A stretch of 64,000 bases of DNA from Octopus sinensis. Its lineage: Eukaryota. Under the pieces are notes generated by a model. The model did no database searches. It saw only the letters and a list, made by a program, of their open reading frames with translations, and was not told the origin of the DNA. The DNA is taken from assembly GCF_006345805.1 (NCBI RefSeq), contig NC_043003.1, positions 92,752,001 to 92,816,000 on the forward strand, written 5' to 3'. Shown here piece after piece: positions 1 through 64,000 of the stretch (the first letter of the stretch is position 1; the number at the start of each line of letters is the position of its first letter). The translations under genes were made by a program, and so were the position numbers.

Positions 1-592
1 GGCAAGTGTTTCCTTACTATAGCCCTGGTCCAACCAGTATCTTGTGAGGGGATACAGACAATGGAAACTGAAAGAAGCCTTTATATATAATTTATGGTGA
101 GCTATGCAGTGAGGCCACCCATTCGTGGCAAGGATGCCACTGGTGATACTTATTGACATTTCCTGTCAACAAATTGTCAGCTAGCTCCGCACTTCTGAAT
201 TCCCCTGCAAGAAAGCAGGTAAGGGTCGGCAGCAGGAAGAGCCTTCAGCTATAAAAATCCTACCTCAACACATCCCAATGCTTGGTACCAAGAAACAAAA
301 AAGAAATTAAATACACAAATGAATGACAAAGAAATAATAGACATATCGTTTCATGCATAGCATTGATACACAACATGAAGCTGAAGTATTTAGTGTGATG
401 TCCCTATGAAATTTAATGGATTAAGAGACAGACTTAATATATACCATAAAGCATCTGTATTTTTACAGAAGTACAAAAGTAATGGAGTATAGGAAAATCA
501 GTTGGATTATGCCAAAACTGAAGCTGTCACTCCTATAATTGTGGAACATATAGTAATATACAGAGGTACAACAGCAATATATGAACAGTTAC

Positions 593-685
593 CTTGATTT
601 TAGATGCCAACATATCTCTAGCTTCCTTTTCTTTCAATAAGCGAGATTCATTCTCCTTTAGTTCAGACAACAGCTTTTCTTTTTC
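593..685 (-). CDS. KIF3B: Kinesin-2 coding exon 15 (EKEKLLSELKENESRLLKEKEARDMLASKIK); gene continues out of the window
   Basis: Stalk coiled coil ending in KIK, which precedes the conserved AMESKLL in KIF3B; ctacag| acceptor and |gtaact donor; 93 nt. Confidence 0.92.
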
Positions 686-1207
686 CTGTAGATCAATGAA
701 GATTAATATTAAAACAAAAGGATTTTATTTTTTAAATATAAGACATTTTCATCAAAAAGTTTTTTAAAACTAGTTTTATATGTTATTGGCAGAATTGTTA
801 GCATGCCAGACGAAATGCTTAGCAGTATTTCATCTGCTGCTACATTCTGAGTTCAAATTCAGCCAAGGTCGACTTTGCCTTTCATCCTTTCAGGGTCAAT
901 AAAATAAGTACCGGTTAAGTAGTGAGGTTGATGTAATTGGCTATTCCCCTCCCCCAAATTTCAGTCCTTGTGCTTATGGTAGAAAGGATTATTTATTATT
1001 ATTTTCATATCTATTACAGCTGAAGTGCTGCTAGGGCTCCATGTCTGTTTTGGGATGGTTTCTATGGGCCCACTTTCATATCTTACTCAGATAAGAAATT
1101 GATATTGATAGTCATTATTCCAATTTCTGCATATTTCATGATGATGATGATATTGATAGCGTCTTTGCATACTATTTTACTTAAATCATTGAAAAGCCAT
1201 TATTTAC

Positions 1208-1353
1208 CTCAGCTATTAAAGATTGGTCCCCCAAAATGGCCTTTTTCTCCTCTTCAAGCCGTTGTTGTTGTTCCTGCATATATGCTTCAGCATCCACATT
1301 GTTGTCACCTTCTACTTCCTCTTCCTCCTCGTCATCTGTCATTACCTCGCCAC
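1208..1353 (-). CDS. KIF3B: Kinesin-2 coding exon 14 (S-GEVMTDDEEEEEVEGDNNVDAEAYMQEQQQRLEEEKKAILGDQSLIAE)
   Basis: Acidic patch followed by a coiled coil resembling KIF3B EQQ.KLE.EK.AI..D.SL.AE; ctttag| acceptor and |gtaaat donor; 146 nt. Confidence 0.93.
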
Positions 1354-1612
1354 CTAAAGATTAAAAAAAAGGAGGGAGAGAGAAACAAATTTTTCAGTTC
1401 AAATCTTGGCAACATCAATTTTTACCATTAATCTAACAAGAGTTGAGAAAAATTAATAACACACTGGGATCAATTCAACTTATTTTAATTTCTCCTATAA
1501 ATACAGAATTTGTGCTCTAATCTGTACAATTCAGGTATAAATTCAACATAAGTTTCTTATCGTTATAAGCACAATCTTCTCAAAACTGATAAGACAAATG
1601 AACTAAACTTAC

Positions 1613-1677
1613 TGTCCAGTCGTTTTTTGGACTTCTTTTTGCCATGAGTTCCTCGTGCAGCTAGGTGGGCTTTTAAC
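1613..1677 (-). CDS. KIF3B: Kinesin-2 coding exon 13 (LKAHLAARGTHGKKKSKKRLD), basic patch
   Basis: In phase with exons 12 and 14; tttcag| acceptor and |gtaagt donor; 65 nt; basic stretch after the neck coil. Confidence 0.9.
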
Positions 1678-1832
1678 CTGAAATAAAGAGAAAACATTTA
1701 CTTTTTCAGGCATTTTTACACCGACCTCCTCCTCCTTTTAATATCCACTTCACACTTGTATGGGTCAGATTGAGTTTATTGTGGATGTGTAAAAACCTTG
1801 AAATTTTCTTTCTCATCATCAGTGGATTATCG

Positions 1833-2144
1833 TCGGTGGCACGTAAAAAGCACCATCCGATTGTGGCCGTTGCCAGCCTCGTCTGGCCCCCGTGCCAGTA
1901 GCACGTAAAAAGCACCATCCGATCGTGGCCGTTTGCCAGCCTCGTCTGGCACCTGTGCAGGTGGCACGTAAAAAGCACCCGCTACACTCACGGAGTGGTT
2001 GGCGTTAGGAAGGGCATCCAGCTGTAGAAACACTGCCAGATCAGATGGGCATGGTGCAGCCTACTGGCTTCCCAGACCCCAGTTGTACCGTCCAACCCAC
2101 GCTAGCATGGAAAACAGACGTTAAACGACGATGATGATGATGAT
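1833..2144 (+). mobile_element. RTE 3' UTR copy (others at about 14075-14320 +, 45945-46320 -, 37595-37820 +, 33880-34040 - and 47710-47900 +)
   Basis: Three tandem GGTGGCACGTAAAAAGCACC modules of about 60 nt, then the same tail as 16341-16800. Confidence 0.8.
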
Positions 2145-2339
2145 TATAAATAGGAGACCAGAGAAAATAAGTGAAGAGAGACCTGTTGTTAGAAATAATG
2201 CTATTTAGTGACAGAAAATGCCTCTTATGAGGACAAAATCCATCTTAAGTATCAAGCATTTGTCCTTTTTGCTTTTATTTGCAGAGTCTAGAGCCCAGGA
2301 CCCTTGCAGGTTCTCTGAGAATAGAAAGGTTGATACTAT

Positions 2340-2925
2340 ATAATGTTGCAGGTCAACATTCTGCAAGAAAGACATGAGCAGAGAGAAGATTCCAGAAGAT
2401 TGTTAGTCTGAGGAGAAAAGGTCTGGTCATAGTGGTTAGTATAGGGTTGGGAGAGTTTGGGTGGGTGAAGGTATAAGTAGACCAGGAGTGCCTGAGTGTC
2501 AAAGGCGCTAGATCAACCAATGACAAAGAACAGACACCATTGTAGTAGTGGTAGAATGGACAAAGGCATGAGGCAGCATATGTGTGGGTAGAGGCTGGAA
2601 AGTATCGGTTAATGACTGAATGCTAATCAGTTGGCTCTCTTCTGGACGCAGTCCGGGATGTTTGTGTGCACAGTAGAAGTACAGTCCTAGATGTGGTAGC
2701 AGTGCTTCATAGTGGTCCTCACTTTAGCATTGCACAGTGTTTGCAGTTGTTGGGCTCTGAAGAGAAGAGTTAGTCCTTAGATGTGGGCCTAGCTGTGTTA
2801 AAAGATGTGACTTTATCAGTAGAGATCTTAGCTGATAGAGAGGCCCAGCATTTGGAACAACTGTGAGGGCATGAGCTGAATGCAGCACATGCTTAGTGGA
2901 GGGAGCATAGTGCAATGGTATTTTC
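2340..2925 (-). mobile_element. Decayed CR1/L2-group LINE ORF2 3' part (related fragment at about 51225-51580 -)
   Basis: Remnants of the pattern KAQVR..MEYC..LD.VQKRA..LI and FYHYYNGVCS; shares gtctgaggagaaa with 51244. Confidence 0.6.
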
Positions 2926-3326
2926 TGGATGTGAGTAGTGTTTGTTTTTTTTTTTGCTGTGTGTGTGTGTGTGTGCATAAGTGCATATGTATGTGTTTGT
3001 ATCATATTGTCTTTGTGCTTAAATTGAAAAAATCTATGACACCATTTAAGCAGTGACAATGTTTATGTTGACTGCTGTCATGCAGTTTATCAGACAAAAG
3101 ATCAAGGTAATAAATATCTTACTTGGAAACAAAAAGACATAACAAAAAGTGCACCAGGCTGCATAAGTCTCGTGTAATTGTAACCCATGTCAGTATAGAA
3201 CAAGTAAATGTGATGATGATGATGGCTACACACACACACTCTCTCTCTCTCTCTCTCTCTGAATTTTCACTGATCTGTCTCAAAATAATTATTCCTAAAA
3301 TATTACAATTCTTGTAGAGTACCAAC

Positions 3327-3422
3327 CTTGCAATTTCCTCTTGGAATTCACGTAACAAAGCATCTTTAGGATCCTCATTAATCTTCGGTTTGTTCTTGAT
3401 GTTTTTGGCCCTGTTTGCATAT
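3327..3422 (-). CDS. KIF3B: Kinesin-2 coding exon 12 ([32 protein letters not shown]), motor end and neck
   Basis: Kinesin-2 neck linker [16 protein letters not shown]; cttacag| acceptor and |gttggt donor; 96 nt. Confidence 0.96.
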
Positions 3423-3516
3423 CTGTAAGTGTTGGAGAGGAAAGGAAATAAGGAATAATGTCACACACATCTAACTTCAACTGCACAACTATAATTTTAC
3501 AGTTTACTTTATACAA

Positions 3517-3729
3517 TCTTTACTCTTTTGTTTCAGTCATTTGACTGCGGCCATGCTGGAGCACTGCCTTTAAGTCGAGCAAATCGACCCCAGCACTTAT
3601 TCTTTGTAAGCCTAGTACTTATTCAATCAAGCTCTTTTGCCGAACCGCTAAGTTACGGGGACCTAAACACACCAGCATCGGTTGTTAAGCGATGTTGGGA
3701 GGACAAACCCAGACACACAAACATACATG

Positions 3730-3794
<65 letters not shown>

Positions 3795-3966
3795 ACACAT
3801 ATATACAACGGGCTTCTTTCAGTTTCCGTCTACCAAATCCATTCACAAGGCTTTGGTCGGCCTGAGGCTATAGTAGAAGACACTTGCCCAAGGTGCCATG
3901 CAGTGGGACTGAACCCGGAACCATGTGGTTGGTAAGCAAGCTACTTACCACACAGCCACTCCTGTG
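3517..3966 (-). mobile_element. tRNA-derived SINE family S1: head, CORE-like body, (CA/TA) microsatellite, tail A (copies at about 12591-12987, 46787-47173, 58912-59363, 59586-60010 and 41100-41420, all -; 28975-29270 +)
   Basis: A box TGGCTGTGTGGTAAG, B box GGTTCAGTCCC, CCTTGGGCAAGT core, shared tail GCTCCAGCATGGCCGCAGTCAAATGACTGAAAC; resembles known octopus tRNA-SINEs, family name not verified. Confidence 0.9.
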
Positions 3967-3983
3967 TCTATAATACATTTTCT

Positions 3984-4080
3984 GGATCTTTTCCTTTGGA
4001 ACGGCATATGTCAACACAATTTCTAGTTAACTAAACACTTTTAAACTTCGTATACTGGTAGAATGTGTTTATAAAACATC
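3984..4080. mobile_element. Truncated end fragment of the GG-ended MITE
   Basis: ggatcttttc...aactaaacacttttaaacttcgtatactggtagaatgtgtttataaaacatc matches 10109-10205. Confidence 0.75.
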
Positions 4081-4120
4081 ATTATTGAAAAAAATGATCA
4101 TGAAAAAGCTAATTGTTTAC

Positions 4121-4208
4121 CTCAGTGTTGTAATGGATTCATCGTAATTATAGCTGGCTGGGCCAATATTTGCAACCATGACAGTGCGAGCATTTCCTCC
4201 CAGAGAAT
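4121..4208 (-). CDS. KIF3B: Kinesin-2 coding exon 11 ([30 protein letters not shown])
   Basis: [16 protein letters not shown] motif; tttatag| acceptor and |gtaaac donor; 88 nt. Confidence 0.96.
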
Positions 4209-6160
4209 CTATAAAATACAAGAAAATAGCAGAACACATGGCATTAATTTATTGATTAGTTTTTATGTCCATTTTTCTATGGTAGCATGGATTAGATGAA
4301 TGCATTATTGAGGCGTTGTTTTACAGATGGATACCCTTCCTGTTGCTAACTCTTGTTTTCTGAGAAAGGGAGTTCTTATTATTTCATATATCTTTGTAGG
4401 CATGAAGCCAGTGGACTATTATTTGTTGACAGGAGAAATGACAACAACTTCATTGCTTGTGGTTTGTGATATTCAGAAACGTTTCTGAAAGCTGATCAAT
4501 GACATGTCAGGATGGTAGTCTTCTTTATAAAATGCTACAGTGTCAGCTTGTTCAGTTGTCATTAAAATTTCTTATATTTCAAATCAAAAAAATGTTTGCA
4601 ATTGTACTTAGTATCTTTGAATATTTAAATTTAGTTAAAAAAGCAAACTTCAGTTTTATGAAAATTACACATGCTATAACATCAAAGGTTTTCTCTCTCA
4701 GAATATTTAACTATACAGAGAGAAAATGTTCCTATATTGCAACATTTTGATGCAGTGAAAATCAGCACTAGTGATGTTGCTGTGCAGCCTGCAGAACTCA
4801 GGTCTCCTTTGACTGAGTGGGACTATTGTAGAGAGAATGGCAGCTTTATGCTAAGATGAGTCAAAAGTGTGAGAGGAAGGGCCAGAATAGAGCAGGTCTT
4901 CTGCTGCAAAGGAGCTACATGGTCACTCACATTATAGAAGAGAAAGTGGGAATAGCCAGCTGGAGCAGTAAAGAGATAAATCTAGTGGAAATGAGGTGTC
5001 AGGATGAACCCTCAAGATATGTGATGAGTAGATATGTGTGGAGATTAGAAGTAAATTTTTAGTTAAATTTCTATCATTAAAATTCTTATTTCTTATTTCA
5101 TGAATGAATTCATATTCTTTGATGTTTATCTTTCAGATTCATTTTGCCATATATTTCTTGTTTGCATTGCATTTTCCTAAACATTTTGTATTGTATATAA
5201 AATTATGTTATGTTATGAAGTGAACAGAATTATTTTTAGAGCAACTTAAAACAGCATTTGTTCGGTATTTATCAAAAATCTTTATAGAAATACAGATAAA
5301 TTGAAGCAGTGCTTAAAATTTGTTTCAGGATTAAATAAATGACTTGTTCTGTGAATTGAACAAGCCAGGAGAAACAAGTTAGGTTTAAAATCCGAAGAGG
5401 GATGTAGGGGACATGCCTGTAAGCAAGGACAACCATGATTTTACTTAGATCAATGTGTCTTCTCCAGCATAGTAAACAGCCAGAAGTCTCAGTCCCTTGT
5501 CATGCCCCCTGTGAGGCCCAATGAAAACAATTCTTTTATGTCCTCTCAAAGTTTACAAATTCTTATAATGCAAACAACATACAATTCTTGCTGGTGAGAA
5601 TAAAGAAATTTGACAGATTGCCATGGTGTAATGGTAGGACACCTATCATGTTTAGAGGAATGTGAGTTTGAGTCCCAGAGGTAGCCTTTGATATTTTCTG
5701 CCCAAAGGGTTATTTAACCTAATATTTACAGGATATTATTCTGGATATGTTCTTTGTATTGGAAGATTACGCAATGCTTAAAATAACAGGGGTCAGTTTT
5801 CAGAATGCTTACGAGGGGGTGCTGAAAATTCCTGGCTTTGGGCAAAAGGTAATACAGGAAGACCAGTTAATTACGATTTTATTGAAGATATTCCCTCTCA
5901 GGTTCACACACTTATTGCAGAGCTGCTTTAGTTTTTCTAAGCCCTGTAAAAGAACTCAGAAGGTTGAGCCTCTAACCAGGCCTCTTGCCATACTCTTAAA
6001 GCCAGGAACTTTTCAGTATGGTGCTAGTGATGTGAGGCTAATTTTAAAAGAACTCCACGAGTTTTTTAGTGAGTGACTAAACAAAGACATGACAGGAAAG
6101 TGTGGATGAGGATGAATAAATCAGGTGACATGGGAATGCAATGGAAGGAAATATGATTAC

Positions 6161-6293
6161 CTTGTAAAAGTCGTGTCAGCTTGGAATCTCGGTATGGAAT
6201 ATGGGAGCTTTTGCCATCAACGAGAGCTGATATAACATTACCAAGTGCAGACAAAGACAGATTGATTTTTGTAGCTTCTTTTAAACGTTCTCC
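6161..6293 (-). CDS. KIF3B: Kinesin-2 coding exon 10 ([44 protein letters not shown])
   Basis: [13 protein letters not shown] and [14 protein letters not shown] motifs; ttcacag| acceptor and |gtaatc donor; 133 nt. Confidence 0.97.
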
Positions 6294-6690
6294 CTGTGAA
6301 AATATAAAGGTTTTTCAAAATGCATCTATATACAATATCCTTTCCACATCAAAGAATTCTGGATAAAGTTTAAAAGAAAAGGAAAACTAACTTCAGAGAG
6401 CTGTAGTTCATATATAGCCACAAGGAGGGAAAAAATCCATCCCAATATTTAGAAGTAGCTATTATATTGGGAAAATAGAATTCTCCCAAATGGAATGAGG
6501 CAATTCACATATTTTAGATATCCCAAAGAGAAAGATATCTATACAAAGATATCCAATATAAACCTGGTGTAATATTAATATATAAATCAGGAATGTTCCC
6601 CTTTGAATACCAGCATTATTTTTTAGCTTGAAATTTCAAATTGGTACACCTTGCATAACATAAAAGTAAAACTGAGAAGAGGGTCAAAGA

Positions 6691-6855
<165 letters not shown>

Positions 6856-7120
6856 AAAAAAATGAAAAGAATTTTGAATTTGTTCTGAAATTAAACCAAG
6901 AAAATTAAAATTTGAATTGATGAAAGATTTCAATATTTCAGAATTTTGATTTCGTTTTCACTCTCAATTTTAAAAGATTTTGTCATTTTACTCCCATCAC
7001 CTTAATTTTCAGTTTACAAAATGAAATCATAGTTTTCATAAACTTGGTGAAGGGAAGAAGGTAAAGCCCTGTTTCCCCAACCTTGAACTCTTTCAAATAA
7101 ATGCAAAACTTTACACTTAC

Positions 7121-7213
7121 CGTAGAACCAGTTTTAGTTTGTCGCTCACTACCAGCTAAGTCGACCAGATTCAGTTTACCAACACGAATATGATTCTCAC
7201 CATCAACACCCAT
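7121..7213 (-). CDS. KIF3B: Kinesin-2 coding exon 9 ([31 protein letters not shown]), switch II
   Basis: DLAGSER switch II; ctctgaag| acceptor and |gtaagt donor; 93 nt. Confidence 0.97.
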
Positions 7214-9002
7214 CTTCAGAGAAAAGAAAACCAAAATAACTATGAAGTGAATCAATAGATGTTTAAGGGAGTTAACAGGGGTCTGTGTCAGCAGGTAGTA
7301 ACACAAAAGAAACTTTACAAAGAGGAATGCATTATTTTTACCAACAGAAAGAATAGTCTAAACATTTCAGAATGATACCAAACAAATTAATAAACAACAT
7401 GTTTCACACATTTATTAGCCACCTCTGATTTAACTCCACCCACAAATAATGGCCCTACAATCACTTGGACCCAATGTAAAGACAACAGGGCTAATAATCC
7501 ATTTCTGGTCATGGAAATTCTAGTAATGGGCTCAAACATTTGAAACCAGACAAATTAAGTAAGAAAGGGAGATAGCAACTAAAGTAATTATAAAGGAAAT
7601 TCAAGCTTAAAGTTAAGTTGCAGCATCATGTTAACTCAGTTAGTATTATATTAAAGCAAAGTGTTAGTATTATAATTTAACAGAATGTTAGTTTTACCAG
7701 CTGTAAAGTTAAAACATTAGATTACTGACTGTAAAGCTTATGTTTTGTAACAAACACAGCATAGTGCCTCTTGCTTTTGGTTTCTATGAAAAACTCATTC
7801 CAATTACTCAAATGCAAATGTTCAAATTTTCAAAACAATCTCACCTCTAATAGGTAATAGAATTAATTACTAAATAGCAATCGTAATATGTTACAAGGTC
7901 CACAGACAAGAGGTGGACCTGTGCAGTTTTCAAGCACTATCCAAGAGATGGGAAGAGATTACTTTGAAGATGTCTGAGATGATGGACAGAAGACATAGTC
8001 ATTAGGGTTCAAATGAGAGAGAACAGCCAATCAAGAGAGGAGAATGGAAGCACATTGCAACCGGCAATATATAAGGGCATCTGACAATCTGGTCAATAAG
8101 AAGACTAAGTATGATGCTCTCAAATTTTGGTACAATGCCAGCAATTTTGGGTGGAGGGGAAAAGTCAATTATATCATGCCCAGTATTCAACTGGTACTTA
8201 TTTTACTGACCATGAAAGGATAAAAGACAAGGTCAACCTCGGCAGAATTTGAACTCAAAACAGAGACAGATGACATGCTGCTAAGCATTTTATCCGACAT
8301 GCTAACAGTTCTGCCAGCTTGCTGCTTTAAGAAGAATCAACATATAACATTGATATTTACTCTGAAATGGTTGTGTGTTTGCTTCTTTCTCTTCTCTTGG
8401 TTGTCTCTTGTGAGATTTTCGTTTTTTATTAACGTGTTATGAGTTAAAATGTATTTCTTTACTGCCCACAAGGGGCTAAACCTAGAGGGGACAAACAAGA
8501 ACAGACAAAGGGATTAAGTCGATTACATCGACCCCAGTGGGAAACTGGTACTTTATTTACCGACCCCGAAAGGATGAAAGGCAAAGTCGACCTTAGCGGA
8601 ATATGAGTTAAAATGGCATAGATTTCACTCATCAGCCGAGTGGATATCATACTAGATGGACAATGAGCTTGTACGCCAAGATCAAATCCACTTCCATGCA
8701 ATCTCAGTCAGCCTGGCTCTTGAGCATGGCAGAAAATAATGAGAATGTCCCCTGTAACAGGTTTACACTTTATTGAAGGAAAAACATTGATTTCTTATCC
8801 TCAATGCTTTAAAATTGCAGCTAAACTCTAGTTTTTATGATTCCCTTGGAGCTTCATGATGCATTCACTTACACATTGTATCAAATGTACATATAGAAAC
8901 GCAACATATATACAAGTAAATATCAAGTGTGTGTGTATGCAAGTGTGCATGTGTGTACATACACATATGAGTGTGTACATGCAGATATTCAAATGTATTT
9001 AC

Positions 9003-9072
9003 CTCACTGCATTCTATAGTGATAATAAAAATGGCATGTGACCGGGAACTGTGCTCATTCATGTTTGTCGCG
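9003..9072 (-). CDS. KIF3B: Kinesin-2 coding exon 8 ([23 protein letters not shown]), switch I
   Basis: NxxSSRSH switch I; atccag| acceptor and |gtaaat donor; 70 nt. Confidence 0.97.
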
Positions 9073-10108
9073 CTGGATAAATAGATACCAATGGCTAATT
9101 GTTTTTGTAAATTCAGTATTGAAAGTATATTTGCAAAAAATATAATTTAAGCTACATTGCATTCATAAAATTAAAAAAAACCCAAAAAAAAACAAAAACA
9201 AAATAAAAAAATTAAATGACAATTTCATTTAAAAAAATTTATTTATTAAACACTTGTAACTCTGATTTCATTACATTATTCAATTGATTCGAGCTCTGGA
9301 TGCATTAAATTCATGTCAATTTCGTTTTCTAAACTCAAATTATTGAATGAAGAGCTATGGCAGTCTGATGTTCTTTGAACTGGAGAACCTAAGCGCTAAA
9401 TGTAAATAAAGTAAAATTACTGCTACAGCCACCACCACTCATTTGATAATCATAAGAAACATATAATACTTCTTTCTCACATCTAAGCTAACATCTTCAA
9501 CTGACATTTATTTCTATGCCACCATGGTGACCTTAACCAGAAAATGAGCTTTGAAATAACCCTGATAAGTATACAACAATGGAAAGTTATGTGTAACAAA
9601 GAATCTCTTTAGCTTGTTTCTTATTTTTTTAATTTATATCTTCTATGTAGCACATTTGTGTAAACAAGCTTGTGACATTTGGATCAGCTGTCATTAATGA
9701 CAACGTTCTGTTGTCTCACCTCCTGTTTAATATCCAGTGCCCTGGAGGAAGTACCTTCTGCAGGACCAATCAAAATCTTGTAAGTGGTTTTGATGGGCAG
9801 AAACTGATAGAAGACTGTCGTGTACATGTGTATATATTTATGTATGCTTGCGTGTGTGCACACGTATGTGTGTGTTTACATTTGTTCTTGCTTCTACAAA
9901 AGTTGTGACCTATGAGTGGTGATGTTGTCACTTCTGTCATCGAATCATTCATTTGTGGAATAAGAGACCTCTTACTTGGAAAACAGCTAAGTGTTACCAA
10001 CAGAAAGGACATTCAACAATAAAACAATGCCTTAGTAAGATATTCACCTAACCCATGCTAGCATGGAAAATAAACAAAGCTGTTCACATTTGGTTATTTA
10101 CAAGAACC

Positions 10109-10510
10109 GGATCTTTTTGGTTTGACCGGCATTTTAAAAAAATAATTTCCACGTAACTAAACACTTTTAAACTTCGTATACTGGTAGAATGTGTTTATAA
10201 AACATATTTTTCTCTTGGCTTTATTGAGAAAATTCTATGGTTTGTAAGATATTTGTTGTTTCTTTTCTGTAATTTCAACCAATCAATGACGTCTATTGAG
10301 GTGAATACATTCTGTGCCGTATGAATATGTCCCTCGTTTAAGAAACAGATTAGGTTTATTTATATTTCTGAAGAAAAAAAGATACCCTTCCCCTCACCCC
10401 TAACCCTAACACAGATTGAAATGCAATAGATCAATACTAAGGTCATAATTATGGGTGACAATTTCATATGACACCGCTAGAAAAAACTGCCGGTCAAACC
10501 GAAAAGATCC
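10109..10510. mobile_element. GG-ended MITE with 8-bp TSD (Merlin-like; superfamily unverified)
   Basis: About 28-bp TIRs GGATCTTTT.GGTTTGA.CGGCA; perfect TSD CAAGAACC on both sides; internal TTAGGG units. Confidence 0.85.
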
Positions 10511-12283
10511 CAAGAACCTACTCAATCCCAGAGAAATGAAGCCATCAAACACAAGAGACACTATTCCTTGATTGTTTATAAATGAATAGAATGAGGCTAG
10601 ACACTATGTTATGGTGGCTGCTGTAACAACATCTCAAGTTTAAAGAGTTAACAAATGACAATTTTACTCTAAATATGTGAAAGAGTTCAATGGATACTAA
10701 AGCAGAATTTGATAATTTGTAAAGTATGTAACAGAATCTTTTTTTTTGGCTTTGGTCAATAAGTGATATTTCCTATTTACTTCTAACTAGAAATCAAAGG
10801 AAATAACTACTTTTTCCTTGAGTTGCTGAAGTAGAAATATCATTATAGCAAATATTCTGCTCAATACCACATAACTGCTTGTCAGTTGCTCAACCTTAAC
10901 CACTTGGGCATGTCCCTTAGTGGTGGACAATATGTATATCATTAATGATGAGCAGGAGTAGAGGAGTGGGGGCATCAAAACCATGTGTTGAGAGGGAGTC
11001 TTTGGAGTTTGAATAAATGTAACAAAAGCAAAGTTTGAAGCAAATATTTGCCATTTTTCATACTTTTTAGGGGTAAGCAAATAGGAAATAAGTTGTTTCC
11101 CAAGGACCAAAAGTGTTACACAGGGTAATGGGAAGGCTTTCAGACTGATTGCTTGCTACAGTTATTGTTGATGAGTAGCCATGATCATATCTCAAATGAA
11201 CTTATTGAGGTAATCACTGTATAGTCAAAGTTGCTGAAATATAGGGATCACTGCCTAATAAGAAGCAAGAAGTTGGCATTAATTCATGACATATATAAAA
11301 ACAGAAGAAATCATCCAACTTGTTCTTGAATGGAATGAAAAGCAGAAAAGAAAATGGTGTATTGCCAACCAGTTGCTAGGTTAGATAAGAGACAGGTATT
11401 AATTAAACAGGTACAGTACTTGACAGAGTTAGTGCAAAGGGTGAAATGGCAGTGATAAGATATAGGACAGCTAAATCATAGGTCACAAGTGAACATTCCA
11501 CTAGAATCTCTTAGCAAGACATTAAAGTGTGCTTATCCCAGTTTATTTAGTTGGAGAACAGATAGCAGAGTGAGCTAATGACAGCCTCTACACTGATACT
11601 TGACCAGCTAGAAAAAGCAGTCAGATCTCCCTCAAATCACTATCATAAAAATAAAAGGACAGATTCAGTGATGTGGTTGTAGATACTCTGTCTAGAAAAT
11701 AAAAATAAAAATGAGCTGGTCACAGATGGAGTAGATGATGTTTGTAGTTTCCTTGCTTCGGGGGACAACTTGGGCTAAACAATATATTAAATAATTTTCT
11801 GAACAACCACTTGCCTTGTTAGAAATAACATCTAAATGTCTTTCTGATCACACTCTACCTTCTTGAAAAAAAAAGGAAGGAGAAATTGGATAATGGTAAC
11901 TGGGATTCATTATGAATACATAAAGGGCTGGAACATTTTTCATCATAGATCTCTTGGATGATCAGGGCTGAAACCAAGGCAAAATAACAGATACCAGGCT
12001 GTCAAGGAAAAGTCAGTGGCAAAAGGCTAGCATCCAGTGGAGAGATGGATTAGATGTGTTTCTAATATGTTAAGCAATATAGCAAATAAATAGACCCCTG
12101 TGGTTTGTAACTGGATTAACAAGTGACTTTAGCATATATCTAGTATATGTACTGCAAGCTCTCATTACATCTTATTTAAAATATGGGGATAAGCTGTGAG
12201 ATTAATGGCCTAAAGACTAAGTCTTTCCTTCACTATTTTTGTCATTACAATGAATTATTAAAGAAATTTGACAGAGAACATAC

Positions 12284-12363
12284 CCAACAGCACGATTCTG
12301 GTTACCAACATTCATCACATGTTCAATTTCCTTTGCACTTTTGGTTACAAACGAAGACAAATC
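12284..12363 (-). CDS. KIF3B: Kinesin-2 coding exon 7 ([27 protein letters not shown])
   Basis: KIF3B-type [22 protein letters not shown]; attacag| acceptor and |gtatgt donor; 80 nt. Confidence 0.96.
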
Positions 12364-14574
12364 CTGTAATTAAAACCGAAATAAATGAACATATTAATCA
12401 TTTTATTCAATATTTAATATGACAATCGATAAGGACATACTTTCAGCTGTAGTTCTAAAAGTAAGTTACATATTGATAGAAACAAATCATTGTTTATGCT
12501 GTATACATCAAAATCTGAATTTTCATATTTATTAATACATTCGGGCAAATTTGAATGTATTAAGAATAAATACGCAAATCCTCATCTATGTTACTCTTTT
12601 ACTTGTTTCAGTCATTTGACTGCGGCCATGCTGGAGCACCGCCTTTAGTCGAGCAAATCGACCCCGGGACTTATTCTTTGTAAGCCCAGTACTTATTCTA
12701 TCAGTCTCTTTTGCCGAACTGCTAAGTGACGGGGACATAAACACACTAGCATAGGTTGTCAAGCAATGCTAGGGGGACAAACACACACACATATATATAC
12801 ATATATACGACAGGCTTCTTTCAGTTTCCGTCTACCAAATCCACTCACAAGGCATTGGTCGGCCCGGGGCTATAGCAGAAGACACTTGCCCAAGATGCCA
12901 CGCAGTGGGACTGAACCCGGAACCATGTGGTTGGTTAGCAAGCTACTTACCACACAGCCGCCACTCCTTACCACACAGCCACTCCTGTTATGCTTGATCA
13001 AACGTTCTTTAAAAGAAGACAACAATGGTGATAACAGCACCAACACTATTATTCCATCACCACAATAGCAGCTATTTTGCCATATTAGAATGTGGTGTAT
13101 TGCAATATACCACATTCCAAATTGTTTCAGACAGGCATTATCTGAGACCCAATAATGTCATATTTGACCCTACCACTTTTTCCTAAATATGATGTGTGTG
13201 TGTGTGTATGAATGTATGAAAAGAAATAGCTCTCAAGATTCAAGTCATTGTCATCATCATTATTATTTTAATGTCCACATTTCCATGCTCACATGGATCA
13301 GATGGAATTCAATGAGGTGAGGTAGACACACTTCCTCATGCCAACTCTCACGTTTCTAAGCAAGGTAGTATATCTCCATGAACAGACATGTTCTCATGGC
13401 ATATTTGAAATGAATGACACTGCTTGCATAACAGTGACATCATCATCATCATCTTTTAACTTTGTTGCTGTTGTTGTTGATCTGGAAGATAGACAAAAGC
13501 ATTTCAGGTATCAGGGCATGTAATAAGCCTTGAAAAAATTACAAAAATTAATTCCAGGTGAGAATGCAGTCGATAAAGCCGTGAGAACGTGCATTTGTAT
13601 GCGCAAGTACATCAGCTGTTGTGATCGATACTACGTGTACGCGAGAAAAATGCACGTGCACTTTGTACAAAAAAAGCCAGCTGGCTTGAAATAATGCCAC
13701 AAAATGGGACGGTCGGACAGGTTGTTTTGAGAAAATTTGGTTTAAATGTTTGACAACTCAGCACTGTCCATTGGACAAGGGGGGGTGCTCGTAATATATA
13801 TTAGTGACAGAAACTGCATTAATATCAATAAATAATATCTATCCCCACTTAAACGTAGATGTCCTGTTAGAACAAACTATATTGTGGTAGATACCAAACT
13901 TACATATTGGCTTTTGGTGTAAAATGCACTCTTGTTTATATTGATCTCATCAATGATGGACCCTTTACTGCCAGAGATAACAGTGACACATTTCCCGGCC
14001 AGCAATACATACTAGTAAATACTTTTGCTGCCATTTCGACTTTCTATCTCATGGAGATTATAATTCATTTAATGGTGACACATAAAAGCACCAACCGGTC
14101 GTGGCCGTTTGCCAACCTGCTCTAGCCCCTGTGCCGGTAGCACGTAAAAAGCACCCACTACACTCACGGAGTGGTTGGCGTTAGGAAGGGCATCCAGCTG
14201 TAGAAACACTGCCAAATCAGATTGGAGCCTGGTGCAGCCTCCATGGCTTACCAGACCCCGGTCGAACCGTCCAACCCATGCTAGCATGGAAAACGGATGT
14301 CAAATGATGATGATGATAATGACTGCTAATATAATTATATTGCCATTTATATTATATAATTAGTTAAACACTGTAGATATTACAAATAGAAAGAAAAACA
14401 AACAACCCCGAAATTGAATATTACAAGTATTGGGTTGAATTGCACAAAAACATTTTCTTAATTTCACAAATGAAATTATCTCTAAATTTCCTTTTTGTAG
14501 TGGTGGGGATTTTCATATATTCTTTAGATCACTTTCTTTTTATTATGAAATAAAATTTAGTCATGTTATATACC

Positions 14575-14792
14575 TATTTCTTTATTACCCACAAGGGGCT
14601 AAACATAGAGGGGACAAACATAGGTATTAAGTCGATTACATCGGCCCCAATGCATAACTGGTACTTAATTTATCGACCCAGAAAGGATGAAAGGCAAAGT
14701 CGACCTCGGCGGAATTTGAACTCACGTTACGGCAGCCGAAATACCGCTAAGCATTTCGCCCAACGTGCTAACGATTCTGCCAGCTCGCCGCC
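14575..14792 (-). mobile_element. tRNA-derived SINE family S2, young copy with 17-bp TSD (others at about 785-985 +, 8130-8330 -, 8455-8610 -, 19975-20100 -, 45420-45605 - and 62690-62820 +)
   Basis: GGCGGCGAGCTGGCAGAATCGTTAGC head, GAGTTCAAATTCC B box, GGTCGACTTTGCCTTTCATCC domain; TSD tagtcatgttatatacc/tagtcatgtgatatacc. Confidence 0.9.
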
Positions 14793-14982
14793 TAGTCATG
14801 TGATATACCAATAACCTAACAATACAGTGACCTTCAGACGAAACAAAATGTTAGGTGCTCATAGGAAAGAGATATAGGTAACTAAATCAATTGGTGCTTA
14901 TTTTCTTGACTACAGGAGAATGAACAGAAAAATGGATCATGGCAAGATTTAAAGAAATGTCCTTATAAAGAAATGTCCTTTT

Positions 14983-15978
14983 TTAATCTAAAATATACAC
15001 TCCTTCATTTTCTATAATGCTTTTCCATCTATCTAGTAGACTAGCAAGGCCCCTCCTCCAAAATTCACTTGTCAGTGATTAAAAATACTCCTCCAGTGCT
15101 GTTCTGACTTAGTCTACAGAATTCATATTTTTTCTGTCCAAATGATTTTGAAGACTGAGGAATAAATGATAATCAGATGGGGCAATGTCTGGCGAGTATG
15201 GTGGGTGGAGCATAATTTCCATTCAAACTGCTCCAGCCTTTGGAATGTCATCCTCACTGTATGTGGCTGAGCATTATCCAAAAATGGTTGTTTTTCTTCT
15301 AGCACAGACTTAAGCCGCTCAAGCTGCTGCAGTAGATCTCCTTTGTTATCATTTGGTTTGGGTTTAAAAGTTGAAAGTGAACTGAACCTTTCATATCGCA
15401 CCAAACATAACACTTTAAGTGAGAGAAAACCTTCTTAAGTCTAAGGTGCCGGTGTTTCTCCTTTCCCTACCCACTGTCTTCAGTGCTTGACATTTTTACA
15501 GAGAACCCATTTCTTTTCACCAGTTACTATTCATTCCAAAAAAAGGCTAATTTCTGAGACATGACAGCAAAGAAGAACACACATTTACTCTCTGTGTGTG
15601 TGATTAGACTCGGAAAGTTTGTAACAAACCCACTGACCCAATTTGCTAACTTTTTCGATGGCACACAGGTGTCACTGAATGGTTGAATGACCAAATCCAA
15701 ACTTCTCTGCTAGTTCCTCAACGGTTACGATGGGACTTTGTTCCACCAGGGTTTGCAGGACGTCCTTGCCAAGCTCTACAGATCTTCCAGGACGAGGCTT
15801 ATCTTATAGGCTGTAGTTTCCGGCTTGAAATTTCTGGAACCACCGTTGACACTGGCTTACGCTTATTGTCCGATCTCCATATACTACATTAATAATCCTT
15901 GCACTTTCCGTTGCGATGTTGCCTTTATTGAACTCATAAAGCAAAATATGCCGAATATGCTCCTTTGTCACTTTCGTT
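14983..15978 (-). mobile_element. Decayed mariner transposase
   Basis: Minus-strand frames give EHIRHILLYEF, QRWFQKF..GNYSL, PRPGR, IVTGEKKW, DNAQPH, HPPYSPDIAPSDYHLF and DRWKSIIENEG, with stops and frameshifts; TIRs not recognised. Confidence 0.93.
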
Positions 15979-16340
15979 ATAGCTCTGAAAAAGTAACTTA
16001 AAATTGAACTGCACTAAGAATAAGTACAAAGTAAAATTACTATCTGCTTTTATAGCAAGTTGATGCAGGTAGTTTATCCCGTCCCCCTCCAAGTATTAGT
16101 TCATGCAATTGAAAAAAACTGCATTATTTATGGGATGGCCCAATATAATTTACAAAACAGGATGTTCCATAAAGTAAAATATAAACATATTTATAGAAAC
16201 CAGTCCATGACACCTTGGGAAGTTGTCTTATACCATACCATAGTCTCAGGTCAATCAAAGCTTTATGAGTGGATTTGGTAGGCAGAAACTGAAAGAAGCC
16301 TTGTGTGTATGTGCACACGCATGCACATGTGCATGGTATG

Positions 16341-16800
16341 TAGACCTTTGGAAGTATGCTGTGTGTGAGAAGACCCGGCAGGACAAGTGAGGCCATAACC
16401 CGTGGCCTCTACCTGGGATGTAGCCAGCCCACTTATGCATACCTTTCCTTCTTTGGACACAAAACTCTGCTTGCGAAGACCTGTTGAGGCAAGTGAAATC
16501 GAAATTGAAATTGCTCAAAATCAATGGAAATTGTAACTGTGATACCAGTGCCGGTGGCACGTAAAAGGACCATCCGAACGTGGCCGTTGCCAGCGCTGCC
16601 CCAACTAGCCTCCGTGCCGGTGGCATGTAAAAAGCACCCACTACACTCATGGAGTGGTTGGCGTTAGGAAGGGCATCCAACTGTAGAATCACTGCCAGAT
16701 CAGACTGGGCCTGATGCTGCCTCCTGGCTTCCCAGACCCCAGTCGAACCGTCCAACCCATGCTAGCATGGAAAGCGGACGTTAAACGATGATGATGATGA
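16341..16800 (+). mobile_element. 5'-truncated RTE-type LINE 3' end (ORF2 end, 3' UTR and (GAT)n tail)
   Basis: DLWKYAVCEKTRQDK* followed by a UTR with GGCACGTAAAAAGCACC repeats, GGTTGGCGTTAGGAAGGGCATCC and a GATGATGAT tail. Confidence 0.75.
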
Positions 16801-18553
16801 TATATATATATATATATATATGTATATATCTGAGCGTGTGTGTGTGCTAGCCTTGTCATGACATCACATTATAATTGTATATGAGCATCACTGTCATACA
16901 AGAGGTATTGTGTTTCCTATCTTCAGTGGAAAAAATATTACCTTGCTTGGAAACATGTGAGTGTTATTGACAGGAAGGGTATCTGGCTGTAAAAAATTTG
17001 CCTCAACAAATTCCATCTAACCCATGGAAGCATGGAAAAGTGGACTAAAATTATGATGATGAAATAATAATTGAATTTCCATGAGGTACTGTGACTTTAG
17101 TTACTACTGCTCCAAATATTCTTGTAAATTATTTTCTGCACAGTTTTGTTTGAAGATGTTTACAAGATTTTAGTAAATAGAAGCCTGGTATAAACTGACT
17201 TCCATCATGGGATGCTGACAATTCAGTTTAATTTACTAAAAGTCACATCACAAGGATGGAACATTGACTACTATTGGAAAAATTCACTGTGGTACTGAAA
17301 GATTCTGAGGCTTCATATATCTTCAAGCACAGGCTGTTTGTCTTTATGCAGTATAAAGTTACATACACTTAAATGAACTAGTGACTTATTTGGGACTCTG
17401 TCAAACTCCATCACCCAAGACATTTTAGAAATCATTTCCAAAAGTGCTTGAAAGAAAGTTCTAAATTTTCTGAAGTAATGGAATTTTATTATAGGTGAAG
17501 GCATGAATGTGTGGAAAGCTCACTTCCCAGCCATGTGGTTTTGGGATTCAGTCCCACTGCATGGCAAGAGTTTCCTACCCTTGTGAATGGATTTGGTAGA
17601 TAGAAACTAAAAGAAGCTCATCAATATGATAATATAAACACATACACAAACACATCTGTGTGCGTGTGTTCTTGTCATGAAATAAAATTATAGTTGTAAA
17701 CAAATATCATACAAACAGTGTCATTAGTTTGCAATCTTTTGCGGACACGTCGTTGTTGTGCTGTTCATGCTCAAAGCTGAGTAAAAATATGATTGGATGA
17801 TTTTGCTTGGAGACAGATAATAGGAAGGGCATCAAGCTGTAGAAAATCTGTAGCAAATTTCGTCTGACTCATGCAAGCATCATGGTAACAATGCCTTAAC
17901 TGCTTTGAAAATTGCTCACTCACAAAACGAATGATCATGAAATCATTTGATGTATATGTATGTAAGAGCTCTTCAGAAATGTAACTTAGACTGTAACTTC
18001 CAAAAAGTCTAAGCTGACATGGAAAAGAATGTAATAATACCACACTATTATAATAATAGAAATGGTTATTGAATTGCTATGAAGGTCTAAAATTACAGCT
18101 ACTAACATTATAAATACTCTTGTAAGCTACAAGAATCTCATATTACATCTCTATAGACGTACAATGGGATTCAGAGATGAAGCATGCTGCAATGATAGAC
18201 AAGAAATGAATAGAGTCAGTGGTTTCCTGAAGAGAAGATGAAATATGTAGTCAGGGAAAATAAGCATCAAAACAATATATTGAAGTATGTGTGAGTGTTT
18301 ATGTATGAGTGTGTGTATAAGAAAATGGTTGTGAGGCTATGTGTTCATGTGTAATAGTGAGTAATGAATGTGTTGGTGTGAATAATGCATAAGATAGTGT
18401 TGGGTGGTATGAGAAAACACTGCAGTGTAGTGGATGGGTGGTGAAGTATGTTCAAGTGTATGGGGGAAAAAGTGTTGGCTGAAGTGCAAGTATGGGCATA
18501 TAGTGATAATGAGGGCAACAAAAGAAATGAGCTGTTCTTTTACATCTACTTAC

Positions 18554-18637
18554 CTTGACGTACACACCAGTATCAGGTCGTTCTTTTAGTTCAAGTCGCT
18601 TGGACTGATCTTTGGACAGTAAATCTCGAATTTCTTC
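18554..18637 (-). CDS. KIF3B: Kinesin-2 coding exon 6 ([28 protein letters not shown])
   Basis: Nearly identical to the vertebrate KIF3B segment as I recall it; ttctag| acceptor and |gtaagt donor; 84 nt. Confidence 0.96.
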
Positions 18638-20749
18638 CTAGAAACATAATATGGAAAAAACAACAAAGACATGATAGTTTATATTTGAATAGCATTTTAA
18701 ATCTTCACTAAACTCAAAATGGGTAAAAAAATTATTAATGAGAAATCTATAAAAATATTTTTAAAAATTTCCCCTTGTTTAAATAACAATGCTTCCTAAT
18801 TTGTACTTCATCATCCTTAGTAACTAGACAGTCCTTTGTAGTAGAACTAAAATAGAAAATAAGAAAAACTTTGTCTTTCGTTAATATTTACTTATACAAA
18901 CCCATAAGAACTGAATAATTTTTCCATGTCAAGAAGACTGAACTCATAAAAAACTAAACATTACGGAGCATAAGTGGCATTATGGTGACTGGTAAAACAG
19001 TATTCGAACTATAAGGAGGGACAGGTTTTTATAGGTGCTTCACGATATATTTGAGCAAAGTGTCTTAATTATAGTTTGACAAAATAACAAAGCATTTTAT
19101 TCATGGTTATCATAATTTCAGATTCACAAAGCATCAAATACTCACTATATATATTTATGAGTCACAAGTATTGCAATTTACTTCTTATTCTATTTGCTTC
19201 AATTAAACTAGCTGGAAATAAATATCACCTTATGTAGAAATAACCTGGTATTTAGTTATGTTTCAGTTAATGTTTTATACCTAAAAGTCTAAGGCTAAGT
19301 TTGCCTTTCAACTATGTAAAATCAATAAAATAGGTTCCAAAGAAGTACTATGGTCAATTTGACTATTCTACTACTTAACATTTATGCAATGTTATCAGTC
19401 CTAATGTTTGATGCACATTCAAACTGGGGAACAAGTTACCCCAGTTCGTACGTGCATCAAGCATATTTGGACTGATAATAACTTTGCCATTTTACTCTTC
19501 ACTGCTTAGTGCTCCCCCTGCGTAATTTATGGTGAGCCGCCGCATAGCGCTGCCAGTCACCGTATGGTGACTGGAAAAGCGTAAGAGAGGTAATCTCTTA
19601 ATTCAGCTTGTGGTGTTGTCTGCTTAGTGTCTGTGACCAATGAGGTGACAACTACTCTGAAATGTTAACATCTCATAGTCTAGGTAGATGGTGCTGTGAG
19701 CTGATCTAGGTGTATACATATATGTCTCATTTGTCAACAAGTGAGATATATTCTCCATGACAAAATGCAGCGAGTAGCTTGTCCCCCAGTTTGAACATGC
19801 ATCAAGCATATTCAGATAGATAACATTCCAATTTTACTTATCACTGCTTAGCGATCCCACTCTGTAATTAACATTTATAGTTGTCTCTGTTAGCAATCAC
19901 CATAAATAAAATACTTGTTGAGTACAAGGGTTGAACTAATCAGCCAACTCTTTCCCCAAAATTTTTGGCATTGTGCATATGGCTTTGTATTTCATCCTTT
20001 TGGGGTCGATGAAGTAAGTACCAGACAAACACTGGGGTTGATATAATTGGCAAGCCCTCACCCACAAAATTTTAGGCCTTGTGTCTATTATAGAAAGGAT
20101 TATTATTATTATTATTATTTTTGTTTTTGATGTTGTGATTAATACTCTTTCATAGTTGACAAAATAAACACTAATCAATTAGTGGAGCTGGTTTAAATCA
20201 ACTGCATGTACCCCCCCACCTGCAACGGTTGTGAACTTGAGTAAAAAATCATTGCTTTGTTATTAGCACTGATACATCATTGGGCATTGTGTTTCAATAG
20301 AGTTGCATTAAATTCCTGTAAAATGATCTCTGATATCTCTCTTTTTAGCATTCCATTAACCCTTATGATACCAACCAGCCTAAGACTTCCTTGAAATCTC
20401 TAATTAATTTTTATGTCCCATATATCAGTTCAATAAGTTATTTTACAAAATGCTTCATTATTTTCAAAATTAATTGAAATAAAAGCAATATAATTCAACA
20501 GAAATATGGCAAAAGGATCAAGAGTAGTTAAGCTTTGTGTGCTAAAAATAAGGATTCTCATTTGAAATAATATGGAAATGAAATTGCTAGTAAGGAACAT
20601 CAACATCTCAAAATTAAGATCCGGGTTTAAAAAAGCAAGTCTAAGGTAACTAGATTTACAAATGAGTATTGATAGAAACTCAAAGAAGGAAGATACAGCT
20701 AAAGCTTTCCATTATTTTAATCAGAAAGATGAAGAAACATGAATCAAAC

Positions 20750-20874
20750 CTGATATATTTCGAGATATGAAGCTCTCACTAAATACTGTTGGTTTTCAGA
20801 ACGTGAAATGTGTTGAAAAATATGCTCAAAAGAATTTGGAATAACACCACGCATATCTGGGTCGTTTTTAACAC
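20750..20874 (-). CDS. KIF3B: Kinesin-2 coding exon 5 ([42 protein letters not shown])
   Basis: RGVIPNSF and [12 protein letters not shown] motifs; tttcag| acceptor and |gtttga donor; 125 nt; not in the ORF track. Confidence 0.96.
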
Positions 20875-22810
20875 CTGAAAAAAGAAAATTCAATTTAATC
20901 AACCTTTTAAAATTCTCATATGTATATACATCTGAAATACTTGTAACACTTAGTTATTTTTTAGTGTTCCAGAAATTTAAAGTAATTAAACACTTATTAT
21001 GAACTCAATATATTAACTTAGGCTGACTCCAGTACATAAACACAAAATCTATAGAAGTGACCCAACAATCCCTTTCCTTGCTAACTTTATTAGCAGATGC
21101 CTAATTCCATATCCTCTTTTCCCAAGTTCATGACCAATGCTCCAGCAAATATAGAGTTTCAAGAAGCTCTTCTACGGGCTACTAACAACCACTTACTGGG
21201 ATCAATGTAGAATTTATTAGCAACAACACGTATCATGGTATTTTTTTTCTTTCTCAATCAAAATTTAAGATATACAAACGTTAAATACCAAGAAAGATCT
21301 ATTTGCTAAAAAATTCCTGCTCTTCTACACACTGAACTTCAATTAAACCTGGATTCTGCCTCTCACCTATTATCATGCACACCACAATCTTAATCTATAA
21401 ATCACAAAATCTCTCATATATCTTTAGTCAATTGTTGATGTCCAGACAACATTCTATATTACAAATATTGCTGTGAAAGGTCGAGACTGAGAATATGCAA
21501 AATTTACACCTATTTCCCCATTTAGATATCAGCAACACCTTTTAGTTATTCTGGCTCTAAATTTCTAGCTTTGCTCAGTTACCACTTGCCCTGCTCTGAG
21601 GACATTACTCCAATGGTTATTCCCCTTGGTACATATTTGGTCTTTTCTACCAGACATTACTAACTATGCACCCATAACTATACAATAATTGCACTATTCA
21701 CCTTCCTGTCTTTTTATGTCTTATTCTGTACATATCTTTTGGCTATCATTATTGCCTTTCTTTACTTATGGCTGCTTTCTGTCCTCTCTTTTAACCTTTC
21801 CAAATGAGCTGCAGAGCACCAAAGCACAACATACAATAATCTTATTATTATTACCATACTTAATGACTTCAATGAAGACAAGTCTTCTTGTCAACACAAA
21901 AGTTGACTCTCTGGTCATTCTGAATTATCTGCACTGTCACGGAACCAATATAGCATGTCTTTTTTACCAGAAAAAGACTCAATCATCACACATATGGAAT
22001 GTGTGTATATCGAAAATACTTCATGGAGTGATGATCGTGCCTTGCATAGTTACGGACTGCCCTTTGACAAAGCATAGCACCTGTTCAGCCACCCTACCAA
22101 AGATAAGGTGAAGTCACAGGACTACAGCATGGTGGACAGTGAAGAGGTAGTGGAAGAGCTCAACTGAGCCAATGGTGCTTTCTACATTGATGCTGAGCAG
22201 AAGAATCCTAGATGATCAACGGTCAGGATCATCAAGTTCTATCAAGAGAGTAATTGCAACGCATGCATAGCGGTGGTGTCCATGTTTGTGTAATCAGCTA
22301 ATGAAAGATTCACTATGACTCAAGCTCCCAATTCAAATTCGTAATAATGGAATTGGATGCCGACAGACAGTCATGGGAATCTGCAAAAGCAGTGCAAAAA
22401 TAATACACATAAAGAAACGGTCTTGTACCTCACATTCCCCTCTTTGTTTAGCCCCTTGTGGGTAGTAAAGAAATAGGTATTTCATCCGCCGCTGCGTTCT
22501 GAGTTCAAATTCCGCAGAGGTCGACTTTGCCTTTCATCCAACACATTGTCTCTCCTCATAAACATTGTACTAAATACTTCAGTCCTCTTTTATTCCAGAA
22601 CTGCACACTCTGGAAGTTCTCTCCTTAACAACTTCAGATGCTGACCTACAAATTTTCAAACTGACTTTCAGCGCCATATTGATCGTACCATATTGGCTTA
22701 GAAAGGCCTGCAAATATCTTCGGGTACTACCTCTCTGATTAACTAATAGCACATACACACACAAAAGTACAAAGAGCCTCATAAATATATAAAATTTTCA
22801 ATGGCCATAC

Positions 22811-22935
22811 CTTGCATAGTAAATGTCTTTCCAGTGCCAGTTTGACCGTAAGCAAATATTGTTCCATTAAAACCTTCAAGTACAGATTGTACAAGAGGAC
22901 GAAATGTTTCCTCATAAAGATCCCGTTGCTTAGAA
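22811..22935 (-). CDS. KIF3B: Kinesin-2 coding exon 4 ([41 protein letters not shown]), P-loop
   Basis: GQTGTGKT P-loop; LYxETFRPLV is typical of KIF3B/C; ttttcag| acceptor and |gtatgg donor; 125 nt. Confidence 0.97.
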
Positions 22936-24629
22936 CTGAAAATAGAACCAATGAAATAAACTAAGTCATGCATATTTCGATAACTTATCATTGCCATTCC
23001 TGTGTATTATGAAAATATAGCATTCTAGATCAGTCATTCTAAAATTACATATTTCAACATATTTGACCTTGGTAGTCTGTTTTCTCAATCAACATCATTT
23101 AATATTCCTCTAGTTTCATCAAATTGTTAAAAGGAAAAATATCAGCTTGCTGTTTAACCCCTGACCAATCCTGATTGAGCAGACCTATGATCAAAAATCT
23201 TTCAGTTGTGATAATCCTGCTTTTTATCAATTAGTGTATACAACTTCTTTATGTGATGTGTCCCTTTCTTTTCAAAGATAATAAAGTGTAATTTGAGGGA
23301 AATTTGTTCACTATTTTAAGCAAATTAATCCTTTTGTTACCACATTTCTCTGAAATGTAATGCATTTGTTTCAATTAATTTTGAAAAATAATGAAGAATT
23401 TAGCAAATAACCTCCACCATTAGGCTGGTGCTTGGAATAAAAAAAAAACTGACATGAAATTTTGATGGAAGGTTTTAATTTGGATTTCCTTAAAGTATGA
23501 AGTTTGTATCTTAAACTAAGAGTGATCCTAGGCAAGTTGATATCAATAGGGTTAAGCAACCACATATAGTTTCCCTCTTCAGCTGACAAATATCAGACTG
23601 TTAAATGGTATTGTCATAGAGCAATGCTGATCAGATAAACTTACATGAACCTACTGTCTTCATCTGTCTTCACTTTTAGAGAAAGTCTATATTATTAACT
23701 CTTCTGTGATTATATTTCTAATGATTACACTGCTTATATGTTTGAATTAATTTTCAACATAATCAAGATATTGGAAGGGTTTTCTGTTTTGAGATATTGT
23801 ACAGGTGTTCACCAACTAAAATCTTATGATATTATGTTTTAATAAAATTTTCATTAAAATATGAACACTTTAGTAAGAGTAGTCTCGGGCATTAAAATGG
23901 TTAAAAGTAATTATTAGTGTGGTTGATAACTGAAGATAAAAGTACCTAAATATCAATGCGAGTATAATATAATTTACACGTTAGTTTAATAACCCTTCAC
24001 AATACTTTTAACACAGAGAAACACAATGCTCAGATTGTAACAAGATTTTTAGCTAAGCTATTTTCCACAACAGCATGATATCACATTTGCCACAGATTTA
24101 TTATCTATAACTGATTATAATATTTGAAAAGAATATAGAGTGAATACAGAGATGGCAGACAAAATGTCCTTCACACTTCCGGTTTACACTTGTAAGACCA
24201 GAGTTAAAATCTTACTGGTATTGACTTTACTATATGAAAGGTTCATAAAATATACCAGCCATATTTTTTTTTTATTAACAATTTAACAAACTAATTTTCT
24301 TACTCGACAAAAATTTACCTTGTGTCTAGTCAAGAGAAATAAATACTTAGAATGATGATAAGACTACCTCCATGTTACCATGATTAAATGTTTGTACAGT
24401 TAAGTTAGAAGTAGAATTAAATTCTGCAATGAGAACTAAGCTATTGGTAATACAAACATTCCCAAAGGGATACAGTTCTGAGCTTCAGTGTAAATGTTTC
24501 AAAGTCTGGAATGAAAAGAGGTGGTCTCCTAAATTCCTTAATAAATTTATTATGAATAAGTCTTATCTCGATGCTCACTAGAAACATTAGACATTTCATA
24601 AAACATTTAAATACATCATTACTACTCAC

Positions 24630-24737
24630 GTCCAGTCATAGACAGAATCAAATGTGAATGTCCGATGCACATCCCCAGGAACAGATTTTGGGTTTCTGAT
24701 TTCAATGACTCCCCTGTTGGGGTACATGTCAACAACT
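24630..24737 (-). CDS. KIF3B: Kinesin-2 coding exon 3 (VVDMYPNRGVIEIRNPKSVPGDVHRTFTFDSVYDW)
   Basis: FTFDxVYDW motif; ttgcag| acceptor and |gtgagt donor; 108 nt, phase 2 to 2. Confidence 0.95.
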
Positions 24738-24850
24738 CTGCAATAAAACAGTAAATAAGAAACCTTAATATCACTGAATAAATAATAATAAAAGGCAAAT
24801 TTAAAAAAAAATCTAAAACAACAAAAAAAACAAAACTGAAGAGGTTTTAA

Positions 24851-25889
24851 CCCCCTAAAGCAGTGGTTTTCAACTAGGGTTCCGCCAGCACAGTCTAGGG
24901 GTTCCGCAAGAAGTTACAAAACTGCTAAAATCGACAATAATTTTTAATTCTCCTGTGCAGATATGTGTGCATAAGACTATTAAATTATTGCACAGGGGTT
25001 CCTCGAGCCAGTGGAATGCTTCCTTGGGGTTCCGCTCCAGCAAAAAGTTTGAAAAGCACTGCCTTAAAGGATTATCCCGAGTTTACTCGTGCATCATAAA
25101 TGTATCTTTTTAGAACCAGACAAGTATACTCAGTCAAAATTAACTTTTAATTTTAGCACTCAAACGAGTTTATTTGTTTTGTGTAGTTTCATTTTTGAGC
25201 AATCACGAATTTACTTGTGTTGTTAAAAAAAAAAAGAAGTATTTTTTCATTTGATGGATTTGGCTATCTGGAATGCTTATGTTTTGTATAAAGCATCTTT
25301 GGAAACTTCAGCTTCTGCTATGAAACTGCTGAAATTTAGAATGCAAATAATCACCAAGATTATTGAAAAATATAGGCCCTTATTGCCTCCCATGAAACCA
25401 AGAAGACCATCATCAATCCTACATCCAACAAGATTTGCCCCAGCTGGTCACTTTCCCATGGAAATACCACCAAGTGATAAGAAAAAGACCCATACAAGAC
25501 AGTGTGCAAAATGCGCAGAGAAGAGAGATGCTAAAGGAAAGAAGATTCGAAGAGAATGCAGATACATGTGTGATGTCTGCAAGATAACTTTGCGTGTAAC
25601 TCCTTGCTTTAAAAATGATCATTTTAAATAAACTGTCTATCTAATTTAAAAAAAATTTTCCTTATAAAAAATCAAAGATAAGTTATATGTATTTTTTTTT
25701 CCATGTCCGAGTTAACTCATTTAAATCTAGATGAGTAAAAGTACATTTTAATTTCTATAATAAAAAATAAAGGAAACAAGATAAAAAAAACTTTTTTTGC
25801 AATTAACACAGTGTGTATAATTAAAAAAGGAAAAAAAAAATATGCTCTGAAATAAAAAGCCATATCAAAATAATTGATCCATTAAGGGA
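24851..25889 (+). mobile_element. Internally deleted piggyBac element retaining only the transposase C-terminus (ORF 25251-25631)
   Basis: FFHLMDLAIWNAYVLY plus a Cys-rich domain CAKC...CDVC..LRVTPCF..DH. TTAA at 24847-50 and 25890-93. Ends read CCCCTTAAAGGAT and, reverse-complemented, TCCCTTAATGGAT once the nested MITE is removed. Confidence 0.85.
24861..25061. mobile_element. hAT (Charlie-like) MITE
   Basis: TIRs CAGTGGTTTTCAACT and AGTTTGAAAAGCACTG; 8-bp TSD ccctaaag/ccttaaag. Confidence 0.85.
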
Positions 25890-26448
25890 TTAAATAAATT
25901 GAGAAGAGATTTTCAGATTATCCAAAGTGCTGCAAAAATTCATTGGAAAAGAAGCCATATGCATCCATAAAGGGCACTAGGTACAAGGGACCAGAGTTGA
26001 AGAATTTAATTTTCAGAATATCACAGAAAGACTGGAAAGGAAAAAAAGTGTCAAGAAAAATAAAAAAATGCACAACAATATGTTGTGAATTTGTATGTGG
26101 TGTGTGGTCTGCATCATTAAATGATATGCTGTTGGAGTTTAGTGCAGATAAAGCTCTCCCCCCACCTCAAATATTCCAATTAAATGCATACTTTAAAGTA
26201 GGAAACTTGTGTTGATTCACTTGACCAAAATACCATCATCCCCATAATTATTGGTTTTGTCCACTTTTCCATGCTTGCATGGATCGGAGAGAATTCTTTG
26301 AAACAGATGTTTTATAGTTGGATGTCTTTCTTGTCATCAACCCGTACCTGTCATCAAGAAAGTTGATATTTCCCCATGACTGGATGTGCTCACATGGAAG
26401 ATTGCAGATGAAAGATACTGCTTGAACGTTGTGACACTTGCTTACAAC

Positions 26449-26738
26449 CAGGGCTGTGGATTTGGATTTGTGGAGTCGAAGTCGGAAACAATTAAGGAGA
26501 TTAAGGAGTAGCTGGAGTTGGAGTCAGTAAAACTATACTGACTCCAACTCACAATATCTTTATTCTTTAATATAAGCCAGTTATAACAAATAGGACCACA
26601 CAAAGTACAAGCGTGTGCATATGCTTTATGAGATATGTAGATCACAATCAGTTGATTACATAAAGAGGAGTCAGAGTCGAAGGTGCCAATAGTAGAAGAG
26701 TCAGAGTCGAAGTTTTTTGTTTTGATTCCACAGCCCTG
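26449..26738. mobile_element. hAT-like MITE with GGAGTC/AGAGTC subterminal repeats, nested in a SINE (about 26256-26912)
   Basis: Perfect 12-bp TIR CAGGGCTGTGGA...TCCACAGCCCTG; TSD not recognisable. Confidence 0.75.
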
Positions 26739-27292
26739 ACAGTCATGACAAGGAGACACAAGCACAAAGAAAGATATATAAATGCACTCAACAGGTTTTG
26801 TTCAGTTTCTGTCAACAAATTCACTTACAAGGGTTTGCACAGCTTGAGGCTACAGTAGAAGAGACGTGCCCAAGAAACCTTGCAGTGGGACTTATTTCAA
26901 AACCATGTGATTGAGAAGCAATATTCTATATTTATCTCCCACTAGCATCACAATGTGTTCCTAACAAAAACACTTAACTATCTTGATAATTTAATTGTAA
27001 ATGCCACAGGGAGGTGAGGTTAAAGTGAGACTGTAATTGAAGAGTGTCTGGCTGAGTCGAAACAATTGACAAACATAAACTATGACATTTCTGCGAGATT
27101 TATTGCATCGCCAAGAGTTAATCCTCTTTTACGGAGTTATAGTGAAGCGATAAAAACTGTTCTACCAATAGCTTGGCACTATATCAATTTGGTTAGCTGC
27201 CACTTTCATTACCATAATAAGATAGCATTAAATAATGATATTTCATTGGTTTAGTCATAAAGCACCAAATTTATAAAGAAAAATGGGGAAAT

Positions 27293-27442
27293 GTGAGATG
27301 GCTGCATGATTAAGATGTTTACTTGGCTTTGGGTTCACTTCCATTGAGTGGCACCTTGGGCAAGTGTCTTCTACTTTAGTCTTGGACTGACCAAAGCTTG
27401 TGGGTAGATATGGCAGATGGAAACTGAAAGAATCCCACTGAT

Positions 27443-27479
<37 letters not shown>

Positions 27480-27722
27480 ATACATGCTTGTGTCACCTTG
27501 TCATGATATTTTGTGATAGATGAAAATGAGCATCACACAAGTGCTGTGACTCATTTGCAATATTCCAAGTAAACATGTCTGACCATGGGAGAAACATCAC
27601 CTTGCTTGGAAACAGGAGAGTGTTGGCAACAAGAAGGGCATCCGGTTGTAGAAAAACCTGCCTCAAGCAAGAGCAGAAAAATGGATGTTAAGATGATGAT
27701 GACAATGATGATGGTGATGATG
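27293..27722 (+). mobile_element. SINE family S3: S1-type head and core with an RTE-derived tail (copies at about 1-290 +, 17495-17900 +, 54516-54935 -, 26256-26912 - and 13255-13450 -)
   Basis: Same head and core as S1, but ends GTTGGCAAC.AGAAGGGCATCC...GTTAAGATGATGATG like the RTE 3' end. Confidence 0.8.
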
Positions 27723-27963
27723 AATCATCTACACTGGTCACAGTTAAGGCTGTATGATTAACAAGTTTGTTTTGAAATAGCATGGCTTTGGGTTCAATTC
27801 CACTGCACAACACTTTGGGCAAAGTTTGTTCTGCCCCAGTTTTGGGTTAACCAAGATCTAATTGAAATTTGGCAGATGGCAAATGTCTGAAAGCCACTGA
27901 AAGAACCACTACTTTTCACAAAATCCAGTTTAACACCCCCACCTGATCCTAAAGTGTCTTTAA

Positions 27964-28181
27964 CCCTTTAGCATTCAGCATGTTAAATGCAAGGCCTATT
28001 TATGCACACTGTTTCAAATTAATCATGCATTACCTCATAGCTTTGAGATTTCAATGATGCAATTGTTTATTTTTAGAATGACATTATAGGGTAGGTGTGA
28101 AAGGCTGGATCTGGCTGGTTTAAACATAAAAAAACAGGTAGAAAGCCTGGGCTGGACATGGTCAGTTTAAATGCCGAAGGG
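27964..28181. mobile_element. Second piggyBac-type TTAA MITE family
   Basis: TTAA|CCCTTTAGCATT...AATGCCGAAGGG|TTAA. Confidence 0.75.
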
Positions 28182-28319
28182 TTAAAAAAGTCCACTCTGC
28201 AGCAAATAGTTGGGCCACAGTATCCAGACTGAAAATAACTTCCTCATCCCCTCTTACAAGTCTTAGAGGTTCTACAAAGCCACTAACTTTCATAGGTGTT
28301 GACCTTTCTCTCCTCTAAC

Positions 28320-28354
<35 letters not shown>

Positions 28355-29288
28355 CCTTTGTGTTATGAAGTGAAATAAAATGAGTTACAGTATTGACCAA
28401 ACAGGCAGTCATTGTTCCACATTCTATTCTTTGCCAGTACCACACAAAAATATCTAACTCACAAATAAGGGTTTTGTTGAATTTTTTCTGCTATTTAACT
28501 CACAAATGCCTCATAGGCATCATGAGGAGGTAAGTTTACTTCTGCCAAAATGAAGAGAGAGACTACTATCTACAATACAGACCTGTATTTCATCAGTTAA
28601 TATCTATTGCAGTTAAACATCTTTGTCAGAAATACAGTGAAGTGATGCAAACACCATCAACCTAATGTTCAATCAGTAGGCTGGCACCTTATCAATTTGG
28701 CCAGCTGCCACTTTCATTAACGGATTCAGATAGGAATCAAACAGGGACAGTGAAGCTATCCCATCAAGTCTTGTTAACTGTGTTGAGTAGTTTACTTCAA
28801 ATTTACATCAATTAGCTGTCACATAAGAAAAAGAAAAACTACAAACAATAGAGATAGATATAGTATTTTATTTTCTCATTATCAATTTTACTAATGAGGT
28901 AACTCGGGCATGGAAGATTCCATTTCAAAAAAAAAAAGAAAAAGAAAAAATTACCTTAGTGGTTCCCTAGGTAAATGTCTTCCACTATAGCCCTGGGCCG
29001 ACCAACACCTTGTGAGTGAATTTAGAAGACAGAAACTGTGTGGAAGCCTGTTGTATATATGTATGTGTCTGTGTTTGTCCCCACCACCATTGCTAACTTG
29101 TGTTGGTTTGTTTATATCCCTGAAACTTTGGAGTTCAACAAAAGAAGTTGATGGAAAGAGTACCAGTCTTAAAAATAAGTACTGAGATTGATTTGTTCAA
29201 TGAAACCCTTTAAGGCAGTGCTTCAGCATGGCCACAGTCAAATGACAGAAACAAGTGAAAGATAAAAGAAAGATTTAAATATTTTACA

Positions 29289-29646
29289 CTAGCAGTATCG
29301 CCCGGCGTTGCTCGGGTTTGTTTCGACCCGCTGGAATTGTAATTTTGAAAAGTAAAAATTTTGTGAACATTTTTCTGGTCGAAATATACCGAAAAGTGGC
29401 GACACAACAGTGAAAAAATCGTAAAAAATAGGGATTTTCATAGAAAAAAGCAGCTTTTTGATGTAAATAATTTTTGGTGTTAACATGGTCCGATTTGAAT
29501 TTTATGTTCTACGGAAGGAAGAGCATCCCTTCTTCTATCATACTCTCAATTTTGGTCAACTTGCGCCGCAGGGTCTCGGAGGAGATAGTGTTAGTTGGAG
29601 GTTACCAAACGTGGCGCACACAGACAACTTCAGCTTTATATAGAGA
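29289..29646 (-). mobile_element. Non-autonomous Helitron A
   Basis: Minus strand A|TCTCTATATAAAG...CCCGAGCAACGCCGGG hairpin...CTAG|T, with no TSD. Confidence 0.85.
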
Positions 29647-30659
29647 TAACACACACATTAATACACATACATAGACACACACACACATGCATGTATGGAT
29701 GTATATATGTACATCTGTCCACTTCTTGCAATATTTTTATCCTTCACTTCCTACACACACACACGTGCATGCACACACACACACACACCTTCTTAGCTTA
29801 CAATTACTTTCTGTCAACAATTGACAACAGAAGTACGCTCGCCAATTAATACTACCAAAATTTAACGACAGAAAGTAAATTAAAAACCAATTTACCTTTT
29901 CTGTATTGTTATGGCAATCCGACCGTCGGTGTGTTTTTGCAAATGTGTTCGAATGAGAAGTGAGTTGTGTTTGGCGCCTTTTTTACTAATAACAAACACA
30001 CACGTGTGTGTCTGTTTGAGTGTTTGTATGTAGTTGTTTGAAACGTTTGTGTTTGTCACTGTCATATATGTATGTGTATGCGTGAGGAATGGCAAACCAG
30101 ATAGATAGCGCGCAAAGTTCTTTTGAAGTTCGCGCTCCGCTTGTGTGTGTGTGCGCGCGTGCTTTAGGTACACAGCACAACATTACTCTCTCTGTCTCTT
30201 TACACACACTAACAAAAGCACTTCACTTACACACCACACTTTCTGTGTCGCACATCCCATCAAACACACACGCACACACTCACGCACGCACACATGTACA
30301 TCAATGCTTTTGGAGTGAAATGTTAAAATATTGAGTTTTCTCGAATTTTGTCTTAATTGGGGGTGAAATTGAAAGAAATTTTGTATGGCATGACCGAATG
30401 GAAGTACTTGTAAAAATCATAGGTAAACTGTAATTGAAGAAATTGTGTGAGGAGTAAATCATTATGTATTTATTTGTTTCTGTTTTTTTTTTTTTTGAGT
30501 AGTGGTTTAAGGTAAACTTCTCTCGTTTTATAGAAATAGTTTCACTTTAATCGTTGCACACTTGCAAAGAGAAAGGAGTAGAAATTAGGGTGATAGCGTG
30601 AGTGAAGCAGATCGCTCCGTTTTTGTGTGTGTGTGTGTGTGCGTGTGCTGTAGCCCACA

Positions 30660-30870
30660 CTAAGAAAAGCACTTGACTTACACACCACAATGTGAGTTTT
30701 CTCTAAATTTTGCTTAATTGGGGTTGAAATTTTAAAAACTGGACCTGGCACGACCCGATTTATTCTACTCTTAAAAATGCTAGGTAAATTGTAATTGAAG
30801 AAATCCTATATTGTAGATTTCTATAAGAGACAAAAGGAGGCAGATAAAATCTGCCTTTTATAATAAGAGA
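30660..30870 (-). mobile_element. Helitron-like 5' module D; second copy at about 33520-33731 and partial copy at about 30320-30470
   Basis: About 210-bp direct repeat ending ggaggcagataaaatctgccttttataataagaga|t, i.e. a minus-strand A|TC start with a hairpin. Confidence 0.65.
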
Positions 30871-31229
30871 TTACCTTCTGCCTGCTCACTACCCAATTTG
30901 CCAGCCTGAATGACATTGCTGGGTAAACTTGGATAAGAGCTGGAGTTCTTGTTTAACACAGGGCATTACTAACATTAAGCAGATCTATGATCAAAAAGTG
31001 TTTTAACCATGACAATCCCACCTTTTTTCTTTTAAGATATATACCTAGGAGAGTATTACCCAATGTGTTTTCCATTTTAAAATAGAAGAGTGAAATTCCA
31101 GGAACAGCTGGCTGTTACTTCTAGTAGGTTGATTGACTGCACATAGGGTTGTATTAGTTGGAAATAATGGACAAATTGCTTTATGAATGGATCTCACACA
31201 ATTTCTTGAACGTCCATATTTCTCAGTTA

Positions 31230-31585
31230 TCTCTCTATATATAAACGGCAAAATGTCTGTGTGCGTGTCCTTTATACAAATCCACAATTTTTCAGTTAGA
31301 GAGCTCGCACTTTCTATGGTCATTCAAAACTGTCCAAGGGTGGTCGTGCACATCTTTATATTTCCACAGTCACCCTGCAAAGTCATTAAAAAATCAATAG
31401 AAGTGACTTTTTTGTGAATTTTCTATCCAAAACCCAATCAAAATGCCCAAAACTTGATACGCCAATTGAATGCCAGCTAGCTGTATGTGATTGGTCGGGG
31501 ATTTGGACAGTACTTGCGTGTAGGTGCGCACGCACGCAGCTGTATATGCATGCACTATCATTATGACCGTGTGTGTGTGTATGAT
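31230..31585 (+). mobile_element. Helitron-like element C (5' end only), abutting the 3' end of Helitron B
   Basis: A|TCTCTCTATATATAAACGG..TGTCTGTGTGCGTG start resembles the 5' ends of A and B. Confidence 0.6.
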
Positions 31586-31606
31586 ATATATATATATATA
31601 TATATA

Positions 31607-32001
31607 CTAGCAGTATCGCCCGGCGTTGCTCGGGTTTGTAAGGGAAATAATTATATAAGCATTTTTAGAGATGTAAAGTATAATAGCCATCTCAATATGG
31701 CTAACCACAAAGGGGGAGGGGTGTTACTGTAGCTTTTTACGTTCTGAGATTTAATAATAAATTTAAGAGAGTTACTTCCCTTATATATGTCAAAAATGGA
31801 TTAAAAATGGGAAAAATTGATGGTAAATTTTTTTTTAAATCATAGACTCATTGTAGACACACGCTAATACCCAGACGGTCTCTATATGAATCACGACTAT
31901 AAGATACCCGGTTTTGGTTAAACTGCACCGCAAAATGTGGGAGTAGTTAGGAATCTAAATCGTAGGAGACAGACACACAACCTCACTTTTATATATAAAG
32001 A
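31607..32001 (-). mobile_element. Non-autonomous Helitron B
   Basis: A|TCTTTATATATAAAAG start; same 3' hairpin and CTAG|T as Helitron A. Confidence 0.85.
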
Positions 32002-32151
32002 TTTCCTCTATTTACATAATATTGAGGTATCTTTCTTTCTTTTGTTATCTTACTGTTTTTACCAATATACATATATATATATATATAGTTACAGAGATGT
32101 ACTTGCATAGCAAGTGACTTGATCTGAGATCGTGTGCTGGAACGAAAACAG

Positions 32152-32410
32152 TTGCAGTGTTGAAGGTGTTTATAAGCCATTTAAGAAACACACAAAAACC
32201 GTTAGATTCACTTCAACATTTAAATTTAATTTGTCAAAATATTTTCGTCGCTTTGAGACCGCGACCTGTTAGCACGATATTTTTGTCAGTGAACAGGTCG
32301 CGGTCTGAAAGCGACGAAAATATTTTGGCAAATTAAATTTAAATGTTGAAGTGAATGTAATGGTTTTTGTGTGTTTCTTAAATGGCTTACAAACACCTTC
32401 CACGCTGCAA
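32152..32410. repeat. Long hairpin: 119-bp arms, 21-nt loop
   Basis: 32152-32270 versus 32292-32410 shows 7 mismatches by hand count. Confidence 0.9.
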
Positions 32411-32957
32411 GGAAATCTACGCTTCCAGCTTAGTTTTTCTTGGAGGGCTGGCCGTGATCTAGTAATCTCAAGATTAATCAGCCGAAATTACTACGATGAT
32501 CCGGTTCTTGACTGAAGACTGAGGGGTTCGAATGTCCTGTCCATGTTTATTGTATCGTCTTCTATGAGTTATACGTTCTTGTCCATGTTGTATTTTTCTA
32601 CATACCTTAATATATATGTATGTATGTATGTATGTGTGTATATGTGTATGCATGTATGTGTGTGTGTGTGTGCGTGTCTGTGCTTGTGATTGTCCTCCAC
32701 CACTGCTTGACAACGAATGTTGGTTTGTTTACATCCCTGTCACCTAGTGGTTTGACAAAGGAAACAGATAGAATAAGTACAATGCTTACAAAAATAAAAC
32801 TGGATTTGATTCATTAAACTACAATTCTTCAAGGCATTGCCCCAGCATGGCCACAGACCAATGGCTGGAAAAAGCAGAAGAATAAAAGAATACATTCTCT
32901 GCTTTGGTCTTATGTTCAAGGCATGAGAAAGCTTGAGTTTACATGAGAAGGCCTAAC

Positions 32958-33223
32958 AGACCTGGTAGAAATAGCAGCCAAATCTCCCTCAAATCACACC
33001 TTACTGTCTTATGTATGTATATATATATGAGCCAATGAGGGGGACCTCTACATGGTAGGTAGACCTGGTAGAAATAGCAGCCAAATTTCCCCCAAATCAC
33101 ACCTTACTGTCTTATCTATGTATATATGTATGTATGAGCCTATGAGGGAGACCCCTACATGGCAGCTAGACATGGTAGAAATAGCAGCCAAATCTCCCTC
33201 AAATCACACCTTACTGTCTTATC
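32958..33223 (+). repeat. About 105-bp tandem array (2.6 units) of an unclassified dispersed repeat
   Basis: Units start at 32958, 33061 and 33168; the motif TAGAAATAGCAGCCAAATCTCCCTCAAATCAC also occurs dispersed (about 11600, 23290 and 35170). Confidence 0.85.
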
Positions 33224-35289
33224 TTTCTGCTACTTGGATATAGGTGTTATATTCGTCGTAAAAAACTTTCCTGTCACACACTCACGCACACGCACACACA
33301 CACACCCGTGCACACACACACGCGTGCACACACACACGCGTGCACACACACACACACACACTCACGTTAGCTTACAATTTTATTTATATATTTGCGTGTC
33401 TATGTGTGGAAAGAGGAAGTGGGAGGCAGAGTGAAAGAATCACTCACTACAGTAAGTGAATTAGTTTCATTTTATTCGTTGCCCACTGTGTGTGTGCGTT
33501 TGCGTGTGGTGTAAACCAGACTAAGAAAAGCATTTGACACACACACCAGAATGTGAGTTTTCTGTAAATTTTGCTTAATTGGAGTTTAAATTTTAAAAAC
33601 TGGACCTGGCATGACGCGATGCATTGTACTCTCAAAAATGCTAGGTAAATTGTAATTGAAGAAATCCTATATTGTAGATTTCTATAACTCCCAAAGGGAG
33701 GCAGATAAAATCTGCCTTTTATAATAAGAGATATATATATATATGTATATTATATTGGTTTCAGATTTTTGGCACAAGGCCAGCAATTTCAGGGAAGAGA
33801 GTACATCAATTACATTGGCCCTAGTACTCAACAGGTACTTATTTTATTGATCCCACAAGGATGAAAGACAATGTTGAACTTGTTTGTTTTCCATGCATGC
33901 ATGGGTAGGACGGTTGACAGGAGCCAGCCAGGTAGAAGACTACTCCAGGCTGCTGTGCCTGTTTTGGCAGGGTTTTTATGGCTTGATGCCCTTCCCAACA
34001 CCGATCACTTTATGGAGTATGCTGGGTGCTTTTTACATGGCACTAAATAATGATGATAATAATGATGACCTTTGATGCAAAATGTACTATAAACAGAACA
34101 TATACATTTATTTTGTAGATAGTGTAGCCAAGAGGTTCTCATGTCAAAAAATAGTTGGAGTCTTTGTTGATGTTAAGTGCAACAAAGCATCAAACTAAAT
34201 GTTTATTTTTAAGAGGGAGAGTTTATGAAAAAAACAAAAGACAAAGACAGGTGGTGTACAAAACAAACAGATGTATTAGTATAACGCTCAGGAATAGAAA
34301 AAGTCTTTTACGTTTCGAGCCTACATTCTTCTACAGAAAGGGACACAGACAAAACAAGGAGAGAAAAAAATGTGTGTAGTGGCTAACGATCCTTCATCAT
34401 CATTATGGCTAAATTATATTGCAGTAAACTCTGACATTCGTCACTCAGAGGTAAATACCAGTAATACACTGATGCCAAGTTAAATGACTGTATATCTTCC
34501 CCCCCCCCAACAAACAAAACAAAAAACCCCCAAAGAAGACATGCACTAGTTGCCAAAAAAAAAAAAACCAAATTAAAATGAATCAATATTCCTCATTTAG
34601 ATTAGCTTTTTAGATTCATGGTGAGTGGTTGGGAGAATATTAACTTCAAGAAATACAGTATTGATTTTAATCAAGCAGCTGTAAAAATTTGAGCCCGTGC
34701 AGGCAACAAGACTTTTCTATCAATGCAAAAGCTAATTACTCGAACATACTCTGTAAGGTAAACAGTTATTCCTTTTCCTCACCCATTTAACAAGCTTAAA
34801 ATTCCTAATTTGGCTGAACTAAAGTGATACCTTCAAGGCTAGCACAACAGGTTTGACAGCATATTTCACACTACTCTTTTTTTTATTATGTTTACATTGG
34901 CTCAATAACCAATTTCATAAAAGAATGATGTAGTCAATCGAAGCAACAGGTCATCAATTTAATCAGTCCAAGAAAAATACAAAGCAAAGTTGAGCTTGGT
35001 GGAATTTCAATACAGAAAGTTAAAATGGGTAACTAAATGCTGTACTGCATTTTTTTTTGTTTTGTTTTAGTTGCTGATCTTGTTTAGCTTAAAATTAACT
35101 GCGACTAAGAATTATGATCAATGTATTCCAGCTATGACCATCCAATCATTTTTTAAAAAAAGATGTGTGTGATTTGAGGAGAACTATTTCTAGCAGGTTA
35201 AGCAATTATGTGGAGAGTCCTTGCTTAATGGTTTCATTGTCTTTACCATTATATGGAAGTAAAGTCTTACTGCTGTTTCTCTGGTCAAT

Positions 35290-35650
35290 GACATAGATTA
35301 AAGATTTCCAATGAGCTGCATTTGACATTCAAGACTTCGGTTCCTAATCAGTAAGTTTCATCATCACTTTGATTCTCTTTTACTCATTGACCACAACATA
35401 GCTGTCATGGATAGAGCCAGATCTACTAATGTCCTACACAACTATGTCACTAACCAATGGTCCTCAAGGAAAGAGCAATGTTTTTGTATTTGACAGGAGC
35501 AAAATCTTCGACCATGCCTGACATAAGGACTTGCTGGCTTGGCTACTTACCAATAGTTTCCATCTGTTGCACATCTCTTGGATTCAAAGTTGCTTGCCAG
35601 ACCATACAATTACAGCATATGCTGACAAAATTATTTCAGACCGGCAGGCT
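35290..35650 (+). mobile_element. Decayed CR1-group reverse transcriptase fragment
   Basis: RARSTNVLHNYVTNQW..VFVFDRSKIFDHA.HKDLLAWL resembles RS..ST.D.L...ALDISKAFDRVWH..LL.KL. Confidence 0.6.
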
Positions 35651-38164
35651 TACCCAAAGCTCAAGTATGTCATGCTTTTGTAAATTAACAATCAACCAGC
35701 TGGTACTTCAATAACTAAACAAACTAGACTCCTATGTACATAATATAAAACTTCATTCCTCCACATGTAACCTAAATACCTTGAGCTAAACTTGTATAAC
35801 TTCTATGAAACAGACTTTTATTGTTGATACAACAGCACAGACACAATAGCTACAAGAACTCAACAACATTACAAATCACCAACACAGTGCAGTATAATAC
35901 AGTCAACAAAAGTGTTAAAGGTGGGTGTTAAAGTGGTGGTGGTAGCATTGACGGTTGTCAATAAAGTGGTGGTGGTAGCAATGCTACCATCACCACTTTA
36001 ACACCCACCTTTTTGTGCATACAGAGGTAGGACAGAATTTGTTGAGGTAAATTTTTTTATGGCAGGTTGCTCTTTCTGTCATCAATCCTCATCAGTTTCC
36101 AAGTAAAGTAATATTTCCCTATGACCAGATATTGTTTCCATAAATGACCGGAGATGACCAACACTTATATGATGGTAACACTCCTTTACAGTTATTGCAT
36201 GATGTCAAGGCAAGGAGACACACCAGCACACACACACACATCAACAGTGATGATTCTGCTGTACCAAGAAACTGGTAAAAAAAAAAAAAATCATCACCCT
36301 TAAAGCCAAACAAAAATCCAGTTAAATTAATATCAAAGTGACCCATCACCTTCTTTTGCACACCTTCAAAAGTCATATAAAACATCCTAAACATTACCAA
36401 CCTAATATGAAAATCAGAGTATGACACTCAACCATCACACTGCTTACTTACCAAAATCATAATAATGATTTGGTAACATGCACTGAACATCTGATAATTA
36501 TTTTGGGTGACCATAAAATGCAGACAAGTATTCTTTCAATTTTCCTACCTACCTAAGAGAGAGAGAGAGGGAGGGAGGAGGGAGAGACAGAGAGAGAGAG
36601 AGAGAGAGAGCTGCACTAGCAGTTGGCTGGTTATCATTTTCAGCATGCATCCACACACAAAACAATTTAAAATCCAAAGATTAACTACCCAATACTGCTT
36701 TGACTCAGCTCACATTTGCTGTTTTCCCTGTCTGTCTCACCTACTGCAACGACCAACCTCTAATCTATCATCAATATCACTGGGAAAGGTATGACCATCG
36801 ACACTTCACATTTTCCTTCCCTTAAAATGTTGAGGTTTTAATAGCTCATCAAAGACTCAATACCATTTCTACTGCTAAGATACCATAACTGGACAAGGCA
36901 TCACAGTAAACTTACAAATATATATATATATATATATATATGAAAAGAAAAAAAAACCCACTACTAATTGCTACATTAAAGTTAAAAATTGCCAGACAGA
37001 TGCTAGCATAAGGTGAAGATTTCAAATTCTGCAATAATCACTGTTGCGCCTTTAGTTCAAGTGTGTTCTTTACCTTCTCATAAAATTTAGCTAAATATAG
37101 TACATAGTTAGCACTCAGTTAATAATTAAGTTGCAAATTTAAGGAAAGACATAAGCTCTTTTAATATGAAGTGTTAGACCAAGAGTTTTCCTTTTTGTTT
37201 TTCTTAAACAACACTTGTCTCAGCTTGTTCAACAACAAATCAAGTGGCAGCGTAATTAATATCAGTCTTACTAGTTGACACATAAGCAAGTCAGACTGAC
37301 CTTGTTAGTGTTTACAGCTACGAGGGATCCTCTGTTAGTTTCTCTGAGAAGCATTCAGTTATTCACTCAACTGAATGCCTATGCAACAGGCTTCACACAG
37401 TTTCCAGGCTAAGGCATAGCTGTGTGGCTTAGAAGTTCACTACATGGTTACAGGTTTGGTTCCACCGTGGGCATGCTGTCAGCTGATGTACTCTTTTATA
37501 GCCAAAGATTGATCAATACTTTCTAATGAAATTGGTAGATGGAAACTAAAGAAGCCTAGTGAGTGTATATGTATGCACATGAATAGAGATATAGTGCCAC
37601 ATAAAAAGCACCAGTGATGGTGTCACATAAAAAGCATTGCTGATGACGCCACATAAAAAAGCACCCAGTATACTCTGTAAAGAGGTTGGTGTTAGGAAGG
37701 GCTACCAGCTGCAGAAACCAAACCAAAACAGACTATGGAACCTGGTGAGGTCCCTGGCATTGCCAATTCCTGTGAAGCTGTCCAACATATGCCAGTATGG
37801 AAAATGGATTATGATGAGGATATGTGTGTATATATATATATTTCGTTTGCAAGATTCTTTATTTGAGTGTGTGTTGAAGCATATGCTGTTGTGTCTGGGG
37901 AGAGTAATTTTCTTTTTGTGCCTTATAATTTAACACACTCACCGGTAAAATTTCCAATTATTTCTTATTTTTATTTTCCTAAAATTTTTGTTGCGTCTTG
38001 CAACCTTTCCAATAGTCAAGGCTACTGAAAAGGTTGCAAGATGCAATGAAAATTTTAGGAAAATAAAAACAAAAAGTGCAAATTTTACTGGTGAGTGTGT
38101 TAAATTATAAGGCACAAAAAGAAAATGACTCTCCCCAGACACAACAGCATATATATATATATAT

Positions 38165-38870
38165 ATATCATCATCGTTTAACATCTGTTTTCCATGCTGG
38201 TATGGGTTGGGTGGTTCGACTGGGGTCTGGAAAGCCAAGAGGCTGCACCAGGCTCCAGTCTGATCTGGCAGTGTTTCTACAGCTGGATGCCCTTCCTAAT
38301 GCCAACCACTCAGTGTAGTGGGTGCTTTTTTACGTGTTACCAGCATGGAAGCCAGTCAAGGCGACGCTGGCATCGGCCATGTTCAGATGATGCTTTTTAC
38401 ATGCCACTGGCATGGGGATCACAACTATAATTTCCATTTGATTTTGATGTACTTGACTCAATAGGTCTCCTCAAGCATGGCACCTAGATAGTGGAAGCTA
38501 TCAACTATGTAGTTAGGAATACCCTGACAAACTCTATGACCTATCGCATATCCTGACAACCTATATGACCTTATCCACCCATTCTCCACAAGAAGTATGC
38601 CTACACCCACTACTCCATCCATGTTACCTTGCCAGAAGATTTTATACCTATGTGCCTTGCCAGAAAATTTTATACCTATGTGCCTTGCCTGTGAGGACCC
38701 TAGCTGAAGCTCCTCTCCATCTTACCTTTTGTATGCAGCATACATCGACACGTCTCCTTTCAAGCATCTCTACAATCTCACTAGACCTATCTTTCAGTGT
38801 GCCTACATTGACAGTGCCAACTCTGAAAACTGGGAAAGGAATGTGGGGTGAGGCTTGGGGAGGGGAGATG
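38165..38870 (-). mobile_element. Internally deleted RTE-type LINE (endonuclease start, RT fragment and 3' UTR)
   Basis: RVGTVNVGTLKDRSSEIVEMLERRRVDVCCIQKVRWRG..GVGILL, then IVDSFHYLG, then the RTE 3' UTR and (GAT)n; 28-bp tandem duplication at about 38628-38690. Confidence 0.8.
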
Positions 38871-40074
38871 TTATTCAGTGCCTGAAAAGAAGAGTAAAGT
38901 TGTCATGTTCGTTTTTTAGGTATGCTTCACATGTTCTCACTTCCGACCTGACATCAGTCAAACATTCAAGCATGTTAAGAATGTTGTCCCTACTGGAAGT
39001 AGGAGTATGCGTTATCGGTGTTGTAAGTATAAGCATTATGCCATAAAAAACCCCCCCAAAAAACTGTAAGTTTAAGCAGTATTGCAAATATGGATATTCC
39101 AGTGTTAGATTAAGTAGGGAGTCAGCTAAACTGGTTGCGTTTGTCCAGGAAAAGGGATTGCAGGTATGATGGAGGGTACCATCAGTGAGGGAGGTGTTGC
39201 AGACAGGAAAGAGAGGAAACAAGCTCATCCATACATACACACAAGCACACACATACAGCCCATTAACTTTCTCCTTGACTTGATATGCGCATGGAAAATT
39301 ACTGGGTAGTTGTTGGCCTATTTCTAGATGGAACAAAATGAAAGATAGTTGGTTAAGTAGGTGGGCAGCTAACCTAGTTGCATTTGTCCCAGGAGAGAGA
39401 GAGAGAGAGCATGCAGGTAATATAGAGAACAGTACTGGTGAGCAGGGGGATTGAGAGGAGAGACATCTGGTAATGGTGATGACAAATTTGTAGACAGAAT
39501 GAAACGAAAGATAGCTGAGCTAGTTGCATTTGTCCCAGAAGAAAGAGAGAGAGAAGGAGTGCAGTTAGTATATAGGGAACAGCCAGTGAGGAGGAGGGTT
39601 TGAAAGAAGAGACACCAGGAAATGGTGGAGGGAGGAGAGAGAGAGATATCTGGTGTAGATGGTGAGAAGATAGAGATATCCAGTATTGGTGGTGGGGGTG
39701 GGATAGGGAAGGCAATATACACACACACACACATAAATATAGATTCGCTTGCTTTCTTCCAAAGAATCTAGTGCTCTTAGCATAGATTTCCTTGGGGCCA
39801 GTCAGATTAGAACAGTTTTGAGATTAACTGGCTGAAACTGCAAAGACGATCTGCTTCTCGACTGAAGACAGAAAGCTCTGAATGACCTGTCCTTGTTTTT
39901 TCCTGTCCGTTTTTGTATCACCTACTGTTTGAATGTTTTATTGTCGCTTGTTATGTTTTTGTTCCATTTTTTTTTGGTTTTGACTTTTTATATATACATA
40001 TAGCAGTGTACGTACACTCTTGGTCTCCTGTATCTAAGTACACACACCACACACACACATAGCTTATATATATA

Positions 40075-40126
<52 letters not shown>

Positions 40127-42847
40127 TATATATATAAGCTACCACAAAATGTCATTCAACTGCCCAGTACACAGTGTAACTTAGTTGACATTAGGAAGGG
40201 CATCTGGCCATAGAAACCATGCCAGAACAGACACTGGAGTACAATACAGTCCTTGGACCCATTGGATCCTGTCAAACTGTCCAATCCAAGCCAACATGGA
40301 ACATGGATATTAAATGGTGACGATGATGATATACACCTCTCTCTCTCACATACACTGTGTGAATGAATTCATATTTCCTTCCTCCCCACCTCACTCTTCT
40401 TTATGTGCATTTACTGATTGCAAGCAAAAGCTACCTTACTGTTCACACAAGCAATGTAGATTTGGTGCTAGTTTTCCACATAGTCACATCTGGATTGTTT
40501 GTTGCTTGACAGACAGAGGAATTATTAATTTGCTTGGAAACAATTGAGGACTGGCAGTAGAATTTGAATTCTAAATTCAAATTCGACATTAAATTAATGC
40601 AAAACTGTTATTTGTAGCTTTCTTTTTGCATGTAAGTTTATGAAGAAAGGCCACTTTCCATAGCTTTTGTAGGTTCTTCTACACCTGGTAAGAGGATGTA
40701 GGTGATGGTTAGCTTCTATATTCGTGTGTTCTTGTTTAACCCCAGGAAATTCATGACTGAGCAAACCTATGATTAAAAGTGTTTACCAAGTCTTTTTTTT
40801 TTTCAGCCATAGGATATTAAGGACAGCATCACTGAATGCATCTTTCTTTCCCTAAGGTAGTAGGGTGTGATATGAGGGTTATTTGACTACTATTTTTAGC
40901 ATGTTGTGTAACTACAAAGTAACTCCTTCATGGAATTGCTTTTTGAAGATTGGGTCTCAGAAAGTGTGTGGGCAGGGAATGGATCCAGAAGGATTGCTGT
41001 TCAAGGGTTTTGATAAAGAAGGCAAGCACAAAGTCATTGCAGGTAGCTGTCCATTAAATTCCTCACAGAGTTCATTGCCAACCTTGGTTTTTCTTTTCTT
41101 TCATTTTTCTTTTACTTGTTTCAGTCATTTGACTACGGCCATGCTGGAGCACCACCTTCAAGAGTTTTAGTCGCACAAATTGACTCCAGGACTTATTTGT
41201 TGTAAGCTTAGGACTTATTCTATCGGTCTCTTTTGCTGAGCCACTAAGTTATGGGGACACAAAGATATATATATATATATATATATACATACATACACAA
41301 TGGGTGTCTTTCCGTTTCCATCCACCAAGTTCACTCACAAGGCTTTGGTCGGCTCAAGGCTAAAGTACAAGATCCCACACAGTGGGACTGAACCCAGAAC
41401 CATGTAGCTTCTCACCACACAGACACACCCATGCCGATAGAATTACAGAATCTTTATACATGATCAAAATTTTTACAAATCTTTTGACATCTGACTACCC
41501 CGTAACAAAAGAAAACAAGACTTTAATTGAAAATATCTTTTGTTCAAAAACAAAAAAAAATTAGATAAATAAATAAATAAGAGAAAAACCAAAACAAAGT
41601 TTTTGTTCTTGAATAAATTCTGCTCTTCTTTGTTGTCTTACCAGAGAAATATAGTTCCATGTTATCATACAAACCAAAACTGCATCTCACCCAACATTCT
41701 TCTGTTCTGCATTAGCTTTGCTTTAAAGCCTCGAACCATTAGCATTATTTAATTCCCTAATTTCCATCAGCCTTTCTATTACAGCAAATGCTGCTACTGC
41801 TGCTGGTGTGCCAGTTGTTAGAGATAAAACCTTGCTAGGCAACATGATAAGATAAATGACTGTGAGATATAATACCAACAAACCATGATGCTTTCTGCAT
41901 TTTACCAATTAATCCCTAAGAGACCTGAGAATTTCCTCCACTCCTTTTATCACTGAATTCTAAAATATATATCCTATGTTCATTATATTAGAGATAGGGT
42001 TTCTGTTATTCCAGTTAGCATTTTTTTTATTATCATGACATTTCCATACTTCTTTCTTTTCACACTGACTGATAGTATGTGCCCCAGGATATTTTAGACA
42101 TGCTTTTGCTCCAGAGTCACATGAGAACATAATCTTACAACTTTAAACATTCCGGGCTTCTCAATTACTTGGCAAAGGAGAAAAAAAAAAGTAAATCTCC
42201 AGCTTTCTGTTTTTCTATTTACATACATCTAAATTCTAGTTTCCCACAAATCATAGTATCAGATTTTAGATTTAATGACAGTCAAGAAATAGAAACCGTT
42301 GACATTTATGCCTTTCCCAAAGTATTAACATAGCAAGGTCATTTTAAGCAGGAATCAAAACTGGCTGCAGAAACCCAGGAACAAAATACTGCCATAAATT
42401 AACAATGGATCATGAACTAGTCTACACTCATTTCAATTGTTTAGCTTTGTTTTTAGTAAATATTCGACCAAAGTTATTACAACTTTCCTCATTCTGCCTT
42501 TCTCTATATCTATGATGACACTGTCCTTCCTGTTTTAAAATGTTAGCATGTGTGCTAATCAAACAACTGTTTAGACAGTTTTCATTTATTCAGACGTCTT
42601 CTACTGTATCATCATTGAAGAAGCAGGAAATACAAGTAAATAGAATAGGAAATAGTCAGAGTACTAGATGAAACGAGAGATATATGAAACCACCAATAGC
42701 AATGTAAGTGTGCCATCTTCAACCATTGATGAATTCATTAAACATTTATCTAAAATTTACCCCAAATTAGCATAAGTTTATGTAACTTTATTTCCCATTC
42801 CAGGTGAATTCACTTGAATTTCAGGAGTTAAGTACACTTATACTGAC

Positions 42848-42927
42848 CTTTCATGGCCATCAGAGATTTCTTTGTCATTAATGGGGCGACACCTCACAAC
42901 AACCTTCACAGACTCCGCAGATTTGGA
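42848..42927 (-). CDS. KIF3B: Kinesin-2 coding exon 2 ([27 protein letters not shown])
   Basis: Kinesin N-terminal VKVVVRCRP motif; ttcag| acceptor and |gtcagt donor; 80 nt, phase 0 to 2. Confidence 0.95.
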
Positions 42928-44101
42928 CTGAAAGCAAACAAATTTTAAATTGACAAATTGAACCAGTTCCCATTATACATATATAGTTTAATTAGAGAAT
43001 ACATTTATAATGACCTGCAGAAAAACAGTTCAGCTGAAAACATCAAATATATATCAACAGAACAAAACTTCTTGAAAATACCAGACTTCAAACCTCATAT
43101 ATTAACCAGCCTCTTGCTTTTACATTACAAGTGGGGTACTTAAATATGTAAAAGACATCAGGTGGGGGAAATCATAGCTATCTTTTAACCATGGTTCTAA
43201 AGCAGATTTTTAACCAATGTATGTACTATTTTTCAATACTTTATTTTTTCATTAAAGATGTCATTACAAAAAAGATAAAATATGATCTTCATTTAATTAA
43301 AACACACACACACATAAAAAGACAGAACTCTATATAGTATATTCAAGTATTATTAAATTCCAGTTAGGTTTTAATTAACAGAAATAACATTTATTCATGC
43401 TCTTATAACATTAATAGTGGTAAGTGAATCTTCCTTTCACATGGTAGATGGAACTTTCATCAAATCCAACCAGAGGAAGAATTACTTTGATGGAAATATT
43501 TAAGCTGTCATGCATGGATGCCATCGATGACTAAGGAATATTAAAAGGATGTTTCACATCAAACCAACAACACTTCTACAAAATGCAGTAATAATAGACT
43601 ATATATTGATCCTTATGGATCACCCCCTGACACATTGCAACCACCGTCTTTATCTGTCTAGCTCCACCCCGATTACTCCCACCCACTCTTGTACAATGTA
43701 ATTAGCCATGCATCCCCTCTACATTAAGAAATCTGTTCCTGTTTCATTTTGCATATTTTAACCTCCCCATTATCTAACATAAAACTGCCACCCTCCCTAC
43801 TATTGTCCCACTTGGGTAAAGGAGATCTAAAATCATGTAAGCTATAAGGAAACCTCACTGGTGTTGGTGCCATGGAAAAAAAAAGGACCCAGTACACTCT
43901 TTTAAGTGGTAGGCATTAGCAAGTGCATCTAGTTGTAGATACCACAGGAGCATGATGAAGTCCTCTGGCCTGTTGGATCCTATAAAACTGTCTAACTTAT
44001 GTCAGCATGGATGTTAAAAGATGATGATAATGGCAATATTAACTCTCAGCAGTACACCTAGTTGGAGGTTTAGATTCTTTGTTTTATCATGAAATGCTTA
44101 A

Positions 44102-44319
44102 CCCTTTCCTTACTGTATTTATTTTGAGATGCTCTGTGTTTCTTTCAGTTACTTTAAACAAAACAAAGAATTTAGTAAAATAACTTAGTCATCATTCAGC
44201 TAGTGTTAAGAACATAAATTGTGACTAAGGTTTGGTGGAAGATTTTAATTCAAAACTTATGAAAACAGGACATTTATACTCAGAGCGAGCCGGTTTCAGC
44301 TGGGTTGGAAACAAAAGGG
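44102..44319. mobile_element. piggyBac-type TTAA MITE (related copies at about 50146-50366 inverted, 46360-46578 and 20359-20530)
   Basis: TTAA|CCCTTT...AAAGGG|TTAA; body matches 50146-50366 in reverse. Confidence 0.8.
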
Positions 44320-46990
44320 TTAAAGTCGTTATTGATGTCATGATAACCAGCTAAAATGACATCAGTGTATAGTGATTTGCATTTTAGCAATTCAAAGGAA
44401 CGGTAAAACTGATACCAATAAGATCTGATCTCTGCTGTTTCTGGTTTAGGCACAGGGCCAGCAGTTTTTGAGTAGAAGGTGTCAGTTGATAGCACTGCTC
44501 CTAATACTTGATTTGTGCTCAGATCATCAAGTGCTATAATGATCCAGCTACTTTAGCACCCTAATGTTCTAACGATTTTGCCAATTTAGTGTCCTATAAA
44601 CCTGTAATTAATAACAATAATAATTATTTTACTGTGTTTTATTTTAATGCATTTTACATCAGCAAAAACAACACATACTTTTATATTATAATACGTTTTC
44701 TCCTATTTCTAAATTGCAGATGTTTTTGTTATTTTCTCTTTTAGGAAATAATTCAAAAAAGTATATATACTGTTGTGGAGATCAATAAGATAGCTAAAGC
44801 TTATGCTCAAATCAAAAGCTATTGAGAAGGAGTGGCTATCAGATACAATATTTGTAATCATTATGTAATGGTTTTAGGCTTGAGCTCACAGAGATAACAA
44901 ATGCTTTTTTTTTTATTGGTTTTGTGCGGAAGAATGGGTTGTTCATTGGCTTTGCCGCCCTACCTCCTCCTCCTGTAACATATGCTTTCCATGCTGGCAA
45001 GCAGGAGAGCAGGTAGGTGGGCATATATATATATATATCTATATCATTATGTAAAATTATGGTACTTTTTAAAGATTTAATTGCAAACATCTTTAAGTTC
45101 TAGGTAAATTTTATCATGAGCTTCTTTCAGTTTTCATCTACCAAATCCACTTACAAGGCTTAGGTTGGCCCAAGGTTATAGTAGAAGACACTTATATAAA
45201 GTGCTGTGCAACGGAACTGAACCTAAGGCCATATTGTTGGGTTTTTACAGCTGGATGCCCTTCCTAACACAAACCACTCTGAGTGGACTCAGTGCTTTTT
45301 ACATGGCACTAGCAGAGGCGATGTTAGTTTTGGCATCATTTTTATAGTTGGATGCCCTTCCAAATGCCAACCACTTTGAGTGTGAATTTGTTCAATTTCT
45401 GGATGAACTTATGGCTAAATTGTTTCAAATTTTGGCACAAAGCCAGCAATTTTAGCAGGAGGTGGGGCAAGTCAATTACATAATTCCCAGTACTTGACTG
45501 GTACTTTATTTCATCAATCAGGAGAAAACGGAAAGCAAAGTTAACTATAGCAGTGTTTGAACTCAGAATGCAAAGAGCCACTGATTCTGCCAGCTCACTG
45601 CCTTCTATTACAGTTACATAATAAGTTTTAGCTCATCATAGATTTTTATTAAAAACACTATTGGCACTGAAAATATCACTGCCACCAATTAGTTCTGTAG
45701 TTGGCAGCATAAAAGATCTTTAAAATGCTATAATTTGACATACTTTTCCCAGTTAGGTCTCTGAACCACAGTTAGTATTTACATCAGAAATGTGATATAT
45801 TTTAGGTCAGTAGTTTCAAAGTAACGAAGTCATTAAGTGCAGTACATTGCATCTGTCCATCTTATTGAAAAGACTCACAGAAATAGTGAATCATCTTCCT
45901 CATCAACACTAAACACCATCGCTGAATGTTCTGGAGAAGTGATATCATCACCATCATTTAACGTCCGCTTTCCATGCTAGCATGGGTTGGACGATTTGAC
46001 TGAGGTCTGACGAACCAGACTCCAATCTGATCTGGCAGAGTTTCTACAATTGGATGTACTTCCTAACGCCAACCACTCTGAGAGTGTAGTGGGTGCTTTT
46101 ACGTGCCACCAGCACGAGGGCAAGTTTGGTGGTGCTGGAAACAGCCACGCCCATATGGTGCTTTTTACGTGCCACCTGCACAGGAGCCAGTCCAGTGGCA
46201 CTGGCAACGACCTCGCTCGAATGTTTCACATGCTACCAGGACAAGTGCTAGTAAGGGGACGCGGTAATGATCACGATCGAATGGTGTGCTTAACGCGCCA
46301 TCGGCATGAAGGCCAGCTTGTTATTTTGCTAAATTAATTAAAATAAACAGTCTAATAAACCCTTTTGATACCAACCCACTTGAGACTAACCCTAGTTCTA
46401 CGATACAAACTTCCTGTTTTAAAGTGATCTAAATTAGAACCTCCAATCAAAATTTCATGATAACTTATGTTACAAACACCAACTTAAAGACAAAGTTATC
46501 CTACTAAATTCTTCATTATTTTCAAAATTAACTGAAACAAAAGCAAGATATTTTAACAGAAATATGGTAACTAAAAGGTTAGATATAATAGCTTAATTTT
46601 AATTAGTGTAACAAAATTAAAAACATTTTTGATAAATTAATGATGAAATTAATGTTAGCATTTTGAATTTAAATTGTGTTGTTATTTTCACAGAGATCTG
46701 TAATCCATTAATGTGAATAACATTTCCAAAATATCACTGGGGATGAATCTATGGAGCTATGGTGGACAATAATAGTCTTTTTTTTGCCTTTTCTTTTACA
46801 AGTTTCAGTCATTTGACTGTGGCCATGCTGGAGCACCATCTTTAGTCGAGCAAGTCGACCCCAGGACTTATTCTTTGTAAGCCTAGTACTTATTCTATTG
46901 GTTTCTTTAGCCAAACTGCTAACTTACGGGGATGCAAACACACCAGCATCGGTTGTCAAGCGATGTTGGGGGGACAAACACAGACACACA

Positions 46991-47036
<46 letters not shown>

Positions 47037-48126
47037 TACGATGGGCTTCTTTCAGTTTCTGGTCGGCCCGAGGCTATAGTAGAAGACACTTGCCCAAGGT
47101 GCCATGCAGTGGGACTGAATCCAGAACCATGTGGTTAGTAAGCAAGCTACTTACCACACAGCCACTCCTACGCATCAAGTTTCTGCATTTAGATACTCTC
47201 AGACACGGCTATTCAAATTCTATTACAAGGTTATTATCCTTTCTAATACTCTACTAGTTTGTCATACATGTTCCATTTCCTATTCTTACTCTTCTTCTGT
47301 TCATGACTGCCTGATTTGCTGTTTGGCCTTACCAAGTTAAACAAATCTTTCACAGGGTAACAAGTCTTTGGATTGCAAGGTCTATTCTTGATAAAGTTTG
47401 CTGTAATGATCTGCTAGGAAAATCATCATAGTAGGTAAGAATTATAATTGTTTTATGCAAAGTATTCAATAAAACAGATATGGCTTAGCTGATTATCAAT
47501 AGTTCAATTAATAATTTTTCCTAACACATCTGGTTTTTAGTCACGGCATTACTATTATTTTATCTTTTTCCAACTCCACCCAATCACTCTCACCCTTTCT
47601 TCTTAATGTGAGAAGTCAAGTGGCTCCTCTATAGCAAGAAACCTGCTCTGTGCCCTTACACCATACTTTAGTCCCACTTCAGTTGGGGTTCATAGCTCCT
47701 TGGCAATCTCACTAGTGTTGGTGGCACAAAAATGCATCCAGGACATGCTGTAAAGTGGACAGTGTAAGGAAGAGCATCACGTTGTAGAGGTCATGCCAAA
47801 GCAGACACTGGAGTACAATGCAGTCCACTGACCCACCGGATCCTGTCAAACTGTCCAACCCATACTACCATGGGATGTGGATGTTAAATGATGATGATGA
47901 AAAGTGGACATCAGAACAATTTTAAACTCTAATGTGGAGCCATCAAGTACTCCTTAATTATTCTGCTAAATCTAGCATGCAAGGAACTACTAAATGCTCC
48001 TTAATTATTCTACTAAATTTATCATGTATCACCAAACCCCAATCTTCTTTATGAAGATGGCTGTATCTACCTTTTCCAAAACAATTGTAAAAGATGGATA
48101 ACTGAAAATGAAGAATAAATATTCAC

Positions 48127-48129
48127 CAT
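48127..48129 (-). CDS. KIF3B: Kinesin-2 subunit, coding exon 1: start codon only, at the 3' end of a 70-nt exon (48127-48196)
   Basis: Minus strand reads ttttctattgcag|gattatg...caacaaaATG|gtgaat. This gives a pyrimidine-rich acceptor, an AAA-ATG context and a phase-0 GT donor. It joins the phase-0 exon [15 protein letters not shown], which has no Met of its own. Confidence 0.7.
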
Positions 48130-48528
48130 TTTGTTGGATGGAGTCTTTCAATTAGAATGTTATCGCAGTATAGAATCACAGTTGCAATACATAATCCTGC
48201 AATAGAAAATAGACAAAAAAAAATTACAGGTTAGAAAATACATCTTCATACATCATTATAAGGAAATGTATAGATAAAATATTTCAACCACAGATCAAAT
48301 TAGATTCCCCTTATGCTGCAATGCAAGCAGTGCACCAGCATGGTTGTAACTGTGATGCTTATGCAAACTAAATAATGAAGACAATGCTGATCATATGTCA
48401 ATGATAAATGTTAGACATGGTGCTAGAAATGTAGATCATCCTGGAATATCTAATTGGAAACCTTTGCTACATTGGTCTGCTTAAGCAGAGCAAACCACGG
48501 TCACACTATAACAAATGACTACCTAGGA

Positions 48529-48781
48529 CAGTGGTTCTCAATTATTTTTTGCCTATGAACCCCTTTAATTCCTATTTTATACAAGAAAGTAGAGGTCTCA
48601 TAGTCATTTGATGTCTAAAAACTATTATATTTTTAGGATTAAATATTATTAGGAATTGTATAAAAGAAATTCAAAATATTTTGTTTTGTAGAAATATAAC
48701 CAGCTTGTTGCACATAAATTTTAACAATAAAATCTTACATGACCCACCAAGGGTTATATGGACCTTGATTGAGAACCACTG
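48529..48781. mobile_element. hAT (Charlie/MER5-like) MITE
   Basis: 14-bp TIR CAGTGGTTCTCAAT...ATTGAGAACCACTG; TSD not matching. Confidence 0.75.
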
Positions 48782-49499
48782 GTCTTGAGGTTAAACATTA
48801 TAGATCAATATAATGAGGTCTCCTTAAAATGGTCAACTGCTTTGTCTAGCAGCTGATTTTAGCAACATCTCTGTAAATTTTACCATTTTTCTCTCCATTA
48901 TAATTCTACTTACATGCAAACTACATGGTGACCTCACTTGTGCCAGTGCCATGGAAAAAAAGGGAAAAAACAAGCACCCAGTACAGCCAGTAAAGAAGTC
49001 AGGATTAGGAAGAGCCTTCAGTATTATAATCTAAGCCAAAAACAAAATGTACAAGTAAGATGCAGCTCTCCAATCTGTCATTGGTTGGACAGTACAACAT
49101 GTACTGTCCAACCAATGCCAACATAGAAGGTAGATTTTGAAAGAGGATGATGATGGTTTGTCAATTTACAATTTTCCTATTAATCTAGCAATGAACCATG
49201 CATGAGTGTACAGTAGTTGTAGTTGAAATGATATTGTATCATTGTCACTTGATGAAGATGAAAATAAGAAAGAATTAAAATGATATAGAAGTATAGTGTC
49301 AGGTCACTTGTTAGTTTTCGCATGAGTGCTACTGGTAACATGGAATCCAGTACAACCTGTTGCACGGTTGGGTCATCCATTACTAAAATGGCATCCCTAT
49401 TAGGCTTGCTTAGCTATGTCCACAGGACTAAAAACAAGATCTGTCAAAAGGACAGACAAACCTAGTGTAAATTCAATGACTATCTAGCAATTGCATGGG

Positions 49500-49990
49500 C
49501 TCTCAGTAATTCCAGGTTGGTGTCCAGTGTGCTGGAAGGCCACTGAAAACAAGGCATCCCTTAACTTTTGTTAAAACATGTCTCTAGAACTCACTTCAAA
49601 CCAAGGCTACATCCACTCCAATAATCGGAGGTGACTTGGTCAGCAAATCTTCTGAGACAGTTGATAATCTATGGCAAGATGAGCACTATGGATCACACCA
49701 TCCCAAAGTGTGTGTGCATGTAACTGGGTACGACATGTGAACTTGCATTCCCACTGAAACTCCAAACATGAAATCTACATCTGAACAGTGTATGACAATT
49801 ATGGCTACGGCGTTCATGCTATCTGATGTGTTTGCTCTGCCAGTGGAGCACTTGTCAAATTCAACAGCTAGATTTTTGGGGCCGACCATCAGATGTGGTC
49901 AGCATTCATAAGGGATGTGGTGAACTTGTTGGTCAGAGCCAGCTCAACCCACCCTGGGTGAATGCTACCATAATTGCAAGCAAGTAATAT
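49500..49990 (+). mobile_element. Decayed RTE-type ORF2 C-terminal fragment
   Basis: Fragments such as WVRHV and QMWSAFIRDVVN..ASSTHPG resemble RTE C-termini; heavily mutated. Confidence 0.45.
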
Positions 49991-52033
49991 AGAGGTGTAG
50001 AGAATATCACACAGGATTACTGTTGGCTAGAAGAATGTGTAGTGTTGAGAAAGATTGGAAACTCGCAGTGACATCTGTCTCAAGAGTTTAAACCCAGATA
50101 GTGACAGATATTAAGATGTCTGAAGTTAGTGGTTAGAATGTTTAACCCTTTCGTTACCAACCCGGCCAAAACTGGCTCTGGCTCTGTAGTACAAATGTCT
50201 TGTTTGCATAAGTTTTGCATTAAAATATACCACCAAACCTTAGTCGCAATTTATGTTCCTAACACTAGCTTAATGATAACTAAGTTATTTTATTAAATTC
50301 ATTGTTATATCTAAAATAATTGAATGAAACATAGAGCATCTCAAAATAAATACAGTAATGGAAGGGTTTTAAACTTCATTGATGGCCAGCCAGTAAGAAA
50401 ATATTATACAAATACATTAAAAAAAAATGTAAGGGACCAGAGAGAATGAGAATGAAGATCTTGATATCAGAAAAACCAAGTCTGGTACAAGAATCTGTTC
50501 ATTAAGATCTTGATTTTGGTTAAGAACTAGAATTTAATTAACATCATATTTTCCTGACTAAATATTCTGAAACATTTTGTATGCTAAACTTCAATCCATA
50601 AAATAACTGGACAAAGGAAGACAAAATACAAACATAGCATTTAACACATTCCACCAGTGTTTCTGTTTGTGGAAAAGAGCTAAATCAATCTAGGATTGAT
50701 GAGCTACATTGTTTTGTAACATTTTTCATATTAGTCCACAGAAGAAGCACCGTCTTCTTAAACGAATCAACTGTCTTGGTTCTACAGGAGATGAGGTATG
50801 AATAGTATTTACTTAAATATTTCATTTGATGCATTATAAGAAGCTGGTAATAAGTTGCACTATTATGCTAATCACTAAACTAAAGCTTTCTTTACCTGCA
50901 AGAGAGGGGAAGACACTAACTTATAAAAGTGTCCCATATTTCATTTTGTGGAAATTAGTGAATTAAATTGAATTTGCTTCGTCTTTCAAGCAAAGTTTTA
51001 AAGAATCTAAAATATTTTCTTTTCCAAAGTTTTCCCTGTTTTTGGAGAACAGAGTATGTTTATAACTGCTCAAGTTTATCAAAATAGTAATTTGGCAAAT
51101 TATGTTTTTTTTAACAGTTTATTCTGAAGAAAAGGGGTGAATATATGGCCTTTACATCTAAGAGTCCTTATAAGAACAAAATAGTTAATATTCTTGAACA
51201 TCAGGAAAAACATGAACAGAGAATGTATTTCAGATGACTGATGTCTGAGGAGAAAGGACAGGGTCAAATATATGGGCTGAATATGGATGACAGTAGGAAA
51301 GATAAGTGACTTGAGCCTTAGAGTACATCAGAGTTGACAAAGCATGGGTCAGATAGAGCCCCATTAGTATATGCCATGATGGTGTGATCTGGTAGGAAGC
51401 CTCCAGCTCAAGAGACAAAAGACAAATGATGCCCATATGCAGAGTTTGTCTTGGAGATTTACAAGCCAGTCATAGTTGAATTCTTTTCTGATGTAAAATA
51501 CAATTACAGTTTTCACCAAATTTCTGAAAAATGAGGAGGGCTCAATAGCAAGTGCCTCAGAAGAGCAGGTCACAGCAGGAGATATGGTTTTACTAAAGCT
51601 AAACTAGTGATTTTTAAAGAAGGAGCAGAATTCAAGGTGTCAGAGGTGTTACATCTACAGTGGATCTTTTGCCCATTATATTCCTGTCAAGTCTCCATTC
51701 ATTATCCTCTCTGTTACCCTCTTCCCTATTCCCAAATGCTGCCAGCATATTAAGGTTCTATCACTCCACATCTTTTTTACTATCCCTCTTACAAGTCTAC
51801 TTCTCTTAGCCATCACACACTGTCTCTCTCTCTCTCTACAACTAAGTGATTTTACATTGACATCCACCACTTTCATATACCATTGCTTATCTCTATCACT
51901 ATCTATTACTCCTCTTTACTGCTATCCCATCACACTGCTCATGCTGTGTTTATATTCAATCACCTGACCACCGACCAACATGCACTAATCACTGTCTACC
52001 GCATTACTCCTTCCCCTTACATCCCATCACCCT

Positions 52034-52342
52034 GTTTTTGTTGTTTGTTCCTTCTCGAGCCATGCCTGGCTCATAAGGGCCGGTTTCCTGGTTTCTTGGC
52101 GTATAGGTTCCCCACCTGGACGGCACGCCAGTCCATCGCAGGTGAGCTGCAAGATGCAGGGAGAAAAAGTGAGAGAAAGTTGTGGCGAAAGAGTCAGCAG
52201 AAGTTTCGCCATTACCTTCTGCCGGAGATGCGTGGAGCTTAGGTGTTTCGCTCATAAACATACACATCACCCGGTCTGAGATTCGAACCCGTGATCCCTC
52301 GACCGCGAGTCCGCTGCTCTAACCACTAGGCCATGTGCCTCC
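52034..52342 (-). mobile_element. tRNA-derived SINE family S4 with a well-preserved head
   Basis: GGAGGCACATGGCCTAGTGGTTAGAGCAGCGGACTCGCGGTCGAGGGATCACGGGTTCGAATCTC head and (AAC)n tail. Confidence 0.8.
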
Positions 52343-52639
52343 ATCACTCTGTTTAACACTCACTACTCTCTATTTGCTCTTTCCTGTCAAACCTTTGGGT
52401 TATATTTACTTTGAAACAGTACAGTGAACTGTTAGTGACACAATAAAATGCATCCAATACACTATGTAAAGTGATTGATGCTAGGAAATGTGTGTAGCTG
52501 TAAGAAAAAAAAATCCAAATGGAACATATGAGCAATATGTGGTATTCTGATGCACCTATGAGAGTAGTGACTCCAAAGAAAAAGTGAGTTGGATCATAAC
52601 AATCTGCTCAATTCATGCCAGCATGGAAAGCAAAGAAAA

Positions 52640-53800
52640 TGATGAGGTGACAATGAGAGAGGTAACTGTTTGTGACTGTCTCCAGGAAGAGGGAACAATA
52701 GATCAAAAGTTGGTGGAATCAAAGGAGGTCACTCTTTTTTGGGAAAGGAACATAATGTAGCCCTTTAAAGTGTTTGGAAATGATAAGGAACAGCTGTGGA
52801 ACACATTGTTTGAAGGCAATGGGGAAAACATTGTTACAGTTGGTGGCATTGTTGATTTGAAGTTTCCAAAGATTTGTTAGTGCTAGGTGTGTATGTACAC
52901 GTGGGGGAGCCTGGGGGAATGAAGAGAGAGAGTTTTGTAGGAAATTTACCCAGAGTGTGCTGTGTGGAAATAGATATAAGGCAAACAGCAAGTGTATAGG
53001 ATTTTTCTATGGAATGATGCCTACAGAATATGGTTGAGAAATGGAAGAAAGGAGAATTCCCAAAATGTCAGGAGAAATCCTTTTGGCAGGTGACCAAAAG
53101 AATCAAGTGCAGTTTGAGAAGCATAAGAGCTTGCAAGATATGATATCAAGGACAAATACATTATCTGCAGTAGAAGATTAAAGCTATCCACTCCAAGTGT
53201 TGTAGGTCATGTTTTTCATCTAAAATGCCACAGCATATGTATGTGTGAATCATTTATATTTTGGAATTGCGTGGGATGTGGAGAAATATGATTGATGGTT
53301 TCAGTCAACTACTTAGTTGTCTCTGATGTCAGAGATAGTTTATCATAGAATTGGTGGAGATCTGAACAGTTAGTGGACTTGAAGTACCATGAGATAAGGG
53401 AAGGGTGGTAGTCATAGTGTAGTATTTGTGCAGCGTGTAAATGAGATGGACAATGGTCACACTAAATGATAGATGCAGAGATGGAAACATTTTCCCTGAA
53501 TCTATGAATGGAGATGAGAAAGGGATCAGGGCTAACTGGAATATCTATATGTCAGTCAGGGGTGTGTGAAGAGATGACAAAATTAAATGGTGTAAAAAAT
53601 TAAGAATTGTGGAAGACCTCATTTTTGCACTAGCAGCATGTGTGGGATGAAATAAATGAGTGAAGAAGAGCTGTACTTATTGACATCACTGAGGTTGATG
53701 ACTTCAGTGAAGGGTGATGATATGACAACATAAAGTCAGAATAATCAATGATCAAGTATAGTAAGCAAATCAAAATTAACACAGAGCAATCAATATCTAG
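52640..53800 (-). mobile_element. Heavily decayed Penelope-like element (RT and GIY-YIG remnants)
   Basis: Purine-rich plus strand; minus strand shows remnants resembling TD.HKYL..HP..SIP and T.CNNVFPIAFKQC.QLF (FTC.S.NVIY.I.C..C..LY). Confidence 0.45.
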
Positions 53801-55699
53801 GATAACAAATAACTGTTGCAACATTGAAAACATACACATAGGGCCTATGTTTAATATGATAATACATTAAGTGAGAAAGTTAGGGGCTTTTTTCAGAGTT
53901 AAAGAAACTACTTAAAGGAATTCTATAGAAAAACATTTTGGTGTAGATTACTGAAGTAAAAAAAGAAAATGAAGTGCATGATTTGAGAGGATTTGGGATA
54001 AAGTTGTTGAGAATATTGGTATAATTCTCTTACATCAGCTTTTCCTTGCTGGCACCAGTCACAGTGTCCTGCTACTTATCACAGTCCTTTCTTATCTAGG
54101 ACACGCACTAACAATGGAAACTAGACATCTTTGTTGTAGTCAAGAGGTCATCATCACCAAGACAAGATTACAGCATCCCTCTTCTGTTTTATGTCAGCTG
54201 TGCTCCTGCTATTTTTTTTTATCTTGGTATGATTTTTATTAAACAGCTGGATGCCCTGCCTATCAAAGGGAAAAAAACTACTTTAGAATATTGTGAATTG
54301 GGTGCATTTCATCAAGCATCAGCACCAGAGAAGTTATCTGACAAGCACACCCTCTGTCTTCTGTCACCTCTATTTGTTCCTTCTCTGGCTGTGGTGATAA
54401 CAGCCAAAAGTGACAAACCAAAGAGGAGCCTCTATTTGGTTGTTTGACAAGCAACAAATAGAGCCCAAATCTCTTGCAAGTCACACCATATTGTTTTATA
54501 AAGGAAGGAGAGATCATCATCATTGTTTTAATGCTCATTTTTGTATGCTTGCATGGATCAGATAGAACTGGGTGAGGTAAATTTTCTATAGCTGGATGCT
54601 CTTCCTATCACCAAACCTCACCTGTTTCCAAGCAATGCAATACTTCCACTTGGTTGGACATGATTTTACAGAAGACCAGAAATGAAGATCACTACTTGTA
54701 TGACAGTGATACACACACTTTACAACTACCATATGATAGCAAAGGGATACAAACATGCACACTCACCCATACACATACAAGCACCCTACCCCATGTATAC
54801 ACACACGATTTTTTTTTTATTTCAGTTTCCAGCAACCAAATCCACCAACATGGATTGCCCAAGATGCCATAGTGGAACTGAACCAAAAGAACCATACAGT
54901 TGGGAAGTGAACTTCTTAATCAGACAGCCTTGCCTATGTTTGGAAAAAATAAAAAGTGTATGGTGACAGGAGTCATTGATTATGGATTTGGTCTGACTTA
55001 TGGACTAATCTTAAGCAATTCAAGGGACAGAAAAAAAAAAGCTTCAGTTCAATGGTAGTACAAAATTGAGAACATGTATTTTTTGTTCATTTTTCATCAA
55101 GATATATGGCTTAGGAAGGAAGTGACTGCAGACAACATTTAAAAAAAAATAACAACCAATATTCCACAATAGTTTCTGTTTCGTATGTAAATATCAACAG
55201 ATTACAGCTAGAGTATATGACAGTTTTGTAAAATAACAAAAAACCTCTGATAAGAATATGGTTTCAAAGAAAGATCACTAGAATGTATTACAAACCTTAT
55301 TATTAGTCAATATGCAACATTTAAAAAATTGGTTAACCAGTTTTGAATTTGCATCTATCCCTTTCCTGAACAGTTGATTTAATCAACTGGTAGAGGTGGA
55401 TGATAATGTTTATTAGTCATATTTTCCACAAGCTGTGGAAAGCCGAAGAGGAGACTTATAATTTACATTATTGAGAAGAATTTGAAACGAGAAAATTCAA
55501 AAATGCAATGCTTTGGTAGCATCTTAAAATGTTAGTAGGGATTTTTTAAATTGACAAAAGATCACAAACTATGGTGACAGTATAATTTATACTAATGTTA
55601 TGGACCCAAGAAGGATGAAAAGGTAACGTAGACTTGGATTTGAACTTAGAACATAAAATAAGGCACTAAATACCAGTTCAGAAAATCAACTACTTTATA

Positions 55700-57650
55700 T
55701 TAATAACAAATTTAGTGAGCTAATCGCGTTACAAGTTTCGATTTTCAGTAATTCCTTATATCTCGCAGAACACACAAACAATTTTTATTTTTAGATGAAA
55801 AAGTGGCACAAATCTTTTAACCTGAATTTTAAAAAATATCCATTCAAAATGAATTATTTTGCCTTAATAAAAATGCAAAAACCTTCCAAAATAACAAACA
55901 AAACGTTTAGTAAAAATGAAAAGAAATATTGAAGAATATTCTCGTACATTTAAAAATCTATATACAAAAAATACATCGCGAAATATTGTTTTTCTTTACT
56001 AATAAGATATTATTATCAGAATAATTTTCAAGTAAGCAATAAATGTTATACATTTGAAGACAGCTAAAACATAAATATTAATTACCGTCCGTTATTAATA
56101 AGCTTATCTCCTAGAATGATTAAATACATCATCTGAATCAAAACAGTTGGGTCAGAAATATTATCAGAGATTATCAACACCCATGTAAACTTCGACGTTC
56201 TCGTTTGACGATGATCTTTCAAATGAATTTTAAGCTGGATTACAAATTCCTGAAGTCGAATAAACGATAGACTCCCGATAAACAGTTCGAATCTCATTTT
56301 CAATTCTCATTTTACTTGAAATACATCAGAAATATTCCTAAAAGGGAACGAACATCAAAACATTGCAATTTATATTCTCCTTCTATAAAGGCGAGGCCTT
56401 GTGCCTTTGCAAGAAATCAATATTCTGACCCAACAGGTCATCTTACCTTTACATCGACGAGAGAATCGGGAGTGTCATTTTTTTTTATTGCAATTCAACA
56501 AATATCTTGCCGTTTTCAAAAACAATTAAAAAAATTATATATCAAATATAATGTACAGAAGATGGTCAGATATAATTGGCTATTTTAATATCCATGATAA
56601 AATGGTAAGACATCGGAACGACACTAAATTGATGCATTCGTAAGTAGTGTTTTAATGAGCTAAGCATGAGTAAGCATTACAACTGAGCTTAATAACAGTT
56701 ATCTACATGATTAATCATCGAAAGTATAGCGAGAAATGTTAGCTTTAATAACAAATAGATGAAATTTGGCCGATCAGAAAATATATACCTCTATATTTTC
56801 ATAACATCATAATCATATGCTTAAAACAGAATACGAACATAGAAAAAAAAAAGAGTGCGAACTTTTTTTCCCCTTATTTCGCTGTATCTTATTTCTCGAA
56901 GTCTATACTTAGTTTAAATATACATATATAATTTTTTTAACAGTTCTGAATTAATCATTAATCAATAAATTATTCAACTATATAAATTACATCAAGAAAA
57001 GGAAAGATACGTTGTGAATTCTATAATTTTAACCAAGAAATTAAACAGGCTAGATCTTTCTCGTTTAGATTGTTCACTGATATCTTTGTTAATCAACAAT
57101 ATTTCTTCCCCCACTTCTGTTATGAATATAATGTAGCTATAATGTAATGGACATTTGAAAAATAGAAGTTAAAAGGAAGACGAATTAGTAAGCCATTATG
57201 ATGTTTGTGTATGTAGCTGAATGCGGTCACCATGCCAATAGCTGGTGGACACCTCTGTAATACTGAGGCAGCAAGAAATGTAAGACAATATTAACCAGCT
57301 TCAAGCAGCGTTATTTTAAGAGTAAAAAAAGGCTATAGCAAGGCAAAATAGTTATCTTACCTAGGATGAAAATATTAAAGGCTTGGAAAATAAAGAAGTC
57401 GGTCCTGGTCAAAATAATATTCGACCGACTTTTCGATCTTTATAGACAGAAATACCAGTGGATCGCCACAACATTAGCTGATAACAGCCACCTAGGTTGT
57501 GTGGAAATAGAGGAAGCATTGAGAGTTAACTCCCTTGCTTAACTGAACTCCCTTCGCTTCTCATCCCACCTCACCCCGCCTTCGCCCTTCTCTCAATAAA
57601 ACTCTCTATTCTTGACAGTTTGTGAGCCAAGTCTTGAGGAAGAAATTTGA
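55700..57650. promoter_or_regulatory. Probable promoter / 5' region of the kinesin gene, possibly bidirectional
   Basis: Unique sequence with visibly more CpG than the introns. Two strong minus-strand donors (AG|GTAAGA), with exon ends at 56447 and 57361. GC box CCCCGCC near 57575. Confidence 0.4.
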
Positions 57651-58281
57651 TACGATATACTTTGAACATCAGTTTTATTATGCTTCTTTTCTTACTTACC
57701 TCATCACTAGCGTTCTATATTTCTTTTATGCAAATTATAAAGTTTAAATCTAATTATATATATATGTATGAAAAAATAACAAAAAGAAAGAAAAATTTAG
57801 ATGCGTCTCTTACTGTTTGTTTCAAAAGTAATTTTTTTTTCTCAAGCACAACATTGATTGGTAAGACGTTCTCTTTGAAATATGATGAGGACGAAACTTT
57901 AACGGTGTGTATTTATTTACTGTTCTATCATGAGTCTGGCAGTAATATCAGAGAATGCAACATAGGAAAAGTAAATTACACACAGACACATAAAGTTAGT
58001 ATTTATCCTCACTGGAACGTGAATGTTCTTGTTAGAACAGACTATACTGTGGTAGATACCATGAGAGAAACTCTATACTGGCTTTTGGTGCTGAATGCAT
58101 TCATATTTATATCGCTAGTGAATAGTGAATTCGAAATTAATGTTCGAATTTCTAAAGAGGAAAGTGTGTCTATGTTCCCTCCACCGCTTTCAATATGCTT
58201 TAAATGAGTTGATAGTAGACGCATTTTATCTCCAGTTAGAAATAAAAGTTTGTGTGAGTAAGTTTGATAGGGGACAATTAA

Positions 58282-58753
58282 GGATCTTTTCGGTTTGAAC
58301 GGCAGTTTTTTCTAGTGGTGTCATATGAAATTGTCACCCATAATTATGACCCTAGTATCGATCTATTGCATTTCAATCTGTTTTAGGATTAGGGTTAGTT
58401 AGGGTTAGGGGTGGGGGGGAAGGGTATATTTTTTTCTTCACAAATGTAAATAAACCCAATTTGTTTCTTAAACGAGGGACAGGATCTTTTCGGTTTGAAC
58501 GGCAGTTTTTAACATAATTTCCAGGTAACTAAAAATTTTAAACTTCGTATACTGATAGAATGTGTTTATAAAACATCTTTTTCTCTTGGCTTTATTGAGA
58601 AAATTCTATAGTTTGTAAGATATTTGTTGTTTTTTTTCTTCAATTTCTGCAATTTCAACCAATCAATGACTTCTATTGAGGTAAAAAAAACATTCTGTGC
58701 CGTATGAGTATGTCCCTCGGGATCTTTTCGGTTTGAACGGCAGTTTTTTCTAG
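58282..58753. mobile_element. Rearranged copy of the GG-ended MITE: left half, inverted right half, then the left end again
   Basis: Three GGATCTTTTCGGTTTGAACGGCAG starts at 58282, 58482 and 58720; see findings. Confidence 0.9.
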
Positions 58754-59150
58754 AGTTTATCTATTAATTATAGTTATAGAATTTGCCACATTAAATATGG
58801 AAGCAGAGGTGAGAGAACGAAATTTTCTTAGAAGGTACAAACCCAGGTTCAAAATTTTTATTAACGAGGCTGATTTTTTTTCTGTCTTAATATCAAAACA
58901 AACACAGGAATCTCTTACTCTTTTACTCTTTTACTTGTTTCAGTCGTTTGACTGCGGCCATGCTGGAGCACCGCCTTTTAATCAAGTAAATCGATCCCAG
59001 GACTTATTCTTTGTAAGCCTAGTACTTATTCTGTCGGTCTCTTTTGCCGAACCGCTAAGTGACGGGGACGTAAACATACCAGCATCGGTTGTCAAGCAAT
59101 GCTAGGGGGACAAACACAGACACATAAACACACACAGACACACAAACACA

Positions 59151-59189
<39 letters not shown>

Positions 59190-59793
59190 TATATATATAC
59201 ATATCTACGACAGGTTTCTTTCAGTTTCCGTCTACCAAATCCACTCACAAAGCATTGGTCGGCCCGGGGCTATAGTAGAAGACACTTGCTGCCCAAGATG
59301 CCACGCAGTGGGACTGAACCCGGAACCATGCGGTTGGTTAGCAAGCTACTTACCACACAGCCATATTTGTACATTAATCAAATCAGATAAATCCAATAAT
59401 GAAAAATTAATGTATCAAATCAATCCAAAAATGTTTATACGCTCGTTCGTTTTTTAGGAGGATGTTCAAAGCGTTTTCATTGCCCCACGGAAATTTTAGT
59501 GGGTGCGCTTGCACCCCACTTTCTGAGCTTATATATGGAAACACTAATTTCAATGACATAATATTTATATACATATACATATATTTTTTTCTTTCTGTTG
59601 TTTCAGTCATTAGACTGCGGCCATGCTGGGGCACCGCCTCGAAGAATTTTAATCAAATAAATCGACCTCAGTACATTTTTTTCTAAAGACTGGCACTTAT
59701 TCTGTCGGATCACTTTTGCCGAACAGCTAGGTTACGGGGATGTAAACATACCAACACTGGTTGTCAAGCGGTGATGGGGGACAAATGACACAT

Positions 59794-59852
<59 letters not shown>

Positions 59853-60072
59853 ACGAGCTTCTTTCAGTTTCCGTCTAACAAATCCGTTTACAAGGCTTTG
59901 GTTGGACTGAGATTATAGTGGAAGGCACTTGTCCCAGGTATCACGTATGGGACTGAACCCGGTACCATGTGGTTGGGAAGAAAACCTTTATACACACCCA
60001 TACCTGCGCTTATAGATGTGTGTATTGCGCGTGCGTGTGTGTATATATATACATATATATATATGTGTATTC

Positions 60073-60516
60073 GGATCTTTTCGGTTTGAACGGCAGTTTT
60101 TTCTAGCGGTGTCATATGAAATTGTCACCCATAATTATGACCCTAGTATCGATCTATTACATTTCAATCTGTTTTAGGGTTAGGGTTAGTTAAGGTTAGT
60201 CAGGGTTAGGGTTAGGTGTGGGGGGAAGGGTATCTTTTTTTTCTTCACAAATGTAAATAAACCCAATCTGTTTCTTAAACGAGGGACATATGCATACGGC
60301 ACATAATGTTTTCACCTCAATAGACGTCATAGATTGGTTGAAATTGCAGAAATTGAAGAAAAATAACAACAAATACCTTACAAACCATAGAGTTTTCTCA
60401 ATAAAGCCAAGACAAAAAGATGTTTTATAAACACATTCTACCAGTATACGAAGTTTAAAAGTGTTTAGTTACGTGGAAATTATTAAAAAAAACTGCCGGT
60501 CAAACCGAAAAGATCC
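60073..60516. mobile_element. Second intact copy of the GG-ended MITE, in opposite orientation
   Basis: Same TIRs and body; TSD gtgtattc/atgtattc; longer TTAGGG-like tract. Confidence 0.85.
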
Positions 60517-60583
60517 ATGTATTCATACTCACATTCATATACGTACATATGTAGATCGTACTTTCGATTCTCGTACGCGGATT

Positions 60584-61100
60584 TTTTCCCACGAGAGTTC
60601 CGGACCCCAGTAACGAACTCATTTGCATACAGCCAATCAGAGCTCACCTTGACCTTGCTGTCAAGCTAACAAACACACTACCAAGTAAACTGAAGACGAA
60701 GAACGGTGTTGTAAATCAACCGATCGTCAGGTTATGCCTGATTTTAGAAGGAGACTAGCAATAAGATAGGTTTGCATCTATGCCTATTATCGGATTTTGT
60801 TAGGGCTTCATATGGTAAAGATGTGGATGGGAAACATGTGGGCAGAGAGTGATGTGCTAGCAACCCTCTCCCCTTACTACTTTACAAAATAAACAACAAC
60901 ACAAATAACTACGCAGGGGCAGCCAAGGTTGAAACAGGAACAAGAACGACAAGCATTCTTAAAAGAGAAAAGAAGCATGGTCATTCCTTATCCAAGTGAC
61001 CTTATCACTTATACGCTCATAAATTAGTTTGGTAGTTGAGCTCTGATTGGTTATATGCAAATGAATTCATAACTGGGGTCCGGAACTATCGTGGAGAAAA
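60584..61100. mobile_element. MITE-like element with about 63-bp TIRs (unclassified)
   Basis: ttttcccacgagagttccggaccccagtaacgaactcatttgcatacagccaatcagagctca is inverted at 61037-61100. Confidence 0.75.
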
Positions 61101-61155
61101 TATATATATATATATATATCATATAAATGCATGAACATTTAAACACAAAAGAGGT

Positions 61156-61454
61156 ATCCAGAAGGATAGATATATCATTGAGAACAATAGATTTAGTTGG
61201 TGGTCTTCCTATCTTTATTCCAGCTTTTGGTGAAGCAGAAAAGGTTAGAAAGGGTCAAGTGGTGAAAACATTATTTCGGCCTAGCTAAAGGCATCTGGAA
61301 AATGTAAAACTGCTGTCAGAGGAAAACCATTGTTCCACCATGGGAACAGTTCTGCTAGTTTAAATTTGGCCATGGTGGATCGAATCCACTTCATGCATGC
61401 AAGATTCACTACATATATATATATATATTATATATATATATATATAATATATAT

Positions 61455-61497
<43 letters not shown>

Positions 61498-61626
61498 CTA
61501 GGCCGAAATAATACTTTCACTTCTTGACCCTTTCTAACCTCTTCTACTTCACCAAAAGCTAGAATAAAGATAAGAAGACCACCAACTAAATCTATTGTTC
61601 TCAATGATATATCTATCCTTCTGGAT
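61156..61626. repeat. Fold-back element with 131-bp inverted arms and an AT-microsatellite spacer
   Basis: 61156-61286 is the reverse complement of 61496-61626 with few mismatches; flanked by ggt/ggt. Confidence 0.85.
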
Positions 61627-62894
61627 GGTTATATAAGCAAGCACATCCCAATCTTTTGTGGTATGCGTTTCAAAATTTTATTTATTCTATATGTTCACCC
61701 ATAACCATTTCCCTAGGTTTTCAGTACCAATTTTATAAAAAATTAATCTAAACAAGTGCAAATGAAAGAAATTATCTTGAAAATTATATTCGGTTTGCAT
61801 CTGTGTTGCACTAGAAACCTGATGTAGAAGCACTCCGATGCGTAATAATTCATAAGACTCTGAGCAATGATGTAATGCGGCTCCATTCACCCAGAACGTC
61901 AGCTGACATCCTGCTTTAACTGGTAAAACTAATGAACTCTTTTAATCGAAAGTTCCTTCATTTAGACGTTACTGAGATGGACAGAAGTTGATTATTTCAT
62001 CAAAACTTGTTGCAGTATTGTTTTATGTACAAGCACAAAGTCTGAAATATTGCGGGAAGGAAGCTAGTCAGTACAGCGATTCCACCACTTGATTGATAAC
62101 GTTACATTTGTTGTTTGGGGTTGGTAAAACGAAATTATATTTCGTTGGCTGCGTGAATAATAACAAAAGCAAAACCTACGAACATTTAACTGAAATATTT
62201 ATTTATCATGAAATATTTATTTAACAGACACAAGAGTATTTGTTGTTGGCCATTTACAATTAACAATATTAATAATTACGTTGTGGGAGAGAGACAATCG
62301 CTCTGAAATTACAGAACGCTATCTGTGTGGTAATATGCAGTCGGGTCAAAATATACGAATTACACGGTGCAAATCTCCGTGGCAACAGAGGTCCTTAGCT
62401 GCCTGTCTTAGGCCGTCTGCGTTGGCCTTCTGTAAAAATGTCTGGAACCCTTAGATGGCAAGAGTAGAGGAAAATATCGCTCAACCGCCTTTCAACACTC
62501 TGCAAAGACTTCAGGCACCAAAACTGCTTTTTATAGGGTACAAGAACAGTCTAGAAAACAACATTTTCACGCTGATTGGTTGCTTAAGAGACCGATCACG
62601 TGAAACTATAGAGGTTCGCTCGTGGTATCCGACCGGTTAACTAGAGGTTAGGTTTCGAATCTCAACGTCAATGCTTTATTTCATTGCCTCTACCACCCAC
62701 TGGAGATGAAAGGCAAGGTTGACTTCAATTAGATCTGAACTCAGAATGTAAAGAGCCGGAAAAAATACAGCAAAGCATTTTCCCAGCACTCTGGCGATTT
62801 TACCCGCTCACTGCCTTTGTCGAAGCATATTATGAACTGATCTTGTTGATTGCAAGGAGCCCTAATGAAAGTCATGATACAGGAGTAACTCTCA

Positions 62895-63790
62895 TCTAGC
62901 CGAGTTTATTGCCAGCATCGGAACTAGTTTTTGGTTAGGATTGTGCAAATACACTTTCGCACATTACTCTGTCAAACAACACGGCCCAGGACAGGATTGT
63001 CGAATTGTTTCTCGACATCGAAAAGGAAGTTCTTGATCAAGTAAGAGCTGCTCCTGTGTTTGCCATTCAACTGTATGAAACCATTGATATCGCCCAGAGC
63101 TCGAAGCTAATAATCTTTGTTCGTTTCAGGCAATTGTCCAACTGGTACACCGTCTGTTACGACGACTAGGGTTCCAGCTGATTCGACCAACGGAACAGCC
63201 TACTCGTAAAATTAACGTGCAAGTGGCTCAGCGATCCACAGACACGCCTACATTTAACATAGTCTCGGACAGATTCAGTGTGACACAGAATGTGACCAGG
63301 CTGGCCCTTGGAAATATAGGAAATTTTGCCAGCTGAGTGGACTGGATCAACGAGAAATAAAGTGCTCATGGACACAAAGTGCCACCAGGTATCAAACCGA
63401 CGACCTTACGAGTGTGAGCTGAATACCCCTAACCACTAAGCCACGTGCCTTCACTAGACAATAATCATAAAGCTGAAAGACAATTTTGTAATTCCGTAGA
63501 CCGTTTTGCAAATTTTTCAGGCAGCTACAATTCTTTTTCAGGAAAATTAGTTTGCATGTGACTCGTTTGTAGAGGTCTGTACAGTCGAAAATACACTCTT
63601 CATTCTTCATGGTGAAGCACTTGCACCCAGAACTCTTCCTGATGAATTATATGTCGTGAATATTAAACTGGTCAACTTTATTAAAGTTGTATCCTGAAGA
63701 AACAATCATCTCTTTCAAAAATTGTGTAAAGACATGGAATGTGAGCGTCAAACACTGCGTTTTAACACAAGCATACGAAGTTAATATGCT
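62895..63790 (+). mobile_element. Decayed hAT (Buster/Charlie-type) transposase, interrupted by a SINE
   Basis: ITLSNNTAQDRI...FAIQLYETIDIAQSSKLIIFVRF, then HGEALAPRTLPDEL..VNFIK..LFQKLCKDM, matching the Buster pattern PLSNNT..RI / FAIQLDES.D / HREALA..LP. Confidence 0.85.
63143..63453 (-). mobile_element. tRNA-derived SINE family S5, inserted in the hAT remnant
   Basis: GTGAAGGCACGTGGCTTAGTGGTTAGG head, GGTTTGATACC B box, central CCAGTCCACTCAGCTGGCAAAA domain. Confidence 0.75.
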
Positions 63791-64000
63791 TAGACAAATG
63801 TATCAAAAATGAAAAGCGGTGGCAACATTCCTAGATGATAAGATAATTATAACAACAACAACAACAGCATGAGGTCTCGCAGGTCAGATAAAATTCATTG
63901 GATCAGAATCTCCACGGCTGGATGCGCATCCTGCCCCCAACACTCACCTGTTTCCAAGTAGAAAATATTTAACTTGGTCTTTCAAACACGAACGGCACAA

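What the first reader, a model, noticed from the sequence alone, without database searches (positions are those of the whole stretch)
58282..58753. Genomic fossil of a transposon self-integration (inversion) circle
Compared with the intact copies (10109-10510, 60073-60516), this locus has three parts. First is the left half, from end A to ...AAACGAGGGACA (58282-58481). It is joined precisely to terminus B and the inverted right half, ending ...TATGTCCCTCG (58482-58719). That is joined precisely to terminus A again for 34 bp (58720-58753). Both junctions use the exact first base of a TIR, and the 9-mer CGAGGGACA is duplicated in inverted form at the two breakpoints, like a TSD. This is the product expected when an excised cut-and-paste transposon inserts both ends into its own middle on opposite strands: one circle with an inverted half. 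Such autointegration is established in vitro for Tn10, mariner and Sleeping Beauty. Inference: that normally dead-end circle was re-captured into the chromosome as slightly more than one unit, with no outer TSD. This would imply a route by which suicide circles re-enter the genome and create new MITE architectures with directly oriented ends.
Basis: partly seen in the sequence, partly recalled or inferred. Interest (0 to 1): 0.8.

Follow-up and report, generated by a model that had tools for sequence, protein, structure and literature searches.

The report
Self-inserted, half-inverted MITE copy
One copy of a small non-coding transposon in this animal-like genome has had its own ends pasted into its own middle, flipping half of it; this is a tidy natural relic of a known transposase side-reaction, and nothing shows that a free "suicide circle" re-entered the chromosome.

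Summary
58282-58481 is the left half of a ~430-bp MITE. 58482-58719 is its right half inverted, starting at base 1 of the B terminus. 58720-58753 is a third terminus (A type, 34 bp). Flipping the right half back gives a full-length alignment to the intact copies with no base lost and the 9-mer CGAGGGACA duplicated in inverted form. Under random breakage this geometry has P ~2.5e-8.

A new result is that the internal target was not random. TACTCA abuts the duplicated target here and at both intact insertions (P ~1.7e-5), and the parent element carries that motif only once, at the breakpoint. The junctions are therefore transposase-made.

It does not explain why the outer left boundary is exactly base 1 of terminus A, nor the 34-bp redundancy. 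In-situ alternative transposition (sister-chromatid, hybrid-element or reversed-ends type) into the element's own target, followed by truncation of the distal copy, gives the same structure without any capture step. Independent nested insertions into the hotspot remain a live rival.

The family is in none of the reachable collections, so copy number, empty site and assembly correctness are untested. The family looks Merlin-like (GG termini, 8-9-bp TSD).

The parts
58282..58481 (+). Left half of the MITE: terminus A (TIR ~29-30 bp) through the internal TTAGGG-like tract to ...AAACGAGGGACA
   Evidence: 90.3% to c2 positions 1-216, E 4e-81; colinear alignment
58473..58481 (+). Target 9-mer CGAGGGACA, copy 1, abutting base 1 of terminus B (junction 1)
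   Evidence: the motif-proximal cut lies 0 nt from TACTCA in the parent element
58482..58719 (-). Right half of the same element, inverted: starts at base 1 of terminus B and ends ...TATGTCCCTCG
   Evidence: 90.4% to c2 positions 208-444 in reverse orientation, E 9e-90
58705..58710 (-). TACTCA target-flanking motif (read as TGAGTA on the + strand), the only copy in the parent element
58711..58719 (-). Target 9-mer, copy 2, inverted (TGTCCCTCG), abutting base 1 of the third terminus (junction 2)
58720..58753 (+). Third terminus, A type, 34 bp, identical to 58282-58315 and 60073-60106; followed by unique DNA
   Evidence: 58754-58921 has no other copy in the window
10109..10510 (-). Intact copy c1 (402 bp), 8-bp TSD CAAGAACC (10101-10108 and 10511-10518), TACTCA at 10519-10524
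60073..60516 (+). Intact copy c2 (444 bp), 8-bp TSD GTGTATTC/ATGTATTC (60065-60072 and 60517-60524), TACTCA at 60526-60531
3984..4083 (+). Truncated fourth copy: B end, about 100 bp

Best explanation
The locus is one copy of a ~430-bp non-autonomous cut-and-paste element (Merlin-like: GG termini, 8-9-bp TSD) that its own transposase rearranged while it sat in the chromosome. Proposed sequence of events:
1. Point mutation gave this copy an internal sequence matching the family's preferred target (CGAGGGACA followed by TACTCA).
2. A B end and an A end that did not belong to one excised element were paired. Most simply these were the B end of the copy on one sister chromatid and the A end of the copy on the other (sister-chromatid or hybrid-element transposition). 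Alternatively they were the B end and the A end of an adjacent partial copy (reversed-ends transposition).
3. The pair was cut out and inserted into that internal target with a 9-bp stagger, in the inverting sense. This yields flank-A-L-t-B'-R'-t'-A..., an intact linear chromatid with the right half flipped and the target duplicated in inverted form.
4. The distal copy beginning at the third terminus was then cut down to 34 bp, by a later deletion or by aborted re-replication and end joining in the same event. That also removed the right-hand TSD.

Shown here: the anatomy, the exact junctions, the lack of sequence loss and the target motif. Inferred: which two ends were used, the timing, and the truncation. 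The product has three termini in direct orientation, so it is a dead copy.
For: - Exact termini at both novel junctions, an inverted 9-bp overlap and no loss of element sequence; P ~2.5e-8 under random breakage.
- The breakpoint coincides with the only TACTCA in the parent element. The same hexamer abuts the TSD of both ordinary insertions (P ~1.7e-5 for any shared 6-mer among three random sites), and the intact copies lack it internally.
- The outer left boundary is exactly base 1 of terminus A with ordinary flanking DNA. An in-situ model predicts this.
- A third terminus of the correct type (A) and orientation follows t'. This is the hallmark of two-copy (alternative) transposition.
- The literature documents SCT, HEI and RET, and composite insertions bordered by partial or full transposon copies made by aborted re-replication and NHEJ (PMC3744419; PMC4270019; bioRxiv 10.1101/2020.01.07.897926; PMC2775673).
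- A 9-bp stagger is within the 8-9-bp range of Merlin elements, which also have 5'-GG termini (PMC8101967).
Against: - There is no independent data. The family is absent from all reachable collections and the flanking ORFs gave no handle, so no empty site, intermediate allele or read support could be examined.
- The model needs an extra truncation event.
- Both ordinary TSDs in the window are 8 bp, not 9, and the Merlin assignment rests on termini and TSD only.
- To my knowledge alternative transposition has been shown for hAT and P elements, not for Merlin.
- The 9-bp overlap is equally well produced by two independent 8-bp insertions in the two registers seen at c1 and c2.
Confidence: 0.5

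Rival explanations
1. Independent nested insertions into an internal hotspot. A second copy inserted in inverted orientation at the CGAGGGACA/TACTCA site of a resident copy. A third copy then inserted at the same site of the second. A deletion of at least ~840 bp then removed everything from base 35 of the third copy to beyond the resident copy's B end.
For: - The internal site carries the family's target motif, so repeated hits at the same place are plausible.
- Junction 1 fits an 8-bp insertion in the c1 register (TSD abuts TACTCA). Junction 2 fits an 8-bp insertion in the c2 register (1-nt spacer). Two canonical 8-bp events would therefore explain the odd 9-bp overlap.
- MITE multimers and self-insertions that arose from independent insertion events are documented in rice and maize (PMC5172404, citing Jiang & Wessler 2001).
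Against: - It needs four events (three insertions and one large deletion) against three.
- It needs two different copies that both carry the TACTCA variant, which 0 of 2 intact copies here have.
- It needs the right orientation twice.
- No complete inserted copy and no direct TSD pair survives to support it.
- What remains is exactly one element's worth of sequence plus a stub. The single-event model predicts this; the nested model merely permits it.
Confidence: 0.2
2. An excised element autointegrated into a free inversion circle. The circle, or a rolling-circle product of it, was then captured into a chromosomal break as one unit plus 34 bp.
For: The sequence is an exact circular permutation of the predicted inversion circle (A-L-t-B'-R'-t') plus 34 bp. 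Autointegration into inversion products carrying both ends and the TSD is established for Sleeping Beauty and piggyBac in cells (PMC3952818). There is no outer TSD.
Against: - The outer left boundary is exactly base 1 of terminus A. Random opening of a 429-bp circle gives that with P ~0.002.
- Transposase cleavage at that terminus would give exactly one unit and no 34-bp redundancy.
- More than one unit requires an additional replication step.
- No capture mechanism or precedent was found in the papers read (describes the process as suicidal).
- The in-situ route gives the same structure with fewer assumptions.
Confidence: 0.08
3. Assembly artefact. The three identical 29-bp termini let an assembler mis-order or mis-join segments of one or more ordinary copies.
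For: Three exact repeats of 29-34 bp lie within 470 bp, and the segment order between them cannot be verified without reads. No read data are available here.
Against: A mis-join inside a shared repeat cannot create the two novel junctions. They lie outside the repeat, between internal element sequence and base 1 of a terminus, and they show a TSD-like inverted overlap next to the family's target motif. Both junctions must exist in real molecules; only the order of the segments could be wrong.
Confidence: 0.07

Closest known systems
Inversion-type autointegration (intramolecular transposition) products of cut-and-paste transposons: Tn10, and Sleeping Beauty, piggyBac and Hsmar1 in vitro or in cells (PMC3952818; PMC3544897)
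   Same: Both transposon ends are joined to one staggered internal target, one segment is inverted, the ends change relative orientation, the target is duplicated in inverted form, and no sequence is lost.
   Different: Those products are free circles recovered from assays and are dead ends. This one is linear and chromosomal, keeps an ordinary outer flank at terminus A, and carries a third terminus.
Alternative transposition: sister-chromatid and reversed-ends transposition of maize Ac/Ds with composite insertions, and hybrid element insertion of Drosophila P elements (PMC3744419, PMC4270019, bioRxiv 10.1101/2020.01.07.897926, PMC2775673)
   Same: It uses ends of two different copies, produces chromosomal inversions and duplications bounded by exact termini with TSDs, and leaves partial (fractured) copies joined to unrelated DNA.
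   Different: The published cases insert kilobases to megabases away and rearrange host DNA. Here the target would be inside the element itself, so only the element is rearranged. The family here is probably not hAT or P.
Nested MITE multimers and self-insertions (rice and maize Tourist, Castaway, Gaijin; reviewed in PMC5172404) and the chromosome-breaking double Ds (mentioned in PMC3260210)
   Same: A copy of a family lies inside another copy of the same family, driven by target preference, and multiple ends lie close together.
   Different: Those contain complete inserted copies, each flanked by a direct TSD. Here no inserted copy is complete, the halves are complementary, and the duplication is inverted.
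Merlin superfamily MITEs (Feschotte 2004, as summarised in PMC8101967)
   Same: TIR of 24 bp or more with a terminal 5'-GG, and 8- or 9-bp TSDs.
   Different: No IS1595-type DDE transposase partner was found. The assignment rests on termini and TSD length only. A one-sided TACTCA target motif is not a described Merlin feature as far as I know.

Membership tests
Inversion-type autointegration product | Both novel junctions start at the exact terminal base of a transposon end and join it to internal sequence of the same element | tested here: met
Inversion-type autointegration product | One segment is inverted, with no net loss of element sequence | tested here: met
   The un-inverted locus is colinear with c1 and c2 over its full length
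Inversion-type autointegration product | Target duplication in inverted orientation, of the family's TSD length | tested here: inconclusive
   The inverted 9-mer is present, but both ordinary TSDs in the window are 8 bp. 9 bp is within the Merlin range.
Inversion-type autointegration product | Free covalently closed circle containing exactly one unit and two ends | tested here: not met
   The locus is linear in a chromosome, has three termini and 34 bp of redundancy, and has an ordinary flank at base 1 of terminus A
Alternative transposition product (SCT / HEI / RET) | Involves a terminus from a second copy, so an extra terminus of the complementary type sits at the insertion junction | tested here: met
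   A third terminus, A type and in direct orientation, lies immediately after t'
Alternative transposition product (SCT / HEI / RET) | The donor-side outer junction of the resident copy is untouched | tested here: met
   58281|58282 is flank|base 1 of A, with no similarity of the flank to element sequence
Alternative transposition product (SCT / HEI / RET) | A reciprocal product (excision footprint chromatid) or a progenitor allele with a single copy or an adjacent fractured end | not testable with these tools
   The family and locus are absent from all reachable collections
Nested independent insertions | Each inserted copy is complete and flanked by its own direct TSD | tested here: not met
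   No complete inserted copy exists and only one junction per putative insertion survives. A later deletion could have removed them, so the rival is weakened but not excluded.
Merlin superfamily (non-autonomous member) | TIRs of 24 bp or more with a conserved terminal 5'-GG | tested here: met
   GGATC... termini, TIR about 29-30 bp; criterion from PMC8101967
Merlin superfamily (non-autonomous member) | 8- or 9-bp TSD | tested here: met
   8, 8 and 9 bp
Merlin superfamily (non-autonomous member) | Mobilised by a DDE_Tnp_IS1595 transposase encoded by an autonomous partner with the same termini | tested here: inconclusive
   No such domain in the 19 ORFs of 100 aa or more that were scanned. Shorter ORFs and the rest of the genome were not examined.
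hAT superfamily MITE | 8-bp TSD and short TIRs beginning (C/T)A(G/A)NG (criterion from my own knowledge) | tested here: not met
   The termini begin GGATC. The TSD is 8 bp in two cases, but a 9-bp duplication occurs here.

The most novel reading that the evidence does not exclude
The locus really is a re-captured product of extrachromosomal autointegration: an inversion circle, or a rolling-circle copy of it, that re-entered the germline genome. That would show that suicide circles are not always dead ends and can seed copies with directly oriented ends.
Probability: 0.07. Interest if true: 0.75.

Novelty: new member of a known kind. Interest (0 to 1): 0.3.

Why it matters
Self-targeted transposition is well characterised in test tubes and transfected cells, but clean natural relics in genomes are rarely pointed out. 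This locus preserves every diagnostic feature: exact ends, an inverted target duplication and no sequence loss.

It also suggests a cause. A point mutation created the family's target motif inside the element, which would make target preference a liability for the transposon itself.

The locus also marks a place with four same-family termini within 2.3 kb (three direct ones plus the intact copy at 60073-60516). In maize, that kind of configuration drives chromosome breakage and rearrangement.

If a genome-wide census found many such TIR-to-internal junctions, they could serve as a sequence-only read-out of past alternative or auto-transposition rates. As a single unverified locus it is a neat example, not a new principle.

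Tried and rejected
- Both junctions, as one degenerate pattern, in metagenome contigs and genome contigs: 0 hits.
- The plain terminus in metagenome, genome and viral collections: 0 hits. The family is simply not there, so these negatives say nothing about copy number.
- Flanking and MITE-internal mechanical ORFs as handles to other assemblies: none is in the protein collection, and the 186-aa upstream ORF has no homologue.
- Terminus and SINE strings in the paper library: none found.
- Rfam and ARAGORN on the window: nothing.
- Pfam on the ORFs of 100 aa or more: no transposase partner.
- Jiang & Wessler 2001 and Preston et al. 1996 could not be read because they are not held.

Considered and rejected:
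- Template switching or microhomology-mediated repair as the source of the junctions. There is no microhomology at junction 2, and a staggered 9-bp inverted overlap at exact termini is transposase chemistry.
- A P-type excision footprint as the origin of the 34-bp stub. Its second half is not the opposite terminus.
- The third terminus belonging to a different element that shares the TIR. There is no partner terminus within 57000-61500, even with 4 mismatches in 16.
- Homology of the c1 and c2 flanks to the element interior as the source of the shared TACTCA. BLAST finds none beyond the motif.

Full report
WHAT IS THERE. The window is AT-rich (36% GC) non-coding eukaryotic-type DNA. It has microsatellites, a ~440-bp interspersed repeat, no long ORFs, no Rfam hit and no tRNA. 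It holds two intact copies of a ~400-440-bp non-coding element with 29-30-bp terminal inverted repeats beginning GGATC:
- c1 at 10109-10510 (minus strand), with a perfect 8-bp TSD, CAAGAACC.
- c2 at 60073-60516 (plus strand), with a 7/8 TSD, GTGTATTC/ATGTATTC.

A truncated B end lies at 3984-4083.

THE LOCUS. At 58282-58753 the terminal 24-mer occurs three times, all on the plus strand and all with 0 mismatches. BLAST and direct reading divide the locus into three parts:
- 58282-58481 is the left half, up to ...AAACGAGGGACA.
- 58482-58719 is the right half in reverse orientation. It begins at base 1 of terminus B and ends ...TATGTCCCTCG.
- 58720-58753 is 34 bp of terminus A, identical to 58282-58315.

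Flipping the right half back gives a 429-bp sequence that aligns end to end with c1 and c2. No element base is missing, and the only extra is a second, inverted copy of CGAGGGACA. Both junction strings are unique in the window. There is no outer TSD, and the DNA after the stub (58754-58921) is single-copy in the window. Under random breakage, two junctions at base 1 of a terminus plus an 8-9-bp overlap would have P ~2.5e-8.

A NEW OBSERVATION: THE BREAKPOINT IS A PREFERRED TARGET.
- Reading outward from the terminus, c1 shows TSD(8)+TACTCA and c2 shows TSD(8)+A+TACTCA.
- The internal junction shows CGAGGGACA+TACTCA.
- A random site of this window has TACTCA at those offsets with P 7.5e-4. Three random sites share any hexamer there with P ~1.7e-5.
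- The parent element of the locus has exactly one TACTCA on either strand, at the breakpoint. c1 and c2 have TATTCA and TATGCA at that place and no TACTCA anywhere.

So the ends went where this family's transposase normally goes, and that site existed in this copy only because of one or two substitutions. This is strong evidence that the junctions are transposase-made. It also means the site is a hotspot, which keeps the nested-insertion rival alive.

MECHANISM. The topology A-L-t-B'-R'-t'-A is what results when a B end and an A end attack the two strands of one staggered target t inside the element in the inverting sense. This is the description of inversion-type autointegration products (PMC3952818). 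The open question is which DNA molecules carried those ends.

That has two difficulties:
- The outer left boundary of the locus is exactly base 1 of terminus A, next to ordinary flank. A randomly opened circle would do that about once in 429.
- A circle cut there by transposase would be exactly one unit long and would leave the 34-bp redundancy unexplained.

The alternative needs no capture. After replication, the B end of the copy on one chromatid and the A end of the copy on the sister are paired, cut and inserted. This is sister-chromatid transposition in Ac/Ds and hybrid element insertion in P elements (PMC3744419; PMC2775673). If the target is t in the first copy, the inverting outcome is flank-A-L-t-B'-R'-t'-A-L-t-R-B-flank, a viable linear chromatid. 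The sister becomes an excision-footprint chromatid. Truncation of the distal copy to 34 bp then gives the observed locus and removes the right TSD. [quoted passage not shown] Reversed-ends transposition between a full copy and a pre-existing adjacent 34-bp A stub gives the same product in one step. I cannot separate these two sub-variants.

THE 8 VERSUS 9 bp ISSUE. Both ordinary TSDs are 8 bp and the overlap here is 9 bp. There are two readings:
- (a) A single event with a 9-bp stagger. The family's termini (5'-GG, TIR of 24 bp or more) and TSD lengths fit the Merlin superfamily, which is defined by 8- or 9-bp TSDs (PMC8101967). That would make 9 bp unremarkable.
- (b) Two independent 8-bp insertions. 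Junction 1 lies in the c1 register (TSD abuts TACTCA) and junction 2 in the c2 register (1-nt spacer). With two registers equally used, two independent events give a 9-bp overlap a quarter of the time.

So this feature does not discriminate strongly.

RIVALS WEIGHED.
- Nested insertion needs three insertions, two of them into the same site of two different copies that both carry the rare internal TACTCA, in the right orientations. It also needs a deletion of at least ~840 bp. Independent nested MITE multimers are documented (PMC5172404), so I give it 0.2.
- Free-circle recapture gets 0.08 for the reasons above.
- Assembly artefact gets 0.07. A mis-join within the shared 29-bp termini could mis-order the segments but could not create the two junctions, which lie outside the repeat and carry transposase signatures.
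- In-situ self-targeted alternative transposition gets 0.5.
- The remainder is unassigned.

WHAT COULD NOT BE DONE. The family is absent from the metagenome, prokaryotic genome and viral collections. Flanking ORFs are not indexed and have no homologues. No paper prints the terminus. Copy number of the composite, the empty site, intermediate alleles, the autonomous partner and read support are therefore all untested. The identity of the organism is not established. The interspersed repeat near 3900 and 59960 reminded me of cephalopod SINEs, but that is a recollection, not a test.

COMPARISON AND NOVELTY. The reaction (intramolecular or alternative transposition) is known. A chromosomal relic of it confined to a single MITE copy, with the cause visible as a target motif created inside the element, is a neat new example, not a new kind of system. 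On its own the locus should be immobile, because all three termini point the same way. It does, however, sit 1.3 kb upstream of an intact copy whose B end is correctly inverted relative to them. [quoted passage not shown]

VERDICT. Interest is 0.3, and the finding is a new member of a known kind.

Noticed in passing
window 10519-10524, 60526-60531, 58705-58710: A one-sided TACTCA motif lies 0-1 nt beyond the TSD at both intact insertions and at the internal breakpoint. This is an apparent target-site preference of the family (P ~1.7e-5 for three random sites sharing any hexamer there). Only three sites are available.
   Followed up: yes
window 58383-58410, 60174-60216 (and the shorter tract in 10109-10510): The MITE carries an internal tract of TTAGGG-like telomere-type repeats whose length differs between copies (a 42-bp gap in c1 and a 16-bp gap in the locus, both relative to c2).
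   Followed up: partly
window 3519-3958, 12591-12959, 46792-47164, 58922-59363, 59584-60014 and weaker copies: A ~440-bp interspersed, SINE-like repeat family with microsatellite tails. The MITE copies at 3984 and 60073 both lie just 3' of such a repeat. ARAGORN does not call it a tRNA and Rfam has no hit. The resemblance to cephalopod SINEs is from memory only.
   Followed up: no
window 58282-60516: Three directly oriented termini (58282, 58482, 58720) lie upstream of intact copy c2, whose B end (60516) is inverted relative to them. Each could pair with it as a 1.8-2.2-kb macrotransposon, or serve as a substrate for further alternative transposition.
   Followed up: no
window 6986-7306 (-): An ORF with a 40-residue match to the kinesin motor domain (Pfam PF00225, E 2.8e-6, 27 bits, just below the gathering score of 29.3). 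It may be an exon of a host kinesin gene, in which case the window is largely intronic.
   Followed up: no
window 25251-25628 (+): A weak match to the piggyBac-type transposase zinc finger (PF13842, E 0.003, below threshold). It may be a decayed piggyBac-like remnant, unrelated to the MITE.
   Followed up: no
window 3984-4083: A truncated copy of the MITE (B end, ~100 bp, more diverged termini) ending abruptly at ...AAAACAT. This is another fractured end of the family within the same 64 kb.
   Followed up: partly
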